Made by a program: the position numbers and the translations under genes
Notes under the pieces: generated by a model
What the model saw: only the letters and a program-made list of their open reading frames with translations
The model's database searches: none
What the model was told of the DNA's origin: nothing
In this document: in pieces, positions 1 to 64,000 of the stretch
Position numbering within the stretch: position 1 is the stretch's first letter
Layout of the letters: every line of letters starts with the position of its first letter
Virus record (IMG/VR): IMGVR_UViG_3300044856_000216
Location: 1 to 64,000 of that record
Source of the DNA: a virus
Length of the DNA stretch: 64,000 nt
Reading direction: 5' to 3' (one strand)

Positions 1-731
1 CATTGAACTTGTCTATTAACTGAGAGTGTTTTATTCTCAAAATCAATATCTTCCCATACAAGTCCATATATCTCTCCCAAGCGTAATCCTGTATGATAAC
101 CAATCATAATAGGGATATAAGCTGATGTACCTTCTGGGAATCTTTCAAATATTTTTTGCATAACTTCTTGAGGAATATATACGTGTTTCTTACTTCTTGT
201 TGCTTTCTTTGGTTGTTTCTTTGTCGGAACTACTAAATTTATTGCAGGTGTTGATATGATATAATGCCTATCTAAAGCATAAGTAAATGATTTTGTTAAT
301 AATCCTTTAACTGAGTTTACTGTATTGATTGAGTAGCCTTCATCATACATTTTGGTAATGAAATCTTGCAGAGTATCTTTGGTGATAGTTTTTAGCTTAT
401 ATGAGCCAATTTCAGGTTTGATATATAATCTAATCTTTTTCTCATACCCTACAAGTGTAGAAGATTTGCAAGTGAGTTTACAGTCTTTCTCCAACCACAT
501 ATCTAAGAAATCGGCATATGACATATCTGAAGGTTCAACAACTTGTCCCACATGTTCATATGCTTGTTGTGCTATCTTACCAGCTTCTTTGGCTTCTCTC
601 TTTGTAGCAAAGCCAGATTTAGACTTCCATTGACGTTTGCCATCTACAGAAGCAACTTCAAACCGATATTCATATACTACTTTACCACTGTTACGAGTTC
701 TTGCTTTAATTAATACATCGCCCATAGTCAT
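1..731 (-). CDS. int: Tyrosine recombinase (phage integrase), N-terminal ~243 codons; 3' end lies beyond the window edge
   Basis: Hand translation from ATG 731..729 with AAAGGAG SD just upstream. MTMGDVLIKARTRNSGKVVYEYRFEVASVDGKRQWKSKSGFATKREAKEAG is an arm-type N-terminal DNA-binding domain. TLVGYEKKIRLYIKPEIGSYKL is a SAM-like core-binding domain. IMIGYHTGLRLGEIYGLVWEDID carries the box I Arg. Absent from the ORF track because it is open at position 1. Confidence 0.8.
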   Translation of the reverse strand, partial: MTMGDVLIKARTRNSGKVVYEYRFEVASVDGKRQWKSKSGFATKREAKEAGKIAQQAYEHVGQVVEPSDMSYADFLDMWLEKDCKLTCKSSTLVGYEKKIRLYIKPEIGSYKLKTITKDTLQDFITKMYDEGYSINTVNSVKGLLTKSFTYALDRHYIISTPAINLVVPTKKQPKKATRSKKHVYIPQEVMQKIFERFPEGTSAYIPIMIGYHTGLRLGEIYGLVWEDIDFENKTLSVNRQVQ

Positions 732-777
732 ACTCCTTTCAAGAACAGATGTTCCTTTTATTAGGAGTATAACATAC

Positions 778-867
778 CTCGTCCACATTTTCAATATTAT
801 TTTCTCGTCCACATTTTAAATTTACGTGGACGAGATGTGGACATTTCAATATTATTCTCGTCCACAT
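778..867. promoter_or_regulatory. Cluster of CTCGTCCACAT 11-mers upstream of int: direct copies at 778, 804 and 857, inverted and partial copies at 824-844
   Basis: Exact 11-mer seen three times in direct orientation (26- and 53-bp spacing), plus an inverted ACGTGGACGAG/ATGTGGACAT pair. Part of a larger ~30-bp repeat (CCACATTTTCAATATTATT). Confidence 0.6.
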
Positions 868-945
868 GCACTTTTATAAAAAATAAGAGAGCCTTCGGAT
901 TTCTCCAAAGACTCTCCAAAAAGCCTATAAAATCAAGCTTTCTAT

Positions 946-1026
946 TTAGAATTTGCCCTCATCAGCAGCCTGCTGAACAGAAACGGCAACTGCTACTGTA
1001 GCACCAACCATTGGGTTATTACCCAT
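946..1026 (-). other. GC-rich island with a 26-codon ORF lacking an SD (MGNNPMVGATVAVAVSVQQAADEGKF); candidate att core or host-gene 3' remnant
   Basis: Local GC is clearly above the flanks. The ORF has no SD and sits between the two groups of 11-mer repeats. Confidence 0.3.
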
Positions 1027-1166
1027 TCTAAAGCTATTTGTTTTTTCTATATTATATTATTATTTAATATGTCATATAATGCCGATAAATAAAGGCTTTA
1101 CACGAAATGGTCTATGATGATTTTTGATGTTTTATTCCTTGTTGTCTTTATGTGTGATTATCTCGA

Positions 1167-1188
1167 ATGTGGACGAGATGTGGACGAG
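1167..1188. promoter_or_regulatory. Tandem ATGTGGACGAG x2, the inverted orientation of the 778-867 repeats
   Basis: Two perfect back-to-back copies of the reverse complement of CTCGTCCACAT. Confidence 0.6.
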
Positions 1189-1210
1189 AAAGCGTGTTAG
1201 AAACGTTTAC

Positions 1211-1248
1211 AATAAAATAGGAATGATATATTTATTATACCATTCCTA
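1211..1248 (-). terminator. Rho-independent terminator after the xis-like gene
   Basis: Minus strand reads TAGGAATG - 15 nt - CATTCCTA (8-bp stem) followed by TTTTATT, starting 8 nt after the stop at 1256. Confidence 0.6.
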
Positions 1249-1255
1249 CCTATTA

Positions 1256-1483
1256 TTATGCAATATTTAATTCTTTTATGTGGTCAAGGTCAGATAAATC
1301 CATTCCCTCATACTTCTTTGTGAACTCATCAAGAGTCTCTTTTCTTATTTTAAGACTACCTAATTTAAGTGCAGGGAGTAATCCTTTGTTGATAAGGTCA
1401 TATACAAGATGGATACTTACTCCTAATGTAGCTGATGCCTCTTTTACTGTATACAGCATTTTATCTTCTTTATTCATAATCAC
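1256..1483 (-). CDS. xis: Excisionase-family helix-turn-helix DNA-binding protein
   Basis: [44 protein letters not shown] matches the Xis/MerR-like HTH_17 pattern. Located next to int. Confidence 0.6.
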
Positions 1484-1911
1484 GCCTTTCCGGTTGAACC
1501 AATCCCTCCACGAGACACTTTATCTAAATGCTCTACTTCCTCGAACTCAATCTCTGGCTGAATCCTCTGAATCTCAAACTGACATATCCTATCATTCTTA
1601 TTAATTGTTGTGTCTCTAAGTGCTATTGCAGGAAACATCCACTGATCATTCTCCCCACAATAACTTTCGTCTACCTGCCCAACTGAATTTGCAAGAATGA
1701 TACCAAAATTCTTATATGTACTACTTCTTGGATATATATTCGCCTTGTAACCGTTAGGTAACTTCATTCCGACTCCCAACGGAATCAAATGAAACTCGCC
1801 TTTCTTTAGTTCTACTGTCTCGGCACTTCTAAGGTCAATTAAGTCACCTTTGCTTATTTTCTCTACCTTATCTATCTCATTATCAAAATATTTAATCTTA
1901 ATTGTTTCCAT
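1480..1911 (-). CDS. dut: dUTP diphosphatase (trimeric dUTPase)
   Basis: [48 protein letters not shown] and the C-terminal RGGIGSTG motif. Start moved to ATG 1911 (METIKIKYF), which has AGGAGAG 9 nt upstream. Confidence 0.85.
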
Positions 1912-1958
1912 GTTGCTTTCTCTCCTATCTTTCTTCTGATGCTTTATTGATAAAATCA

Positions 1959-2087
1959 TTAAGACTTAGAGTTGTCTGCATCTCGCTCTCTCCTGTCCTC
2001 TTCATTATGTGTAGCTACACATAATGCCATAATTGATGTTCCAACAAGTCCACCGATTATAAAACTTATTACGCCTACTGCTATCAT
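1959..2087 (-). CDS. Small membrane protein (42 aa)
   Basis: Strong SD AGGAGGA 5 nt before ATG 2087. [42 protein letters not shown] has one TM helix and a charged tail. Below the ORF-track size cutoff. Confidence 0.5.
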
Positions 2088-2099
2088 AATTAATCCTCC

Positions 2100-2639
2100 T
2101 TAATCACAATATAAAACTATTTTGTTCTGAGCAAGAGATTGTTTTGCATCAATTACCCTTTGGTTTGAACTGCCTCGCCACTTGAGCGTTATATCTCTCT
2201 GTTCATCTATATATTCTCCGTCTACAAGTACGTCACACAGTTTCACGATAGACTGACACAATACTTTATCTTCCCATTCACTATCTAATGGATAATGTAT
2301 TCCGTTTATTAAATCTTCAAATTTATATCCTGTATATAACCAGATAGTTTTTTCAGGAAAAGAAATACGGATTTCTTTAATTAGAGACAAGACTTCATCG
2401 AGGTTTTGTTCTGCCAAAGGTTCGCCCCCTAGAACAGAAATTCGATTAATATATGGTCTATCAATAAGCTTTATAAATTTATTTTTTGTTTCTTCTGTCC
2501 ATTCTTTACCACCATTAAAATCCCAAGTATCAGGATTAAAACAGTTAAAACAATGTCTGTCACACCCTTGAACGAAGAGGGAGACTCCAACTCCCTCTCC
2601 ATTTGAAATATCAAGATTACGCATACTTGCAAATCTCAT
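2100..2639 (-). CDS. nrdG: Anaerobic ribonucleotide reductase activating protein (radical SAM)
   Basis: NGEGVGVSLFVQGCDRHCFNCFNPDTWDF (CX3CX2C cluster), GGEPL, and a position directly downstream of nrdD. Confidence 0.85.
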   Translation of the reverse strand: MRFASMRNLDISNGEGVGVSLFVQGCDRHCFNCFNPDTWDFNGGKEWTEETKNKFIKLIDRPYINRISVLGGEPLAEQNLDEVLSLIKEIRISFPEKTIWLYTGYKFEDLINGIHYPLDSEWEDKVLCQSIVKLCDVLVDGEYIDEQRDITLKWRGSSNQRVIDAKQSLAQNKIVLYCD

Positions 2640-2641
2640 AT

Positions 2642-5600
2642 TTAATCCTCCGTATATTCCATGTCATCCAAATGATAAACACGATCATGAATGTCGCCAT
2701 ATCTACCCTGATTACCACCATTTTTTGCAGTGCCAATATAACCACAAACTCTAAATGCTATATCCATTGTTGTATTGTCAGTATTCCCACAGCTAGGACA
2801 CTCCCATTTAAGTCTATTGTTTTCGTCTGATACAAGAGGAATATCACCATCAAAGCCACATTTTTCACAATAACAACTCTTTGTATTAATCTCTGCATAC
2901 ATGATGTTGTTATAAATAAACTTAATAACTTCTAATATAGCAGGAATATTATGACTCATACTTGGTATTTCGATATATGAAATTGCTCCTCCTGGACTTA
3001 ATTTTTGAAATTTTGATTCGATTCTTAACTTTTCAAATGCTGTGATATGTTCAAAGACAGGAATATGATATGAATTAGTAATATAATTTCTATCGAAACC
3101 ATCTAATTTTTCAAAGATATCGTTACCGAAACGAGATTTTAGGCACTTTGCAAATTTGTAAGTTGTGGACTCTAATGGTGTTCCGTACAAACTATAATCA
3201 ATATTTTCTGCTTGTTTCCACTGATTACATTTATCATTTAACGCCTGCATAACCTTTAATCCAAACTCTTCGCCAATTCCTTCATCCGAATGAGAGTGAC
3301 CAGTCATAAATTTTACACATTCATATAAACCAGCATAACCAAGTGATATTGTAGAATAACCATCATAAAGAAGTCTGTCGATTTTCTCATGTTTCTTTAA
3401 TCTAGCATATGCTCCATGCTGCCATAGAATAGGTGCTACATCAGAAGATGTGCCAAGTAATCGCTCATGTCTTGCTCTTAATGCTTTATGACATAATTCC
3501 GTTCTTTCCTCAAAGATTTCCCAAAACTTATCAAAATCTCCGTCAGATGAAAAAGCAATATCTGGAAGAGAAATCGTTACAACGCCCTGATTGAATCGTC
3601 CATAATATTTATGTTTATTCGGATCAAAGTTCTTTGCATTTGCAATATTTCCCACTTTATCTGTAAATCTATCTACAGTAAGGAAACTTCGGCAATTGTG
3701 ACTATAAATACCACTAACTTCAAAATGCTCACTAGATGTTGTCACATCATAACTATACATTTCTTTATGAATCGGATTAATCTTGATAACCTCTGATTCA
3801 ATAGCATATCCTGATACATTTGATTCAATATAGTTATCACATTTCTTTTTGCATACAATGTAATTAACTAATTCATCAGTTGGGTAAAATTCAACCCTAT
3901 ATCTAATCAATTCTGGATTTTTCTTTGTGTAATGATTATGATATATTTTAGCTGGGATTCCAATAGATTGTGCTAACGCCATTTGCTGAAGTGCTAATTC
4001 TTTATTAGTAGAGCCGATTTGAACAGTAGAAAAGTTATTTTCATTTTGATGTGAATTGATATATCCGTCTGCATCAATCATTCCTGCAAAAAAGGCAAGC
4101 TTCGCTTCATAATTCCATGAGAATACTTCATTCGGAATTTGTCTATTTACTTTATTTATACCGCCAAATTTTGATGTAAAATAATTTGTCACATATTGAA
4201 TTCCACCGTTATTATCTGAAATTGCACATAAATCTTTGTATGTTCCTTTTTTACCACGTTCTTGTAGAATTGTTTTAACATTCAGTCCGAAATATTTAGT
4301 AAATGTATTGCTAAATTTTTCTTCAATTTCATCTTCTCCTGTTGCAGCAATAGACGCAAATACATGATTATTTTGATAACACCCATCACATAACATAAAT
4401 CCTAATAGCCATGCTTTATCAGCATTGAATATAATTGATTCTTCATTATATTGATTTGAGTTGATTAAGATTTTGTCTCCAAGTTTCAATTCTGATGCGT
4501 GTACATTTCTACCATCTCTTAATGTTAATGGATGATCTGTTGTACATAATAATCTTCTACCATTAGAAAAGTCCACATCCAACCATTCACTTGATACATT
4601 ACGAATAATTCTTTTTGTATCAACAAATCCTTTTTCTGTATCATAAATCGTTACTTCTGATAAATCCATATATAAATTAGGATTATCTTCGGAATACTGG
4701 TGTTTGATTTCAAATGAATCAGACAACCTCCTCCACATTCTTTCGAATGATTCTACATATAAATTATTCTTAATCTTATATGTGATAAGTTCTTTTCCGT
4801 CAACACACCCCATACATGTATAGACATCACCTTTTAATTCAAGCATCATTTTTTCAGATATGTAATCAGGGACAAGCCTCTTAGATGTACATTTAGCTGC
4901 TAATTCTGTAAGATACCAGTACTTTGAATCCTCTGTGATATTATCTTCTTCTAATACATAGATAAGTTTAGGAAATGCAGGTGCAATATAAACACCCTCT
5001 TCGTTTTTTACGCCTTGAATTCTTTGGCGAAGTATCTCTTCGATTAACATCGCTAAGTCAGCTTTCTCTTGATTGTTCTTTGCTTCGTTCAGATACATAA
5101 AAATTGTGATAAAAGGTGCTTGTCCATTTGTTGTCATAAGTGTGACTAACTGATACTGAATTGTCTGAACACCTTTTTCTATTTCTTCTTTTAATCGTTC
5201 ATTTGTTATATTAATGACTTCTGCAAGGTCTTCATTATACTCACTAATCAATCCATTATTATATAATTCTTCTGTTACTTTCTTTCTGATTGATTTTCTA
5301 CTTACATCAACAAATGGGGCTAAATGTGCTAGAGAAATACTTTGTCCACCATACTGATTACTGGCAATCTGAGCAATTGCCTGTGTCTCGATATTGCAAG
5401 CAGTCGAAAAACTATGTGGCGTTTCAATAAGAGTTTCGCTAATTACGGTATTATTTTGAAGCATATCTTCAGAATTGACCAACCCACAGTTATTCATATG
5501 CTGTAAGAAGTAATCAGCATCATGAAAATGAATTAGTCCTTCGTTATGAGCTTGAATTATGTCAGGAGATAATAAATATCTTTTTGTCATATCTGTACTA

Positions 5601-6004
5601 ACAGATCCAGCAATATAATCTCTTTTAGTAGGATTTAATGTTGGATTTTTGTTTGCATTTTCATCTTTCCAATATTCATCTTTGTCTTCCACAAGGTCAT
5701 AAATCTCTATATCTGTTGTATTCTCATTCTCTCTTTGGAACTCACGAATACTTCTATATCCTTCATAAGCTTTTGCAGTAAGTCTCTGTTTCTTGGTGAT
5801 TAACTTATCAAACACCATTGACTCAATATCAGATACACTTACCTCATTCTTATCTTTACATTCATTTTCAATCTCATTTGCAATATCTTCTGCAATCTTT
5901 GGTTTTACAATACCTGAACCATTTTTCATTGCTTTAAGAATTGCTGCTGAAATTTTTGATTTATCAAAATCAACTTCTGAACAATCTCTCTTAATTACTT
6001 TCAA
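2642..6004 (-). CDS. nrdD: Anaerobic (class III) ribonucleoside-triphosphate reductase, interrupted in frame by an intein
   Basis: ATP-cone-like N-terminus, a C-terminal Zn ribbon (CEKCGF...CPSCG) and the glycyl-radical motif RVCGYIG. TTG start at 6004 preceded by AGGAGAATAA. An extra ~371 aa sits between YTCMG and CRSFLT. Confidence 0.9.
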   Translation of the reverse strand: MKVIKRDCSEVDFDKSKISAAILKAMKNGSGIVKPKIAEDIANEIENECKDKNEVSVSDIESMVFDKLITKKQRLTAKAYEGYRSIREFQRENENTTDIEIYDLVEDKDEYWKDENANKNPTLNPTKRDYIAGSVSTDMTKRYLLSPDIIQAHNEGLIHFHDADYFLQHMNNCGLVNSEDMLQNNTVISETLIETPHSFSTACNIETQAIAQIASNQYGGQSISLAHLAPFVDVSRKSIRKKVTEELYNNGLISEYNEDLAEVINITNERLKEEIEKGVQTIQYQLVTLMTTNGQAPFITIFMYLNEAKNNQEKADLAMLIEEILRQRIQGVKNEEGVYIAPAFPKLIYVLEEDNITEDSKYWYLTELAAKCTSKRLVPDYISEKMMLELKGDVYTCMGCVDGKELITYKIKNNLYVESFERMWRRLSDSFEIKHQYSEDNPNLYMDLSEVTIYDTEKGFVDTKRIIRNVSSEWLDVDFSNGRRLLCTTDHPLTLRDGRNVHASELKLGDKILINSNQYNEESIIFNADKAWLLGFMLCDGCYQNNHVFASIAATGEDEIEEKFSNTFTKYFGLNVKTILQERGKKGTYKDLCAISDNNGGIQYVTNYFTSKFGGINKVNRQIPNEVFSWNYEAKLAFFAGMIDADGYINSHQNENNFSTVQIGSTNKELALQQMALAQSIGIPAKIYHNHYTKKNPELIRYRVEFYPTDELVNYIVCKKKCDNYIESNVSGYAIESEVIKINPIHKEMYSYDVTTSSEHFEVSGIYSHNCRSFLTVDRFTDKVGNIANAKNFDPNKHKYYGRFNQGVVTISLPDIAFSSDGDFDKFWEIFEERTELCHKALRARHERLLGTSSDVAPILWQHGAYARLKKHEKIDRLLYDGYSTISLGYAGLYECVKFMTGHSHSDEGIGEEFGLKVMQALNDKCNQWKQAENIDYSLYGTPLESTTYKFAKCLKSRFGNDIFEKLDGFDRNYITNSYHIPVFEHITAFEKLRIESKFQKLSPGGAISYIEIPSMSHNIPAILEVIKFIYNNIMYAEINTKSCYCEKCGFDGDIPLVSDENNRLKWECPSCGNTDNTTMDIAFRVCGYIGTAKNGGNQGRYGDIHDRVYHLDDMEYTED
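3695..4807 (-). mobile_element. Intein (371 aa) with a LAGLIDADG homing-endonuclease domain inside NrdD
   Basis: Begins with Cys (CVDGKEL) and ends ...GIYSHN followed by extein Cys (CRSFL). Two LAGLIDADG blocks are present: LLGFMLCDGC and FFAGMIDADGY. Confidence 0.85.
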
Positions 6005-6194
6005 ATTTATTCTCCTTTCTTTTCTCCATTCGTTTATTCAGTATAAAATCTGCATATCCACTGTTTTCGTTACACGTATACTCAAAGTTACTCCAACTTT
6101 GATACTTATTTGCCGTAGCAGTTGACCTATAACACTTATCTTTCATAGGACAATTATCACTACTGCACATTGATATATCTGGCATATATTTCAC
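5991..6194 (-). CDS. Hypothetical Cys-rich protein
   Basis: Co-oriented ORF in tight minus-strand tiling with a MCSSDNCPMKDKCYR motif. No family recognised. Confidence 0.45.
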   Translation of the reverse strand: MKYMPDISMCSSDNCPMKDKCYRSTATANKYQSWSNFEYTCNENSGYADFILNKRMEKRKENKFESN

Positions 6195-6437
6195 CTACCT
6201 TATTATATTTTTACCACTCATTTCATTGCACATAAGAGCTTTATGTATACAACTGTCATCCATATTTGCATAAGTTTTTACACTTGTAATATGGTCAATT
6301 ATATATTCTCTGTCTCCAATGATAACTGTTATAAAATTATCTTCCATATCTTTTAGCTCTCTCATTAATTGACGAGTGGTAGTTATCCCACCACTATAAG
6401 CGATGGGACGTAAACCACTATAATTTATCTTAATCAC
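6195..6437 (-). CDS. Hypothetical protein
   Basis: Co-oriented ORF in tight minus-strand tiling. No family recognised. Confidence 0.45.
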   Translation of the reverse strand: MIKINYSGLRPIAYSGGITTTRQLMRELKDMEDNFITVIIGDREYIIDHITSVKTYANMDDSCIHKALMCNEMSGKNIIR

Positions 6438-6972
6438 CCCATTTCAATACTTTATTCACAACATCTGAAAGCTCTTTTCCTTCATTATTATAAATAATTC
6501 GATTTGCCAGCATCTCAGCTCCACGAAAATCTACATTATCAGCTTTCATTCTTCTTTCAGCTTCTTCTTTATTATCACCACGTTTTAATAACCTATTTTT
6601 AATTGTAATTTGATTGGCATATATGTATATAACTTTGGGATTTATACCCTTAGAAATAAAAGTATTTACACCATCAGGTGGTAGAATTGATACCATTTTA
6701 GAGTCTTTTTCATAATCTTCTTTTGCTGTGCCGTAGTACCATAAGCCATTTTCAGAAAGATATTTTCTATATTCAAGGAAAAACCCATCATTTATTTTGC
6801 TAATGAATTCATCCTCTGAAATAAAATGGTATGTTTGGTCTTGAACTTCGCCATCTCTCATTGGGCGAGTCGTGTAAGATACAAGGTTCTCATAACCATG
6901 CTTGTTCACTAATTCATTTGTAATAGTGTCTTTGCCAGAACACGATTTACCCATTAACACCAGTAAACTCAT
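6430..6972 (-). CDS. gmk: Guanylate kinase-like nucleoside monophosphate kinase
   Basis: P-loop GKSCSGKDT and the guanylate-kinase signature YTTRPMRDGEVQDQTYHFISEDEF. Confidence 0.7.
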   Translation of the reverse strand: MSLLVLMGKSCSGKDTITNELVNKHGYENLVSYTTRPMRDGEVQDQTYHFISEDEFISKINDGFFLEYRKYLSENGLWYYGTAKEDYEKDSKMVSILPPDGVNTFISKGINPKVIYIYANQITIKNRLLKRGDNKEEAERRMKADNVDFRGAEMLANRIIYNNEGKELSDVVNKVLKWGD

Positions 6973-7133
6973 GACTCAACCACCCAATTAACTATGTGAC
7001 CGTCATTTATAATAACGTTCTTATTTTTAAATCTGTGAAGGTTTTCGCAATCTTCTAATGTTACTAAGTCAACATCAATTCCTAAATAAGTATCCATACT
7101 ATCTGGAATAGGAATATCGTGAACAAATTCCAT
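6969..7133 (-). CDS. Hypothetical protein (start uncertain)
   Basis: ATG 7133 (MEFVHDIPIP) has AAGGAGG 11 nt upstream. The longer track start (7163) overlaps the upstream gene further. Confidence 0.4.
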   Translation of the reverse strand: MEFVHDIPIPDSMDTYLGIDVDLVTLEDCENLHRFKNKNVIINDGHIVNWVVES

Positions 7134-7362
7134 TGAACAGTTCAACCTCCTTCTCATCATCACTGTTAATTCTTACAGTAACAGGATGTGTTGATATGCT
7201 AACCATACCCATAAATGACTTGGCATCTACTATCTGATGCTCGTAACAGCCATCTACATCAGCAGAAATTTTACTTATTAATAATCGGACGAACTCTTCC
7301 AAATCGGTTAAGCTGTCCAAATTTAAAGTGAATTCTTTTCTCATAAATTCTTTGGAACTCAT
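7099..7362 (-). CDS. HPr-like fold protein; active-site His region not evident
   Basis: VDAKSFMGMVSISTHPVTVRINSDDEKE resembles the HPr block V.LKSIMGVMSLG....I.I.A.G.DE. No GIHARPA-type motif is present. Confidence 0.35.
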   Translation of the reverse strand: MSSKEFMRKEFTLNLDSLTDLEEFVRLLISKISADVDGCYEHQIVDAKSFMGMVSISTHPVTVRINSDDEKEVELFNGICSRYSYSR

Positions 7363-7371
7363 TTTTCCTCC

Positions 7372-8166
7372 TTATTTGTATATTCTTATTTGTGTTACTG
7401 GACTATTCCATTCTTGACATACACTCGACATATCACCTGCTCTTTTAGCATTTATATCTAATGCAGACTTGTCTACAACAAACTCGCTTAAGCAATCAGT
7501 CTCTTTGGTGATTATATTGCTTGAATCAGTATGTATATCAGCCTTTTCATCGGACATAATGCAAGGAATCACAGTGCCATTTGCCAGAACTAAATCAAAC
7601 TCATCGCCAATTTCACATCCAAAATATGAACCAAGAGCCACACAATATCTATCTCCAACCATGCGAATACCATACTTACCAGTATAAGCGGTCTGTTGAA
7701 GTTTGTATTGAGGACTTTTTCTATTTGTAATAGCTGTGTATGGCATCCATGTTTTATGTGCCGCATATGGCACTTCAAACATTTCAAACTCAGCTTCATG
7801 ATCTTGAAGATAGTCCTTGTTAATGTAATAGATATTATCATTCCAATATATTAAGTCCCATTCGTTATCAAATGAAGCTACACTAACTTGCTGATTCCAG
7901 AGCAACGTGGTTACAATCTCTGAATCAGTATTCGGTTTGGTTCTTACATTAACACTGGTTGTAGTCCAATAAGGTTCAAATGTGGTTTCAGATGCCCATG
8001 CAGATGCAAGTGTATCACTTACACCTGCATTCATCTCCAACCAAGGTTTGTAATCGCAGTCGTATTTACTAATGTCTTCATTCTCAGCCCCATAAACAGG
8101 GGCGACAGAAGTTGCAGATATAGCAAAGGCGACCACTAACATAGTTGCTAGTTTCTTTCTCTTCAT
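7372..8166 (-). CDS. Secreted protein, possible SH3-like plus cell-wall-active domain
   Basis: Signal peptide MKRKKLATMLVVAFAISATSVAPVYGA. The TTTSVNVRTKPNTDSEIV stretch is SH3b-like. Assignment of the C-terminal domain is tentative. Confidence 0.4.
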   Translation of the reverse strand: MKRKKLATMLVVAFAISATSVAPVYGAENEDISKYDCDYKPWLEMNAGVSDTLASAWASETTFEPYWTTTSVNVRTKPNTDSEIVTTLLWNQQVSVASFDNEWDLIYWNDNIYYINKDYLQDHEAEFEMFEVPYAAHKTWMPYTAITNRKSPQYKLQQTAYTGKYGIRMVGDRYCVALGSYFGCEIGDEFDLVLANGTVIPCIMSDEKADIHTDSSNIITKETDCLSEFVVDKSALDINAKRAGDMSSVCQEWNSPVTQIRIYK

Positions 8167-8218
8167 ATATATAGTTTCCTTTCATTTTATTGAATTGGTA
8201 CACTAATATATTCTCTTT

Positions 8219-10186
8219 TTAGTTGTTAAGCATTGATAAAAATTGATCCTCTGAAATGATTGGGATATTTAAAGATTTTGCTTTCTTATTCTTAGAACTT
8301 GTCGAATTTATATCATTATTGATAAGATAATTTACTTTAGAAGATACACTTCCTACGACTTTACCACCATGAGCTTCAATATCAGCTTTGAGAGCATCAC
8401 GATTCTGATAATGATTTACTGAGCCAGTTATAACAAAAGTCTTATTCTCTAATTCATTTGTGGTTTCTGACATAATGGATTTCTGTGTCTCAAACGTAAA
8501 CTCGTTTGCTAACTGAAGTATATCTGAACAATGATTTTTCCAATAAGTATTGAGTGAGCTTATTAACGCATCTCCAACACCAGGCAAATACCTAAAATAC
8601 TCAGCACCCTTAATTGCCATTTCATCAATAAATGTGTCGAAGTCATAATCAACAGAATCTGCAATCATCATACTTGCTGATTTGCCAAGTAACGGAATCG
8701 AAAGACTATAAAGAAAACGCTCAAGACTTGTTTTACGAGATTTCTCAATAGAGGCAAGAAGCTTATCTACTGATTTCTTACCAAAACCGTCTAAAGCTTT
8801 TATCTCATTTTCATGATCTGATAGATGATAAATATCCTTAATGGAATTTAACCAACCAAGATTGATGAATTTCTCTATTGTTGCTTCAGATAACCCATCA
8901 ATATTGAGCGCATCTCTCGACACCGCATGACTGAGCTTACCAAGCAGCTTGCCATTGCAATTATCATTAGTACATACAAGTACTTCTGAGTTATTATCTT
9001 TTACTATCTTAGTAGGCTGACCACATATAGGGCACATATGAGGTATATCAATATAAATTTTTGTATACTCGTCATCTTGCTCTGCCCATCTTATCTGAGG
9101 TATTATGAGATTTGCCTTAAACACACCAATATGCTGACCAACCCACGGTTTACCCATAATTTCTTTCATAATAGATATATTATGAAGTGAAGCTCTTTCA
9201 ACAATTGTACCCTCAATCTCTACTGGCTTGAATACTGCTGTTGGAGTTAATATGCCTGTTTTGCCCATTGTATATTCTATATCAATAAGTTCTGTTTCTA
9301 CTGATTTATTATATACTTTATAAGCTATACCGTTATTAAAGTAATCTGTTGTTCTACCAAGTGATTTACCATACTCAACATCTTCAAACTTGAATACAAC
9401 ACCATCTTGAGGGAGATTTTCTTTTTCTGCAATATTAATAAAATTATCAATATGTGTCTGTAACTGATTAAATTCATTTATTGTAATATTGTAGCACGGA
9501 ACTACATCGAATCCTAAATTCTGAGCATTTAATAATCTTTTGTAGAATGAATTATCACTATCTCCTTTAACAACTTCCCACGCATACCAATACAATTTCC
9601 TATCTTTTACAACAGATGTATCAAGACCGCCAAGTGTACCTGACGCAAGATTACGTGGAGTTTTATACTCATCATTCTTATTTAACTCCTCAAAATCGTC
9701 TGTTTTAATGAGTGCCTCACCATCAATAATATAAGTTCCTTCCTTATTAATATGTAAAGGAACATTAAGGAACTGCTTTACATGATCTGTTATAATATTT
9801 CCTATAGTACCATTGCCTCGTGATTCAGCCCTTATAAGCTCACCATCTTTAAAAATCAAACGACAGGTCAAACCATCAAGCTTTACAGAACCAACTAATG
9901 TATGTCCTTTTGCAAACTGCTCGACCTCTTCTGCACTATGACATTTTGCAAGCGATAACATAGGTGACTCATGAGTAACTTTCTTAATATTATCCAAGAC
10001 AATAGCACCAACATTATGTGTTGGACTATTTGCTAATACAATACCAGTTTCTTCTTCCCACTGTCTTAATTCTTCAAGCTTATTATCAAACTCAGCATCA
10101 CTCATAATAGGCTGCCCAGTATTATAATAAGCTTCTGATGCTTTATTGAGTTCGTTGACTCTATTAATTATCTGATTTTTAGTCAT
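8219..10186 (-). CDS. ligA: NAD-dependent DNA ligase
   Basis: Adenylation motif KLDGLT, Zn finger CPICGQ...C..C, HhH region and a C-terminal BRCT-like FVITGSV...GGKV. Confidence 0.9.
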   Translation of the reverse strand: MTKNQIINRVNELNKASEAYYNTGQPIMSDAEFDNKLEELRQWEEETGIVLANSPTHNVGAIVLDNIKKVTHESPMLSLAKCHSAEEVEQFAKGHTLVGSVKLDGLTCRLIFKDGELIRAESRGNGTIGNIITDHVKQFLNVPLHINKEGTYIIDGEALIKTDDFEELNKNDEYKTPRNLASGTLGGLDTSVVKDRKLYWYAWEVVKGDSDNSFYKRLLNAQNLGFDVVPCYNITINEFNQLQTHIDNFINIAEKENLPQDGVVFKFEDVEYGKSLGRTTDYFNNGIAYKVYNKSVETELIDIEYTMGKTGILTPTAVFKPVEIEGTIVERASLHNISIMKEIMGKPWVGQHIGVFKANLIIPQIRWAEQDDEYTKIYIDIPHMCPICGQPTKIVKDNNSEVLVCTNDNCNGKLLGKLSHAVSRDALNIDGLSEATIEKFINLGWLNSIKDIYHLSDHENEIKALDGFGKKSVDKLLASIEKSRKTSLERFLYSLSIPLLGKSASMMIADSVDYDFDTFIDEMAIKGAEYFRYLPGVGDALISSLNTYWKNHCSDILQLANEFTFETQKSIMSETTNELENKTFVITGSVNHYQNRDALKADIEAHGGKVVGSVSSKVNYLINNDINSTSSKNKKAKSLNIPIISEDQFLSMLNN

Positions 10187-10439
10187 TATTAGATTCCTTT
10201 CTATTTAATACATCCCAACCTTGATACCACATTGAATTGGAATTAGCATATTGTTTGAATAATTCTATTAATTCATCCGATTCGGGGAAGAACGGATCTC
10301 TATGTAATGTACTATTGATATACCCAAGAGCATTTAACAAGAATTGTCCTGGTCGCATATCTGGAAATGACCTCTTGTGTATCTCACATAACTGCGTGTA
10401 AACCGAATCTAATTTTTCTGGATCTCTTATTTTAATCAC
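10179..10439 (-). CDS. Hypothetical protein
   Basis: Co-oriented ORF in tight minus-strand tiling. No family recognised. Confidence 0.45.
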   Translation of the reverse strand: MIKIRDPEKLDSVYTQLCEIHKRSFPDMRPGQFLLNALGYINSTLHRDPFFPESDELIELFKQYANSNSMWYQGWDVLNRKESNND

Positions 10440-10650
10440 CTTCTTTTTCTTTTAATAAATGTGGACACCAATTAGGAATATTGGGCATATCACTTTCCCA
10501 CTCTATGTATCCCGCTATCTTTTTACCATTACTTCCACAATAATAATCACTTGCATGTTCCCATGAATCTGATGTAATCAAAGGTTGTGTTCTATGCAAT
10601 GGACAACGACTACAATTATCTATGTCATATATAAGTTGAATTTTCGCCAT
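10432..10650 (-). CDS. Hypothetical Cys-containing protein
   Basis: ATG 10650 (MAKIQLIYD) has GGGAGA 8 nt upstream. The track TTG start lies inside that SD. Confidence 0.45.
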   Translation of the reverse strand: MAKIQLIYDIDNCSRCPLHRTQPLITSDSWEHASDYYCGSNGKKIAGYIEWESDMPNIPNWCPHLLKEKEGD

Positions 10651-10676
10651 AATATTGTCTCCCAAGAAATGAACAT

Positions 10677-11483
10677 TTATTTAGTTTCTAATTCATTTTC
10701 ATCAATAAAAATTAACTCTTGTGCATAAGGTAATGTTCTAGCCCATGAAATAAGATTAGGTACATTGGAATTATCTTGACCACTCCATTCATTTAACTTA
10801 TGAAATCTACGTTGTCCCTTGCTACACATAGCAAGTAAATTCTCATAAGTCATTGTAACTGTACGCTTCTGTAACCATGATTCAGGTAGCCAACGTATAA
10901 GCTCTTTCCAATATCTTTTATCTTTTGTTTCAAGATACTTCTGACGCAAGTTCTCAAGGAAGTTAATGAACTTATAGACTTCAAAATCCACTGTACTATA
11001 ATCTACTTCAATATTTGAATCATATGTTTCTAAGCACTTTAAATCTTTCTCATAGTCATCAATTTCAAAGCAGTCTAATGTAATAGGTTGACTCGTAATC
11101 TTGTGCATTGTGCTTGTAGAGTTCGCAACCGTTCCTACTTTATAAGTATCAAATTCCTTCCACCAATAAAGAGGGGCTGTGATATCCACTGATACAAAAA
11201 TCTGTCGCATAAACTTTCTATGCTCATTTCCTGATTTAATAAGAGTTTGAGCAAGTTTCAAATCCGCTTCACCAATAATATCTGCATAATATCCATTAAT
11301 GTTACAATGATGTATATATGCATTAGGATATACTTTTAATAATTCATCAAAATCAACATCTGCTCGTTCTTCGTCATAATAATCATTAAATTTACTATCA
11401 CTTCTATTCCAAGAATTTTTTGGATTTCTTAAACCCCTAAATGCGTGTTCAAATCCCCATACCTCTGTATTATCAAATTTCAA
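10677..11483 (-). CDS. ThyX-like (Thy1 fold) protein lacking the canonical RHR...S..RY signature
   Basis: NEHRKFMRQIFVSVDITAPLYWWKEFDTYKVGTVANSTSTMH aligns by eye to the ThyX block HETPFEH..FTF.V.AP.FV.RQ..RHR..S.NE.S.RY, but the catalytic RHR and RY residues are replaced. TTG start with AAGGAGGA SD. Confidence 0.4.
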   Translation of the reverse strand: MKFDNTEVWGFEHAFRGLRNPKNSWNRSDSKFNDYYDEERADVDFDELLKVYPNAYIHHCNINGYYADIIGEADLKLAQTLIKSGNEHRKFMRQIFVSVDITAPLYWWKEFDTYKVGTVANSTSTMHKITSQPITLDCFEIDDYEKDLKCLETYDSNIEVDYSTVDFEVYKFINFLENLRQKYLETKDKRYWKELIRWLPESWLQKRTVTMTYENLLAMCSKGQRRFHKLNEWSGQDNSNVPNLISWARTLPYAQELIFIDENELETK

Positions 11484-11486
11484 ATT

Positions 11487-11813
11487 TTAATCCTCCTTAA
11501 ACGACCAACAATAATCTACAAATCTGTTCCAATTAAGTTTTACTTGACTGTAAATATCTATTTTTATTGGCTTAGATTGTCCAACCCATGAAGCCATATA
11601 AATAATTGTTTCATACTCACATTTGCTCCAGAATGAATAAAGTAACTTTCTGTCCAGCTCTTCCTCAAATTGTTCTTTAGTCAAATCCGACTTAAGCAAT
11701 TTGAGAACATCTTGATTAAATGTGTAGTGCTTAAATATATTTAATGGCACAATCTTATTCTGATTGAAGTCATCATAATAAACATACCATTCCATGTTAT
11801 CTGTTCTTGCCAT
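11487..11813 (-). CDS. Hypothetical protein
   Basis: Co-oriented ORF in tight minus-strand tiling. No family recognised. Confidence 0.5.
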   Translation of the reverse strand: MARTDNMEWYVYYDDFNQNKIVPLNIFKHYTFNQDVLKLLKSDLTKEQFEEELDRKLLYSFWSKCEYETIIYMASWVGQSKPIKIDIYSQVKLNWNRFVDYCWSFKED

Positions 11814-11844
11814 ACATTCACCTCCCCATATCCAATTCAGATAG

Positions 11845-12054
11845 TTATTTTTTATTTATATCCGATATGGATAGTTCTTTACGTCTTGCTATAATTTCAC
11901 GAATCCTGACCTGATTATTAAGTTCCCAAAGATCTAATGAACTTAATTCGCCCGATATGAGTACTTTATGTAATGTCGGATTATACAAAATTTCTGTAGC
12001 TTTATTATCTGGAAAAAATCTAATACAACCATCTGAACGCTCTTCGCATTTCAT
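11845..12054 (-). CDS. Hypothetical protein
   Basis: ATG 12054 preceded by AGGAGAATAAG. No family recognised. Confidence 0.45.
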   Translation of the reverse strand: MKCEERSDGCIRFFPDNKATEILYNPTLHKVLISGELSSLDLWELNNQVRIREIIARRKELSISDINKK

Positions 12055-12089
12055 ATACTTATTCTCCTATTCTCCACATAAATAATGGC

Positions 12090-12275
12090 TTATTCTTCTT
12101 TGCTATCATCACCTTTATCGCTCGTACTGATATCAACACTAGCTTCAATATAAGCAGGAAACAATAACGCCCAAAGACACCAAATAGATCCTGTATATTT
12201 AATTGCAAAAATTACAGCTATTGCGGTTGCAATCCATGCAGACGCATAAGCAATTGTCATCGCGATATTTTTCAT
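12090..12275 (-). CDS. Small two-TM membrane protein
   Basis: Hydrophobic MKNIAMTIAYASAWIATAIAVIFAIKYTGSIWCLWALLFPAYI with an acidic tail. AGGAGAATATAC lies upstream. Confidence 0.45.
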   Translation of the reverse strand: MKNIAMTIAYASAWIATAIAVIFAIKYTGSIWCLWALLFPAYIEASVDISTSDKGDDSKEE

Positions 12276-12326
12276 TAGTATATTCTCCTTTCATCTTCCA
12301 AAAAATTTGTCGTTCTATTGTTTAAT

Positions 12327-12475
12327 AATATGTGGGTAGGGATTTTTCACCCTACATAAGCCGTGCACTGCTCACATTGGAGGGAGTTGAACCCATAGGT
12401 GTCCTACCGAGTGTTTTTAATCATCCACCTGTCTACTGCCCATTTGCGTGTCTATATATTCCACCACCACATATT
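12327..12475 (-). ncRNA. Candidate structured non-coding RNA (class unknown)
   Basis: Lies in a 234-nt GC-enriched non-coding gap. A 9-bp closing helix pairs AAUAUGUGG with CCACAUAUU. There is an internal hairpin GUAGGG-8nt-CCCUAC and a GGGUUCAACUCCC T-loop-like segment. Confidence 0.3.
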
Positions 12476-12509
12476 GTGTCCAAAAGAAAAATGGATTCCT
12501 GTTACTATA

Positions 12510-13013
12510 TTATTCTCCTTTTAAAATCTCTTTTGGGCAGTAAATAATCTTCTTACCTGCTTTCTGTGCTTTACGAATTGTTGACCACACACCACCTGAT
12601 TTAATTCCATCCCAAATTGCAAGAAGTACATCACAATGATCAACCATATATTGATCTCTTACATTGTCACAACCTTTATAGAATTCATCTGATAATTCAA
12701 TCCATTCACTTGCTTTCAATTTTAAAAATTTATAATATTTGTGTGATGAGTTATAGCTTTTACAAGGAAGAATACAATGTAATTTAATACTATTTATATA
12801 ATGCATTGATACTCCTGTAATAGCAAATGCAATATCGCTTCCTGAAGCCATTCCTGTATATAAATCAAGTGGCTCATTATTATCTCTACAAGTCTTTATA
12901 AAATTACTCAATTCGTCTATAATCCAATGCTGAATTGGAATCCATTTTTCATCTGCTTCATCATCTGGTAATCCTAATCTCTGAGGTCTATGACCTGTTA
13001 ATGCTATTCTCAT
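12510..13013 (-). CDS. SLOG-superfamily YpsA/DUF1273-like protein (paralog 1)
   Basis: MRIALTGHRPQRLG N-terminus and GMASGSDIAF match the YpsA-like pattern. It is a paralog of 54837..55343. Confidence 0.5.
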   Translation of the reverse strand: MRIALTGHRPQRLGLPDDEADEKWIPIQHWIIDELSNFIKTCRDNNEPLDLYTGMASGSDIAFAITGVSMHYINSIKLHCILPCKSYNSSHKYYKFLKLKASEWIELSDEFYKGCDNVRDQYMVDHCDVLLAIWDGIKSGGVWSTIRKAQKAGKKIIYCPKEILKGE

Positions 13014-13053
13014 TTATTACCTCCAATCTTCAAAAGAAAGTCGTTTTATTATT

Positions 13054-13269
13054 TTAATAATTTGATTTATTAATAAAACCCTTTTTCTGAGCACATGATA
13101 AACAATAGTTATATCTTCCATATATAGTGCATCCACATTTTCTACATTTGTGAGGTCTTTCTATTGCTTTCCCAAATGGTTGCCCAAGTTCAAAATAACA
13201 TCTCTTACAATATGTATAATGGTCTTGGCAATACTCACCACATCTCTGACAATATGCCATTGTTGTCAC
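13054..13269 (-). CDS. Zinc-ribbon protein
   Basis: Multiple CxxC pairs: CQRCGEYC, CKRC, CRKCGC, CLSC. Confidence 0.45.
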   Translation of the reverse strand: MTTMAYCQRCGEYCQDHYTYCKRCYFELGQPFGKAIERPHKCRKCGCTIYGRYNYCLSCAQKKGFINKSNY

Positions 13270-13289
13270 CTCCTTAACAAATCCATCAA

Positions 13290-13595
13290 TTACTCTACAA
13301 TTTCATATTTCAATTTTGATATGTCGTATCCCATTTTTTCTAATTCATCAATCCACTTCTGTTTTATTGGGCATGTAGCAGTAAAGTTTTTAAACTGTGT
13401 TATACAATGATAAACACAATCTCCAATTTGTTGTTTACCGTATCGAAATTCTTTTAACCCCTTTTCATACTCTGAATTTGTAACATATTCCGTTCTAAAT
13501 GGAGACTGTGGTTTATCCTCTTTTCCAAGAGCAACACCAACCGCAATATCTTCACCATTTACATTTATGTATGCATTACTAATTTTATATTTCAT
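13290..13595 (-). CDS. Hypothetical protein
   Basis: Co-oriented ORF. AAGGAGGTAAAATAAAC lies before ATG 13595. Confidence 0.5.
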   Translation of the reverse strand: MKYKISNAYINVNGEDIAVGVALGKEDKPQSPFRTEYVTNSEYEKGLKEFRYGKQQIGDCVYHCITQFKNFTATCPIKQKWIDELEKMGYDISKLKYEIVE

Positions 13596-13684
13596 AGTTT
13601 ATTTTACCTCCTTATGAAATCCGTCTTTCCTTGGCTTTTTGAGTCTCTGAAACGCCCTATTTATGGGCATCCCAGAAATCCAAA

Positions 13685-15967
13685 TTACTCTTCTACTGTA
13701 TTATTCTCTGTTTCCAACATCATCCAAGTATTTCTATTGTTATGACTTGTCCTAATACACTGTAAAAATGCTTCTGGTTCAGCTAATAACAAACATCTCT
13801 TCTTTGCTCTGGTCAACAATGTGTAAAGCATACAGTTATCAAGAAGCTGATGATGTGTATTATCAATAATACCAATTACTGTCTTTCGACCAGCACCCTG
13901 TAATTTATGTACTGTCATAGCATAAGCAAGATCCAAGGCAGCTAACTCTTTCTTTGTATATTCAATGATTTTGTCTTTTCCAAAAATATCAGTATAAGTT
14001 ACTTCACAATACTCTTCTTTTCTTTTACCATCATATCTTTCACTGATTTTTGTCACATAACCAATCTCGCCATTAAATACATTTTTGTCATAATCATTAA
14101 CTGTTTGCATGACTTTTGCACCAAGTTTGAAAGTTGTATCAAAACCTTCAATACTCTCTAAAACATCACCAAGTAATTCATTTTGAATAACCTTGTTAAT
14201 TTCATTGGTACTATTCAAACAATCTTTTCTACGAGGTACTGCAATAACTACATTGTCAATTCCATCTGATTCAACAGATTTAATAAATGTCTTAATAGCA
14301 ATATTAAATAATGACTGTCGATTTGTACGGAACATATAATACATATCCTGCAATTCACCGTGAATAATTCGTGGCTGTAACTTCTCAGATATAGGATTTA
14401 TATTCTCACGAATCTTATTTGCATCAACAAGAATACCTGATTTTTCAGCCTGTCTCATAGGTTTTACTAACTTACTCACAACTGATTCATCAAACATTTC
14501 AATTAAATCTGAGAACACGTTACCAAATCCGATAGGTGGTAACTGCTTATGATCTCCTGAAATAATAATTCTTGTATTATCTCCAATTGCCTCGAGCCAA
14601 TGTAAAAATAAACTGGCATTAACCATACTTCCCTCATCAAGAAATGCAACATCTGTAATCAAATGATTGTCTTTATTGTATGTAAAATCATTTAAACCTT
14701 GGCATCCAAGTGTTCTATGAATAGTCATTGCAGGGAATTCTGTTGCTTCTGTAATTCTTTGAGCTGCCATTGCTGAAAGAGCTGAAGCTGTCATCATATA
14801 ATTATTCTCCATATAAGCCTTAACAATTGCTCGCATTATTGATGTTTTACCAGTTCCTGCTTTTCCAGTTATCAAACTAACAGTCCTATGTAAGCTCTTA
14901 TGAATCGTGTCTAACTGTTCTACTACATAATCAAATCCTTGTTCTTCTTCGGCATGTTTAATTGCTTTATCAATCGCTTCATCAGGAATATTGATTGTTG
15001 TTTCAATTTGAGATTTATTCAGAATCAAATGATAAATCTGCATCTCAATATCGTAATAATATTTCAGACCAATTCGACCATTATCAATATGAAGAAAGTC
15101 ATTATTTTCTAATAGCCAATCAACCTTATTGCAACACTCGTATATATTATTACTTATGGCTGCCCTTAAAATCTTTTCAGAACACCATGTATGACCTTTA
15201 CTTTCTCCTAGGTCTTTAAAATAGTATTGGATAAAAGCCACAAGTCTTTGTGTAGAATCAATCAGTTCAGGTTTTAACTTCAGTGCTAAATCATCGACAC
15301 GTCTGAATCCCAAACCGTCCACACGAGTTAAAACCCAGGGATTTTTTTCAATTTCTTGCTTTAATAAAACTGGATTTGGTTCATCGGATAGAAGTTTTTT
15401 AATCATCGCATAAGTAACACCAAGTGGTTTTAACATCATAATAATGTCAGAAATGAGATAGTTATTGATGATTTTTTCCTTGATTTTATTCCAAGTAATT
15501 TCTCTAACACCTTTTACAAGACTGTAATCAATAGTTTTTAATGTACCATTCGCTACATCATTGACTACATTTGGATATGCATTTATTAAATTATCCGCCA
15601 TCCATTCAGGAATCATTGACTTCAAAAATAATAGCTGTGTTTCTCTGCTTTGTGGAATAATGGCGTATATGGCAATCGGTGTATATTGATCGCCATATTT
15701 TTTATCCTTTTTATATTTCGCCTTAACCACATATTCTCCACCAACAACTAAATGTTGCATCTTTCCTGCCAACTTACTCATTTTTTTATCATCAGTATCA
15801 TTTGCAGAATTATTATCACCAAACGGATCGAATGTTTTTGTAGGTTTTGTAAAGAATGGAATATCATCTTTTGTTGAAAATCCAAACACACCCCACGTTG
15901 AATCATCCGAATAGTATTGCTCATATGTAATTATCGCTGTGAATTTATAAATCTCATCTTCATCCAA
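13685..15967 (-). CDS. RecD-like SF1 DNA helicase
   Basis: Walker A GKAGTGKTS, Walker B AFLDEGSM, SGDHKQLPPIG, and C-terminal AMTVHKLQGAG / YTLLTRAK motifs. Confidence 0.8.
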   Translation of the reverse strand: MDEDEIYKFTAIITYEQYYSDDSTWGVFGFSTKDDIPFFTKPTKTFDPFGDNNSANDTDDKKMSKLAGKMQHLVVGGEYVVKAKYKKDKKYGDQYTPIAIYAIIPQSRETQLLFLKSMIPEWMADNLINAYPNVVNDVANGTLKTIDYSLVKGVREITWNKIKEKIINNYLISDIIMMLKPLGVTYAMIKKLLSDEPNPVLLKQEIEKNPWVLTRVDGLGFRRVDDLALKLKPELIDSTQRLVAFIQYYFKDLGESKGHTWCSEKILRAAISNNIYECCNKVDWLLENNDFLHIDNGRIGLKYYYDIEMQIYHLILNKSQIETTINIPDEAIDKAIKHAEEEQGFDYVVEQLDTIHKSLHRTVSLITGKAGTGKTSIMRAIVKAYMENNYMMTASALSAMAAQRITEATEFPAMTIHRTLGCQGLNDFTYNKDNHLITDVAFLDEGSMVNASLFLHWLEAIGDNTRIIISGDHKQLPPIGFGNVFSDLIEMFDESVVSKLVKPMRQAEKSGILVDANKIRENINPISEKLQPRIIHGELQDMYYMFRTNRQSLFNIAIKTFIKSVESDGIDNVVIAVPRRKDCLNSTNEINKVIQNELLGDVLESIEGFDTTFKLGAKVMQTVNDYDKNVFNGEIGYVTKISERYDGKRKEEYCEVTYTDIFGKDKIIEYTKKELAALDLAYAMTVHKLQGAGRKTVIGIIDNTHHQLLDNCMLYTLLTRAKKRCLLLAEPEAFLQCIRTSHNNRNTWMMLETENNTVEE

Positions 15968-15968
15968 T

Positions 15969-18900
15969 TTAGACTGATACTCCTTTCTTTCTCACATATT
16001 CAAGCCATTTACTATATGGCTTTAATTTTTCTACAATTACCTTTTCTTCGCTATCTTTCTTACAAAGAATTGCTACTTGCTGTCCTTTTTTTACTAAATC
16101 TTCATATTCTTTTAATTGACTATGCCATACAATTCCTTCAACAAGTCCAAAACTTGAATAGATGTTTATATATGCGAACTGCTTACCATTCTTATCTTTC
16201 TTCTTTTGAACCTTTGCTATAATTCCAACTAAAGTACATTTCTCACCATCAGGTACATCCTCAAATGGTGTCAAGAATGTATAAGCTGCATCAAATGGAT
16301 TATCATTGATAAATACCTGTAATGTTTGGAATTCCCAAAACTGTTCATCTTCAAGATATTTTTTGTTATCGTCTATGTACTTTTGGAATCTTATCTTCTG
16401 ATTTTCCTCAAACTGTATCTTTTTCAATCTGTTATATTCAGCAAGTAGTGCTTCCTTGTCATATACAATTCGTTTTCCAGATGAAGGAATCGCGTACTTC
16501 TTTAAGTTAATGTTCCAATCTTCTTCGAGTTTCTTATAGGTAGGCAATGATTGAACTTCTGAGAATTTTAATGGTTGATACTCTGATTTAAGATATGATA
16601 TAAGTTTTTCACGCTTATTTTTACAAGGAATTGCACCAGATTTTATCAATGCAATAACAGATGCCTTACCTAAAGAAAGTCTCTGAATCAAATCATCAAA
16701 CGATTTGTATATACCATTATTCTCTCTTTCTTCGATAATTTGCTTAGAGAGTGATTCACCAATTCCACCAATAGCAGACAAACCAAAAAGAACCTTATCT
16801 TTATCGACTGTGAAATTCATTCCAGAATGATTGATATTCGGTGGCATAATATCCACATTAAAATACCTTGCATCAAGAATATACTTATTAATTGCACCTG
16901 CTTTATCTTTATTCTGATTAAACAATGCTTTAAAAAAGTAAGTTGGGTAATGAGCTTTAAACCAAGCTGTCTCGAAACAAAGAACTGCGTAACTAAATGA
17001 ATGACTTTTATTGAAGAGGTATCCACCCTTAGAAGCTAATTCATCTGCAATTTTATCAGCAATTTCTTTAGAATATCCGTTTGCTACAATTTCACCACGA
17101 AGAATTTCTGACTCTTTCTGTACTAATTCAACTATCTTTTTTCCAATCGCCTTACGGAATAAGTCAGCACCACCGTATGTTCTTCCACCAAACTTTTTAA
17201 CAATATCAAGAAGCTGTTCCTGATAAATCATACAGTAATTTGTGTCTTTTAAAATTTCATCCATATCTGGATGAATTGATGGTGGTCTACTTCCACCTGT
17301 TGCCATTTCAACATACTCGTCAAGTGCTCCCATACTATCAGGTCTATATAATGCCAAAATGACAGATATAACCTCAAAGTCTAATTGTTCAAGCTTTGGT
17401 TTTAATCGAATAAGCAAATCTTTCATTCCTGCTGATTCAACCTGGAACACACCATTAGTCTTACCACTTGCTAATAATTCATATGTAGCTTTGTCATTCT
17501 CAAATTCTGGATTATTGATATCATAATCCCAAGGATCTAAGTGTAAATCATCCTTAATTTCCTTCACAAGATTAAGTGTTGCTACTCCAAGAAGGTCAAA
17601 CTTTACAATTCCAATGTCTTCTACATAATGTTTATCAACTTGAATTACATGCTCGCCCTTAGTTCCTATTTTCATTGGCATATAGTCATTAATTGTTGTA
17701 TCAACGATTCCAACACCACCAGCATGAATAGAAACTGTTTTAACACGACCACTTAAATGTTTTGCAATATCAAACAAATCAGCATATTGTGGATTGTCTG
17801 CGAGTAAATTTGGATTTGCTTTCATACAGTCATCCCATTTATCGAATGTAAATTTCTGTGAAAGTTTTTGCATCTGATTATATGGAAATCCAAGTATCTT
17901 ACCAACGTCAGTAATTGCAACTGTTGGAGTGATATACGAGTAGTTAATAATCTGGCATACTCTTTCTTCTCCATATTTGTCTACAAGGTAATCAATGATT
18001 GCATCTCTGTTACCAACATCTGTATCAATATCTGGGAGTCCTACTCGTTCAGGATTTAAGAATCTCTCAAAAATGAGTCCATATTTAATCGGATCAATAT
18101 CTGTGATATGACAACAATAGCAAACTAAAGAACCTGCTGCACTTCCTCTTCCCTTACCAACTTCAATTCCAAGTTTCTCAGCAGCCTTGATAAAATCCCA
18201 GACAAACAAGAAATAACCATCGAACCCCATTGAATGAATAATACCCATCTCGTAGTTCAACCTAGTTCTTCTTACTTGCTGTTCATCTTCGCTAAGATTG
18301 TCGTATCCTCTATCTTTCCAACCTTGTCTAACTAAATGCCATAAGAATTCATTGTTATCTCTATATCCATCAGGTAATGGAAATGTAGGTAACTGTGGTT
18401 TCTGAAATGGCATATCTACATTTTCAATTAAATCTGCTACTTTATTAGTATTCTCCAATCCAAGACATACATTTTCATATCCAATCTGACTATCCATAAT
18501 TTCATGGATTTCATCTTCAGATTGCATATAGCAACCTTCATATACCTCACTATTTTCGATAGCATTTTTGTCATTGTTGCTACTTTTTCTACCAATCTGA
18601 ATAAGCTTGTCCTGATAATATAAATCTTCCTTTTTAGGTGCATGACTATCTGTTGTAATGATAAATGGGGTATTTGTTCTTTTTGAAAGTTCTAAGATTT
18701 TCTGATTATATGAACACTGATCCTGATGAGAATGCGACTGCATCTCAAGGAAGAAATAAGGAAAAGCTTCTTTATATTCATTAACATATTCAATACACTT
18801 CTCAAAATCTGACTCTCTCGCTAACTTGCTTGCTAAACAAGCAGAAGAAATAACAAAATTATCAGCATAGGGTTTAATATCTTCTACTGTGCATCGTGGT

Positions 18901-19238
18901 TTAAAATAAAACCCTTCAAAGTTACTTTTTGTAATAACTTTATTTAAGTCTTTTCTGCCTTGCTCATTTCTTATCAAACAAATCAAATGAAAATATTTAT
19001 TGTCTTTATCCTTAACAGTAATATCTTCACATTCATATAACTCACATCCATATATCATTTTAATATCTGGATAGTCTTTTTTAATAAGATCAAAATAAAT
19101 AGAGCTATACATATTGCCGTGTTCTGTGGCGGCAAATGCCTTTACACCTATTTCTTTTGCTCTATCCAACATTTCTTTTGGACTACCATATCCATCAAGT
19201 AATGAATAATATGTATGGTTATGTAATGAACTATACAT
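15969..19238 (-). CDS. dnaE: DNA polymerase III alpha subunit (DnaE-type, N-terminal PHP domain)
   Basis: PHP motif LHNHTYYSLLDG, catalytic GLPDIDTD, and HhH/OB-like C-terminal regions. 1089 aa. Confidence 0.9.
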   Translation of the reverse strand: MYSSLHNHTYYSLLDGYGSPKEMLDRAKEIGVKAFAATEHGNMYSSIYFDLIKKDYPDIKMIYGCELYECEDITVKDKDNKYFHLICLIRNEQGRKDLNKVITKSNFEGFYFKPRCTVEDIKPYADNFVISSACLASKLARESDFEKCIEYVNEYKEAFPYFFLEMQSHSHQDQCSYNQKILELSKRTNTPFIITTDSHAPKKEDLYYQDKLIQIGRKSSNNDKNAIENSEVYEGCYMQSEDEIHEIMDSQIGYENVCLGLENTNKVADLIENVDMPFQKPQLPTFPLPDGYRDNNEFLWHLVRQGWKDRGYDNLSEDEQQVRRTRLNYEMGIIHSMGFDGYFLFVWDFIKAAEKLGIEVGKGRGSAAGSLVCYCCHITDIDPIKYGLIFERFLNPERVGLPDIDTDVGNRDAIIDYLVDKYGEERVCQIINYSYITPTVAITDVGKILGFPYNQMQKLSQKFTFDKWDDCMKANPNLLADNPQYADLFDIAKHLSGRVKTVSIHAGGVGIVDTTINDYMPMKIGTKGEHVIQVDKHYVEDIGIVKFDLLGVATLNLVKEIKDDLHLDPWDYDINNPEFENDKATYELLASGKTNGVFQVESAGMKDLLIRLKPKLEQLDFEVISVILALYRPDSMGALDEYVEMATGGSRPPSIHPDMDEILKDTNYCMIYQEQLLDIVKKFGGRTYGGADLFRKAIGKKIVELVQKESEILRGEIVANGYSKEIADKIADELASKGGYLFNKSHSFSYAVLCFETAWFKAHYPTYFFKALFNQNKDKAGAINKYILDARYFNVDIMPPNINHSGMNFTVDKDKVLFGLSAIGGIGESLSKQIIEERENNGIYKSFDDLIQRLSLGKASVIALIKSGAIPCKNKREKLISYLKSEYQPLKFSEVQSLPTYKKLEEDWNINLKKYAIPSSGKRIVYDKEALLAEYNRLKKIQFEENQKIRFQKYIDDNKKYLEDEQFWEFQTLQVFINDNPFDAAYTFLTPFEDVPDGEKCTLVGIIAKVQKKKDKNGKQFAYINIYSSFGLVEGIVWHSQLKEYEDLVKKGQQVAILCKKDSEEKVIVEKLKPYSKWLEYVRKKGVSV

Positions 19239-19248
19239 AACTCACCTC

Positions 19249-21024
19249 CTACCAATCATCGTCTTCATCGTTACTATTTGTACTAATAACAGCTACATCT
19301 TCGATAATAATCTGTGGTGTTCTAATACCGTTATATTCGTTTATTGAAGGTTTTCCGACAATATTAAATGTGATACTATCGTTATCATCCCATGCGTTTT
19401 GAAGAAAATCATATAGCTGATTACCTTCTTTACATTTGAACTGAATGTATTTAATATCATTTACCATAAAACTAATAGTATCCTCATTCTTGCCAAATAC
19501 TTCAAAACAATCTCTTGTCAATGATATATTCTCTATTGCAAGCATAGGTTCATCAATTCCTTGACAAATAACATCTTCAAACTGTGATAACTTAATAATT
19601 AAAGGGATTGTGACATGATTAATGTCTAAGATAAAATCTACACGATATGTAGAATCATATTCAGTATTTTTAAGAATACTGTTCATCATATTAATTGCTT
19701 TTTCTTTATCATCAACTGGTAAATCTACAATACCAAAAGCATTTGCATGACCTTTACCATTAATGAATCCTGTTGAATTAACAATATCTTTAAAACTATC
19801 AATTGGACTATTATCAATATTTCTTGCACTACCACCAAATACAGTTGTTTTTGTCTTTTTATCAAAATGTTTCTTTAGCAGAATGCAAGGTTTATTATAT
19901 TGCTCTGCAATTTTAATTGCTACAACACCAGTTAATCCACTATCAAGTAAGTCAGATACATCAACCATAATAACTTTATCATCAATTGGAAGATTATCTA
20001 CAACTTCTGAAATGGCTTTTACGCCTTTTTCTTTCATTTTATCTTGTCGTGATTTTGCATTTTTACAAAGTCTAGCAGCTCTATCATAAATGCTTTCCTG
20101 AATTGTTTCTGCTGGTTTATTCTTTGTGGCTCTTTTTTTATATTCAAAGAACTCATCTTTTTCAATAAAAGCTCTAAATAACAATTCCTTTTCATCACTT
20201 GAACCGATACGAATCATTCCGTTCAAAATAGGTGTTATATACCATTGGATATTGTGAATATTAACCTTACCATTTATACTGTAATCTTGTGCTTTAATAA
20301 GTGCCTGAAAACATTTATTTGTAATATTAAGTAATCCAAGATTTGTAATATATCTTGTCTCAAATGAACGCATATCCATAACATCGCTAATATTTGCTAA
20401 TGCACACAAGTCTAAATAGTCATCTGCAAACTCATTCCAGGTCTCAGCATCTAATGCTTGTAAAAACTTATATACAACACCTGCTCCACAAAAATCCTTA
20501 TTAGAATAATTGTCACTCATTTGATTATTTATAATCAATGCATATGGATTTTTTTCTTCTGACTCATGGTGATCAAGAATAAGTATATCAATACCCTTTT
20601 CTGAAAGCTCTCTGCACTGTTCTGTGTCATTTGTACCAGCATCAGGGATAATCAATAATTTTGTATCATCAGATATCACAATGTCATCATCTAGTCCATG
20701 TGCCTTTGCTCTTGCGTGTAATATATAATTAACTGGATAATCCGCATTCATTTTCTTAATATAAGAATACATCATAGCTGCTGAACAAAATCCGTCTGGA
20801 TCTTCATCAATAAGTATTTCAATTTTATCTTTGTTATTAAAGTGTTTCATAAATAACTCTACTGCTTTATTCATGTTATCCAAATTTTCGTATGGAATTA
20901 AAACATCTTCATTTAAGTTGAGATATTTTTCATAATCATCAACTCCTCTATTTCTTAAAACCTCCTCTAATACATTGGAAGTATTATTGTCGCTATTTTC
21001 ATATAATTTATACTTCAAATACAC
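19249..21024 (-). CDS. recJ: RecJ-like DHH-family single-stranded-DNA exonuclease
   Basis: DEDPDGFCSA, ILDHHES (DHH) and GKGHANAFG (DHHA1 GGH-like) motifs. Confidence 0.7.
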   Translation of the reverse strand: MYLKYKLYENSDNNTSNVLEEVLRNRGVDDYEKYLNLNEDVLIPYENLDNMNKAVELFMKHFNNKDKIEILIDEDPDGFCSAAMMYSYIKKMNADYPVNYILHARAKAHGLDDDIVISDDTKLLIIPDAGTNDTEQCRELSEKGIDILILDHHESEEKNPYALIINNQMSDNYSNKDFCGAGVVYKFLQALDAETWNEFADDYLDLCALANISDVMDMRSFETRYITNLGLLNITNKCFQALIKAQDYSINGKVNIHNIQWYITPILNGMIRIGSSDEKELLFRAFIEKDEFFEYKKRATKNKPAETIQESIYDRAARLCKNAKSRQDKMKEKGVKAISEVVDNLPIDDKVIMVDVSDLLDSGLTGVVAIKIAEQYNKPCILLKKHFDKKTKTTVFGGSARNIDNSPIDSFKDIVNSTGFINGKGHANAFGIVDLPVDDKEKAINMMNSILKNTEYDSTYRVDFILDINHVTIPLIIKLSQFEDVICQGIDEPMLAIENISLTRDCFEVFGKNEDTISFMVNDIKYIQFKCKEGNQLYDFLQNAWDDNDSITFNIVGKPSINEYNGIRTPQIIIEDVAVISTNSNDEDDDW

Positions 21025-21030
21025 ACCTTC

Positions 21031-22071
21031 CTATCTTAATCTGTATATATTATTCTCTACCAAATGCTTCCATTTAATAGGATCATCTGTTGGGGATTCT
21101 TTCTTACCAAGAATATTATCTTCATCAAACATATAATAAAGTGGAACACCATCAGGAAATCTTTCTGCCAATTCCTCTAATTCTTCTTTTTTTACATCTT
21201 TGTCCAAACATAAAACTATATCAACACCAAGTCTAACTAGCATATCAATTTGATATTGTGAAAGTTCCTTTCCACCTGTACCACCAGTGTTTTGGCAACC
21301 ATAACTCCATGCTTGTTCAACAAATTTTTCAGATTCACCAACATAAATCCTTCCTGTTCTTTTTATATAAGGAAGAGTTTTATACAATCCATATATAATT
21401 TTTGATTTTGCACATGGCTCTAAATAAATATATTTATTCATTCCATCAGGTACTTTTCTATCAAAATATCTTGCTTTTACACCGACTAAATCTCCTAATT
21501 CAGAACGAATAGGAATTGTGTATCGGTTTGTTTCTTCATCAAAACCTATCTCAAACTCTCTTTGTGTTTCATAATCTATATGGTCTTCGTAGAATAAATC
21601 ATTTACATAAGGTTTATAATACGAAAGTATTTTCTCCGAAATAGGTTGTAATGGTTTTTCTTTCTCTTCTGATATATTAGAATCCATATCTTCTAACATT
21701 TTCAGTATTTTAAAACTATCTGGAATATCCTCTTCAAAATCGTGATAATAAGACATTCCTATTTCTGAGCATATTTCCTTTAATCCTTCTGGAAATGTAA
21801 GGTCTTTGACATAACACACAAAATCAATAATATCTGTTTGTCTGTTACTCTTTATCATTTGTCGAGTTTTATTCAAACAGATAAGGGATTCATTATTGTA
21901 TAAAATAATTGCTCCCTTATTATCTCCATCAGGATTACCAGCAGTCCAATATGCTCCAACTGAATGATATTTGATATGGTGGCAACCAACGGATTCTAAT
22001 ATCTGTTCACAATAATTATTTTCATATATATAATTCTTTAACTCTTTTACATCCAAGCTGCCACCCTCCAA
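21031..22071 (-). CDS. dnaG: DNA primase (TOPRIM type)
   Basis: TOPRIM Glu in IYVGESEKFVEQA and DxD in VLCLDKD. Positioned between the DnaB-like and RecJ-like genes. Confidence 0.65.
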   Translation of the reverse strand: MEGGSLDVKELKNYIYENNYCEQILESVGCHHIKYHSVGAYWTAGNPDGDNKGAIILYNNESLICLNKTRQMIKSNRQTDIIDFVCYVKDLTFPEGLKEICSEIGMSYYHDFEEDIPDSFKILKMLEDMDSNISEEKEKPLQPISEKILSYYKPYVNDLFYEDHIDYETQREFEIGFDEETNRYTIPIRSELGDLVGVKARYFDRKVPDGMNKYIYLEPCAKSKIIYGLYKTLPYIKRTGRIYVGESEKFVEQAWSYGCQNTGGTGGKELSQYQIDMLVRLGVDIVLCLDKDVKKEELEELAERFPDGVPLYYMFDEDNILGKKESPTDDPIKWKHLVENNIYRLR

Positions 22072-23625
22072 TTAGTCACTATTTTTTGGTTTTTTAATGA
22101 TATAACCTATATTTCTCCAAATATTTAAGTTCAAATCAATCTCAAATAACATAATCTTGTCTTTACTACCTGCTCTGTTTTTATCTGGTTTGATACAAAA
22201 ATATTGTTTACTTAAATCCAAATCTTCCGTCACTGGCTCACCCCAAGAATCACATTCTAAAACAACTTGATATTTATGGTATTCTTCCTTATTTAACTTT
22301 TTACCAATATTCAGAATATCAGCTACATGCTTTATTTGCTTTGCATTGGCAATGTTATTACTACTCAAACTAAAAATATCAGTAAACACCGTATCATCAC
22401 TTAACTGGAATACTGCATATCCACTCATACGAAGTTCTTTTGTTAATTCTTTCAATTTAGTTGCAAATTGTTTAATTTGTGACCAATCATCAGTGTTATA
22501 ACCTTTTAACGTGTCATAACCATAATATTTAATGTTCTGAACCATCTTTGCTTTACGCAATTCAAATTCAATTCTCTCAGGGCTATAATCATCTCCAACA
22601 TCTTTAAACATAACTTTGCCCTTACGATCACTACTATCAATCCAATCTGTAATTTTTTTTACATTCCAATATTCCTCTGATGTATCTTTTATTCTCTTTA
22701 TGTAATCCTCATTGCTTTCAAGATAAACACCATTATCGTCAATTTTTCTTCTGATAATGTCACCATTTTTATCATGATAAACACCTAACACAATCTCTTT
22801 CTCAGGCTTTGTAATATGTACACCATGCAATTCTTGAAACTCTTTATTGTTAATAACAGTCGTAATAAGACAACTACGAAGGTCTTCTTCATCCATCTCG
22901 TTGCTCATAAGAAAAAAGTTCTCATTTTGCACAAGTGCCACATAAGCTGCTAAAAGTACAAGTTTTCTTGTTTTACCCTCATTAGAAAGGAAGCCTTCAA
23001 AGAGAACTTTTGTCTCTCTAAGACCAAGAAAAAATTCGTTATACATATACCAAGGGAAAGGTAAGCCGAAATTTGGCTTTTCAAGATATTTGTCGATTTG
23101 AGATGAGTTTTTATCAGTAAGCTCAACAGCTTCTTCACCAGCATTAATTACTGTATTTATCTTATCTGCTTTTGTACGGATAATTCTGTAAATGTCATTT
23201 GGTGACATTTTATCAAAGTTCCTATGAGATAATATCTTCTCAACTGGAAACCCATTTCTTCCATACTCTCTTACTAATGAATATTTCTTAACAGTATCAA
23301 AATAATTTTTCACATCATTTTCATCTGCCAATGTCATAAACCTTTGAAGTGTTTTCCATCCTTTATACTGCTTATATAATTTAAGTCGTTCTTCATTCTG
23401 ACTCATAAACACATTCATTTTTGTTTCATCTAATGTTTGTGAAAATGTAAGAAAATAAGTTTCAAGATTATCATAAAAGAATTTTGTCGCAGGATCAGAG
23501 AAGTCATACTTACTTCTCATAAATGTACTGTAATTTACAATCAAGTCTAAATTCTTTGCTATAGAGCCAACAAACAGGATTTCTGCTTGCACGTTACAAT
23601 CTTTTAATTCATGTTCATTATCCAA
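22072..23625 (-). CDS. dnaB: DnaB-like replicative helicase
   Basis: N-terminal NVQAEILFVGSI resembles the DnaB N-domain AE..vLG motif. Walker A-like FLSNEGKT is present. Confidence 0.6.
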   Translation of the reverse strand: MDNEHELKDCNVQAEILFVGSIAKNLDLIVNYSTFMRSKYDFSDPATKFFYDNLETYFLTFSQTLDETKMNVFMSQNEERLKLYKQYKGWKTLQRFMTLADENDVKNYFDTVKKYSLVREYGRNGFPVEKILSHRNFDKMSPNDIYRIIRTKADKINTVINAGEEAVELTDKNSSQIDKYLEKPNFGLPFPWYMYNEFFLGLRETKVLFEGFLSNEGKTRKLVLLAAYVALVQNENFFLMSNEMDEEDLRSCLITTVINNKEFQELHGVHITKPEKEIVLGVYHDKNGDIIRRKIDDNGVYLESNEDYIKRIKDTSEEYWNVKKITDWIDSSDRKGKVMFKDVGDDYSPERIEFELRKAKMVQNIKYYGYDTLKGYNTDDWSQIKQFATKLKELTKELRMSGYAVFQLSDDTVFTDIFSLSSNNIANAKQIKHVADILNIGKKLNKEEYHKYQVVLECDSWGEPVTEDLDLSKQYFCIKPDKNRAGSKDKIMLFEIDLNLNIWRNIGYIIKKPKNSD

Positions 23626-23634
23626 TATTATCTC

Positions 23635-24507
23635 CTATCCAAAAATATCATCCACCAAGTCTGAAATATCATCTGTATCAGCCTTACTATCTTTAGACAC
23701 ATTAGTATAACCAATTGATTGACTGACAATATTCTGTGATTTTTCTGTTTCTTTCTCCGCTTCAAGTATTTTCTGTTTTTCTTTCCACCTTAAATAACTG
23801 TCATATTTATTTATTAATATAGATAAATCATATAACACTAATAGTTCTGGGGTTATTACCTTATTTGACTGAGATATTAGCTTTTGATTAGAGCTTCTTA
23901 AATAATCTATTTTTCTTTCCCACATATCTAATAATTCACTTGCAGATATAGGAACATCTATTTTTTTACTAGTACCATTGATTACATCTTTTATTTTTGT
24001 CCAAGGTAACTTTACAATATTATATTCATCTCTTAAAAAAGAGCATAAATCAGATTCATCAAACCATTGTGAAATATATTTATTTGCATCATTAGAAAAT
24101 TTTTCAATATTGTCTTTATTTATGCCCTTTTTGTTAAGAAGTCCTAATATAATTTCTTCTCCCTCGCATAAATACTTTTCTAAATTTTTTAATGCATTTG
24201 TTCGTTTAGGTGTTGGAGTTTTTGTTGCATGACACCATTCAATAAAGCAATCCTTGTGATAATAATGTTTATCATAATAAACCAGTTTATGCTCATTTTC
24301 TGTAACATCTATATCTTCATGGCAATAACAACATTTTTTTCTTATTTTATTCATATTGATAAAACAGTCTTTATGATATAAATGTCCATCAAAATATATA
24401 ACATCATTGTCCACTTTATTTCTATAAATTATTAGAGATGACTTACAACAAAAACAAGTAGGTCTAGGATACATAATTTCTTTTTTATTAATTACTATTC
24501 GTGCCAT
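23635..24507 (-). CDS. Zinc-finger protein with an acidic C-terminus
   Basis: Repeated C..C...H..C blocks (CFCCKS...HKDCF, CCYCHE...HKDCF). No family recognised. Confidence 0.5.
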   Translation of the reverse strand: MARIVINKKEIMYPRPTCFCCKSSLIIYRNKVDNDVIYFDGHLYHKDCFINMNKIRKKCCYCHEDIDVTENEHKLVYYDKHYYHKDCFIEWCHATKTPTPKRTNALKNLEKYLCEGEEIILGLLNKKGINKDNIEKFSNDANKYISQWFDESDLCSFLRDEYNIVKLPWTKIKDVINGTSKKIDVPISASELLDMWERKIDYLRSSNQKLISQSNKVITPELLVLYDLSILINKYDSYLRWKEKQKILEAEKETEKSQNIVSQSIGYTNVSKDSKADTDDISDLVDDIFG

Positions 24508-24566
24508 ATTTTCTCCAAATGAGAACCTAAATCATCTAATTTAAAGATGATTTAGGTTAAAAAAAT

Positions 24567-25730
24567 TTAATCAAACATTGCTAATACTTTATTAAGAATC
24601 TCAATATCAGTTACATTCTTGTATGCTGTAGGAAGTCCTGCTGCTTCAAGTTTTTCCTTCATTGCTTTCTTCTCTGTAGGTGGAAGTGCATTTCTCTTAG
24701 CAATAATTTCTTTTTTGATGGCTTCAATGTCTGCACTATTGCCATTATCAGATATACTTGTTGTTTCCGAATTATCAGGCTCTCCGACCTTGCCAAGAAT
24801 CTCCTTACTGTAAATATCCTGCTCAACATCAACTGCCTTTGTTAAGTCATTCTTTACTACAAAAGCCTTCTTATCTGCTGTCTTATCAATAACTGACTGC
24901 CAATCAAGTAATGTAGGATCTTCGATAATCGAATTATCTTCGTGTGTATGTGTTCTATCCTTTTTAACATGCGCACATACTGTTCCTTCTTCATTTCTGT
25001 ACATACGGATTTCAGTCTTGACATTATATGTCATACCCTTAAATCCATCAGGAATCTTTCTACCAGTTACAACACTCATAGTTGAACCATCAGACTGCTT
25101 AATTGTTTCTTTTTCATCAGTCTCTCTAGCAGTTACAATATAGTGAACGCCAGATGCCATAAGATCAAGAATTAAGTCCTGCCCCTTGAAGTTAATTGTC
25201 TGATAATCTTTTAACTCCATTCCTGCTCCCTCAATCTTAACAAGTCTGGCATCACCAACAAGTCCATCCTTATCAGCCTTAACCTTATTTCTCTTTTTAG
25301 AGAATTCTACTAATCCCTGCTTTGTTGTTAAGTTAAGAATTGTAGTACCATCAACAACAATTGCATCTGCTCTAAATGGTTCTCCATCTGCGTCAAGAAC
25401 TACATTATCTGTCTCATCTCCGTCATCATCAAGTTCATAGAAATCTTCTCCATTCTTAACTTTTGCGATATACTGTCTTACTTCTCCAAGTGACTGAGTA
25501 TATACAATATAAATATTTTCAAGGTTTACACCATTCGCTTCTAAGTCACCTAAATAATCATCAATTGAACCAGTCTCAGGATCAAGGTATAAAACTCTGA
25601 AAGGCTTTCCATCAGGACGCTTAAAGTATGCAAGCTGCATAGCCATTGTTGACTTGCCTGTAAACTGCTCTCCATATAAAATCATACCTAACTTACTCTG
25701 TGTGACTGACGCTTTTCTTGCTTTTGCCAT
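24567..25730 (-). CDS. AAA_24/Sak4-like P-loop ATPase (recombination/replication accessory)
   Basis: MILYGEQFTGKSTMAMQLA Walker A and the VVDG Walker B context. Typical position next to an SSB gene. Confidence 0.5.
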   Translation of the reverse strand: MAKARKASVTQSKLGMILYGEQFTGKSTMAMQLAYFKRPDGKPFRVLYLDPETGSIDDYLGDLEANGVNLENIYIVYTQSLGEVRQYIAKVKNGEDFYELDDDGDETDNVVLDADGEPFRADAIVVDGTTILNLTTKQGLVEFSKKRNKVKADKDGLVGDARLVKIEGAGMELKDYQTINFKGQDLILDLMASGVHYIVTARETDEKETIKQSDGSTMSVVTGRKIPDGFKGMTYNVKTEIRMYRNEEGTVCAHVKKDRTHTHEDNSIIEDPTLLDWQSVIDKTADKKAFVVKNDLTKAVDVEQDIYSKEILGKVGEPDNSETTSISDNGNSADIEAIKKEIIAKRNALPPTEKKAMKEKLEAAGLPTAYKNVTDIEILNKVLAMFD

Positions 25731-25818
25731 TAAATAATTCCTCCGTAATTCTATAATATTGGTTTATTGGAACGCCATTTCTGACGTTCCACTTAGTTAT
25801 TCTCTAGTTGCTAAAGGA

Positions 25819-26898
25819 TTAATCCCAAGCTTCGTCCTCGTCTGATCCGTCAAGATCATCAGCACTTCCCCAATCATCATTAGAGTCAGAACCGAAACTC
25901 TCCTCTGCCCTATTTGCATTCCTAATCTTTGCAATAGCTTCTGTTACATTCTCCTCTGTGTAAAGCTCCTTATCAATTGAAGAACCCTTTGCTCCTGTGA
26001 TAATAAACTCTCTCTTTGTAGGTGCAGATACTTTCTCCATACTGTCCTCTTCGCCCCAATTGTCATCATCATCTGTTGTAACTGTCTCTGTCTGAGTAGA
26101 AGAAACCATATGTCCACTTACCTTAATTGCATTATAAGGATTAAGTGACTTTTTAAACTTATTAGCGAGAGCCTTATCCTCAATGATAAACTGAACATCT
26201 TCAATATTGCTGTATGTAACAATCTTTGCAAGGACAATAAATCTACCTGTTGGCTTATCATTATCATCTTTTTCCTGCTCAATACCCATGAAAATAATTA
26301 CCTGGTTGAAATCGTTCTGTTTCTCAAACTTCTCATCATCAAAGTTGACCTCTGAGCAAAGTGAAATCTGATTTGGAACAAGCTTTGTAGATGTTCTCTT
26401 ATTGCCCTTGTCATCTGTGAAACTGCTATAATCAAGATTTCCACGAATAAATACGCTTGCACCATCCTTCAGATTCTCTTTAACTTCCTTACAAGCATCA
26501 AAATCTGTAAGAACCTTCTTGTCATTAACTGTCTTACCCTCAGAATTAACCTTCTTTTTTACACCAATGTTTTTACCAATCATACGGTAGCCTTCACGGT
26601 TATAAGAGAATCTATCAGCCCAAGGTACTTTTACAGTATCAGCCTTTTCACCCTTTTTCTCAGCTCTCTTAGAGAAATAAACATTCTCCTGCTCCATTCC
26701 CTGAAGATTGACATATAATGTCTCACCATCAAGATAACTTGTGCCAAAATTAAGCATTCTCATAGGTTTTCCACTTTTAGTCTTAATCTCTTTAAATGCC
26801 GTATCCTTCTCCATACCAGATACAACTCCCTTTAACTGGAATGCACCCTTTGTCTCAGGTAAATCAAATAATCTTCCTTTTTTCTTTGTCTCTGCCAT
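25819..26898 (-). CDS. Putative ssDNA-binding protein with an acidic C-terminal tail
   Basis: C-terminus DDWGSADDLDGSDEDEAWD is SSB-tail-like. Located in the replication module. The fold was not verified. Confidence 0.4.
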   Translation of the reverse strand: MAETKKKGRLFDLPETKGAFQLKGVVSGMEKDTAFKEIKTKSGKPMRMLNFGTSYLDGETLYVNLQGMEQENVYFSKRAEKKGEKADTVKVPWADRFSYNREGYRMIGKNIGVKKKVNSEGKTVNDKKVLTDFDACKEVKENLKDGASVFIRGNLDYSSFTDDKGNKRTSTKLVPNQISLCSEVNFDDEKFEKQNDFNQVIIFMGIEQEKDDNDKPTGRFIVLAKIVTYSNIEDVQFIIEDKALANKFKKSLNPYNAIKVSGHMVSSTQTETVTTDDDDNWGEEDSMEKVSAPTKREFIITGAKGSSIDKELYTEENVTEAIAKIRNANRAEESFGSDSNDDWGSADDLDGSDEDEAWD

Positions 26899-27060
26899 TT
26901 AAAAAATGTCCTCCTTATAATATGTAATAAAATTTTTGATAACTATATTTGAACAGTCTTGCGACTGGAACACAGAAGTTAATTTATGTAAACATCTATG
27001 TATAATCAGTGATTTTTGAGTATAAAAACCCAAGGGTATGCTGTTCTTCCACCCATATTT

Positions 27061-27135
27061 ATATTCTCTATTCAGTTTTGATTTTTGGAATTTTTTGAAC
27101 TGATTTGTTCGAGACTGATTAGATAATCTCTAAGA
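27061..27135. repeat. Intergenic repeat, copy 1 (left half matches 28691-28726, right half matches 27588-27638)
   Basis: TTTGGAATTTTTTGAACTGATTTGTTCGAGACTGATTAGATAATCTCTAAGA versus copy 2 is about 44/51 identical by eye. Confidence 0.7.
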
Positions 27136-27145
27136 ACAAGATGAT

Positions 27146-27574
27146 TTAGCAAAAATCACTTGCATCCATGCCATAATATTCTTGCATCTCAATACAACAT
27201 TGGTCATCATATAATGGAGTTTTCTTAGCTCTTTCAAAATACTTGCCAATATCTAACCAACATTGATGTTTCGTAAGAGGTTGAATATCCATACCTAAGT
27301 GATTGTTGATGAATAATATTGTCTTTTTCTGTTTTTCCGTTGGATTATATTTCTCAGGAATCTTCCATTCATCATCTAAATATATAATTTTACAGGACTT
27401 ACAAACAAATTTTTTATGTTCAACTTTCTGATAATAAATCTCTTTATCTCCACAATGATAAAACTCTTCCATTTTACAATAGCTTTTATTATCCATTTCT
27501 TTGTCACAATTAGGGCACTTCACTTTCTCACCTCGCTTATATATTCTCTTATTTCCAACGAATATAATATTCAT
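27146..27574 (-). CDS. Zinc-ribbon protein (start uncertain)
   Basis: CPNCDK...CKSCK. No clear SD for either the ATG 27574 or the TTG 27616 start. Confidence 0.5.
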   Translation of the reverse strand: MNIIFVGNKRIYKRGEKVKCPNCDKEMDNKSYCKMEEFYHCGDKEIYYQKVEHKKFVCKSCKIIYLDDEWKIPEKYNPTEKQKKTILFINNHLGMDIQPLTKHQCWLDIGKYFERAKKTPLYDDQCCIEMQEYYGMDASDFC

Positions 27575-27587
27575 TATGTATGTTTTT

Positions 27588-27638
27588 GTTTGGAATTTTT
27601 GAACTGAATCGTTCAAGACTGATTAGATATTATCTAAG
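27588..27638. repeat. Intergenic repeat, copy 2, direct with copy 1 and 504 bp away
   Basis: See copy 1. This copy overlaps the stop of the YopX-like gene and contains the TTGAAC-6nt-GTTCAA hairpin. Confidence 0.7.
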
Positions 27639-28030
27639 ATATTTCCTGTTATTTCATACATTTCCAAATCATTTAATTCACACCATGATTCAAAGTTATC
27701 TCTCTGAACATACCAACCAACATTCATTCCGAGAAATTCATTTTCACCATTTCCATAAGATACTACATTATATAATTCTCCGTTTAGAATGTCGTTTTCA
27801 AAGATTAACTTACCATTCTTATCATGGCTGCCTGTACATCTACACAATGTCTTTGGATCTATTTCTTCAAAACCATCAGTTTCGCCATTAGAATAGAATA
27901 TTGTTGCTGATTCAAATATTAGATGAACTTCTTTGTCATACATATCTAAACCTTTTACATAATATCCACAAACCCATTGACCACTACTAATGCTCTTTGC
28001 TTTACATAGCTGCGTATCCAAGTTTATCAC
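27623..28030 (-). CDS. YopX-family protein
   Basis: WVCGYY and HDKNGKLIFENDIL are typical YopX blocks (from memory). Confidence 0.5.
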   Translation of the reverse strand: MINLDTQLCKAKSISSGQWVCGYYVKGLDMYDKEVHLIFESATIFYSNGETDGFEEIDPKTLCRCTGSHDKNGKLIFENDILNGELYNVVSYGNGENEFLGMNVGWYVQRDNFESWCELNDLEMYEITGNILDNI

Positions 28031-28037
28031 CTCTTAA

Positions 28038-28355
28038 CTATGTATTCTCTGTCTTACTTGCTTCCCATAAACATTCCAATATATTAGTTTTGTTTTTATC
28101 TTGAAATTTATAATCCATTTCATAATCTGTAAAACTAATTGTTGCCTTTTTCTTATGCTCAATTTTTCCAGTTATAGAATTCCATTCATCCCAACAAGTA
28201 ATTTCTATCTTTGCATCATTTAAATTTGAAATATCAATTCCGATATTTATACTTTCTGATTTGTCTTTAATAGTGCCTTTTGCATCTATATGCATATTCT
28301 CTAATTTATCAAGAATAATATCTGATAAGTTTATAAGATCCTCTATCTTTCTCAC
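28038..28355 (-). CDS. Hypothetical protein (start uncertain)
   Basis: Co-oriented ORF. The GTG track start overlaps its own GAGGAGG SD. Confidence 0.4.
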   Translation of the reverse strand: MRKIEDLINLSDIILDKLENMHIDAKGTIKDKSESINIGIDISNLNDAKIEITCWDEWNSITGKIEHKKKATISFTDYEMDYKFQDKNKTNILECLWEASKTENT

Positions 28356-28387
28356 CTCCTCGAATTTCGCATGAAACAGTAAATTAT

Positions 28388-28669
28388 TTATTTACTGTAC
28401 AAATCAATCTGCTTCATCTTTTTAAGAAATAACTTCATCTCATATCCAGTAAGACCAACACATGTATTTCCAACTTTCTTTTCATCCATCAAATCTGGAT
28501 CATAAGACTGTAAAATGTGTTTACCAGAACTTTTATGTAGAATATCTACAGATTGAGTAAAATTATATTTGCTATTTTTCCTCTCGTACCTTACACCATA
28601 TTTATCCTCTTCGATTTTAACAAAACCAATCTCTTTTAACTTTTCGTCTACACTTTTAAATAACTTCAT
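28388..28669 (-). CDS. Hypothetical protein
   Basis: Co-oriented ORF. No family recognised. Confidence 0.45.
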   Translation of the reverse strand: MKLFKSVDEKLKEIGFVKIEEDKYGVRYERKNSKYNFTQSVDILHKSSGKHILQSYDPDLMDEKKVGNTCVGLTGYEMKLFLKKMKQIDLYSK

Positions 28670-28690
28670 ATAATTCTTCCTTTCACTTAC

Positions 28691-28726
28691 TTATTCTCTA
28701 TTCGATTTTCATTTTTATTGGAAATT
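28691..28726. repeat. Intergenic repeat, copy 3 (matches the left half of copy 1)
   Basis: TTATTCTCTATTCGATTTTCATTTTTATTGGAAATT versus ATATTCTCTATTCAGTTTTGATTTTTGGAATTTT. Confidence 0.6.
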
Positions 28727-28749
28727 GTGACTCGAATGAATTTTAAAAA

Positions 28750-36536: not shown

Positions 36537-36767
36537 CTATATTCCAATATGAAATTGTTCATAGATTTTATTCATTTTTTCAATAATTTTTCTATTCATA
36601 ATTTCCTGATCCATCAACTCTTCTACAATTTTTGCAGTAGCATACTGCGTCTGACTTCTAAGAATTTTACAAGCATTTTTCTTATATTCTTCTAAATCTT
36701 CTATAGAAGCACTTGACAGCATTGTATTTTCATTTGTTAATCCTTGCATTACTGATGGTGTTATCAT
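36537..36767 (-). CDS. Hypothetical protein
   Basis: Co-oriented ORF. No family recognised. Confidence 0.4.
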   Translation of the reverse strand: MITPSVMQGLTNENTMLSSASIEDLEEYKKNACKILRSQTQYATAKIVEELMDQEIMNRKIIEKMNKIYEQFHIGI

Positions 36768-37027
36768 TTATTTCTGCACCTTTCTTCAAAATCTTCTACT
36801 AGATTATTCTCTTTTATAACTTGAATTGCTTTGTTAAATCTCATAGCCAAATCATCATATTTGAATTTTAACTTTTCATAAGCTGGCTTATATTCAATAC
36901 CATCCTTCATTGTATCTAATACAATGTCCAACATTTCCGCAATAAAAGAAGGTCTTTTTACAATTTCATCATAATTTGGAATTTGTGATTCTGTACTATA
37001 ATTTTTCCACTCATCAGGATAATTCAT
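36764..37027 (-). CDS. Hypothetical protein
   Basis: ATG 37027 (MNYPDEW) lies behind GGAGGCGACAAATT. Confidence 0.45.
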   Translation of the reverse strand: MNYPDEWKNYSTESQIPNYDEIVKRPSFIAEMLDIVLDTMKDGIEYKPAYEKLKFKYDDLAMRFNKAIQVIKENNLVEDFEERCRNK

Positions 37028-37072
37028 AATTTGTCGCCTCCACACGAAACCGATATTTCTTGTCCATTTTGT

Positions 37073-37117
37073 TACTATATATAGTAGTTTAAATTTATCT
37101 AACCACTATATATAGTG
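37073..37117. promoter_or_regulatory. Pair of 14-bp perfect palindromes (TACTATATATAGTA at 37073-37086, CACTATATATAGTG at 37104-37117); operator-like
   Basis: Both are exact palindromes sharing the core ACTATATATAGT. Their centres are 31 bp apart, in a 100-bp intergenic gap. Confidence 0.5.
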
Positions 37118-37145
37118 TACTATTTTTCAATTTTTCTATATATTG

Positions 37146-37505
37146 TTATTCGCCTTTTATTCTGCAACCACCGTAGTCTCTATACCCATAATATTCTTCA
37201 AGAGATTTACTTGTCATAGTAGCCATTTCACATTTTGTACCTAATAATTCCTCAAGTACAAATGGGAGTTCATCAATTAAAACATGTTCTGGTTTCTTAT
37301 CAATTTTATCGCACCAAAAATCATCATCTAAAAATTCTGCAACTGTATAAACAGTTATTTTCTTATTTGTGATTTTTTCTGCACGTCTTTCAATATCTCT
37401 CTTCGTAGTTCTACGCAACGTAATAATTGGATAACCTGTTTTAACAGCTTCAATAATAATATTTGTTGTCTTACCACGACCTCTTGGTAAATTCATAATT
37501 TCCAT
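37146..37505 (-). CDS. Small protein with an RGRGKT P-loop-like N-terminus
   Basis: MNLPRGRGKTTNIIIEAVKTGYPII. Its N-terminus is similar to that of 46577..47083. Confidence 0.45.
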   Translation of the reverse strand: MEIMNLPRGRGKTTNIIIEAVKTGYPIITLRRTTKRDIERRAEKITNKKITVYTVAEFLDDDFWCDKIDKKPEHVLIDELPFVLEELLGTKCEMATMTSKSLEEYYGYRDYGGCRIKGE

Positions 37506-37554
37506 ATATTTATTCTCCTTTCAATTTCATAAGAAGCGATAAATTCCTACTTAT

Positions 37555-37830
37555 TTATTCTCTGTTCTTAGAATCCCATTTAATAAAATCTTCTAAATCA
37601 TATTCACCAGATTCTTCTTCCTTAATCTCAGGAACAAATACGTTATAATTACCTTCATTATGGTCATGTTCAATAATTTGTTTCAACATTTCATACATAT
37701 TTGTAATTCCTAACTGATATGCTCTCTTCTCGCCTTCAGTCATTCCGTCACAAATTTCATCATTCTTGTTTTCTAATAGATCCTTATATTTTTCTAAGCT
37801 TTCTACGATTAATAAAAATTCTTCGTTCAT
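37555..37830 (-). CDS. Hypothetical protein
   Basis: Co-oriented ORF. No family recognised. Confidence 0.45.
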   Translation of the reverse strand: MNEEFLLIVESLEKYKDLLENKNDEICDGMTEGEKRAYQLGITNMYEMLKQIIEHDHNEGNYNVFVPEIKEEESGEYDLEDFIKWDSKNRE

Positions 37831-37845
37831 TTATATATTCTCCCT

Positions 37846-38112
37846 TTACCATGTAAGTTTCTCTGTTACGAGAATAGGTGCAAACCCTGATTTTTCATAA
37901 TCGTGGTTACGTTCATATTCCTGAATTAATGCCATCGCAGTCTTTTTATTTACTGCTCTAACAGCCTGTTTAATATCATCTACAAATTCATCATCTACAC
38001 CTAAAAATACTGTATCTGTGTCAATATCTCCAATACCTGCTTTTGCTCTAAATGTACCTTTGTCTCTTGTTCCAAGTTTAATTAGTACATAAAATTCATT
38101 TTCAATCTTCAT
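37846..38112 (-). CDS. Hypothetical protein
   Basis: Start moved to ATG 38112 (MKIENEF). It overlaps the upstream stop by 11 nt. Confidence 0.45.
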   Translation of the reverse strand: MKIENEFYVLIKLGTRDKGTFRAKAGIGDIDTDTVFLGVDDEFVDDIKQAVRAVNKKTAMALIQEYERNHDYEKSGFAPILVTEKLTW

Positions 38113-38524
38113 CAACCTTCTCATCCTCGCCTTTCTGTAATAATGTGACACTCATTTTTACGATAATATCTGTTCCTGACAAATAGCATTCAGATAAATA
38201 TACAATCGGCATGTTGGCATCATCATAAGATCTGTTATATAATTCTTCTTTGATAATATTCTCCATAAAATCATACACTGTTTTATATGTACAGTTATTT
38301 GTTGGAAGAGTATATCTTTTTCTATTTTTCCATAAATCTATTCTCTCTTTTGTATACGGATTGTATGCTTCATCAGAATCGCCAAACCACGCATATCTAC
38401 ATTCCAAGTGTGCAATTAAATTCTTATCAATTTCTCCCAAGGTATTTTGAATTGCGTCCTGTACAATGCTTTCAATCAAATTAGTTCTTGAATCTTTATC
38501 GAAAATTATATTCTTGCTATCCAT
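38102..38524 (-). CDS. Hypothetical protein
   Basis: Co-oriented ORF. No family recognised. Confidence 0.5.
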   Translation of the reverse strand: MDSKNIIFDKDSRTNLIESIVQDAIQNTLGEIDKNLIAHLECRYAWFGDSDEAYNPYTKERIDLWKNRKRYTLPTNNCTYKTVYDFMENIIKEELYNRSYDDANMPIVYLSECYLSGTDIIVKMSVTLLQKGEDEKVDED

Positions 38525-38854
38525 TTATTCCCCTCTTACAGTCACATCAGTTCGTCTATCATAAGCCCAATCAACATCAAACGAAGTCATGCTATCTGTA
38601 CTGACTACTTCGCCATTTTTAATTACAACTGGCTTACCTCTATATGGGACGAACACCATACATTCCATATCTTCACTATTTGCATACGACTTGAATATCG
38701 CCTGCAATATTCTATCCTGTTGTTCAATTATTGCTTTATATTCACTCAGATTTTTAGAAATATCCAAATATCTACTATATGAAGCTTCACTTAAAAATCG
38801 AATATCAGTTTTAATCTTTTCAAGTGTTTCTAAAATTTTACTTAATGTTTTCAT
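38525..38854 (-). CDS. Hypothetical protein
   Basis: Co-oriented ORF ending ...RGE-stop, which forms the SD of the next gene. Confidence 0.5.
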   Translation of the reverse strand: MKTLSKILETLEKIKTDIRFLSEASYSRYLDISKNLSEYKAIIEQQDRILQAIFKSYANSEDMECMVFVPYRGKPVVIKNGEVVSTDSMTSFDVDWAYDRRTDVTVRGE

Positions 38855-38884
38855 ATATTCATTCTCCTCTCAACTTCTCTAAAA

Positions 38885-39097
38885 TTAAAACAAATTAATA
38901 TCTTCTATATTTTTAGCCCATGCATACGCAACATATAATTGTCCATTAAAAATTCCATAAACAGGATGATTCCTATGTTCAAAATAATCTAAACAATAAA
39001 GCATCTCATTTTTTAAATCGTTTAAATCCTGTCCAACATCAACCTTACAAATTGTTGTATGTTCTCTCATTAATATCTCCTTAAATTCTCTGTTCAA
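38885..39097 (-). CDS. Hypothetical protein
   Basis: Co-oriented ORF. No family recognised. Confidence 0.4.
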   Translation of the reverse strand: MNREFKEILMREHTTICKVDVGQDLNDLKNEMLYCLDYFEHRNHPVYGIFNGQLYVAYAWAKNIEDINLF

Positions 39098-39121
39098 TTT
39101 CGCAAGAACCGATAATTCTTC

Positions 39122-39703
39122 TTAATCATGGATATCAAGCACTGTAATAAATCCATCCATATTATCTGTTATAGCCTGTTTATATTTTTCATCGAATTTT
39201 TCATCTTTGATAATATCTTTACCATTCCATGAATCTCTTGCAATAGCTGAACCGTCAGGAAGAATACATATGTAACATCCAAGCTTGTTAATATTTAAAA
39301 CATCGCCTTGTTTTGCTCCATCAACAAGAATATATCCATCGCCAAAACCCATATTCATAAACCAATCTTCCTCATGGTACATCCATTCAGGTGTAATATT
39401 CTCTTTTAATGTTGATAAAAGACTTGACCAAAACAATCTGCCGTTTCTATCTTGTCTGTCATAATAACCCCAATTATAATATTCACTATTTGTAGATCCT
39501 TCTTTATCTACTTTTAGTTTTAATTCAGCCTTGTACCTGCCACCGATTCGATAGTAATCCCATGTAAAAACTGGATAATCAATCTGTTCGTCTTCTTCAT
39601 CATCTGAGCCATATACAAGTTCTGAATTATATGGCTTCATAATTTCTGCAATTTTATTCTCACTTGGTAATTCTTTTGTGAGTAAATGAACACAATAATG
39701 CAT
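39122..39703 (-). CDS. Hypothetical protein
   Basis: Co-oriented ORF. AGGAGGTGAAATTAA lies before the ATG. Confidence 0.5.
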   Translation of the reverse strand: MHYCVHLLTKELPSENKIAEIMKPYNSELVYGSDDEEDEQIDYPVFTWDYYRIGGRYKAELKLKVDKEGSTNSEYYNWGYYDRQDRNGRLFWSSLLSTLKENITPEWMYHEEDWFMNMGFGDGYILVDGAKQGDVLNINKLGCYICILPDGSAIARDSWNGKDIIKDEKFDEKYKQAITDNMDGFITVLDIHD

Positions 39704-39768
39704 TTAATTTCACCTCCTACTCTTATATTTTCCTTTTAAATTCCGCAAGAAAAACCGATATGCCAAGT

Positions 39769-40377
39769 CTACTCTTCCTCATCAAAACCACAGATTTTAC
39801 TAATATCTTCGAGGAAATCTTTTTCGTCAGGAAGACTACTAAGACTATATTCTGTAACAAATTTAACAGGATAATATTCTTTGGGATTTTCTCGATACTC
39901 TTTCTCTGCAATCGGTGTTAAAAAATAAAACCTTTCAGATTCATCTAGTGGTTCTTTATTAAAACCTTCGTATACTTCATAAGTATTCTTATCCAAATCA
40001 ATAACATAAGCCCACTCACAGAAAAGACTATCTGCTGCAAAATTTAATGAGTTTTGCAACTTTGTTTTATTCTTAAACATAATTAGCTCTAAAATATCTC
40101 CACCTGTATCTCTTGATAATTCTGGATAAAACTTCTGCCAAGAAAATCTTGGATTATCCTTCCTTGCTTCATCAATATTCTTATTTATCTCATCAAAATC
40201 TTCCTTAGACAAATATGTACAATCATTTACTGCATTTCTTAATTCGTTAATATTTATCCCTTTAAGATATTTAAGCAACTGTACGCCTAAACCTTCAGGA
40301 TACCCATCCCACTGTCCATACTGTGCAACTTTATATTCGCCATTACTATATACAATTGTTAAATTTCGTGTTCCCAT
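39769..40377 (-). CDS. Hypothetical protein
   Basis: Co-oriented ORF. AGGAGGTACAA lies before the ATG. Confidence 0.5.
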   Translation of the reverse strand: MGTRNLTIVYSNGEYKVAQYGQWDGYPEGLGVQLLKYLKGININELRNAVNDCTYLSKEDFDEINKNIDEARKDNPRFSWQKFYPELSRDTGGDILELIMFKNKTKLQNSLNFAADSLFCEWAYVIDLDKNTYEVYEGFNKEPLDESERFYFLTPIAEKEYRENPKEYYPVKFVTEYSLSSLPDEKDFLEDISKICGFDEEE

Positions 40378-40435
40378 TTGTACCTCCTGTTCTTATATTC
40401 TCTGTAAAAATTTCCAAAAGAACGAATCTTTCTTC

Positions 40436-41413
40436 TTATCTATTCTTTTTATAATCCTGAACCAAGTTACCACAGCATAATGGTAATTCTGCTTTAGCAG
40501 CTACATCTACAACTACCTTTAGACCACAGCTCTCAACCTTTTCTTTAATCTTATTCATATTCTCCCAATTCCACTGAATTGCATCTTCAAGACCATGCTC
40601 CTTAGTAGCTGTCGTTGTGTTAAGAGGTGTAATTTTAACACAAAACACATTCGGATCAAGACCATATAGCTTGTTTGGATCAAGCTCCCATCCTGCTCCA
40701 CAAATAAAGTTCAGAGTGATAAGTCTATTGTTATTCGGCATATTATTAAACTCTTTCTTCATCTCTTCGATAGTTACAACATCAGCACCACCAAACAGAT
40801 ACCTTCTCTCATCCTCATTTGTGCTATTTGTTGAAATTTGAATATGCATAAACCCGTCAAGATACTCTTTTACAGGCATAACCTCGTCTTTCAGAACATC
40901 AACTGGACTCTTGCCAAATACTTTCACTTTAGGCAGAATTGTGTTGTAGCAAGGCAAGAAAGTAAATCCATCTCTATAAGTTTTCATATCTCTCATTACC
41001 TGTAAAATATTTTTCCAGTTATATTGTGGCTCTCCCATACGTGCAAAGCCCACCTTAATCTTGTCGCTATTTGTAACCTGTGGATGCTGATTAAATACAA
41101 ATTCAAGCTGCTCCCACATTTCTTCTGTAGAAAGATTTCCGTGAAATCCTAACTCTGGTACTAAACAGAACTGACAATGCTGTGGACATCCGTACTGTGT
41201 ACTAATCGCTGTAAGCCACTTTTCCTCAAACGGAACGAGATTCTTTTTAATCAAATCTACATCATCTGTCATAATGATTTCCTGAGATTTTCCTTTTGTA
41301 TTTACGTCCTGCATAGAAGTAGTTTCAATATAGAAATTCTTTTCTTTGTTATAAAGAACATAAACACTACCACTTGGATATGCGTACTCTTTTACTAATT
41401 CAAAATGTTTCAT
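40436..41413 (-). CDS. RlmN/Cfr-like radical SAM methyltransferase
   Basis: AISTQYGCPQHCQFCLVPELGFHGNLSTEEMWEQ resembles RlmN vSsQvGC...C.FC.T...GF.RNL...EI..Q. Also ARMGEP, ISTNSTNEDERR (compare ISLHAPNDEIRD) and C-terminal CCGNL (compare ACGQL). Start ATG 41413 lies behind AAAGGAGAGAATTAAAA. Confidence 0.65.
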   Translation of the reverse strand: MKHFELVKEYAYPSGSVYVLYNKEKNFYIETTSMQDVNTKGKSQEIIMTDDVDLIKKNLVPFEEKWLTAISTQYGCPQHCQFCLVPELGFHGNLSTEEMWEQLEFVFNQHPQVTNSDKIKVGFARMGEPQYNWKNILQVMRDMKTYRDGFTFLPCYNTILPKVKVFGKSPVDVLKDEVMPVKEYLDGFMHIQISTNSTNEDERRYLFGGADVVTIEEMKKEFNNMPNNNRLITLNFICGAGWELDPNKLYGLDPNVFCVKITPLNTTTATKEHGLEDAIQWNWENMNKIKEKVESCGLKVVVDVAAKAELPLCCGNLVQDYKKNR

Positions 41414-41780
41414 TTTTAATTCTCTCCTTTGTCTTATATAAAATTTTATAAGCTGCACTTAAACCCGCTCTATCGTCTAACATAATGTTGTAATAGATTT
41501 TATTGCCAGTGAAAGGAATATAAGGTGGTGAGGCATTTATGTAATCAATATGAATTCCAACCTCTATACATTTATTCTCCATAAATTCAAATTTTGATTC
41601 GTCACAACATGTACTGAGAATCAATGTACATCCCATATCTTTACATTCTCTTTATAGAGTAATAACTTTGTCATACCTATATCCTTTGTCATAATAATCA
41701 AAAATTGTATTATCAAAATCAAATGCAATTATTATTCCATTGTGTAGTTTCCAATTTTCAACCAAGCGATCTATACACAT
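41400..41780 (-). pseudogene. Small HAD-superfamily phosphatase interrupted by an in-frame TAA (41652-41654)
   Basis: N-terminal part MCIDRLVENWKLHNGIIIAFDFDNTIFDYYDKGYRYDKVITL carries motif I (DxDxT). The TAA follows, then in the same frame RECKDMGCTLILSTC...GNKIYYNIMLDDRAG carries motifs II-IV. Confidence 0.6.
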
Positions 41781-41799
41781 ATCATCATTAAGATATGGA

Positions 41800-42531
41800 T
41801 CAACCACAATATTGTTCAATTTCTTCATATTTCTTCATCCACACCTTTCTATCATTCTCTGTATAACCAAAGAAATATGGATAAAGCTTGTTATTGGTTG
41901 TGAAATAGTAATGATGATATTCACCATCTGGTAAGAACATAACACCTGGAATATTGATTGTATCTTTGATTTTTAAGAAGTTCTGATATGCATTTTTATT
42001 ACCAAACATCTGTCTAAACGTAATCTGCTTAACACCAATATTGTGCATCTTGTTTATGTAATCAAGACAATCTTCTGTAGTCATTCTTTCATTTAGTACA
42101 TTGATAACTCTCAACTTAGTAGTTTTCTCAATCTCAGGTAATATAACTTGCAATTGCTCCATTGCTTTTGTATCATAAGACTCAATGCTTAAAGCAATTT
42201 TTCTAAACTTTTTAATCAAATCCATATCTGTAGGAAGAATACGAGTATGTATATCTAACTTCTTTCCATATTTTGCAGCCAATTCATACACATGATTGTA
42301 AAAATCAATATTATTCTGCCAATCATAAAATGGATCTCCACCACCTGATAGATTAACAGTAGGTGCATTTGATTCAGAAATACACTTCTCTAAATACTCC
42401 CAATCTATTTTATTTTTATCAGTTACTGCATTTTGTAAAATCGGATGATGTTTTGTAATACAATATTTACAATGACAATCACACCCAAAATTTGTTATCA
42501 CAGTAAAACCTCTGTTCTGCTCTGTATACAT
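41800..42531 (-). CDS. Radical SAM enzyme, function unknown
   Basis: FGCDCHCKYC (CX3CX2C) and NLSGGGDPF. Confidence 0.6.
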   Translation of the reverse strand: MYTEQNRGFTVITNFGCDCHCKYCITKHHPILQNAVTDKNKIDWEYLEKCISESNAPTVNLSGGGDPFYDWQNNIDFYNHVYELAAKYGKKLDIHTRILPTDMDLIKKFRKIALSIESYDTKAMEQLQVILPEIEKTTKLRVINVLNERMTTEDCLDYINKMHNIGVKQITFRQMFGNKNAYQNFLKIKDTINIPGVMFLPDGEYHHYYFTTNNKLYPYFFGYTENDRKVWMKKYEEIEQYCG

Positions 42532-42549
42532 ACTCTATGTCCTTTCTTA

Positions 42550-43281
42550 TTATTCCTCTGAATATTTACTCCAATCAATCTCTACATACTGCTTATAACA
42601 AGGATAGTATGTAGTCGCTCCCATCTGTTCTTTACACCAATCATCTAACAAATTTTGCAGACTACCAATATCACATTGTTCATAAGCATCTTCATGTAAC
42701 TCTTCACAAGCATTATCGGCTACATTATCGGCATCAATATGAATCTTCTCTACACTACATACCCATAATCTCACAGGTTTTATATATACTTCCTTATCTA
42801 TATAGTTCACTGCATAATCATCAAAGAAATCGTCAACTGTATCGTAATACTCGTCAAATTCCTCACAGTAAAGCATTGTGTTTACATCTTTTTCATCAAC
42901 AGCTACTGCATTTGCTACTTTCTCATTCCACTTCTTTATTCTCTCCTCTTCATCAATTTTCTTTTGTCCTTCACAGTCGCAATGTAAATAAGCCTGATTT
43001 TTATAAGGTTGTCCACAATAAGGACACAATCGCTGCACTCCATTAAAACAACTCTGGCAAAATGAAAGTGATTGATGCTTGTATGGAAAATGATATTTTC
43101 TGCCAACTTCGGATGTGTCACCTTTAATTCCATAAACATTGTCTTCTATTCTCATTCCAAGACCATTGCAGACAGGACAAATTCTTTCATGCTCTGTAAG
43201 ATCTTTGATTAGAATTTTAGGAAACGATTTTTGAATTGCTTCATAAAGATTTATTTCTTCTCTACATGTTAAATTATTCAT
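42550..43281 (-). CDS. Zinc-finger protein
   Basis: CPVCNGLG, CQSC and CPYCGQ motifs. AGGAGAATAACTAT lies before the ATG. Confidence 0.5.
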   Translation of the reverse strand: MNNLTCREEINLYEAIQKSFPKILIKDLTEHERICPVCNGLGMRIEDNVYGIKGDTSEVGRKYHFPYKHQSLSFCQSCFNGVQRLCPYCGQPYKNQAYLHCDCEGQKKIDEEERIKKWNEKVANAVAVDEKDVNTMLYCEEFDEYYDTVDDFFDDYAVNYIDKEVYIKPVRLWVCSVEKIHIDADNVADNACEELHEDAYEQCDIGSLQNLLDDWCKEQMGATTYYPCYKQYVEIDWSKYSEE

Positions 43282-43293
43282 ATAGTTATTCTC

Positions 43294-43488
43294 CTATGCA
43301 TAATCTTCTGGATGTTCTTTATAGTCATCTACTACACTTTTCATATACCTATAATAATCTCTTACAGAATCACTACTTTCAGAAAACCCACTTGTAACTT
43401 CGTATCCATTATCGAACACTGCAAATGTTAAGAAACCTTCATCACATCGTCTTACTTCTATGTCACAACCTCTATATTTACCCTTCAT
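43294..43488 (-). CDS. Hypothetical protein
   Basis: Start moved to ATG 43488 (MKGKYRGC) behind GGAGAATAACACT. This avoids overlap with 43493..43681. Confidence 0.45.
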   Translation of the reverse strand: MKGKYRGCDIEVRRCDEGFLTFAVFDNGYEVTSGFSESSDSVRDYYRYMKSVVDDYKEHPEDYA

Positions 43489-43492
43489 AGTG

Positions 43493-43681
43493 TTATTCTC
43501 CACTGTCCAATATTTCAACATCAATACAAAATAAATCGTGTAAATTTTTAATCTGCTCATCAGTTGGTTTCTTCCATGCCATTGTTTCATCCACATTAAT
43601 CGCTATAGCACCACCACATAGCTTAATTTTCGCAATGACTTTGGGATTAATACTATAATTTATTTTTACTAATTGTGTCAT
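43493..43681 (-). CDS. Hypothetical protein
   Basis: AGGAGAATAAATAC lies before the ATG. Ends ...SGE-stop. Confidence 0.45.
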   Translation of the reverse strand: MTQLVKINYSINPKVIAKIKLCGGAIAINVDETMAWKKPTDEQIKNLHDLFCIDVEILDSGE

Positions 43682-43693
43682 GTATTTATTCTC

Positions 43694-43849
43694 CTAATCA
43701 TCTTTATCTATAATGAACCAATATAAGAAACTTAAAAGTGTAAAAGTGATTCCAAGCATCTTATTTTCTACTTGATAAGAATACATCGTTACACCACTAC
43801 AGAACCACACCAAAAGAAATGCAATTGCTTGTCTATAATACTTTTTCAT
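43694..43849 (-). CDS. Small membrane protein (51 aa)
   Basis: GGAGGTGTGAA SD. MKKYYRQAIAFLLVWFCSGV...GITFTLLSFLYWFII has two TM segments. Below the ORF-track cutoff. Confidence 0.45.
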   Translation of the reverse strand: MKKYYRQAIAFLLVWFCSGVTMYSYQVENKMLGITFTLLSFLYWFIIDKDD

Positions 43850-43956
43850 TTCACACCTCCTATATGGAACTCAATCATGTCGTCATCCCAATCCGAAGGA
43901 AAGTCCATTGGAAGATTTATTATCCACTGTATAGTTTTGGTTTGTCTGCCTGACAT
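43846..43956 (-). CDS. Small protein (36 aa)
   Basis: GGAGAACAAC SD before ATG 43956. Its stop overlaps the next start (ATGA). Confidence 0.35.
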   Translation of the reverse strand: MSGRQTKTIQWIINLPMDFPSDWDDDMIEFHIGGVK

Positions 43957-43965
43957 GTTGTTCTC

Positions 43966-44289
43966 CTACTCTTTCGCAATTCCAACACCACTTACATGAA
44001 AACTTGTAACTTTACCATCAACCATTTCAACACTTTCTTCTGTACCACCATGCCAAACAAGACCAACGCCTGTGATATACATACCATTTTTATCCTCAAT
44101 CAATTCAACTTCTTGTGCTACTCCAATAGAAAGAAACCGACCATCATTACATGGCATTTCAATTGGAATATTCTTTACATTTTTATAAGCATTTCTAATT
44201 GCTTCTTTGGAATATATGACACCGTTCAAATCAGGTTTATCAACTGGAATTGGAATTTTAAATGTTACTTCTATATTCTCTGTTCTCAT
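43966..44289 (-). CDS. Hypothetical protein
   Basis: Start moved to ATG 44289 (MRTENIEV), just after the upstream stop at 44294. Confidence 0.45.
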   Translation of the reverse strand: MRTENIEVTFKIPIPVDKPDLNGVIYSKEAIRNAYKNVKNIPIEMPCNDGRFLSIGVAQEVELIEDKNGMYITGVGLVWHGGTEESVEMVDGKVTSFHVSGVGIAKE

Positions 44290-44293
44290 GTAT

Positions 44294-44662
44294 TTATCCC
44301 CTATTTCTTTTATGCTCTTTATATAAAGCATTTAATTCCTGTTCTAATTTCTTTTTCTCCATAGGATTCTTACAATACTTTATTCTCTTCTTAAGAGTAG
44401 ATATATCTTGTTTTGGTGATTCAGGAACAGGTGCTAGATCATCTAAAAGGTCAAATTCTTTAGCTGGCTTAAGTAAATCTTTAAACCAGTCTCCTTGTGA
44501 CTCTACCTTTAAATCCTTATATTCTTGTTCAAGCTCATTTTGTATTCGAGCTTCTATCGTTGCACTTATCATTTTTCCTATTTTGTCCATCTGCTGACCA
44601 ACTATTAAGGCTTTTGTAGCATCACTTATTAATTTATCATGTAACTCTGAAATATTAATCAC
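44294..44662 (-). CDS. Hypothetical protein
   Basis: Co-oriented ORF. No family recognised. Confidence 0.5.
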   Translation of the reverse strand: MINISELHDKLISDATKALIVGQQMDKIGKMISATIEARIQNELEQEYKDLKVESQGDWFKDLLKPAKEFDLLDDLAPVPESPKQDISTLKKRIKYCKNPMEKKKLEQELNALYKEHKRNRG

Positions 44663-44705
44663 CTCGTTTTACTCTATGTTGTAGCCTTTAAATAGTGTTG
44701 TTCTC

Positions 44706-44906
44706 CTATGCACCTGTATTTGCTGTTAAAACACACTGTTCTTCGTTCATATCAATTTCTGTAATAGTAATCTCTTGACACTTCTTGAAGTCATCTGAAC
44801 TTACTCTTGCTTTTCTTTCAGCATGTCTTTCATCTTGTGCGATAATTACCATTGCGTAATCTTGACACCAATCTCTTGCAGGTCGTTCTACTAAATATGC
44901 TTTCAT
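44706..44906 (-). CDS. Hypothetical protein
   Basis: Co-oriented ORF. No family recognised. Confidence 0.4.
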   Translation of the reverse strand: MKAYLVERPARDWCQDYAMVIIAQDERHAERKARVSSDDFKKCQEITITEIDMNEEQCVLTANTGA

Positions 44907-44910
44907 ATCG

Positions 44911-45108
44911 TTATTCCTCTAAATTTTCACCACATAACGGACAAAATTTTATTTTTAACATTGCCGATGCATATTCACCACCTGAACTATCAGCAAATAA
45001 TGTGTTATTATAATAATGTCTATCAATAGAAAAATTTCCTATTTGACAAATATCTCTATTACTTTCCCAGCTAATCTTTTGTCCCTCTTCACAAAATTTA
45101 CACATCAC
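44911..45108 (-). CDS. Small zinc-ribbon protein
   Basis: CKFCEEG...CPLCGE. Confidence 0.4.
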   Translation of the reverse strand: MMCKFCEEGQKISWESNRDICQIGNFSIDRHYYNNTLFADSSGGEYASAMLKIKFCPLCGENLEE

Positions 45109-45148
45109 TTATACCTCCAATCTGTCTAAAGGAAAGAAAAATTTCTTG

Positions 45149-45901
45149 CTAATCTAACCACCTGTTATCCAAATAGTAGAACCCAAATACCATTCCACCA
45201 ATTAAAATAACCCAAAAGATCCAGAAAATAATAATTGGAAAATCAGATTCTAGCCTTTCTATCGTCTCATCAATAGTCGAATTATTATAAAATGATGTGT
45301 TATCAGAAATAGTTTTATCTCTCAAATCTGTAAAAATTGTTCCTTTATATTCAGTACCAACACCATAATATTTATATCTTACATGACTTGACTCCTTAAT
45401 TGTGTCAATATAATCAGTATCAGGTAAATCAATCTTATTACTTGCGAAATTCACTCCACAAAATGATATTTCTTTGCACTTAATATTTTCACTTCCGACT
45501 TTATCCCAAGTCCAATATGTTTCTGTTGTAGTATACGAATGTCCTTTACCATCGGTATGAGTAACAGTTCTTGTATGCATTGTATATCTCTCTTTGACTT
45601 TCTCTACATACATATATTCTCCACCAATTTCAGGATATGTAACTGTATCTACCGCTTTTAAATCACCATATACAAACGCATTACCAACATTTGTGTCCAT
45701 TCCGTATTGGAACATTTCTTGACTTTCTATCTTAACAGCCTTGTTATAAATTTCATTTTTATCCATTTGGTGTTCTGAAATCTTGGAAGAAATCAGAATA
45801 CCAAACAGAATCATAACTGCAATGATAGAAATACTGACCAAGATTTCACGTTTTGTTATTTCAAAATCGCCAAAATCAAAACCTTTTCTATCATATCCCA
45901 T
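45149..45901 (-). CDS. Membrane protein (N- and C-terminal TM segments), partner of LemA
   Basis: TM helices ILVSISIIAVMILFGILI and IIIFWIFWVILIGGMVFGFYY. Directly downstream of lemA. Confidence 0.5.
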   Translation of the reverse strand: MGYDRKGFDFGDFEITKREILVSISIIAVMILFGILISSKISEHQMDKNEIYNKAVKIESQEMFQYGMDTNVGNAFVYGDLKAVDTVTYPEIGGEYMYVEKVKERYTMHTRTVTHTDGKGHSYTTTETYWTWDKVGSENIKCKEISFCGVNFASNKIDLPDTDYIDTIKESSHVRYKYYGVGTEYKGTIFTDLRDKTISDNTSFYNNSTIDETIERLESDFPIIIFWIFWVILIGGMVFGFYYLDNRWLD

Positions 45902-45904
45902 AAA

Positions 45905-46456
45905 CTAATCCTCTTTAAACAAATCCTGTGGAGCATCAACTGGCGCATTGTAATCCAAATACTCATATTCCTGTACTTCATATCCAAGCAATCCAAGAAA
46001 CTGTCTTGTAGGGAACTTTCTCACATATCGCTTGTATTCCTTAATCTGTTTATTGTAATTGCTGCGATACTCTGCAATCATATTCTCTGTCATAGATAAC
46101 TCATTCATAAGAGTCTTATAGTTCTCATTTGACTTCAGTTCAGGATATGCTTCTGCAACTGCTGTAATAGCTGTTGTTACATTCTCAATATCTCCTGTTG
46201 ATCCACGACCATCCGCAACTGCTGTCAATGTATCAGCTTCATGTTTGTCATACTGTTTTACGCAATCAGCAAGGTTATACACAAGGTCAACTCTTCGCTT
46301 TTCCTGTACTTTAATATCTGATGATGCTGTATTTACCTGCTCCTCAAGTGCAATAGCTTTATTCTGCGAACTCTGTACACCAAATACAATCATCAAAATA
46401 ACCGCTAATACTCCTACGCCAATAATTACTGGCACTTTCCAATTTGTGTTTTTCAT
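45905..46456 (-). CDS. lemA: LemA-family protein
   Basis: N-terminal TM helix and the block AYPELKSNENYKTLMNELSMTENMIAEYRSNYNKQIKEYKRYVRKFPTRQF, typical of LemA. Confidence 0.7.
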   Translation of the reverse strand: MKNTNWKVPVIIGVGVLAVILMIVFGVQSSQNKAIALEEQVNTASSDIKVQEKRRVDLVYNLADCVKQYDKHEADTLTAVADGRGSTGDIENVTTAITAVAEAYPELKSNENYKTLMNELSMTENMIAEYRSNYNKQIKEYKRYVRKFPTRQFLGLLGYEVQEYEYLDYNAPVDAPQDLFKED

Positions 46457-46576
46457 TTAAAATCTCCTTTATATGTAATATTTTTATTAGTTACACTGTA
46501 ATATTCTCTTATTTGTTGGGATTCCCATAGCCGAATGGCTTAGATATGATTAAAAATTTTCCAATGAAAGATTGGT

Positions 46577-47083
46577 TTACTTCGATTCCTCTTTCTCATC
46601 CATAATTGCACCACAATTAGGACAATATTTTGATTTCAACTTCTGGTTCGCATAATACAGTTTATATATTTTTTTATTACAAACTGAACAATATACACCT
46701 TCGTTTGCACATTCGTCTAATGCAAACCAATGACCATGCTCCCTATCAGTCCCTTTTATATTGTCTTTTACATCGTCCATTGGAACTGTCATAGTTCCTG
46801 CTATAACATTGGCATTAAGAAACTTTGATAAAACATCACCAAGTATTAACTCTACGTTGTCTACAAGTATTTCGTTACTCTGCTTATACATTCTATGACA
46901 TTCTAACCATTCATTTATTGTATAAACTTCTACATTAGTCGATATACCCATTTTCTCTGCCATACTCATAAGACTGTTTTTATTATTCATTGTAGATGTA
47001 ACAATCGGTTTTCCTGTTACATATGCTGTTGAAATAAGCATTGCCGTTTTACCAGTCGCACGTCCACGATTTATAATTCTCAT
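46577..47083 (-). CDS. RGxxGKT N-terminal domain plus C-terminal zinc ribbon
   Basis: MRIINRGRATGKTAMLISTAYVTGKPIV and CSVCNK...CPNCG. Confidence 0.45.
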   Translation of the reverse strand: MRIINRGRATGKTAMLISTAYVTGKPIVTSTMNNKNSLMSMAEKMGISTNVEVYTINEWLECHRMYKQSNEILVDNVELILGDVLSKFLNANVIAGTMTVPMDDVKDNIKGTDREHGHWFALDECANEGVYCSVCNKKIYKLYYANQKLKSKYCPNCGAIMDEKEESK

Positions 47084-47143
47084 GTTTTCGCCTCCAATGT
47101 ATTATTCTCTCAAAATCCAAGGATATGTTGCTTTCCTGTGAAG

Positions 47144-48034
47144 TTACTCAGATAAAATCATCTGGAACATGTTATCTACTGAGTCCAATAAGCCATATCT
47201 CTTATCAAATGCTGCCGTTGAACTTCTTGCAAATTTACGCTCTACCATGTCTATAAAATAAGTAAAATTACCGTCATCGCCCATATAGAACTCATTCCAT
47301 TCATCATCAGACATCAATCTTCTAACATTCAACTGGTCGATGGCAAGATTATCAAAGCTAACTACCTTAAATTTCTCAATAATATCTGCAAGATTTTCAT
47401 ATAGCCAATTCTGCTTTACAACAATGTTTTCATGATCTTCTGAATAAAAATCATCGCCACGTCTTAAATGTTTATAACCAAGAATCAGCATCTTCAGATT
47501 ATTATTCTCTAAAGCTTGTACGTCCGATGGCTTTAATACCCCGTTGATTACATGAATGACCGCATTTGGATATTTTTTAATAAGTTCAATAAATTTTTCT
47601 GTGGGATTTACAAGTGATACACCAAGACCATAGATAAGTTTTTCATCAACAAGCTTTTTAATAAGTTCTTGTTTTTTCTCAAAATGAATCTGATTTACCG
47701 TCATGTTTACAATAACTTTTCTATCTTTGAGTTTCTGTAAGAATGGAATTAAGTCAGGATGACTTGTAGCATCTCCACCACCAAGAGCAACTTCTTGATA
47801 TGGATGAAGTGTGTTAATGAATTTTTCATTCAAAATATCTCCAAATTTTCCATCTGTTGTACTACCTTCATGGCAGAATGGACATCCCATATCGCAAAAA
47901 TTACAAATTTTTATATCCATATTCTCTGCAAAAGCTGGTACAAACTCCTCATCTTCTGTCTCTCTAATCTTTGTTCCATCGCTCAAAATTGTGGTTTTAA
48001 AGTTACCATTTATGTATCTTCCTAATAATTCCAT
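47144..48034 (-). CDS. Radical SAM enzyme, function unknown
   Basis: CNFCDMGCPFC (CX3CX2C) and ALGGGDATSHPD. Confidence 0.6.
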   Translation of the reverse strand: MELLGRYINGNFKTTILSDGTKIRETEDEEFVPAFAENMDIKICNFCDMGCPFCHEGSTTDGKFGDILNEKFINTLHPYQEVALGGGDATSHPDLIPFLQKLKDRKVIVNMTVNQIHFEKKQELIKKLVDEKLIYGLGVSLVNPTEKFIELIKKYPNAVIHVINGVLKPSDVQALENNNLKMLILGYKHLRRGDDFYSEDHENIVVKQNWLYENLADIIEKFKVVSFDNLAIDQLNVRRLMSDDEWNEFYMGDDGNFTYFIDMVERKFARSSTAAFDKRYGLLDSVDNMFQMILSE

Positions 48035-48058
48035 TTCTTAAAATCCTCCTAAATTAAA

Positions 48059-48472
48059 TCAATCATCGTATCCATATTTACCAAATGCAACAATTTTATC
48101 TCCACTTTTACTTGTATATCTATCTACAAATGTTTCAAGATTACTGTGCAGCCATTCAACATAGGTTTTGGCATCCTCGCCTACAATATTGTTCTCTTTT
48201 ACATATTTGGTATAATACTTTTCTTTTGCAGATTCTGACAAGTCTGACCAATCTTTAGAAAATTCATCTTTATGATTTTCATAGTCTTGTGCTGCGTATT
48301 TCTTATCATCATCTGATAAACTATTTACTTTTACAAATGACTCAGAACCCCATTCATCAAAAAGAAGTTCGCCATTCTTCCACTGTTCAAATTCCTCCTC
48401 GCTACACATTGTAAGTGAATGTGTGCTTGATGAGTTAGTTTCAAATACTCCTCGTCTAATCTGTCTTTTCAT
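48059..48472 (-). CDS. Hypothetical protein, ETNSSSTH family (tandem paralog 2)
   Basis: N-terminus MKRQIRRGVFETNSSSTHSL is nearly identical to that of the upstream gene. Confidence 0.5.
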   Translation of the reverse strand: MKRQIRRGVFETNSSSTHSLTMCSEEEFEQWKNGELLFDEWGSESFVKVNSLSDDDKKYAAQDYENHKDEFSKDWSDLSESAKEKYYTKYVKENNIVGEDAKTYVEWLHSNLETFVDRYTSKSGDKIVAFGKYGYDD

Positions 48473-48476
48473 ATCA

Positions 48477-49058
48477 TTAGTTTCCTTTCATATAAACTTC
48501 ATAATTATCGAATTCTGGTTTTAAACCACCGTAATTTGTATAAGTACCCCAACTTGTTTCTTCTTCGCCTTCGTTGACATACATTCTGTCACTAAACACA
48601 TCTGAATTATCATTACCTGTAATAATGACCGAATTGCCAAATAAGTATCTAAATAGTTTATCTGAATCCGATAATACATCATTGACAAAATCTTTTGTTT
48701 CACATGAATGATCAATGTAACCATCAATATCATAATAATATCTAATTTTACCACCATATTCCCATGATTTTACTTTTAGTTCTGGGAGAGTGTATTCAAT
48801 ATTATTGCTATCTAAAATATCCTTTAACTTCTGTAAATTTTCATCTGCCTCATCTTTATCAAAACTTAAAATCGCAGTAATTAAATATGAAGCCTTATTA
48901 TATAAACTATCATATTCATCATTTTCCCAACCAAATTCGCCAATTTCAAAATCAATATGACTAAATAAATTATGCCTATACTCACTTTTTGTAATACAAA
49001 TCGCATGTGTACTACTTGAATTAGTTTCAAAAGCACCTCTTCTAACCTGTCTCTTCAA
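48477..49058 (-). CDS. Hypothetical protein, ETNSSSTH family (tandem paralog 1)
   Basis: N-terminus MKRQVRRGAFETNSSSTHAI. Confidence 0.5.
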   Translation of the reverse strand: MKRQVRRGAFETNSSSTHAICITKSEYRHNLFSHIDFEIGEFGWENDEYDSLYNKASYLITAILSFDKDEADENLQKLKDILDSNNIEYTLPELKVKSWEYGGKIRYYYDIDGYIDHSCETKDFVNDVLSDSDKLFRYLFGNSVIITGNDNSDVFSDRMYVNEGEEETSWGTYTNYGGLKPEFDNYEVYMKGN

Positions 49059-49107
49059 TTTTTTCTTACCTCCTTGCTTTAATATTCTCTCTTTTATTGC
49101 GGAATTA

Positions 49108-49272
49108 TTATCTCAAAAATATACATATCCACACTACAATTACGCTAATTAACCAAAACACTCTCGCAAGATCCTGTACTTTTTCAGATGCTTCAATCTG
49201 TAGTCCCCAAAAGAACATCATTGCGATACAAGCCAATATCTCTACAACTTCTACTGGTGTTAAATTACTCAC
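49108..49272 (-). CDS. Small membrane protein (54 aa, GTG start)
   Basis: AAAGGAGAAATAATA before GTG 49272. Two hydrophobic segments. Below the ORF-track cutoff. Confidence 0.4.
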   Translation of the reverse strand: MSNLTPVEVVEILACIAMMFFWGLQIEASEKVQDLARVFWLISVIVVWICIFLR

Positions 49273-49316
49273 TATTATTTCTCCTTTAAATATTCACAAG
49301 AAACCTGAATTTACTG

Positions 49317-49508
49317 TTACTGCATATCATTTAATTCTTTATTAATATCTTTCTCAACTTCTCTTCTATATTTCTTTTTAAATAATCTACGATTCTTCTT
49401 TTTCATCTTTCTCCAACCATTGTGATTATTTGCCCAACAAGCATAATCATGGGAGAACCAAGATTGATGATTTTCAGAAAATTGTCGTCTTTTAATCTCT
49501 GATCTCAT
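49317..49508 (-). CDS. Small basic protein
   Basis: Lys/Arg-rich 63-aa ORF, co-oriented. Confidence 0.35.
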   Translation of the reverse strand: MRSEIKRRQFSENHQSWFSHDYACWANNHNGWRKMKKKNRRLFKKKYRREVEKDINKELNDMQ

Positions 49509-49517
49509 AAAGCTCCT

Positions 49518-49856
49518 CTACTTACAATTCCTAAGTTCAACATTGTAGTCATCCTTAACATCAATAGTGACTTCTCTCTGAAATTTTCCTTCCTTATCAT
49601 AGAGGGATAAATAATATCTGTTACCACGCTGCTCTAAGTCAAGATTCTCATTCTCAAATAATAATACTCGTCTCTGCCTCTGCATTGGTTTATTCTCTAC
49701 CTTCAAGTTATTTATTGCTTCTTTTGAACCGACAAAGATTGGTGATTTTAATTCTTCAAGAATACAGCTAATATCATCGTCTAGCCTATCATCATCTTTT
49801 GTATGTTTATCAACTGCTTTGATTACGTCTTTCTCAAATAATAATCTGTTTGCCAC
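49518..49856 (-). CDS. Hypothetical protein
   Basis: Start moved to GTG 49856, behind AAAGGAGAATATTAAA, which also encodes the upstream ...WKGEY-stop. Confidence 0.45.
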   Translation of the reverse strand: MANRLLFEKDVIKAVDKHTKDDDRLDDDISCILEELKSPIFVGSKEAINNLKVENKPMQRQRRVLLFENENLDLEQRGNRYYLSLYDKEGKFQREVTIDVKDDYNVELRNCK

Positions 49857-49857
49857 T

Positions 49858-50325
49858 TTAATATTCTCCTTTCCATTCATCCAACTCATAGAAACTGTTA
49901 ATCTGATTATCAAGCTTTCTAACCTGTTCTCTTAGTTCAGCTTCTTTCTTCTTACTATCTGTTCTCTGACACTTCTTCCATAATTCTTCACGCTGCTTAG
50001 TCAGTTCATTGTACTTATCAGACACATCAAGCTCTTTTACAACTGAAATCCCAATCTTCTCTCCACAATGAGGGCAGAACCGAATAGGATAATTGTCTGT
50101 CTGTTCCCATTCGTCTTTATATGATGTAATGACTTCTGTATAAGAAGTACAAAACCGTGGAATAAAAACACCATCATCTTCATATTCTCCACCAATATCA
50201 TTTATATCTTCATCTGTAAATACAATAGCTTTATCATTCTGAATTTCATCGCAACAATATGTAAATGGTTTATACTTGTACGAATAAGTGTCATTAAATT
50301 TCAATTTGATTAAATCTATCTTCAT
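49858..50325 (-). CDS. Hypothetical protein with a CPHCG motif
   Basis: AGGAGAATAA lies before ATG 50325. Confidence 0.5.
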   Translation of the reverse strand: MKIDLIKLKFNDTYSYKYKPFTYCCDEIQNDKAIVFTDEDINDIGGEYEDDGVFIPRFCTSYTEVITSYKDEWEQTDNYPIRFCPHCGEKIGISVVKELDVSDKYNELTKQREELWKKCQRTDSKKKEAELREQVRKLDNQINSFYELDEWKGEY

Positions 50326-50333
50326 TTATTCTC

Positions 50334-50519
50334 CTAGTTCATCAACCTAATTTCTCGAAAATCATCATCAGCTTTTACACCATTGATATAAGCATACCAA
50401 CCTCTAAGACCTTCTTTCTTAGAGATTGGATATTTATGCTTAATATTCATAACAACTTCGTAATCGTCTGGATAGTTTTCAAGAATAGACTTCAAATCAC
50501 CAACTAAAATACTACTCAT
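50334..50519 (-). CDS. Hypothetical protein
   Basis: ATG 50519 lies behind GGGAGTGAGAATC. Confidence 0.4.
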   Translation of the reverse strand: MSSILVGDLKSILENYPDDYEVVMNIKHKYPISKKEGLRGWYAYINGVKADDDFREIRLMN

Positions 50520-50524
50520 GATTC

Positions 50525-50854
50525 TCACTCCCAATTCTCAATATTATCATCACAAGGGAAATACGAAAGTTCAATCTCGCTCAGTTTTTTGTAATAGATA
50601 ACAGATTCACTCCAATCTTTTTCAAAACTTTCGCTATCATATATTTCTCTAAACCCAATCAGAATATCCTTATCTGGAAGTTCAATAGCTTCCTTAATCT
50701 GAATATGTCTAAAATGATAATCAACATATAATGACTGATCCACGAACTTTTTATCCATCTCATAAGGAGTATATTGTCCTGGTCTACGAATTTCTAACAT
50801 GCGAAAAATATGCTCATATCCAAAATCATGTAGCCATGTTTCAAAATCAGTCAT
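50525..50854 (-). CDS. Hypothetical protein
   Basis: ATG 50854 lies behind AAAAGGAGGATTATA. Confidence 0.45.
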   Translation of the reverse strand: MTDFETWLHDFGYEHIFRMLEIRRPGQYTPYEMDKKFVDQSLYVDYHFRHIQIKEAIELPDKDILIGFREIYDSESFEKDWSESVIYYKKLSEIELSYFPCDDNIENWE

Positions 50855-51329
50855 TATAATCCTCCTTTTCAAAAGGAATATCTGTCTCGTAAAAATCTCT
50901 TGTCACTAAGACAAAATATTCCTCGTCACCTTCGTACCTGAATACACTTAAGAATAAATCTCCATGACATGTATACCAACAGAACTCATTTTTATTTACT
51001 CTAAAATAATCAATAGCTCTCTGAATTTCTTTAATTACTTCATCTTTTCCCACTTCAACAACATTTCTCAGATTCTTGTTAGTTCTATTGAAATGTATCG
51101 GATAATCAATATTGTCTTTTGTTAATGTAATTCCATCTAATTCATTAACCATTGATTCTTGTCCACAGCAAGGACACTTAACAAACGGTGCGCCAAGCCA
51201 TCCAATATGAGTATCTTCTTTAGAAATTTCCAATTCTGAATCACAATGTTCACAGAAGATATGTATTTTTTTAGACTTTTCTTCAATGTTTTTGTTAAAA
51301 TTGTTCTGAATAACTTTTATAATAATCAC
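50847..51329 (-). CDS. Zinc-ribbon protein
   Basis: CEHCDS...CPCCGQ. Confidence 0.5.
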   Translation of the reverse strand: MIIIKVIQNNFNKNIEEKSKKIHIFCEHCDSELEISKEDTHIGWLGAPFVKCPCCGQESMVNELDGITLTKDNIDYPIHFNRTNKNLRNVVEVGKDEVIKEIQRAIDYFRVNKNEFCWYTCHGDLFLSVFRYEGDEEYFVLVTRDFYETDIPFEKEDYND

Positions 51330-51351
51330 CTCTTTCTATGTATTTATTCTC

Positions 51352-51624
51352 TTATCTCAGTTCAATCTCACCGAATTTTAATGTGTCATCTTCAAACATT
51401 TTGTTACCCTGATATTTACCAATAAAACAACGTTTAAACGAGGTCGTAACACTGGTTATTGGCGATACGAATTTTAATTCATGTACAATCGGTTTAACTA
51501 ATGCTTCAAGCGTCTCTTTGTTTGCAAATATGTACGGTTCATGTCCTTCTCTATATACGAATTCTGCAATTTTCGTATTTAACTTATTCACATCTATCTT
51601 ATCTACTATTGAAAATGTCTCCAT
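51352..51624 (-). CDS. Hypothetical protein
   Basis: Co-oriented ORF. No family recognised. Confidence 0.45.
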   Translation of the reverse strand: METFSIVDKIDVNKLNTKIAEFVYREGHEPYIFANKETLEALVKPIVHELKFVSPITSVTTSFKRCFIGKYQGNKMFEDDTLKFGEIELR

Positions 51625-51669
51625 TTATTGTTTTCCTTTCCAAAAGAAATGCTTCTTTAATTGGATTGT

Positions 51670-51948
51670 TTATTCTCCCATCTGATCTACAATACTCTGT
51701 AACTTATCAACATATATTTGAGCTTCTTCCTTATTATTTAGCTGCTTAATATCAGCAGGTACAAAAGCTAACTTCGATTCATCGAAAACATCATTATTCG
51801 AACAAACTTTCATAAACTGGCACATAGTTTCAGCATCAACCCGATCTAAATCTGGCTGTAAACAAATCACATCCCCCTCCTGTGGATGCAGTTTTCTAAC
51901 TTTAATAAGCGTCTGTTTAAATAACTTCTTTTTCTGTCTTTTGTTCAT
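51670..51948 (-). CDS. Hypothetical protein
   Basis: AGGAGAATAACAAT lies before the ATG. Ends ...MGE-stop. Confidence 0.45.
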   Translation of the reverse strand: MNKRQKKKLFKQTLIKVRKLHPQEGDVICLQPDLDRVDAETMCQFMKVCSNNDVFDESKLAFVPADIKQLNNKEEAQIYVDKLQSIVDQMGE

Positions 51949-51952
51949 ATTG

Positions 51953-52204
51953 TTATTCTCCTTCGAATATTACTCTTATTGGCTTTATAGCTTCGTCATT
52001 TGTTGGTATAAGAAACACTTTGTCATTTCCAACCTGATCTTTAAATATTTTTGGAGCTTCAACAAATGTAACTCTTTTTGAGCTATCACTATCCAGCCAC
52101 TCTTTAAACTTTTTAAGATTTTCTTTTTCAGAAATTGCAGCACATGGACTTACTTTATCTATTAACTCTAAAAATTTTTGTCTTTCATCTTGTGATAACT
52201 CCAT
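51953..52204 (-). CDS. Hypothetical protein
   Basis: AGGAGAATAACAGT lies before the ATG. Ends ...EGE-stop. Confidence 0.45.
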   Translation of the reverse strand: MELSQDERQKFLELIDKVSPCAAISEKENLKKFKEWLDSDSSKRVTFVEAPKIFKDQVGNDKVFLIPTNDEAIKPIRVIFEGE

Positions 52205-52208
52205 ACTG

Positions 52209-52454
52209 TTATTCTCCTATTTCTACATGGTCATTATCCAACAAACCAAATTTTCGTAAATAGTACTGTTTGGTTTTATCATCGACTCTACAATAAAAAT
52301 TATGTCTTCCTGACTTCTGCAAAGATAATGTATTGATATTAAGCTCTGCGTTCATAATAATCAGTAATTCGTTTAATGTAATATCATAGCAATGAAACGT
52401 TTCGCCTATTAGAAGCTTATAATATTTCTTCTCTAATTCTGTTATTTCTTCCAT
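52209..52454 (-). CDS. Hypothetical protein
   Basis: Co-oriented ORF. Ends ...IGE-stop. Confidence 0.45.
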   Translation of the reverse strand: MEEITELEKKYYKLLIGETFHCYDITLNELLIIMNAELNINTLSLQKSGRHNFYCRVDDKTKQYYLRKFGLLDNDHVEIGE

Positions 52455-52466
52455 ATTGACACCATC

Positions 52467-52859
52467 CTACGCTTCTATATATTCCAATATCCAACTGTCG
52501 TATTTATTTTCTTTAATTAATTGCTGATATAAATTTATCCATTCTTGTGCTGAAAGACCATTGTACTTCCAAACGCATTCTTTCCAATGTCTGTGTATAA
52601 AATGACCTCTTGTTTTTAACTCAATACATTTCACACATTTATCGTATAATTTCTTGGAATACCAATTCGATCTCCTTCTATTCCAGCCATTAAACCCGCC
52701 ATCTATAAATGCTTCAGTCGGATCATATCTGCTTCTCATATCAGTAAGAGTTCTGTCGTATAACTCAGTTTTTGCATTGTATAAACAATGAAGCAGAAAA
52801 TAGATGTCTTCATAATCATTTTTAAAATTCCATTCTTCAATATTTAAATCAAAATACAT
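52467..52859 (-). CDS. Hypothetical protein
   Basis: Co-oriented ORF. No family recognised. Confidence 0.5.
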   Translation of the reverse strand: MYFDLNIEEWNFKNDYEDIYFLLHCLYNAKTELYDRTLTDMRSRYDPTEAFIDGGFNGWNRRRSNWYSKKLYDKCVKCIELKTRGHFIHRHWKECVWKYNGLSAQEWINLYQQLIKENKYDSWILEYIEA

Positions 52860-53362
52860 TATTCTTCATTCCTTATTACATCAAACTTAATTGGTAACAT
52901 AACTGTAAATCTACTCTTCATCCAAGGTTTTTCTTTCGTTGCAAATTCATCACCAAATTCTTCTGCCAATACAAAATCTCCGACAGTGTAGACAATAGAA
53001 TATCCAGTTAAATCTTTTGGAATCTCCTTATTTACATTACAGGTTTTAAGATGAATCATTTTATCTATGCACTCACCCATTAAGTCTTGAAAGAATACAA
53101 ACGTTCCATCACAATTGCAACGCTGCATTGTGAAATATTCAAAATCTGCATCTGGATCATGCTTAATAATCACATTAAAATAAGGTTTGTCACCTTTAAG
53201 ATAAGGTACATCTGCTAAAATTGTTCCATTTTTGGTGTAATTAACAACCGTAAATAGCTCTCGTATATCCTGTTCAATCATGGATTCATATTTATTATTC
53301 TCCATGCCATTGCACTGACCTGATGCAATTCGTTCTTTTACAAATTCTAATGATTTACCCAT
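52859..53362 (-). CDS. Hypothetical protein
   Basis: AGGAGAAATTT lies before the ATG. No family recognised. Confidence 0.5.
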   Translation of the reverse strand: MGKSLEFVKERIASGQCNGMENNKYESMIEQDIRELFTVVNYTKNGTILADVPYLKGDKPYFNVIIKHDPDADFEYFTMQRCNCDGTFVFFQDLMGECIDKMIHLKTCNVNKEIPKDLTGYSIVYTVGDFVLAEEFGDEFATKEKPWMKSRFTVMLPIKFDVIRNEE

Positions 53363-53371
53363 AAATTTCTC

Positions 53372-53533
53372 CTAATTACTCAGTCTGTATTTGTCATATT
53401 CATACATTGAACAATCTTCACAATAAAGATTTTGTTCTTTGCAATCTTCACAATCGAAACATCCACCATAAATGCCACCATTTTCATTCATCTTACAGGT
53501 ATTACATTTACAAGTTTCACATGATGTATTCAC
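53372..53533 (-). CDS. Small Cys-rich protein (53 aa, GTG start)
   Basis: GAGGAGGTGATTAA before GTG 53533. Sequence NTSCETCKCNTCKMNENGGIYGGCFDCEDCKEQNLYCEDCSMYEYDKYRLSN. Below the ORF-track cutoff. Confidence 0.45.
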   Translation of the reverse strand: MNTSCETCKCNTCKMNENGGIYGGCFDCEDCKEQNLYCEDCSMYEYDKYRLSN

Positions 53534-53573
53534 TTAATCACCTCCTCGAATGAAACGTGGTTTTCCTACTGGT

Positions 53574-54116
53574 TTATTCTCCTAATGGTCTTTCATATGT
53601 AACTAATTTTTCAACAATTAGATCCTTTGGTAATAAATCTCTACAGAAATATGCTGTTGCAAATGGACTACCTTTTACTACAGAATCCATATGCTCCTTA
53701 TTGTGATAACAAATTCTTGCATCAAAACTAAGAATCTGAATACCATCTTTGAAATATTTATATCTTGTTTTACCTTGTAGGGAATTAAGCGGTAGAAGAA
53801 CCGCAAATGGTTTATTGAATGAATAGAGTCTTTCTAAGACTTTATCTTTGATTGAGAAGGGTGGATTGCTAACTATGATATCCCATTTTTCAGGTTCATA
53901 ATTAAAAAAATCCTGACCTTCAGCTAATGAACTTCTGACTACATTGTATCCTTCTTCTTTTAGTCTGTTGTAGAAAGCAGACCAGTTTTCATCAAATGGA
54001 CACCATATAATTTTATCTTTTGGAAGATATTTAATAATGTGATCTGTTGCGTAATAGGGCGTGTATAACTCATTATCTTCCTTATCTGATGTTAAATATC
54101 CAATATTTAATGCCAA
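53574..54116 (-). CDS. Small N6-adenine DNA methyltransferase-like protein
   Basis: Motif IV IIVSNPPFS. TTG start at 54116 with only a weak GGTGA SD. Confidence 0.5.
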   Translation of the reverse strand: MALNIGYLTSDKEDNELYTPYYATDHIIKYLPKDKIIWCPFDENWSAFYNRLKEEGYNVVRSSLAEGQDFFNYEPEKWDIIVSNPPFSIKDKVLERLYSFNKPFAVLLPLNSLQGKTRYKYFKDGIQILSFDARICYHNKEHMDSVVKGSPFATAYFCRDLLPKDLIVEKLVTYERPLGE

Positions 54117-54205
54117 TATTTGTTCACCAATAGTAGCTGCGCAGCTTTACTCACATGTGAACATTTATCCTTTCTTTAATTGTACTTACTTTGTTATATT
54201 CTCTG

Positions 54206-54403
54206 TTACTTCTTTCTAATACTCCATAAATAAGGACTACTACATCCACAATGATGAATACCATCTCCAAGAACACATCTTCTGCAATCTTCATATTCTT
54301 CATGTGTACTACAATACTCTTTAACTGTATTTATAGCATTTATAATTTCTTCATTTATGGATTCTGGTTCAATATACTCTCTTTCTTCAATTCTCATAAT
54401 CAA
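54206..54403 (-). CDS. Hypothetical protein
   Basis: Co-oriented ORF. No family recognised. Confidence 0.4.
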   Translation of the reverse strand: MIMRIEEREYIEPESINEEIINAINTVKEYCSTHEEYEDCRRCVLGDGIHHCGCSSPYLWSIRKK

Positions 54404-54463
54404 TCACCTTTGTCCTGAATATTGTATAGTTTTCGTGACAAGCCAAGAAACCAAAATTTCATC

Positions 54464-54790
54464 TTACTTTTGCAAATTCTTCAATCTCTTATGACTCAAT
54501 ACATTCAGTGTATCTTCGATACCTTCATAATAAGCAGACTTCATATCTGGATTGTCATAATTTTTTGCCTTATCAAACACTTCTTTTATGTATGTCTCTT
54601 CATCTCTCTTATCTATAGATAATTGCTTAATTTTATCAATACAATCATCACATATATCCAGTCTGTTAAAAAGTTTATTCCAAATTCGACAACCATTAAT
54701 ATATCTTTTGGCAATTCCTGCAATATCAAATTCAAAACAAGGAATTCTATTTCCACAAATATCACATACTCGATAGTTTACTTTTGACAC
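54464..54790 (-). CDS. Zinc-finger protein
   Basis: CDICGN...CDDC. Confidence 0.45.
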   Translation of the reverse strand: MSKVNYRVCDICGNRIPCFEFDIAGIAKRYINGCRIWNKLFNRLDICDDCIDKIKQLSIDKRDEETYIKEVFDKAKNYDNPDMKSAYYEGIEDTLNVLSHKRLKNLQK

Positions 54791-54836
54791 TAAATCGCCT
54801 CCTGTAGATTAAAGAAATGTCTGATTAATTACTTGT

Positions 54837-55343
54837 TTATTCTTCACTCAAAATCTCTTTAGGACAGTAAATAATCTTCTTACCTGCTTTCTGTGCTTTA
54901 CGAATTGTTGACCAAACACCACCTGATTTATTCCCATCCCAAATTGCAAGAAGTACATCGCAATGGTCAACCATATATTGATCTCTTACATTGTCACATC
55001 CTTTATAGAATTCATCTGATAATTCAACCCATTCGTCTGCTTCATCCTTAATAAAACGATAATACTTATTTGAAGAGTTATAGTTTTTGCAGGGTAATAT
55101 ACAATGTAACTTTAAATTCTTTGTTCCATTTTTAATAACAGACACAACAAAGCCAAAACTAATATCACAACCAGAAGCCATTCCACAATATTCGTCAACA
55201 TATGTATTACTCAATATTGCAACTTCTGTCATTTTTGTAATTTGTTCAGTTAGCCAATTAGTAATTTTGCTCCACTTTTCATCCGTCTCATCTTCTGGTA
55301 ATCCTAATCTCTGAGGTCTATGACCTGTTAATGCTACCTTCAT
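54837..55343 (-). CDS. SLOG-superfamily YpsA/DUF1273-like protein (paralog 2)
   Basis: MKVALTGHRPQRLG and GMASGCDISF. Its termini are near-identical at the DNA level to those of 12510..13013. Confidence 0.5.
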   Translation of the reverse strand: MKVALTGHRPQRLGLPEDETDEKWSKITNWLTEQITKMTEVAILSNTYVDEYCGMASGCDISFGFVVSVIKNGTKNLKLHCILPCKNYNSSNKYYRFIKDEADEWVELSDEFYKGCDNVRDQYMVDHCDVLLAIWDGNKSGGVWSTIRKAQKAGKKIIYCPKEILSEE

Positions 55344-55386
55344 ATATTTTATTCTCCTTATCTAAAAACAAGAAATGCGAGTTTTA

Positions 55387-55629
55387 TCAAGTTAATACAA
55401 ACTCCATATCATATCTCCCAACTATTTTAATTTCAAAATATTTATTACCTTCTGTATATCCTGAAATAATTAGTTTATTTTTATCACAAGGAATATCTTC
55501 TATAATTTTCCCATACTTTTCTTTATAATGATGTAGTTGCTCAGATATGACATTTACATTATTAGGCTTTAATATCTGGATAGATTCTACACTTTTAATA
55601 ATTAATGAATTGTCCATATTTTTATTCAC
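55387..55629 (-). CDS. Hypothetical protein
   Basis: Co-oriented ORF. No family recognised. Confidence 0.4.
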   Translation of the reverse strand: MNKNMDNSLIIKSVESIQILKPNNVNVISEQLHHYKEKYGKIIEDIPCDKNKLIISGYTEGNKYFEIKIVGRYDMEFVLT

Positions 55630-55638
55630 CTCACTAAA

Positions 55639-56370
55639 TTATTCTCCAACTACAAACAACTTTTCTACTGCTTTTTCACCTGTTACTCTATCCGACTTTT
55701 GTAACACTTTACGTTCTTTCTTCCAGATACACTTAAAATCATCAGGCATATTATATTCACTTACCAACACTATATTGCTCTCTGAAAGTTTACGAAGAAA
55801 ATCGTAAAAAGAATCATAGTCAATTGACTGTTTAGAATACTGTTTTGTATTTTTGTAAGGTGGATCAAAATAAAATACGCAATTTTTATAATCTGAGAAA
55901 TTTTGATAATCGCAGCACGTTATTTCAATATCTTTTAATAATGGAGAATCTTCTTTCAAATTTTTGACTCTTTCCTGATAGATATTACGCTTACCAGTTT
56001 TATCCTTACCCCAACCGCCATCGAAGTATCTGCCACCATACGAACCACAATATCCAATTAATGCTGTATACTCCTTGGAGTATTTGCCAGTTCCTAATTT
56101 TCTATTCTCTCTTACTTCTGCATAATGTTCAAAATTACAATCTGGTGGTGCAATAGAAAGCGTTGAATCAGATTTTACATACTGTAACAATGCTATCAAT
56201 TCATCATTTACATCTGCTGCAATTCTGTTATCACATTGAATTTTTTCAATAATCGAACAACTACCACACATAGGTTCTATGTAAGTTTTAATATGATTAT
56301 CATCAATATACTTCTGAATAATCGGCACTAAAAATTTTGCCAACCTGTTTTTACTTCCTTGATATACCAT
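55639..56370 (-). CDS. dam: Dam-type (D12 class) N6-adenine DNA methyltransferase
   Basis: N-terminal YQGSKNRL, EPMCGSCS (AdoMet site) and DPPY motif IV. Confidence 0.75.
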   Translation of the reverse strand: MVYQGSKNRLAKFLVPIIQKYIDDNHIKTYIEPMCGSCSIIEKIQCDNRIAADVNDELIALLQYVKSDSTLSIAPPDCNFEHYAEVRENRKLGTGKYSKEYTALIGYCGSYGGRYFDGGWGKDKTGKRNIYQERVKNLKEDSPLLKDIEITCCDYQNFSDYKNCVFYFDPPYKNTKQYSKQSIDYDSFYDFLRKLSESNIVLVSEYNMPDDFKCIWKKERKVLQKSDRVTGEKAVEKLFVVGE

Positions 56371-56428
56371 TTAATTACTTGGAGTAAGGAATTCCTTCTT
56401 GTGCGCACAAACCTCGTCTCCTTTCATT

Positions 56429-56626
56429 TTATTTGAATTCTATTTTATTTCTCTTTAATACCTTAACCGCCTTATCATAATCAGTCTCCGCTATTTTAAT
56501 GCTTTTCATCTTAACCGGTTTTGGTTTAATCCAATCACGACATTTTGTAATATCTTCGTCATACCACATCAAACCGCTTTCACAATATTTGTGCCATTGA
56601 CAGTCATTATTGCCACAGTTGCTCAT
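56429..56626 (-). CDS. Hypothetical protein
   Basis: AGGAGAATACATAA lies before the ATG. Confidence 0.4.
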   Translation of the reverse strand: MSNCGNNDCQWHKYCESGLMWYDEDITKCRDWIKPKPVKMKSIKIAETDYDKAVKVLKRNKIEFK

Positions 56627-56638
56627 TTATGTATTCTC

Positions 56639-57049
56639 CTAATCAGTTAATATGAAATGTATATACTGACCAATATGCTCCTTCAGTTCTGTTTCTAAAT
56701 CATGACCACCAATAATCAAGTTATCAATATTAAATCCAGTAATAGTCCATTCTGAATACTCTACATAATGTCCTTGTGTTAATAAATTTCCTGTAAGTAT
56801 ATAACTGTCAAAGTTCATCTGTGCTTCTTCTAAAGTACATTTTTCATCAGAGAACCAACAACGTAGATTCGCATTTGGAATCGTGGTGATTTTCTCGCCA
56901 AGTCCTCTGTTTAGTTTTGTACAATTGAAATAATCCATAATAGATTCTGCTATTGATTCATAGTAATCATTAATTTCTTCAGCTAATCCTAAATTGCCTT
57001 CGCTATTGCGTCCTATCCAACCTTGTAATATTAATTCCATTTCGTTCAC
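56639..57049 (-). CDS. Hypothetical protein
   Basis: Co-oriented ORF. No family recognised. Confidence 0.5.
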   Translation of the reverse strand: MNEMELILQGWIGRNSEGNLGLAEEINDYYESIAESIMDYFNCTKLNRGLGEKITTIPNANLRCWFSDEKCTLEEAQMNFDSYILTGNLLTQGHYVEYSEWTITGFNIDNLIIGGHDLETELKEHIGQYIHFILTD

Positions 57050-57066
57050 CTCTCTGTATTATTCTC

Positions 57067-57267
57067 TTATTTGTGATAGGCTACATCAATATGTTCCATA
57101 CACCATTTCCAATATGGAATTACTTTAACACCACCAGCTTCGTTCCAATCTTTCTTTAACTGCGTTTGTGTATCTTTATCTAAGCAGGAAGCTAAATACA
57201 AAGAACACTCCATTGGTGCTGTTTTTCTGTATTCTTCACTAAAATCTTCTAAATTTAGATTCGCCAT
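57067..57267 (-). CDS. Hypothetical protein
   Basis: TAGGAGGTAGAA lies before ATG 57267. Confidence 0.45.
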   Translation of the reverse strand: MANLNLEDFSEEYRKTAPMECSLYLASCLDKDTQTQLKKDWNEAGGVKVIPYWKWCMEHIDVAYHK

Positions 57268-57343
57268 TTCTACCTCCTAAACCACCAAGAAAATTCAATT
57301 TCATAATATATTTATAATTATATATATCGTAATTTCTTGATTC

Positions 57344-57386
57344 ATACCACAACATATAGCACGCAAATTACCATATGTTGTGGTAT
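57344..57386. terminator. Perfect 14-bp-stem hairpin (ATACCACAACATAT - 15 nt - ATATGTTGTGGTAT)
   Basis: Lies 23 nt past the stop of 57409..57903. The T-rich run is on the plus-strand side only, so terminator function on the minus strand is uncertain. Confidence 0.4.
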
Positions 57387-57408
57387 TTATTATTTAATTG
57401 TTAATAGG

Positions 57409-57903
57409 TCAAAACCCAAATCTCGTAATATTAGTATCATCTGACCAACAGCCAAATGTACTATTATCACCGTAAGCTTTAACGCTTACTGTAGCTCCGT
57501 CCATACCATCTGTGATGAAATCATCAGTGTAATTAGTAGAGTAAAATGATGTATGTGTTGTATCAAATTCTTTGTAAGTTCCATCGGCTTTTGTGATACG
57601 CACCTTATAGGTTGTTGCGTTTTCGACCTCTGACCATTTGACTGCTACGTGACTGTAATGAAAATACCTTGATGCACTCTTGTAGTAAGATGCATATTTC
57701 ACCACCGGAGTAGCGAGGACGCATTTCTCGAGCCAATTTTTTACAGCATTGTTAATAGCATCTTCTAAAGCACCATCAGGCTGAAAGTTGATATCTGGGA
57801 TTTTAACAGATGGCGGATTAAGTGGTGGTGTGCAGGCATATGCTGGGATAGTAGAACCTACAATCATCATGGTTACAATTAAAGTACTTACTAATTTTTT
57901 CAT
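57409..57903 (-). CDS. Secreted protein, possible Fn3-like domain
   Basis: Signal peptide MKKLVSTLIVTMMIVGSTIPAYA. The segment ATTYKVRITKADGTYKEFDT is beta-rich. Confidence 0.45.
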   Translation of the reverse strand: MKKLVSTLIVTMMIVGSTIPAYACTPPLNPPSVKIPDINFQPDGALEDAINNAVKNWLEKCVLATPVVKYASYYKSASRYFHYSHVAVKWSEVENATTYKVRITKADGTYKEFDTTHTSFYSTNYTDDFITDGMDGATVSVKAYGDNSTFGCWSDDTNITRFGF

Positions 57904-58033
57904 ATTTTTTAATTCCTTTCTTTATTAGCATGTTTATATTGTTTTTATATAATAAGTGATCACCTATATTTATATTATTCTCTGATTTATTTAGATTTCT
58001 CATCATATCCAGTCTCTTCAAGGAATTTATCAA

Positions 58034-58322
58034 ATTCCTCTTTTGTCATATTGTTTGGATAATACATATCCATCACCATATCAAATGGCTGCAAATAATT
58101 ATCTAACACATTTCAAAAACTTCACCTCTTTTCATATTAAGAGTACATTCATTTCTGTACTCTATGAGAGCATCCTTATTCCTCATCATTACATGTTAGG
58201 ATCGAGGTTTGTTCCAAGGCATTATATTCTCAAATAAGTTTCAGCCTATACGCTCATCGGTTGACTGACTTGTTAGTTTCAGCCTTCACCTTTACCTTTT
58301 CACCATCTCAGGATTCATTGGT
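58034..58322 (-). ncRNA. Non-coding tract 3' of the TnpB-like gene; candidate omega/reRNA scaffold
   Basis: 289 nt without a credible ORF. Contains GGCUGAAAC twice and an 8-bp hairpin (AGAGUACA-8nt-UGUACUCU). TnpB guide RNAs are normally encoded at and after the 3' end of tnpB. Confidence 0.3.
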
Positions 58323-59552
58323 TTATTTAACCGTTTGTAGTGGTATATTTACGACTACTGGATGTGAACCTGCATCCACTATCCCATTGACGAAAGCCTT
58401 TGGGAATACCTTTTTCATTATCTGATAACTACCATTTACGTCTGCATTAATATATTTTCCCTTCTCACTCTGAAACAAACCTCTGTGAATTCTTCTGTCT
58501 TTATTGTAATTTTTCTCAATTGGTTCTTCACCATCAAGAAAAGATGTACCACTTGTATAACTTTCATTTGTTTTAATAAATTTAATTCCTTCATTCTCGC
58601 ATTTATATTCAAGCCTTTGTACAATACTTAAATATGGAATAGATACAAATTTCTGATTAACTCTTTTGCCCATATTGGTATCTTGTTTCCAGCCTGAATT
58701 ATAACCACAAACTAAAGTATCAATATTATTACACTTACAAAAATTTACCACCATCTTTGTTGATTTCTGAATATAGTCATCTACTTGATTATTTCTTTTA
58801 GTTGTAAATCTTTGCATCTCATTTGACCAATCACTATCATTTCTCAGCTTTAATGCAGATCTCATTTCTGAAATTTTCTTATTATAATACTGATTAATTG
58901 ACTTTAATGGTTTTCCATTTATTATAATTGGACTCACGTCACAGTTTGTTGTAATAGTCATTAAATTATCAACACCTAAGTCAATCGCAGCAATTCTCTC
59001 TGATACTATATTCTCTGTTTCAGGAACTTCTATTTTATATACTATCTCCATAACATAATAATCGGCTTTGGGAACAAATCTACATTGCATCAGTTTACCT
59101 TCAGCATGAGTATTCACTGTATAACCACCAAAAGGTTTAAATGCAATTCTGAATTGTCTATCATTTAATGAGCACTGTATATTCTTCAGCATAAAAACCT
59201 GTCTGCCGTCCTTCGGTAAATACTTAGGTAATTTTGGCATTCCTAAATACTTTGATGGATTTTTCTTCCAATCTTTTATTGCAACAAAATAGCCTTTCCA
59301 CATTTTATCTACAAGCTGTATTGTTTTCTGTGCTGCTTGCGAACCACATTCCTTATAGCAATCCATTGACTGCATAAGTTTTTGGACATCATAAGCACCT
59401 ATTTTATTTTTATTATTAATGAATTCTTGTCTAATAATATAATTTGCTTGATTATATACATTCTTTGAATAGAAACAATACTGGTCTACAATTTTATATA
59501 TAGGATTATTTCTTTTAATTATTTGCTGTTCAACACGATTAACTTTTTTCAT
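58323..59552 (-). CDS. tnpB: TnpB-like (IS200/IS605 OrfB-type) RuvC nuclease, 409 aa, no zinc finger
   Basis: RuvC-I is IAAIDLGVDNLMT. Central block VCGYNSGWKQDTNMGKRVNQKF. The tail is NESYTSGTSFLDGEEP...RGLFQSEKGKYINADVNGSYQIMKK (RuvC-III D). CxxC...CxxC is absent. AAGGAAA SD before ATG 59552. Confidence 0.8.
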   Translation of the reverse strand: MKKVNRVEQQIIKRNNPIYKIVDQYCFYSKNVYNQANYIIRQEFINNKNKIGAYDVQKLMQSMDCYKECGSQAAQKTIQLVDKMWKGYFVAIKDWKKNPSKYLGMPKLPKYLPKDGRQVFMLKNIQCSLNDRQFRIAFKPFGGYTVNTHAEGKLMQCRFVPKADYYVMEIVYKIEVPETENIVSERIAAIDLGVDNLMTITTNCDVSPIIINGKPLKSINQYYNKKISEMRSALKLRNDSDWSNEMQRFTTKRNNQVDDYIQKSTKMVVNFCKCNNIDTLVCGYNSGWKQDTNMGKRVNQKFVSIPYLSIVQRLEYKCENEGIKFIKTNESYTSGTSFLDGEEPIEKNYNKDRRIHRGLFQSEKGKYINADVNGSYQIMKKVFPKAFVNGIVDAGSHPVVVNIPLQTVK

Positions 59553-59560
59553 TTAGTTTC

Positions 59561-59729
59561 CTTTATTTATTATTTTAAAAATTACATAGCTCTAAAACTA
59601 CTATTATTAATATGATTGTTGCTATAAGGGTTTATTACTAATTAAAATTACATAGCTCTAAAACCAAGTGATAATGCTGTAGCAACTCTGTTGGGTTTAT
59701 TACTAATTAAAATTACATAGCTCTAAAAC
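59561..59729 (-). CRISPR. Mini-CRISPR array: 3 repeats (35 nt; gene-proximal one degenerate) and 2 spacers (31 and 30 nt)
   Basis: Minus-strand repeat GTTTTAGAGCTATGTAATTTTAATTAGTAATAAAC occupies 59729-59695 and 59664-59630. The third copy (59598-59561) keeps only the first 21 nt. Spacers in crRNA sense: CCAACAGAGTTGCTACAGCATTATCACTTG and CCTTATAGCAACAATCATATTAATAATAGTA. Confidence 0.75.
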
Positions 59730-59750
59730 CTCAAATATGTATTCGTAATT

Positions 59751-59779
59751 TATATAGTTTCTTGAAGTTTTACGTTCAA
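59751..59779 (-). promoter_or_regulatory. Sigma-70-like promoter reading into the array and tnpB
   Basis: Minus strand reads TTGAAC - 17 nt - TATATA, ending ~22 nt upstream of the first repeat. Confidence 0.5.
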
Positions 59780-59880
59780 TGGACAAAACCCACGCCCACT
59801 ATCCAATTGATTTCTCTTTTGGAATACTTGCTACAGGATAAACATTTATCTATCCTGTATTTATATATTCTCTCTTTCAA

Positions 59881-60030
59881 TTACATCATCGTTGCAATTT
59901 CAGATATACTCATTATGAACCAACATAAAGCCATTACAGACCATGTAAATTTTTGCATCTTTTCTTTTACAGAAACAGCGTTTGCAATGCTCAAAATAAC
60001 TAATGCAATGTGCATTATCAGTAAAATCAC
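59881..60030 (-). CDS. Small two-TM membrane protein (49 aa, GTG start)
   Basis: TTAGGAGGTGAGACA before GTG 60030. VILLIMHIALVILSIANAV...WSVMALCWFIMSISEIA. The longer track ORF has no SD. Confidence 0.45.
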   Translation of the reverse strand: MILLIMHIALVILSIANAVSVKEKMQKFTWSVMALCWFIMSISEIATMM

Positions 60031-60087
60031 TGTCTCACCTCCTAAATTTTTCAGAAGAAATTCCGCTTTCTTTCGGTCTTGATTTTT

Positions 60088-60135
60088 ATACAATATATAG
60101 TATTTGTTGTAATTATTTAATACTATATATTGTAT
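60088..60135. repeat. Perfect 16-bp inverted repeat (ATACAATATATAGTAT - 16 nt - ATACTATATATTGTAT)
   Basis: Exact reverse complements. Shares the ACTATATAT core with the palindromes at 37073-37117. Confidence 0.6.
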
Positions 60136-60177
60136 ATGCTATTTTGTTTTCAACTACTTATTGTATTATTCTCCATT

Positions 60178-60345
60178 TTATTTTCTAACCACATATAAAT
60201 AACTAAATCCACCAGCATTACCTACAGGCTGTGCTAATAAACACATTGCTACATGGTCTGAATCATATACCCTATTACCCTGGCGAAATTGCTTTCCAAA
60301 ATTTATCTCACCAATACCTCCAACTAACTGTGGCTTATCACCACA
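60178..60345 (-). pseudogene. Fragment of a second C5-cytosine methyltransferase (TRD / motif IX region), no start codon
   Basis: The frame is open without an initiator: CGDKPQLVGGIGEINFGKQFRQGNRVYDSDHVAMCLLAQPVGNAGGFSYLYVVRK-stop. QGNRVY..dg...tl.a..gg is the conserved pre-motif-X block of Dcm enzymes. Confidence 0.5.
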
Positions 60346-60353
60346 AGCAGAAC

Positions 60354-61859
60354 TTAATCCACTTGTGGCTGATGAAAATTTGCCATCTTCTCATCTGTAC
60401 AAATATATGTATTGTCATACTGAGCCTTATATAAATGCTCAATCAACAAAGAGATGCAAGTTGTCACTATACTGTTACCGCTTTGTTTATATCCCTGGGT
60501 ATCAGACATTCCAACTGCTTTACAGTTCTCATAATCAATATCATCGAATCCCATGAGCCTGTGGCACTCTTTTGGTGTGAGCTTTCTCACAACTCTTAAA
60601 TTGTCTCTATCTTCTTCGACCATTTGTTGCCGATTTCCTCCCTGGCATGTTGTTATTGTTGGAGAAATATAATCTTTGTCCCAAACATTTCCTGCGAATC
60701 CAGTTCCTTTATTTTCACCATAAATATTAAAAAGTCTTTTTATATTATTTGAATCTGCAAGAATCTGTTTTGGCTGTTTATAATCAGTTGCCACTAAAGT
60801 ACCCATTACTGAATCCTGCTGATAAACTAAATCTCTCTGACCGATAGTTCTGAATTCAGGTTTTGTAGTGCCAACAATATTTTTTTTAAATTTTGGATCT
60901 GTTATCTGAAGTCTTTTCTGTACTTCATCAGATAAGAAATATTTCGCCAAAACACTGCTATCTGTTTCTAATAAATCCTTTAATCTGATTCCTGTGTCAA
61001 AAGGCTGTGGAAATTCAAAAGACTTGGTATCAATATCCTTACGAATAGAGATACAGAAGATTCTATTACGATTCTGTGGAACACCTGTGTTCTTTGCATT
61101 GATTGTCTGATAATATGAGTTATATCCCAAGTTATCAAGCCGAATCAGCCAATCCTTAAAACTGTCAATATACTTCTTTGATACAAGAGCATCTACATTC
61201 TCCATAAGCAAATACTTTGGCAATGTGTTATTCTCTTTTGCTTTTACAAGAAGTCTCTCAACTTCATACAATAAACCTGAACGAGTTGATTTAATGTTGT
61301 GACTGCCACAATTAGGGCAAGTATAACGAGTATCTACATCTAATTCTGATGGATCATATTCACAACCACAATCATGACATGTCCACTTTAATCCTTCCTG
61401 TTTACCGGCGATTGACAAATCTGTGCATGGAGTCGAGTATGTAAGTAAATCACTATATGGCAGTGACTCAATCTGCATCATATCGCCAAGATTATGTGAA
61501 ATATGGTCTGCTAACCAATATTTCTCAATACCTTTTGTCTTGTTCTTCTTTCGTGAAAGTTTTTCCCAATCATACGGAACATCTTTTTTAAAATCATATC
61601 CAAGTCTCTTATCTGTAAGCTGTCTTACCATTTCTTCTTTGCTTGGATAATCTTCATAGTTTTCAATCATCTCATTAGTCAAACCACAATGCATTGCAGC
61701 ATAACTAACTACTACTTCTTTGTCTAAATCTGCTGTTGCAATCATATTTGCATTAAATAGATGAGTATTATCAATTCCCTTCATCTGCGCACCAATACCA
61801 CTACAAAGCTCAATTACACTTAACTCACAATAATTATTTTTTTCTTTATTCTCTGTCAA
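60354..61859 (-). CDS. dcm: DNA (cytosine-5) methyltransferase with a zinc-ribbon insertion
   Basis: Motif I ELCSGIG, motif IV STPCTDLS, motif VI LMENV, motif VIII QNRNRIF and motif X SGNSIV. CHDCGC...CPNCGS is inserted between motifs IV and VI. TTG start. Confidence 0.85.
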   Translation of the reverse strand: MTENKEKNNYCELSVIELCSGIGAQMKGIDNTHLFNANMIATADLDKEVVVSYAAMHCGLTNEMIENYEDYPSKEEMVRQLTDKRLGYDFKKDVPYDWEKLSRKKNKTKGIEKYWLADHISHNLGDMMQIESLPYSDLLTYSTPCTDLSIAGKQEGLKWTCHDCGCEYDPSELDVDTRYTCPNCGSHNIKSTRSGLLYEVERLLVKAKENNTLPKYLLMENVDALVSKKYIDSFKDWLIRLDNLGYNSYYQTINAKNTGVPQNRNRIFCISIRKDIDTKSFEFPQPFDTGIRLKDLLETDSSVLAKYFLSDEVQKRLQITDPKFKKNIVGTTKPEFRTIGQRDLVYQQDSVMGTLVATDYKQPKQILADSNNIKRLFNIYGENKGTGFAGNVWDKDYISPTITTCQGGNRQQMVEEDRDNLRVVRKLTPKECHRLMGFDDIDYENCKAVGMSDTQGYKQSGNSIVTTCISLLIEHLYKAQYDNTYICTDEKMANFHQPQVD

Positions 61860-62048
61860 AATCCTTTAATCTACAGAGATTGCGCAATCATTTTTACCTA
61901 GGAGTTACTGTTAAATCCTTTCTTCTTACTTATTTTGTTGTAAAATTCTATGGAATTAACACGTCTGCTAAAACCATAGGAAAAAAATATTTCTTGTTAC
62001 TTTTTTGGAAAATTTGGCTGATCAGCCTTTGAATAGAAAAGTTTGATA

Positions 62049-62315
62049 TTACAATTTGATTATTTCATTAAAGCAGTTATCCTTTAGAATCCCTTCAATT
62101 TTCCCAATAATATCCCACTCTGCAATATCTCCTTTATTGGAATATGTATAAACATTTGTTTTATTAATTCTAATATCATACCAAAAAGAGTTATCACAAC
62201 TATGATCAATATAATATCCTTCTATAATTCCCAACAACAAACAATCTTCTGTTTTAAAAATAACTACATCACCAACATCATATTCACTTGTATATTCTTC
62301 AATAATTTTTCCCAT
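62049..62315 (-). CDS. Hypothetical protein
   Basis: Co-oriented ORF. No family recognised. Confidence 0.45.
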   Translation of the reverse strand: MGKIIEEYTSEYDVGDVVIFKTEDCLLLGIIEGYYIDHSCDNSFWYDIRINKTNVYTYSNKGDIAEWDIIGKIEGILKDNCFNEIIKL

Positions 62316-62328
62316 AATTTTCGCCTTT

Positions 62329-62625
62329 CTATATTAGATTATTCTCTACTTGAAATTTCTTTAATTCATCTTGAATCATCTTCTGTATATCTTCTTCGTT
62401 AAAAGACATGTTTACTACTGGAACGACATTTGCATTCAAATTAACATCACCAACAATAGCCTTATCAAACGCTTCTAAAAACATTTCTGCGAATTCCTTT
62501 TCATAAAAACCACACATTCCATCACAGTTAATATCTGCAATTACTCTTGAAAAGAAATCTTTGAACTTATCAGCGATAAAATCTCTTTCATATCCTTTTG
62601 GAATATCAATTGTTAATTTCACCAT
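62329..62625 (-). CDS. Hypothetical protein
   Basis: Co-oriented ORF. No family recognised. Confidence 0.45.
   Translation of the reverse strand: MVKLTIDIPKGYERDFIADKFKDFFSRVIADINCDGMCGFYEKEFAEMFLEAFDKAIVGDVNLNANVVPVVNMSFNEEDIQKMIQDELKKFQVENNLI

Positions 62626-64000: not shown

What the first reader, a model, noticed from the sequence alone, without database searches (positions are those of the whole stretch)
58034..59552. Zinc-finger-less 409-aa TnpB-like nuclease co-transcribed with the array: possible hypercompact guide-RNA effector
The ORF has RuvC-I (AAIDLGVDN) and RuvC-III (INADVNGSYQI) motifs. Its tail (ESYTSGTSFLDGEEP...RGLFQSEKGKY) lacks the CxxC...CxxC zinc finger. From memory this is typical of one Firmicutes/Helicobacter IS605-orfB branch.

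There is no TnpA (Y1 transposase) nearby. The degenerate last CRISPR repeat overlaps the gene's SD, so array and nuclease form one transcription unit. A 289-nt ORF-free tract follows the stop, which is where TnpB omega/reRNA scaffolds normally lie.

Two readings are possible. It may be a non-autonomous IS element that landed beside an orphan array. Or it may be a TnpB-to-Cas12-like intermediate using CRISPR-type guides in a phage. At 409 aa it would be among the smallest RNA-guided nucleases.
Basis: partly seen in the sequence, partly recalled or inferred. Interest (0 to 1): 0.78.

Follow-up and report, generated by a model that had tools for sequence, protein, structure and literature searches.

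The report
Phage TnpB nuclease with CRISPR mini-array
A large gut phage carries a 409-residue transposon-type (TnpB) nuclease that has become hard-wired to its own tiny CRISPR array and a duplicated guide-RNA scaffold, apparently to cut rival phages: a natural intermediate between a selfish transposon gene and a CRISPR-Cas12 system, of a kind first described in 2025 (TranC).

Summary
The 409-aa ORF (58323-59552, minus strand) is a genuine TnpB-family protein with no zinc finger. The mini-array that abuts its start codon is real.

In about 25 phage or prophage contigs, every TnpB whose RuvC half is at least 66% identical carries the same upstream module. None of more than 100 more distant relatives does.

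The module has three parts:
- a ~100-nt copy of the TnpB guide-RNA scaffold;
- an array of 1-4 spacers;
- tnpB, with its own scaffold overlapping its 3' end.

The loop of the upstream scaffold (GGGUUU) is complementary to the last six bases of every repeat (AAACCC). This mirrors a covarying pseudoknot in the gene's own scaffold.

Spacers differ between phages with identical nucleases and match other small phages. Their 5' flanks are purine/A-rich, and escape-like variants occur exactly there.

I read it as a TnpB-to-type-V intermediate, TranC-like, used in phage-phage conflict.

The 289-nt 3' tract is not the guide-RNA scaffold. It is a variable insert.

Unexpectedly, the array has type II-A format: an ATTTGAG leader end and 72% identity to the S. 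pyogenes repeat.

The kind is already known (TranC, 2025-26), so this is a variant, not a new category.

The parts
59861..59873 (-). Promoter-like phage motif AGAGAATATATAA, about 30 nt upstream of the module. It is the probable start of the scaffold-array-tnpB transcription unit (inferred).
   Evidence: The motif AGAGAATAWWWWA occurs 9 times in the window, always on the minus (coding) strand, against 0.42 expected by chance. A second copy at 57971-57983 lies beyond the 3' tract.
59730..59830 (-). Upstream scaffold copy ('UP'), a tracrRNA-like paralogue of the tnpB 3' guide-RNA scaffold. It has hairpin A (TCCAA/TTGGA), hairpin B (TGGGCG-TGGGTTT-TGTCCA) and hairpin C (TTGAA/TTCAA), followed by an anti-repeat stretch ACTATATAAATTAC. 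It ends in the type II-A leader motif ATTTGAG (59730-59736).
   Evidence: It is conserved in every array-bearing locus. Helices A, B, C and the pseudoknot pair in 100% of 11 sequences. It shares the core TCAATNGGATAGTGG with the ORF 3' end at the same offset. In L080 a natural deletion joins UP to the 3' scaffold. No such upstream copy exists in array-less relatives. ATTTGAG/GTTT is the type II-A group 1 leader end.
59694..59729 (-). Repeat 1, GTTTTAGAGCTATGTAATTTTAATTAGTAATAAACC. The following base, C, behaves as repeat position 37.
   Evidence: It is 26/36 identical to the S. pyogenes type II-A repeat, a level reached by 0 of 100,000 shuffles.
59665..59693 (-). Spacer 1 (CAACAGAGTTGCTACAGCATTATCACTTG), on the leader-proximal side.
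   Evidence: It matches 29/29 inside a tyrosine-recombinase gene of the 28.6-kb viral contig IMGVR_UViG_3300029249_000260. The 5' flank there is CCAAA. Some phages with the identical TnpB lack this spacer.
59629..59664 (-). Repeat 2, identical to repeat 1.
59599..59628 (-). Spacer 2 (CTTATAGCAACAATCATATTAATAATAGTA).
   Evidence: It matches 30/30 in the same 28.6-kb viral contig, inside an 83-aa ORF. The 5' flank there is TGGAA.
59563..59598 (-). Terminal degenerate repeat. The first 21 nt are kept; the rest is replaced by an A-rich stretch that leads into the tnpB ribosome-binding site (AGGAAAC, about 59556-59562).
   Evidence: The same truncation is seen in all clades.
58323..59552 (-). tnpB-like effector gene, 409 aa. 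The putative catalytic triad is D191 (58980-58982), E330 (58563-58565) and D371 (58440-58442). G283 (58704-58706) occupies the canonical RuvC-II glutamate position. There is no zinc finger. The protein is chimeric: residues 1-185 resemble an array-less TnpB group and residues 186-409 resemble the array-bearing group.
   Evidence: The AlphaFold model has pLDDT 82.8. The best Foldseek matches are AsCas12f (E 8e-16) and ISDra2 TnpB (5e-14).
58312..58405 (-). The gene's own reRNA/omega-RNA-like scaffold, overlapping the last ~83 nt of the ORF. It has hairpin A (TCCC/GGGA), hairpin B (GGATG-CAGGTTCA-CATCC), hairpin C (GTAGT/ACTAC), hairpin D (GGTT/AACC) and the tail AATGAATC. The loop GGUUCA pairs with the tail UGAAUC as a pseudoknot.
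   Evidence: The minimum-free-energy fold gives exactly four hairpins, z = -2.8. On 12 family members 94.8% of cells pair, against 26-53% when the structure is slid. Four pairs show compensatory changes, two of them in the pseudoknot, and 0 of 500 shuffles reach the covariation score.
58292..58311 (-). The position where a cis reRNA guide would lie (CTGAGATGGTGAAAAGGTAA). Its function here is unknown.
   Evidence: Sequence conservation among relatives ends exactly after ...ATGAATC. This is inference by analogy with TnpB.
58126..58311 (-). A variable insert, not part of the module.
   Evidence: It is absent in L001-3 and L012, whose TnpB is 96-98% identical. It is 93% identical to L080 234-426, which lies in another context. 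It gives no Rfam or tRNA hit and folds at z = -1.4.

Best explanation
This is a phage-borne, TnpB-derived minimal CRISPR effector module. It is a TnpB-to-type-V intermediate that works like the recently described TranC systems.

Proposed mechanism:
1. One transcript starts at a phage promoter-like motif. It carries a ~100-nt copy of the TnpB guide-RNA scaffold (UP), then a mini-array, then tnpB.
2. Each repeat-spacer unit supplies the missing 3' part of the scaffold. The middle of the repeat pairs with the anti-repeat at the end of UP, replacing hairpin D of the ancestral reRNA. The last six bases of the repeat (AAACCC) pair with the loop of UP hairpin B (GGGUUU). This rebuilds the pseudoknot that sits just 5' of the guide in the ancestral RNA.
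3. The spacer, lying 3' of the repeat, is the guide.
4. The 409-aa protein has a RuvC site made of D191, a relocated E330 and D371, and no zinc finger. It cuts DNA that matches the spacer and has a purine/A-rich motif immediately 5' (RAA in this clade).
5. The targets are other, smaller phages of the same hosts, so the module serves phage-phage competition or superinfection exclusion.

The gene also keeps its own cis scaffold at its 3' end, so it may still use a flank-derived guide as well.

What is shown by sequence comparison: the lineage-wide linkage, the RNA paralogy and complementarity, spacer turnover, and the targets with their 5' flank. What is inferred: RNA processing, RNP assembly, cleavage, and how spacers are acquired.
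For: 1. Linkage. All 33 loci with readable upstream sequence whose RuvC half is at least 66% identical to the window's have UP plus repeats. None of more than 100 loci at 58% or below do, including the group that is 88-90% identical in the N-terminal half. The linked loci include a prophage in Eubacterium segne BX4 and further clades found through P0007.

2. Module boundaries. Neighbouring sequence differs right up to CAAGTATTCC on one side and ATGAAT(C/T) on the other.

3. UP is a scaffold paralogue.
- It shares a core with the ORF 3' end, and hairpins B and C are kept with different stem sequences.
- L080 shows a deletion of array plus tnpB by recombination between the two copies.
- No such copy lies upstream of array-less relatives.

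4. Pseudoknot.
- In the gene's own scaffold the loop-tail pairing covaries across the family: GGUUCA:UGAAUC, CAUUUA:UAAAUG, GGUUUA:UAAAUU.
- In UP the loop is GGGUUU and every repeat ends AAACC(C/U), which pairs in 11 of 11 sequences.

5. The array behaves as a live array. Ten contigs with the identical protein carry either [S28] or [S20][S28]. Relatives at 96-98% identity carry other spacers, and variation is mainly at the UP-proximal end.

6. Targets.
- Both window spacers and a spacer from a sister phage hit one 28.6-kb viral contig. Two of them lie in its integrase gene.
- Another spacer hits 13 small phage contigs.
- The five independent protospacers have 5' flanks CAAA|C, CAAA|C, GGAA|C, GGAA|C and TAGA|T. 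Their 3' flanks show no common motif.
- Among 13 target copies, the only polymorphisms between -53 and +63 are at -1 and -2.

7. Protein. It matches the TnpB HMM over its full length. It has a TnpB/Cas12f fold. D191, E330 and D371 are invariant. Replacement of the RuvC-II glutamate by glycine, with a compensating glutamate, is described for large TnpB clades that are presumed active (PMC10691335).

8. Precedent. TranC systems use reRNA split into tracrRNA plus crRNA. One clade averages 414 aa, comes from a Caudoviricetes genome, targets phages and has a 5' PAM.
Against: - No experiment supports it. RNA ends, RNP formation and cleavage are all inferred.
- The anti-repeat:repeat duplex is weak in this AT-rich sequence. 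It is -7.9 kcal/mol in the window, no better than 20% of shuffles. It is clearer in sister clades at -13 to -14 kcal/mol, p about 0.01-0.05.
- RNAalifold prefers another pairing of UP with the leader-repeat junction.
- The UP pseudoknot is invariant, so it shows no covariation of its own.
- The 5' motif rests on five protospacers. A sixth, diverged match has GG at that place.
- The array's leader end and repeat are of type II-A kind, so host Cas9 could also, or instead, use the spacers.
- The canonical RuvC-II glutamate is missing. Activity of the relocated site is assumed from the literature and not tested for this clade.
- No adaptation genes were found.
Confidence: 0.7

Rival explanations
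1. The mini-array is a host-mimicking type II-A array, of the kind many viruses carry. It is read by the host's Cas9 with the host's tracrRNA, and new spacers are loaded by the host's Cas1-Cas2-Csn2. The neighbouring TnpB is an immobilised IS remnant that travels with the array but does not use it.
For: - The leader end ATTTGAG|GTTT is the conserved type II-A group 1 leader-anchoring motif. The last 10 nt of the leader plus one repeat are reported to be sufficient for adaptation.
- The repeat is 36 nt, is 26/36 identical to the S. pyogenes repeat, and the spacers are 29-31 nt.
- The terminal repeat keeps exactly the 5' ~21 nt that a Cas9 crRNA would need.
- Viral mini-arrays that exploit host Cas proteins against related viruses are established (PMC11656645).
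- Two of five 3' flanks read NGG.
Against: - It does not explain why the array is always preceded by a copy of the TnpB scaffold whose loop is complementary to the repeat's 3' end.
- It does not explain why the array follows the RuvC half of one TnpB lineage without exception.
- The 5' flank is conserved and carries the only local polymorphisms in the target population. The 3' flanks AAG, AGG, GGA, TGT and TGG show no common motif.
- There is no Cas9-type anti-repeat or cas gene in the window, though the host genome could not be examined.
- The two uses are not mutually exclusive.
Confidence: 0.13
2. The protein is a nuclease-dead or nuclease-impaired RNA-guided DNA binder, like TldR or Cas12m. 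It silences rival phage genes rather than cutting them, using the array as its source of guides.
For: - The canonical RuvC-II glutamate is replaced by glycine and the zinc finger is gone.
- Phage-encoded TnpB derivatives that act as RNA-guided repressors are known (TldR; listed).
Against: - D191, E330 and D371 are invariant in 25 and 32 aligned relatives.
- The same Glu-to-Gly rearrangement with a compensating glutamate defines large TnpB clades that are judged catalytically active.
- The C-terminus is full length, unlike TldR.
- The protospacers lie inside coding regions, in either orientation relative to the gene, not at promoters.
- The escape-like changes next to a protospacer suggest lethal targeting.
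Confidence: 0.07
3. This is an ordinary non-autonomous IS200/IS605 element (tnpB only) that happened to insert next to an orphan CRISPR array. The adjacency has no functional meaning.
For: - The protein is annotated as a transposase or TnpB in public records and belongs to a very large, otherwise IS-like family.
- It keeps a complete cis reRNA-like scaffold.
Against: - The adjacency is conserved from 63% to 100% protein identity, in different neighbourhoods and with different spacers.
- No close copy lacks the array.
- There is no TnpA and no second copy in the 64-kb window.
- The scaffold paralogue is complementary to the repeats.
Confidence: 0.03

Closest known systems
TranC (transposon-CRISPR intermediates; Jin et al., Cell 2025, cited from my own knowledge and through bioRxiv 10.64898/2026.03.27.714800), in particular the ~414-aa 'clade 9' and CauTranC9 from a Caudoviricetes genome
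   Same: - A TnpB-sized effector without expanded REC or WED domains.
- A short CRISPR array with no cas1 or cas2.
- A guide RNA best explained as the ancestral reRNA split into a tracr-like scaffold plus repeat-spacer.
- Spacers that match phages.
- A motif on the 5' side of the target.
- A phage-encoded location.
   Different: - Membership could not be tested, because the published sequences are not in the held library.
- Here the scaffold copy and array lie upstream of the gene and are contiguous with it.
- The gene also keeps a full cis scaffold.
- The array has a type II-A leader end and repeat.
- The solved LaTranC structure is only a distant fold match (rank 41, E 3e-6).
IS200/IS605 TnpB with rearranged RuvC-II ('RIIr' clades) and lost zinc finger (Altae-Tran et al. 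2023, PMC10691335)
   Same: - A full-length match to the TnpB HMM.
- A NADxN RuvC-III motif.
- Glycine at the canonical glutamate position with an alternative invariant glutamate.
- No C4 zinc finger.
- A reRNA scaffold overlapping the 3' end of the gene, with a sharp scaffold/guide boundary.
   Different: - No TnpA and no sign of mobility as a unit.
- Fixed next to an array and a second scaffold copy.
- That survey reports that conserved Cas12-array associations almost always have the array downstream of the gene. Here it is upstream.
Cas12f / type V-F and the V-U variants (miniature type V effectors with tracrRNA)
   Same: - The best structural matches are to Cas12f (AsCas12f E 8e-16, TM about 0.54), and profile matches reach about 1e-10.
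- A tracrRNA-dependent architecture.
- An array without adaptation genes.
   Different: - Only 13-16% identity.
- No zinc finger.
- A relocated catalytic glutamate.
- No N-terminal expansion.
- NCBIfam Cas12f2 scores 29.9 bits against a cut-off of 450.
Viral CRISPR mini-arrays that use host Cas proteins (Faure 2019; Medvedeva 2019; reviewed in PMC11656645)
   Same: - One to four spacers.
- No cas genes nearby.
- Spacers against other viruses of the same host.
- A repeat of a type that cellular CRISPR systems use.
   Different: Here the array is welded to its own candidate effector and to a cognate scaffold RNA. The conserved target flank is on the 5' side, which is the wrong side for Cas9.

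Membership tests
TnpB (RNA-guided nuclease of IS200/IS605) | Full-length match to the family profile and a RuvC/TnpB fold | tested here: met
   NF040570 scores 188 bits (cut-off 100) over residues 11-381. PF01385 and PF07282 both score above their cut-offs. Foldseek matches ISDra2 TnpB at E 5e-14.
TnpB (RNA-guided nuclease of IS200/IS605) | Catalytic D-E-D triad in the RuvC I/II/III motifs | tested here: inconclusive
   D191 and D371 are in place. The canonical RuvC-II glutamate is G283. The invariant E330 is the likely substitute, as described for RIIr clades.
TnpB (RNA-guided nuclease of IS200/IS605) | C4 zinc finger between RuvC-II and RuvC-III | tested here: not met
   There are no cysteine pairs in residues 330-370, and the same holds throughout the family alignment. 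The finger is known to be lost in some large TnpB branches, so it is not strictly defining.
TnpB (RNA-guided nuclease of IS200/IS605) | A structured reRNA/omega-RNA at the 3' end of the gene with a sharp scaffold/guide boundary | tested here: met
   There are four hairpins plus a pseudoknot. 94.8% of cells pair, with compensatory changes, and 0 of 500 shuffles reach the covariation score. The fold has z = -2.8. Conservation stops at ATGAAT(C/T). This is computational evidence only.
TnpB (RNA-guided nuclease of IS200/IS605) | Part of a mobile IS: TnpA nearby or in trans, IS ends, multiple copies at different sites | tested here: not met
   There is no TnpA among the neighbours and no second copy in the window. 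The module always sits with UP and the array. Array-less relatives such as the L044-L079 group do occupy many sites.
TranC / minimal type V CRISPR-Cas | An evolutionarily conserved association of a TnpB-like effector with a CRISPR array | tested here: met
   33 of 33 loci at 66% identity or above in the RuvC half have it, against 0 of more than 100 at 58% or below.
TranC / minimal type V CRISPR-Cas | A tracrRNA derived from the reRNA scaffold that pairs with the repeat (split guide RNA) | tested here: inconclusive
   The scaffold paralogue is established. Loop-tail complementarity holds in 11 of 11 sequences. The anti-repeat duplex is weak in the window clade. There are no RNA data.
TranC / minimal type V CRISPR-Cas | Spacers match mobile elements, with a PAM/TAM on the 5' side | tested here: met
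   Five independent exact protospacers lie in other phage contigs. The 5' flanks are RAA|C four times and AGA|T once. Variants at -1 and -2 look like escape mutations. The sample is small.
TranC / minimal type V CRISPR-Cas | Sequence membership in a named TranC clade or V-U subtype | not testable with these tools
   The reference sequences are not held. LaTranC (9jfo) is only a distant structural match.
Type II-A CRISPR array | Leader end ATTTGAG/GTTT, a 36-nt repeat of the II-A family, and ~30-nt spacers | tested here: met
Type II-A CRISPR array | Adjacent cas9-cas1-cas2-csn2 and a tracrRNA whose anti-repeat pairs with the 5' part of the repeat | tested here: not met
   No cas gene was found among the window ORFs checked, and no anti-repeat lies elsewhere in the window. 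The host genome was not examined.
Type II-A CRISPR array | A PAM on the 3' side of the protospacers | tested here: inconclusive
   The 3' flanks are AAG, AGG, GGA, TGT and TGG, with no shared motif. Two of the five read NGG.
TldR (nuclease-dead TnpB repressors) | Loss of RuvC catalytic residues or C-terminal truncation, with guides aimed at promoters | tested here: not met
   The protein is full length with D191, E330 and D371 invariant. The targets lie inside ORFs.

The most novel reading that the evidence does not exclude
This is a cross-type hybrid. A TnpB-derived (type V-like) effector has captured a type II-A style array: the leader-anchoring motif, a II-A repeat and 30-nt spacers.

The phage would then get its spacers loaded by the host's type II-A adaptation machinery, while reading them with its own nuclease through a scaffold paralogue.

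Each spacer might even serve two readers. Host Cas9 would read the spacer plus the 5' part of the downstream repeat. The phage TnpB would read the 3' tail of the upstream repeat plus the spacer.

This would be a concrete, testable example of a type V system arising by association with a pre-existing array of another type, rather than by duplication of omega-RNA segments.
Probability: 0.28. Interest if true: 0.85.

Novelty: new variant of a known kind. Interest (0 to 1): 0.62.

Why it matters
The step from a selfish transposon nuclease (TnpB) to an adaptive-immunity effector (Cas12) has mostly been reconstructed from distant relatives. This locus keeps both states side by side. It has the ancestral cis guide-RNA scaffold at the 3' end of the gene. 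It also has a duplicated scaffold that is completed in trans or in cis by CRISPR repeats.

The two scaffolds use different, internally matched pseudoknot sequences, GGUUCA:UGAAUC and GGGUUU:AAACCC. That makes the 'RNA splitting' model directly testable by compensatory mutagenesis, in a system for which a cultured lysogen exists (Eubacterium segne BX4).

It also shows three further things:
- the system is used in phage-against-phage conflict in the human gut;
- the target-recognition half of the protein can be swapped by recombination while the RNA-binding/RuvC half stays with its array;
- the array may have been borrowed from a type II-A system.

Practically, it is a 409-aa, zinc-finger-free candidate editor with a short A-rich 5' motif.

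Tried and rejected
- Rfam. Gathering thresholds on the whole window gave no hit. Permissive thresholds on 57900-59900 gave only sub-threshold CRISPR-DR22 matches on the repeats.
- ARAGORN found no tRNA.
- phmmer of the single protein against PDB sequences found nothing. A family profile was needed.
- The idea that the 289-nt 3' tract is the omega-RNA was rejected. It is absent in the closest relatives, is present elsewhere in L080, and is not significantly structured.
- The inverted repeat I5 (58204-58216 with 58471-58483) was considered as a long-range omega-RNA stem. It was dropped because its distal arm lies in the non-conserved insert.
- RNAalifold on UP plus repeat 1 proposed pairing of AAAACUUCAAG with UUUGAGGUUUU. 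I did not adopt it because it destroys hairpin C, which is kept with compensated stems in the 3' paralogue, and because it works only for the first repeat. It is not excluded as a cis regulatory fold.
- Duplex energies of cognate versus non-cognate tracr-repeat pairs do not discriminate.
- The idea that UP is simply the IS left end (LE hairpins resembling RE hairpins) was rejected. Array-less family members have no such upstream copy within 800 nt.
- Spacer searches in INPHARED phages and PLSDB plasmids found nothing significant.
- The integrase-based search for relatives of the target phage returned only the same contig.
- The last viral scan and the metagenome scan returned only further arrays.
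- I tried to read the TAM from IS insertion sites of the L014 group (the donor of the window protein's N-terminal half). The boundaries were ambiguous, so I drew no conclusion.
- The supplement of the TranC preprint is not held and the Cell 2025 TranC paper is not in the library, so a direct sequence comparison was impossible.
Full report
**1. What is at the coordinates**

The finding spans 58034-59552. All features lie on the minus strand.
- ORF 58323..59552 encodes 409 aa.
- It matches NCBIfam NF040570 'RNA-guided endonuclease TnpB family' over its whole length (188 bits, E 2.9e-55).
- It also matches Pfam OrfB_IS605 plus Cas12f1-like_TNB, and PHROG 506 'transposase'.
- The stretch where TnpBs normally carry CxxC...CxxC reads YTSGTSFLDGEEPIEKNYNKDRRIHRGLFQSEKGKY, with no cysteine pairs.

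Two alignments, of 25 and 32 relatives, show that this loss is shared by the whole family.

The canonical RuvC-II glutamate position holds an invariant glycine (G283, ...DTLVCGYNSGW...). The invariant acidic residue is E330, in NESYTS.

This is the rearrangement described for large 'RIIr' TnpB clades. There the glutamate is replaced by glycine and a second glutamate is predicted to compensate. The same survey notes that the C4 zinc finger is lost in some large branches (PMC10691335).

An AlphaFold2 model has mean pLDDT 82.8. It finds AsCas12f (E 8e-16), ISDra2 TnpB (5e-14), ISFba1 TnpB and Fanzor2 as its best PDB matches.

**2. The array and its junction with the gene**

Upstream of the ATG lie:
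- two perfect 36-nt repeats, GTTTTAGAGCTATGTAATTTTAATTAGTAATAAACC, at 59694-59729 and 59629-59664;
- two spacers of 29 and 30 nt;
- a third repeat (59563-59598) that keeps only its first 21 nt and runs into the ribosome-binding site.

There is no other array in the window.

The neighbours are DNA methyltransferases, a YpsA-like protein and small ORFs. The large ORFs of the window are phage replication and nucleotide-metabolism genes: NrdD with an intein, NAD-dependent ligase, a RecD-like helicase, Pol III alpha and RecJ. No TnpA and no cas gene was seen.

A motif AGAGAATAWWWWA occurs nine times in the window, always on the coding strand, against 0.42 expected. One copy lies about 30 nt upstream of the module (59861-59873) and one beyond the 3' tract (57971-57983). 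This fits a single transcription unit, but that is inference.

**3. The 3' tract is not the guide-RNA scaffold**

In four phage contigs whose TnpB is 96-98% identical (L001-3, L012), the stop codon is followed by AACCAATGAATC. After that comes, directly, sequence that in the window lies about 100 and 330 nt further on. Two other close relatives (L004, L026) diverge completely right after ATGAATC.

Across all clades, including array-less ones, conservation ends at (A)GCCRATGAAT(C/T), 5-30 nt after the stop.

About 190 nt of the window's tract (58126-58315) is 93% identical to an intergenic stretch elsewhere in another phage (L080 234-426). It has no Rfam or tRNA match and no unusual fold.

By contrast, the last ~83 nt of the ORF plus 11 nt (58312-58405) are conserved at the nucleotide level. 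They fold into four hairpins, A to D, at -25.1 kcal/mol with z = -2.8.

I built constructs from 12 family members, each the A-B region joined to the 9-nt tail. On these, the proposed structure pairs in 94.8% of cells, against 26-53% when slid. It has four pairs with compensatory changes, and 0 of 500 shuffles reach its covariation score.

The loop of hairpin B pairs with the six bases that precede the scaffold/guide boundary:
- GGUUCA:UGAAUC in the window;
- CAUUUA:UAAAUG in L023;
- GGUUUA:UAAAUU in L025;
- GGUUUA:UAAAUC in the P0007 and P0003 loci.

This is the architecture expected of a TnpB reRNA/omega-RNA, here overlapping the gene's 3' end.

**4. The array travels with the nuclease lineage**

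A scan of IMG/VR found 271 relatives. The protein database holds thousands.

I ordered all fetched loci by identity of the RuvC half (residues 186-409). All 33 loci at 66% or above that have readable upstream sequence carry the upstream conserved element and repeats. None of more than 100 loci at 58% or below do.

The positive set covers:
- the window clade (96-100% identity);
- a 70% clade that includes a prophage in Eubacterium segne BX4, annotated there as 'TnpB';
- a 63% clade (L019);
- L086, with five repeats in a 201-kb phage;
- the P0007 clade.

Flanking genes differ between these loci right up to the module's ends.

The window protein is itself a chimera. Residues 1-185 are 83-97% identical to an array-less group (P0019, L014) but only 41-58% identical to the 70% clade. 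Residues 186-409 are 93-96% identical to the 70% clade. So the array follows the RuvC/3' half, which also encodes the scaffold.

**5. A second scaffold copy precedes the array and matches the repeats**

Directly upstream of repeat 1 every array-bearing locus has a ~100-nt conserved element, 'UP' (59730-59830).

It shares the core TCAATNGGATAGTGG with the ORF's 3' end at the same offset; 5 of 2000 shuffles score as well. It has the same order of hairpins, but with different stems:
- B: TGGGCG/TGTCCA in UP, GGATG/CATCC in the gene's scaffold;
- C: TTGAA/TTCAA in UP, GTAGT/ACTAC in the gene's scaffold.

In L080, which occupies the same genomic site as L007, array and tnpB are missing. The 5' half of UP is fused to the 3' half of the gene's scaffold there, as expected from recombination between two direct repeats.

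Array-less relatives have no such upstream copy within 800 nt. So UP is not a generic IS left end.

The loop of UP hairpin B is an invariant GGGUUU, and every repeat ends AAACC followed by C or U. On 11 diverse loci, helices A, B, C and this loop-tail helix pair in 100% of cells.

Where the gene's own scaffold has the short hairpin D, UP has an anti-repeat (ACTATATAAATTAC). It can pair with the middle of the repeat (GTAATTTTAATTAGT). One pair there changes C-G to U-A or U-G between clades.

This duplex is weak. It is -7.9 kcal/mol in the window, not better than shuffles, and -13 to -14 kcal/mol in sister clades with p about 0.01-0.05. RNAalifold prefers a different cis pairing.

I therefore regard the scaffold paralogy and the loop-tail match as well supported. 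The exact tracr:repeat duplex remains provisional.

**6. The array is live and aims at other phages**

- Ten contigs that encode the identical 409-aa protein carry either spacer 2 alone or spacer 1 plus spacer 2.
- Relatives at 96-98% identity carry other spacers. Mostly the UP-proximal spacer differs and the gene-proximal one is shared, though L001 keeps only the UP-proximal spacer 1.
- Both window spacers match perfectly in one 28.6-kb viral contig, IMGVR_UViG_3300029249_000260.
- Spacer 1 and a spacer from sister phages (L002, L012) lie 40 nt apart in its tyrosine-recombinase gene (PF00589). A spacer from a different mini-array in L080 hits the same gene.
- Spacer S22 matches 13 small phage contigs that encode portal, terminase and capsid proteins. 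S05, from the 70% clade, matches two further contigs.
- None of the spacers matches the carrier phages themselves.

The five independent protospacers have these flanks:

| Spacer | 5' flank | 3' flank |
|---|---|---|
| S20 (window spacer 1) | CAAA\|C | AAG |
| S22 | CAAA\|C | TGT |
| S21 | GGAA\|C | AGG |
| S28 (window spacer 2) | GGAA\|C | GGA |
| S05 | TAGA\|T | TGG |

Among the 13 copies of the S22 target, the only variable sites between -53 and +63 are -2 (A to C, once) and -1 (A to G, once).

A motif on the 5' side is what TnpB and Cas12 use. Cas9 reads the 3' side. The sample is small, and one diverged match has GG at -2/-1.

**7. An unexpected feature: the array is of type II-A format**

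- The last seven bases before repeat 1 are ATTTGAG and the repeat starts GTTT. This is exactly the leader-repeat junction conserved in group 1 type II-A loci. There the last 10 nt of the leader plus one repeat suffice for spacer integration (PMC5382924).
- The repeat is 36 nt, the spacers are 29-31 nt, and the repeat is 26/36 identical to the S. pyogenes repeat. None of 100,000 shuffles reaches that. The L086 repeat is 27/36 identical.
- The window holds no cas9, cas1 or Cas9-type anti-repeat.

So either the array was captured from a type II-A locus, or it mimics one so that the host's adaptation machinery will load it, or both.

The base after the 36-nt repeat is almost always C in the window clade and T in the others. 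It matches the target, and it would form the sixth pair of the loop-tail helix. Whether that reflects acquisition or selection is open.

**8. Most likely mechanism, and rivals**

I commit, at about 0.7, to a TranC-like mechanism.
- UP acts as a tracr-like scaffold.
- Each repeat supplies the 3' strand of the last stem and the pseudoknot tail.
- The spacer that follows is the guide.
- The D191/E330/D371 RuvC site cuts phage DNA that carries a 5' RAA-type motif.
- The gene's own reRNA may still function in parallel.

Shown: linkage, paralogy and complementarity, spacer turnover, targets and their 5' flank. Inferred: transcription, processing, assembly, cleavage and acquisition.

Rivals:

| Rival | Confidence | Comment |
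|---|---|---|
| Host-Cas9-read mini-array with a bystander TnpB | 0.13 | Not exclusive of the main model |
| Nuclease-dead, repressor-like use | 0.07 | |
| Chance adjacency of an ordinary IS | 0.03 | Contradicted |

**9. Comparison with what is known**

The kind is known. TranC systems were reported in 2025. A 2026 preprint describes a ~414-aa clade from a Caudoviricetes genome whose array targets phages and which needs a 5' PAM.

Whether the present family is that clade cannot be tested here. LaTranC is only a distant structural match.

Relative to published descriptions, the differences are:
- the upstream position of array and scaffold copy, whereas conserved Cas12-array associations are almost always downstream;
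- the retention of both scaffolds with matched but distinct pseudoknots;
- the type II-A style array;
- the RIIr, zinc-finger-less background;
- the recombinant N-terminal half.

I therefore file it as a new variant of a known kind. If the published clade 9 turns out to be the same family, it drops to a new member.

Noticed in passing
It is 93% identical between two phages in different genomic contexts and is absent from the window's closest relatives. It has no Rfam or tRNA match and no significant fold. In L080 it is preceded by ...AAAAC, which resembles the protospacer 5' flanks.
   Followed up: partly
L080 7403-7600 (IMGVR_UViG_3300045988_119919): This phage has a second, unrelated mini-array (repeat GTTTTAGATGTATATAAAATTACATGGATATAAAAC, 3-4 copies). 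One of its spacers hits the same integrase gene of the 28.6-kb contig that the window's spacer 1 targets.
   Followed up: partly
L080 3120-3290: A hybrid scaffold: the 5' half of UP is fused to the 3' half of the tnpB scaffold, at the same genomic site as L007. It is a natural deletion of array plus tnpB by recombination between the two scaffold copies.
   Followed up: yes
window 58323-59552 (protein residues 1-185 versus 186-409): The TnpB is a recombinant. The N-terminal (target-recognition) half is 83-97% identical to an array-less TnpB group. The RuvC half is 93-96% identical to the array-bearing 70% clade.
   Followed up: yes
window 6299, 8204, 21046, 27537, 34087, 37551, 49078, 57971, 59861 (all minus strand): The motif AGAGAATAWWWWA occurs 9 times, all on the coding strand, against 0.42 expected. 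It is probably a phage-specific promoter element.
   Followed up: partly
window 2645-6037 (minus strand): The anaerobic ribonucleotide reductase NrdD is interrupted by an intein with a LAGLIDADG homing endonuclease.
   Followed up: no
window 53574-56370 and 60354-61859 (minus strand): The TnpB module is flanked by a cluster of DNA methyltransferases: EcoRI-like, a D12 N6-adenine type, and a C5-cytosine type with an inserted zinc-ribbon-like segment. This suggests heavy anti-restriction investment.
   Followed up: no
L086 2668-2760 (IMGVR_UViG_2834277561_000001): One 'spacer' in this five-repeat array is 57 nt long, about twice the normal length. It may be two spacers with a lost repeat.
   Followed up: no
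L044-L079 (IMG/VR contigs): A more distant TnpB group (42-44% identity) sits at many different sites in large gut phages. It has a sharp right-end boundary (...ATAATTACC) and no array, and looks like a still-mobile relative spreading within phage genomes.
   Followed up: partly
L111 and L114 (targets of spacer S22): Two of 13 otherwise identical target copies carry single substitutions exactly at -1 (A to G) and -2 (A to C) relative to the protospacer. These are candidate TAM-escape mutants.
   Followed up: yes

Follow-up and report, generated by a model that had tools for sequence, protein, structure and literature searches.

A phage mini-array of type II-A style whose guides may serve the adjacent TnpB nuclease

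Which effector would use the guides of a small CRISPR array that lies in a phage genome beside a transposon-type nuclease gene and has no cas gene of its own style nearby? The question is raised by a locus on the minus strand of IMG/VR record IMGVR_UViG_3300044856_000216, of which positions 1 to 64,000, called the window here (64 kb), were analysed. The first-pass annotation of this DNA had offered three answers, namely that the phage feeds its spacers to a host Cas9, that the array acts as an RNA decoy or anti-CRISPR, and that its guides are used by the TnpB-like protein encoded immediately downstream. Carriers of the locus appear to be large lytic phages of one lineage that infect gut Bacillota; relatives of the phage polymerase, and of the terminase of a targeted phage, are distant only. 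The features of the locus are as follows.

58313..59858, minus strand: leader-array-tnpB cassette, ~1.55 kb, carried by only some of the related phages
59833..59858, minus strand: hairpin ACAGGATA / TATCCTGT at the left cassette edge, read in the sequence
59780..59798, minus strand: leader stem-loop TGGGCG-TGGGTTT-TGTCCA, immediately 5' of the -35 hexamer
59751..59779, minus strand: putative promoter TTGAAC-17-TATATA, -35 at 59779-59774 and -10 at 59756-59751
59730..59736, minus strand: leader end ATTTGAG adjoining repeat 1 (GAG/GTTT), read in the sequence
59694..59729, minus strand: repeat 1, GTTTTAGAGCTATGTAATTTTAATTAGTAATAAACC, 36 nt
59665..59693, minus strand: spacer 1, CAACAGAGTTGCTACAGCATTATCACTTG, 29 nt
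59629..59664, minus strand: repeat 2, 36 nt, identical to repeat 1
59599..59628, minus strand: spacer 2, CTTATAGCAACAATCATATTAATAATAGTA, 30 nt
59563..59598, minus strand: terminal repeat, first 21 nt intact, 3' half degenerate
58323..59552, minus strand: tnpB, 409 aa, with Pfam domains OrfB_IS605 and Cas12f1-like_TNB
58313..58332, minus strand: hairpin GGTT-AAATA-AACC, then AATGAAT, at a 3' end of the tnpB unit that resembles a guide RNA

The annotated mini-array of three repeats and two unique spacers is real. Three 36-nt repeats separated by two spacers occupy 59729-59563 of the minus strand, and the 21-mer GTTTTAGAGCTATGTAATTTT occurs three times in the window, on that strand only (starts 59729, 59664 and 59598), against a mean of 0.01 copies in shuffles, a difference far beyond chance. 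A repeat-finding program and TRF recovered the same units at a spacing of 65/66 nt, and no additional match to the repeat was found in the window at up to three mismatches. Our spacer lengths of 29 and 30 nt follow from a 36-nt repeat and the earlier ones of 30 and 31 nt from a 35-nt repeat, so that the two descriptions of the same array agree. The terminal repeat retains exactly its first 21 nt, as had been reported, and its degenerate 3' half merges into the ribosome-binding site of tnpB, a layout that recurs in all three clades of relatives.

These relatives comprise 48 copies of the leader-array-tnpB unit in related phage contigs, in three array-bearing clades (A, B and C) with TnpB identities of 96-98%, ~70% and 63% and with repeats that have diverged between clades. 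Leaders and tnpB junctions are near-identical among the 48 arrays, yet 34 unique spacers were counted; each array carries 1-3 spacers, nearly all of them 29-32 nt long. Older spacers are common to arrays at the tnpB end and turnover occurs at the leader end in most comparisons, a few of which require internal deletions or recombination. Regular identical repeats, unique spacers of near-constant length, spacer content that varies between near-identical loci and spacers that match foreign mobile elements (see below) are the general marks of CRISPR and, as judged from sequence, the feature is a functional CRISPR mini-array.

The cassette behaves as one unit. Homology of the window to the clade B and C modules is limited to 58313..59858, and phages L173 and L180, which lack the cassette, read GAGAATATATAAAT-(20 nt)-CCTGAGATGGTGAAAAGG where the window carries it between the same two flanks. 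At the left-edge position the other clades carry a different hairpin. The array abuts the tnpB ribosome-binding site in every array with downstream sequence (48 arrays, three clades), and the array-tnpB linkage is unbroken across the three clades although both flanks vary; such a stable pairing of an array with one RuvC effector from the TnpB/Cas12 family is a type V trait. TnpB relatives with 66% identity carry no array, nor do any of those at 61% or below. In related phages tnpB cassettes occupy alternative slots, and the window holds one copy, with presence/absence polymorphism at one site. An IS200/IS605 element would show TnpA or matching end hairpins and multiple scattered copies; no TnpA was found in the 64-kb window, and the left-end and right-end cassette hairpins do not match and are unrelated. 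We rejected a simple IS200/IS605 reading, as empty and occupied sites differ by 20 nt and show no clean motif-plus-guide logic; the sequence before the flank is similar at both (GAAAT in the empty site, TGAAT in the occupied one).

The leader end ATTTGAG is identical to the motif that anchors new spacers in Group 1 type II-A leaders, the ends of type II-A leaders being defined as ATTTGAG or CTRCGAG (PMC5382924), and it is kept across the 48 arrays with rare variants. The promoter had been called good. It is present, and kept in clades A and C, but we regard it as weak evidence because its -10 hexamer is replaced in clade B; a promoter scan of the AT-rich window DNA, moreover, returned sites no more commonly than in its shuffles. 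The leader stem is kept in 17 distinct leaders through wobble and compensatory changes (counted by eye, without a statistical test), with CG going to TG and TA at one pair and GT to GC at another.

The repeat had been said to begin like Cas9 (type II) repeats, and both its start and the junction ATTTGAG/GTTT with the leader are indeed type II-A in style: it is 36 nt long, starts GTTTTAGAGCTATG (type II-A repeats of this length starting GTTTTAGAG...) and alternates with spacers of ~30 nt. Its first 15 nt are common to long type II-A arrays in metagenomes; its 3' half (..GTAATAAACC) is unlike every long metagenome array found. Across 185,579 species genomes, an exact search with the 21-nt clade A repeat core hit a single stray site, in Listeria, and exact 21-nt core scans of 241 million metagenome records found no ..GTAATAAACC-family repeats outside the phage cassette. 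No long host-type array with the phage repeat appeared in the genome or metagenome scans, and literature searches by sequence string for near-identical repeats gave nothing useful. In Rfam there was no match at gathering score, with weak similarity to CRISPR-DR22 only (~22 bits vs a cut-off of 50), and none to the guide-RNA families.

Partners of type II-A kind are equally missing. Neither cas9, cas1, cas2 nor csn2 was found in the 64-kb window or in the inspected flanks near arrays of related loci, which bears out the first-pass statement that the window holds no cas9, cas1/2 or convincing tracrRNA; no anti-repeat is present either. With no cas1/cas2 in the window, new spacers must be acquired through proteins encoded elsewhere. 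A duplex scan of both window strands for a tracrRNA or anti-repeat found only the array itself, the next-best duplex with the repeat (-22.8 kcal/mol) lying inside a distant ORF, and no conserved anti-repeat or tracr-like partner was found within the cassette in clades A, B and C. A recurrent anti-repeat candidate, AGGTTTATT, 160 nt before the stop, was set aside as RGLF codons whose pairing is lost under synonymous variation. An internal repeat hairpin (positions 9-13 with 24-28) was likewise dismissed, because 83.5% of cells pair vs 81.8% in shuffles. There is a likeness, by eye only, between the final 11 nt of the repeat and the terminal hairpin at the guide-RNA-like end of the tnpB unit.

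What the spacers target bears most directly on the choice of effector. Protospacers were found for five spacers, four of them perfect, and the comparison of both window spacers with mobile elements, as the first-pass annotation had recommended, gave perfect protospacers for both. Spacer 1 matches at 29/29 positions in a Phage_integrase-family gene of IMGVR_UViG_3300029249_000260 (locus L089; 5' flank CCAAA), and spacer 2 at 30/30 elsewhere in the same element (locus L164; 5' flank TGGAA). Two sets of clade A arrays supply three spacers that match this 28.6-kb element, which encodes an integrase and a TubZ-like protein; two further spacers, from clades A and B, match one family of small phages (12-18 kb). 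Clade B accounts for one protospacer and clade C for none. No protospacers were found in the window itself or in carrier phages, nor in INPHARED phages or PLSDB plasmids, and two IMG/VR protospacer scans returned only the arrays themselves.

All five protospacers carry AA at -2/-1 and R at -3, followed by Y (5'-RAA plus Y), on the side of the upstream repeat. At a background AA frequency of 0.106, five of five has a probability of 1.4e-5. The 3' flanks (AAGCAAA, AGGGGTT, TGTATAG, CAGGACG and GGAAGCG) have no constant column. A 3' NRG motif, present at 3/5 protospacers (p = 0.006 uncorrected), was rejected as not significant allowing for the motifs examined. Known Cas9 PAMs all lie 3' of the protospacer; the motif here lies 5' in every case, which is the type V arrangement. 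Among 14 copies of one target, variation between -54 and +64 is confined to columns -2, -1 and +10, a pattern that looks like PAM escape. Natural flank variants of the targeted small phage at -1 and -2 occur in L099 and L103.

The gene next to the array encodes a nuclease that could read such a motif. The tnpB ORF starts 10 nt past the terminal repeat, and the predicted RuvC triad of its product (D191/E330/D371) is invariant in 21 relatives. A PDB profile search gave TnpB/Cas12f matches, to solved structures that are only distantly related, with no Cas12n entry among them. An array-less lineage shares 87% identity with residues 1-185, and clade B 95.5% with residues 186-409; on these alignments the window TnpB is a chimera of two lineages. 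In solved TnpB structures it is the N-terminal part that reads the flanking motif. At the other end of the unit, compensatory changes preserve the 3' hairpin in relatives both with and without an array (variants GGCT/AGCC, GGTAAAA/TTTTACC, TGGCTT/AAGCCA and TGGGATT/AATCCCA), and the sequences of tnpB relatives diverge sharply past ATGAAT, so that TnpB has a structured guide-RNA-like 3' end at a sharp element boundary, as in IS200/IS605-type elements. The base after ATGAAT is C in 7/7 distinct flanks with an A-type TnpB N-terminus and T in 5/5 with a B/C-type one, and the flanks of the array-less lineage that donated the N-terminal 185 residues start with C. Spacers of clade A open with C, those of clades B and C with T. 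The first guide base (C/T) thus co-varies with the TnpB N-terminal type, with essentially one evolutionary change behind it.

The best reading, to which we assign a probability of about 0.45, is that of a type II-A-derived array whose guides may serve the adjacent TnpB. Of the uses first proposed, this one best fits the strict array-tnpB linkage seen in three clades, together with the 5' position of the PAM and the co-variation of the first base, although no anti-repeat or scaffold solution was found for it. A single transcript from the leader would be both pre-crRNA and tnpB mRNA; guides made of the repeat 3' end plus spacer (..AAUAAACC + spacer) would be used by the phage's own TnpB, which would cut AAY-flanked competitor DNA in co-infected cells. 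The array would descend from a type II-A array and would probably still be refilled by a host type II-A integrase recognising ATTTGAG/GTTT. In type II-A acquisition 3' PAMs are normally selected through Cas9; here selection would then retain only spacers bearing the TnpB-type motif. The complete hybrid, in which the phage TnpB captured a type II-A array, reads 5'-AAY, works with no tracrRNA-type anti-repeat and leaves refilling to the host integrase, is a proposal that we hold tentatively. There is precedent for its parts: TnpB-derived Cas12n uses a 5'-AAN PAM (PMC12216341), and TnpB became a CRISPR effector ~50 times, insertion beside an existing array not being ruled out (PMC10691335). In TnpB-derived systems the array is nearly always downstream of the gene (PMC10691335), and the upstream position of the phage array speaks against service to TnpB. 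[quoted passage not shown] TnpB also keeps its own guide-RNA-like 3' hairpin and so has no obvious need for the array. The small number of protospacers (five), the single evolutionary change behind the C/T co-variation, the lack of cas1/cas2 in the 64-kb window and the Cas9-selected 3' PAMs of type II-A acquisition count on the same side.

The same observations also suit an alternative, a classical viral mini-array that relies on a host type II-A system. Host Cas1-Cas2-Csn2-Cas9 would insert the spacers, tracrRNA, RNase III and Cas9 would turn the guides on rival elements, and tnpB would be a mere co-transcribed neighbour with its own guide RNA, in keeping with its guide-RNA-like end. Viral mini-arrays that depend on host systems are established (PMC11656645). 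The start GTTTTAGAGCTATG, the 36-nt repeat with 30-nt spacers, the 15 nt held in common with metagenomic long type II-A arrays and the leader junction ATTTGAG/GTTT all suit such a system, in which the 21 nt of the last repeat would pair with tracrRNA (guides of the form spacer + GUUUUAGAGCUAUG...). The first-pass annotation had concluded from those 21 nt that both spacers would be usable by Cas9, an argument that is not needed and to which the PAM data lend no support. The conserved motif is on the 5' side in 5/5 protospacers, with nothing consistent on the 3' side beyond the weak NRG signal, and no host-type array was found; on these grounds a phage that feeds its spacers to host Cas9 is disfavoured. 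In known virus-borne mini-arrays the repeat is that of a host array, whereas the phage repeat was not found outside the cassette in exact 21-nt core scans (clade A core only in the genomes; 241 million records in the metagenomes). Dependence on host Cas9 would also leave unexplained the unbroken array-tnpB linkage over three clades and the first spacer base that matches the TnpB type, and we consider it unlikely.

A 5' motif could also be read by some other effector. The array might be cargo of a selfish tnpB cassette, its guides serving either a host system of type I or V or a nuclease encoded elsewhere in the phage genome, with linkage reflecting joint inheritance or mobility. The cassette has defined ends and is present or absent as a whole, tnpB cassettes take alternative slots among related phages, and ~40-60 kb of the phage genome lies beyond the 64-kb window. 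A 5' AA motif whose last base is carried into the array resembles the behaviour of type I-E. Against this stand the scanned collections, which held no other array with the repeat, so that a host effector would have no cognate array; the repeat, which lacks a stable hairpin of the kind recognised by Cas6 or Cas12a; and the 64-kb window, which contains no such effector. We judge this explanation, too, to be improbable. Most doubtful of all is the suggestion that the array soaks up host Cas9 or tracrRNA as a decoy or anti-CRISPR, in the manner of repeat-derived Racr RNAs, with irrelevant spacers. Repeat units by which phages inhibit Cas proteins have been described (PMC11656645), the 5' part of the repeat is type II-A-like, and a solitary type II-A-like repeat is present in two unrelated metagenome contigs. 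A decoy requires neither spacers nor a spacer-integration motif, and RNA anti-CRISPRs are lone repeats without functional spacers; here spacers turn over at the leader end, and five match rival elements, four perfectly and all with the flanking motif, which makes a decoy very improbable.

Set against known systems, the cassette shares traits with several. Virus-borne mini-arrays in inter-virus conflict, such as those of Saccharolobus SPV1/SPV2, have been reviewed (PMC11656645); like them, the phage array is virus-carried, is limited to 1-3 spacers, lacks cas adaptation genes next to it, and matches other mobile elements that presumably share its host. Unlike them, it targets unrelated elements and not close relatives of its carrier, and is fused to the virus's own nuclease gene; known mini-arrays depend on host effectors and on a host array with their repeat, and no such host array appeared in our scans. 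With the miniature type V systems derived from TnpB (V-U, Cas12n/V-N and Cas12f) it has in common a TnpB-size RuvC effector (409 aa) beside a short array, a 5' A-rich motif (AAY vs the AAN of Cas12n; PMC12216341), a locus without cas1/cas2 and a gene end structured like a guide RNA or tracrRNA. It differs in that the array is upstream and, as we infer, co-transcribed, and in that repeat and leader are of type II-A style and not derived from a TnpB guide RNA, with no anti-repeat found. As in type II-A arrays with Group 1 leaders (PMC5382924), the last repeat is degenerate and new spacers enter at the leader end, whereas cas9, cas1, cas2, csn2 and tracrRNA are not nearby and the motif lies 5' of the protospacer, not 3' as Cas9 PAMs do. 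The OrfB_IS605 and TNB domains, the intact D-E-D triad, the 3' hairpin followed by a sharp boundary and the presence or absence of the cassette in related genomes recall the TnpB of IS200/IS605 elements (OMEGA); the CRISPR array with its spacer-integration leader, the fixed rather than scattered slots and the lack of TnpA and matching end hairpins do not. [quoted passage not shown] In both cases a lytic phage aims spacers at another mobile element in the same host, but the present cassette consists only of a mini-array and a single small nuclease.

Phage mini-arrays and TnpB-derived CRISPR effectors are each already known. For the combination of a Cas9-style array and leader, its position upstream of and putative co-transcription with a 409-aa TnpB, and a TnpB-style motif, no description was found in our literature searches. 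If TnpB is the effector, the locus would show a transposon nuclease adopting a pre-existing array, a route left open by the survey of TnpB and Cas12 (PMC10691335), and would indicate that components of CRISPR machinery from two classes can combine; TnpB would, in addition, be a very compact, array-programmable nuclease with an A-rich PAM. Should the hybrid hold, the cassette would be a natural bridge from Cas9-type adaptation to TnpB/Cas12-type interference and a present-day case in which insertion beside an existing array gives rise to a CRISPR effector. With host Cas9 as the effector, it is the 5' motif and the missing host array that would call for an explanation. Whichever effector is at work, large gut phages keep a heritable record, open to updating, of the plasmid-like elements and small phages that rival them.

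On the minus strand of the window, GTTTTAGAGCTATGTAATTTT occurs three times (starts 59729, 59664 and 59598; shuffle mean 0.01 copies). Two repeat finders returned the same units at a spacing of 65/66 nt, which bears out the three direct repeats and two spacers of the first-pass annotation. The locus is organized as follows.

Leader: minus strand, sequence ending in ATTTGAG and adjoining repeat 1
Repeat 1: minus strand, 36 nt, GTTTTAGAGCTATGTAATTTTAATTAGTAATAAACC
Spacer 1: minus strand, 29 nt, between repeats 1 and 2
Spacer 2: minus strand, 30 nt, between repeat 2 and the last repeat
Last repeat: minus strand, initial 21 nt intact, remainder degenerate
tnpB ORF: 59552-58323, minus strand, 409 aa, ATG 10 nt past the last repeat, Pfam OrfB_IS605 and Cas12f1-like_TNB

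The leader-repeat junction, ATTTGAG/GTTT, is the Group 1 type II-A leader-anchoring motif, which together with the first repeat suffices for spacer integration in Streptococcus thermophilus (PMC5382924). The hexamers TTGAAC and TATATA, 17 nt apart, lie where they had been reported (59779-59774 and 59756-59751), but their designation as a good promoter is doubtful: the -10 TATATA is absent from one related clade of arrays, and promoter-like sites in the window are no more frequent than in shuffles.

The 64-kb window is the replication and nucleotide-metabolism region of a large lytic Bacillota phage, with genes for PolIII alpha, a RecD-like helicase, NAD ligase, RecJ and an intein-containing NrdD (anaerobic ribonucleotide reductase, 2642-6004), the intein bearing a LAGLIDADG homing endonuclease. 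As had been claimed of cas9, cas1/2 and tracrRNA, no Cas9, Cas1, Cas2 or Csn2 is encoded in these 64 kb and no anti-repeat occurs anywhere in them. At least two and possibly three DNA methyltransferase genes surround the cassette (53574-54116, 55639-56370 and 60354-61859), one of the N6-adenine D12 class and one a C5-cytosine enzyme with a zinc-ribbon insert; these are probably anti-restriction genes. The stretch that separates the C5-methylase gene from a 70-aa ORF holds a perfect 18-nt inverted repeat (TATACAATATATAGTATT / AATACTATATATTGTATA, 14-nt loop, 60087-60136), which resembles an operator or a terminator.

The exact repeat is found on seven phage contigs in IMG/VR (18-157 kb). With searches by TnpB protein and by a degenerate repeat core added, 48 arrays were recovered in all; they carry 34 different spacers, 1-3 apiece. 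Within a clade (A, which includes the window, B or C), leaders and tnpB junctions are nearly identical. Most array comparisons show a common older spacer at the tnpB side and differing spacers at the leader side; for example, CAAGTAGAGC.. occurs alone, after CAATACAAAC.. or after CGACAGCG... A few are explicable only by internal deletions or exchange between arrays.

Spacer matches were absent from the window, the carrier phages, INPHARED and PLSDB. The spacer search proposed in the first-pass annotation was nevertheless productive, since five protospacers were found, all in IMG/VR, and both window spacers match one 28.6-kb element perfectly.

Spacer targets
Window spacer 1: 29/29, Phage_integrase-family gene of the 28.6-kb contig
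Window spacer 2: 30/30, another site on that contig
Spacer carried by other phages of clade A: 31/31, 70 nt from the window spacer 1 site, within the same Phage_integrase-family gene
Oldest clade A spacer: 14 small phage contigs with an SPP1-type portal, perfect in 13, one mismatch in one
Clade B spacer: the same small-phage family, in the putative capsid gene (without a Pfam match), 1-2 mismatches

The 14 small contigs measure 5-28 kb, mostly 10-18 kb. The 28.6-kb element encodes a TubZ-like tubulin (L164:7529-8578, L164 being a locus on it) and a large serine recombinase (L164:1379-3061), and is perhaps not an ordinary phage but a phage-plasmid or a plasmid-like prophage. Because the five protospacers lie in other mobile elements, the arrays record rivals, consistent with the established idea that viral mini-arrays serve in inter-element conflict (PMC11656645). 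We therefore read the locus as a working phage CRISPR array directed at rival elements (probability about 0.95).

Flanks of the five protospacers (5' flank / first spacer base; 3' flank)
Protospacer 1: CCAAA / C; AAGCAAA
Protospacer 2: AGGAA / C; AGGGGTT
Protospacer 3: CCAAA / C; TGTATAG
Protospacer 4: TTAAA / T; CAGGACG
Protospacer 5: TGGAA / C; GGAAGCG

The 5' flanks have AA at -2/-1 in 5/5 (probability 1.4e-5 at a background AA frequency of 0.106) and R at -3 in 5/5, followed by Y as first spacer base. The 3' flanks contain no constant column, and NRG is present in three of the five (p = 0.006, uncorrected). In the target with 14 copies, the only variable columns from -54 to +64 are -2, -1 and +10, each in a separate genome; the changes at -2/-1 look like escape at the flanking motif.

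With the repeat oriented to read GTTTTAG.., a Cas9 PAM is invariably 3' of the protospacer, on the opposite side from this motif. The earlier suggestion that the guides serve a host Cas9 thus fits poorly, and the missing anti-repeat adds to the difficulty. Comparison of the repeat with other collections did uncover long metagenome arrays, but these have a different repeat 3' half (..GAATGATCCCAAAAC) and leader end (CGAG); in that scan, which used a degenerate core spanning all clades, all ..GTAATAAACC-family repeats were located in the phage cassette. The clade A core gave a single stray Listeria match across one genome for each of 185,579 species. Known viral mini-arrays share their exact repeat with the host (PMC11656645). 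Two metagenome contigs carry a lone type II-A-like repeat, GTTTTAGAGCTATGTTAATTTGAATGATACCAAATC after AATTTGAA, with no surrounding array (L149:857-877 and L161:7792-7812), which may be a single unit comparable to anti-CRISPR RNAs.

TnpB relatives are plentiful in phage contigs (271 confirmed loci). Among the best 80 of these, an upstream array accompanies the proteins of clades A (96-98% identity to the window protein), B (about 70%) and C (63%), and none accompanies the other relatives (66%, and <=61%). The repeats of clades B (GTTTTAGAACCATGTTAATTTATAAGGTAATAAACC) and C (GTTTAAGAACTATGTAATTTTATATGGTAGCAAACC) have diverged; all three clades conserve the leader and have their last repeat truncated after ~21 nt by the tnpB ribosome-binding site. 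Sequence on both sides of the unit differs among phages. Two loci without it, L173 and L180, read GAGAATATATAAAT-(20 nt)-CCTGAGATGG where the window has GAGAATATATAAAT, the segment 59858..58313 and CCTGAGATGG; the leader, the array and tnpB are thus passed on together in a single 1.55-kb cassette.

The ~190 nt just downstream (58126-58312, minus strand; L173:2508-2700; L180:3945-4137) are 94-96% conserved, apparently non-coding and also present in cassette-less phages. They contain AGGCTGAAAC twice and a fragment, AACCGATGAGCG, resembling a tnpB 3' end, and may represent either a structured RNA or what is left of an older element. In related phages (L017:2100-2800 compared with L024:2680-4300), the interval from ..GGAGAATAATA to CCAATCTTTCATTCGG.. 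is occupied by one of two things: an array-less tnpB with an 8-codon mini-ORF (MYQNCCKK) ahead of it, or a gene of 156 aa that is unrelated. Among these phages tnpB thus acts as an exchangeable cassette. Another array-less copy (L023:3001-3066) has a premature stop after ~21 codons and is thus probably a pseudogene.

D191, E330 and D371 are kept in 21/21 diverse aligned TnpB relatives, and a PDB profile search gave only generic TnpB and Cas12f matches. A hairpin right before (A/G)ATGAAT at the tnpB gene end is kept in all clades, with or without arrays, and its stem shows compensatory variants (GGTT/AACC, GGCT/AGCC, GGTAAAA/TTTTACC, TGGCTT/AAGCCA, TGGGATT/AATCCCA). Divergence among loci begins past ATGAAT, and from sequence this end has the look expected of a TnpB guide RNA 3' end. 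The window protein (58323-59552) is chimeric, with a crossover immediately ahead of the first RuvC motif: residues 1-185 share 87% identity with the array-less L022-type lineage and 51% with clade B, and for residues 186-409 the figures are 95.5% with clade B and 49% with the L022 type. The flanking motif is read by the N-terminal part in solved TnpB structures. Genes with an A/L022-type N-terminus have C after ATGAAT (7/7 distinct flanks), and those with a B/C-type one have T (5/5 distinct flanks). The spacers show the same pattern at their first base, which with few exceptions is C for clade A but T for the other two clades, and which agrees with the target in all five protospacers. A host Cas9 offers no reason for this correlation, although it reflects little more than one evolutionary change and host range might act as a confounder.

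TnpB has become a CRISPR effector ~50 times, the array nearly always lying downstream, and TnpB insertion beside an existing array "cannot be ruled out" (PMC10691335). In the phage cassette, by contrast, the array is upstream, of type II-A style and presumably co-transcribed with tnpB, with no anti-repeat found. Cas12n, a TnpB-like miniature effector whose tracrRNA overlaps its ORF, has a rare 5'-AAN PAM (PMC12216341), of the same form as AA + Y here. One recurrent anti-repeat candidate in the cassette was rejected as a codon artefact, and an internal stem in the repeat is unsupported. By eye only, there is a resemblance between the final 11 nt of the repeat (GGTAATAAACC) and the terminal hairpin at the tnpB 3' end (GGTTAAATAAACC).

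That the adjacent TnpB uses the array guides, as had been proposed, is our leading though tentative reading: linkage in three clades, the 5' motif and first-base co-variation speak for it, but the cassette holds no scaffold partner for the repeat. A host Cas9 and some other effector reading a 5' PAM are each unlikely, the RNA decoy also put forward earlier was not borne out and is very improbable, and the remaining probability falls to none of these four. The leader suggests that spacers may be inserted by a type II-A integrase in trans. Were such integration to take no account of the TnpB motif, selection on arrays of only one to three spacers could still leave just the usable ones. The finding is real, and of more interest than a plain mini-array.
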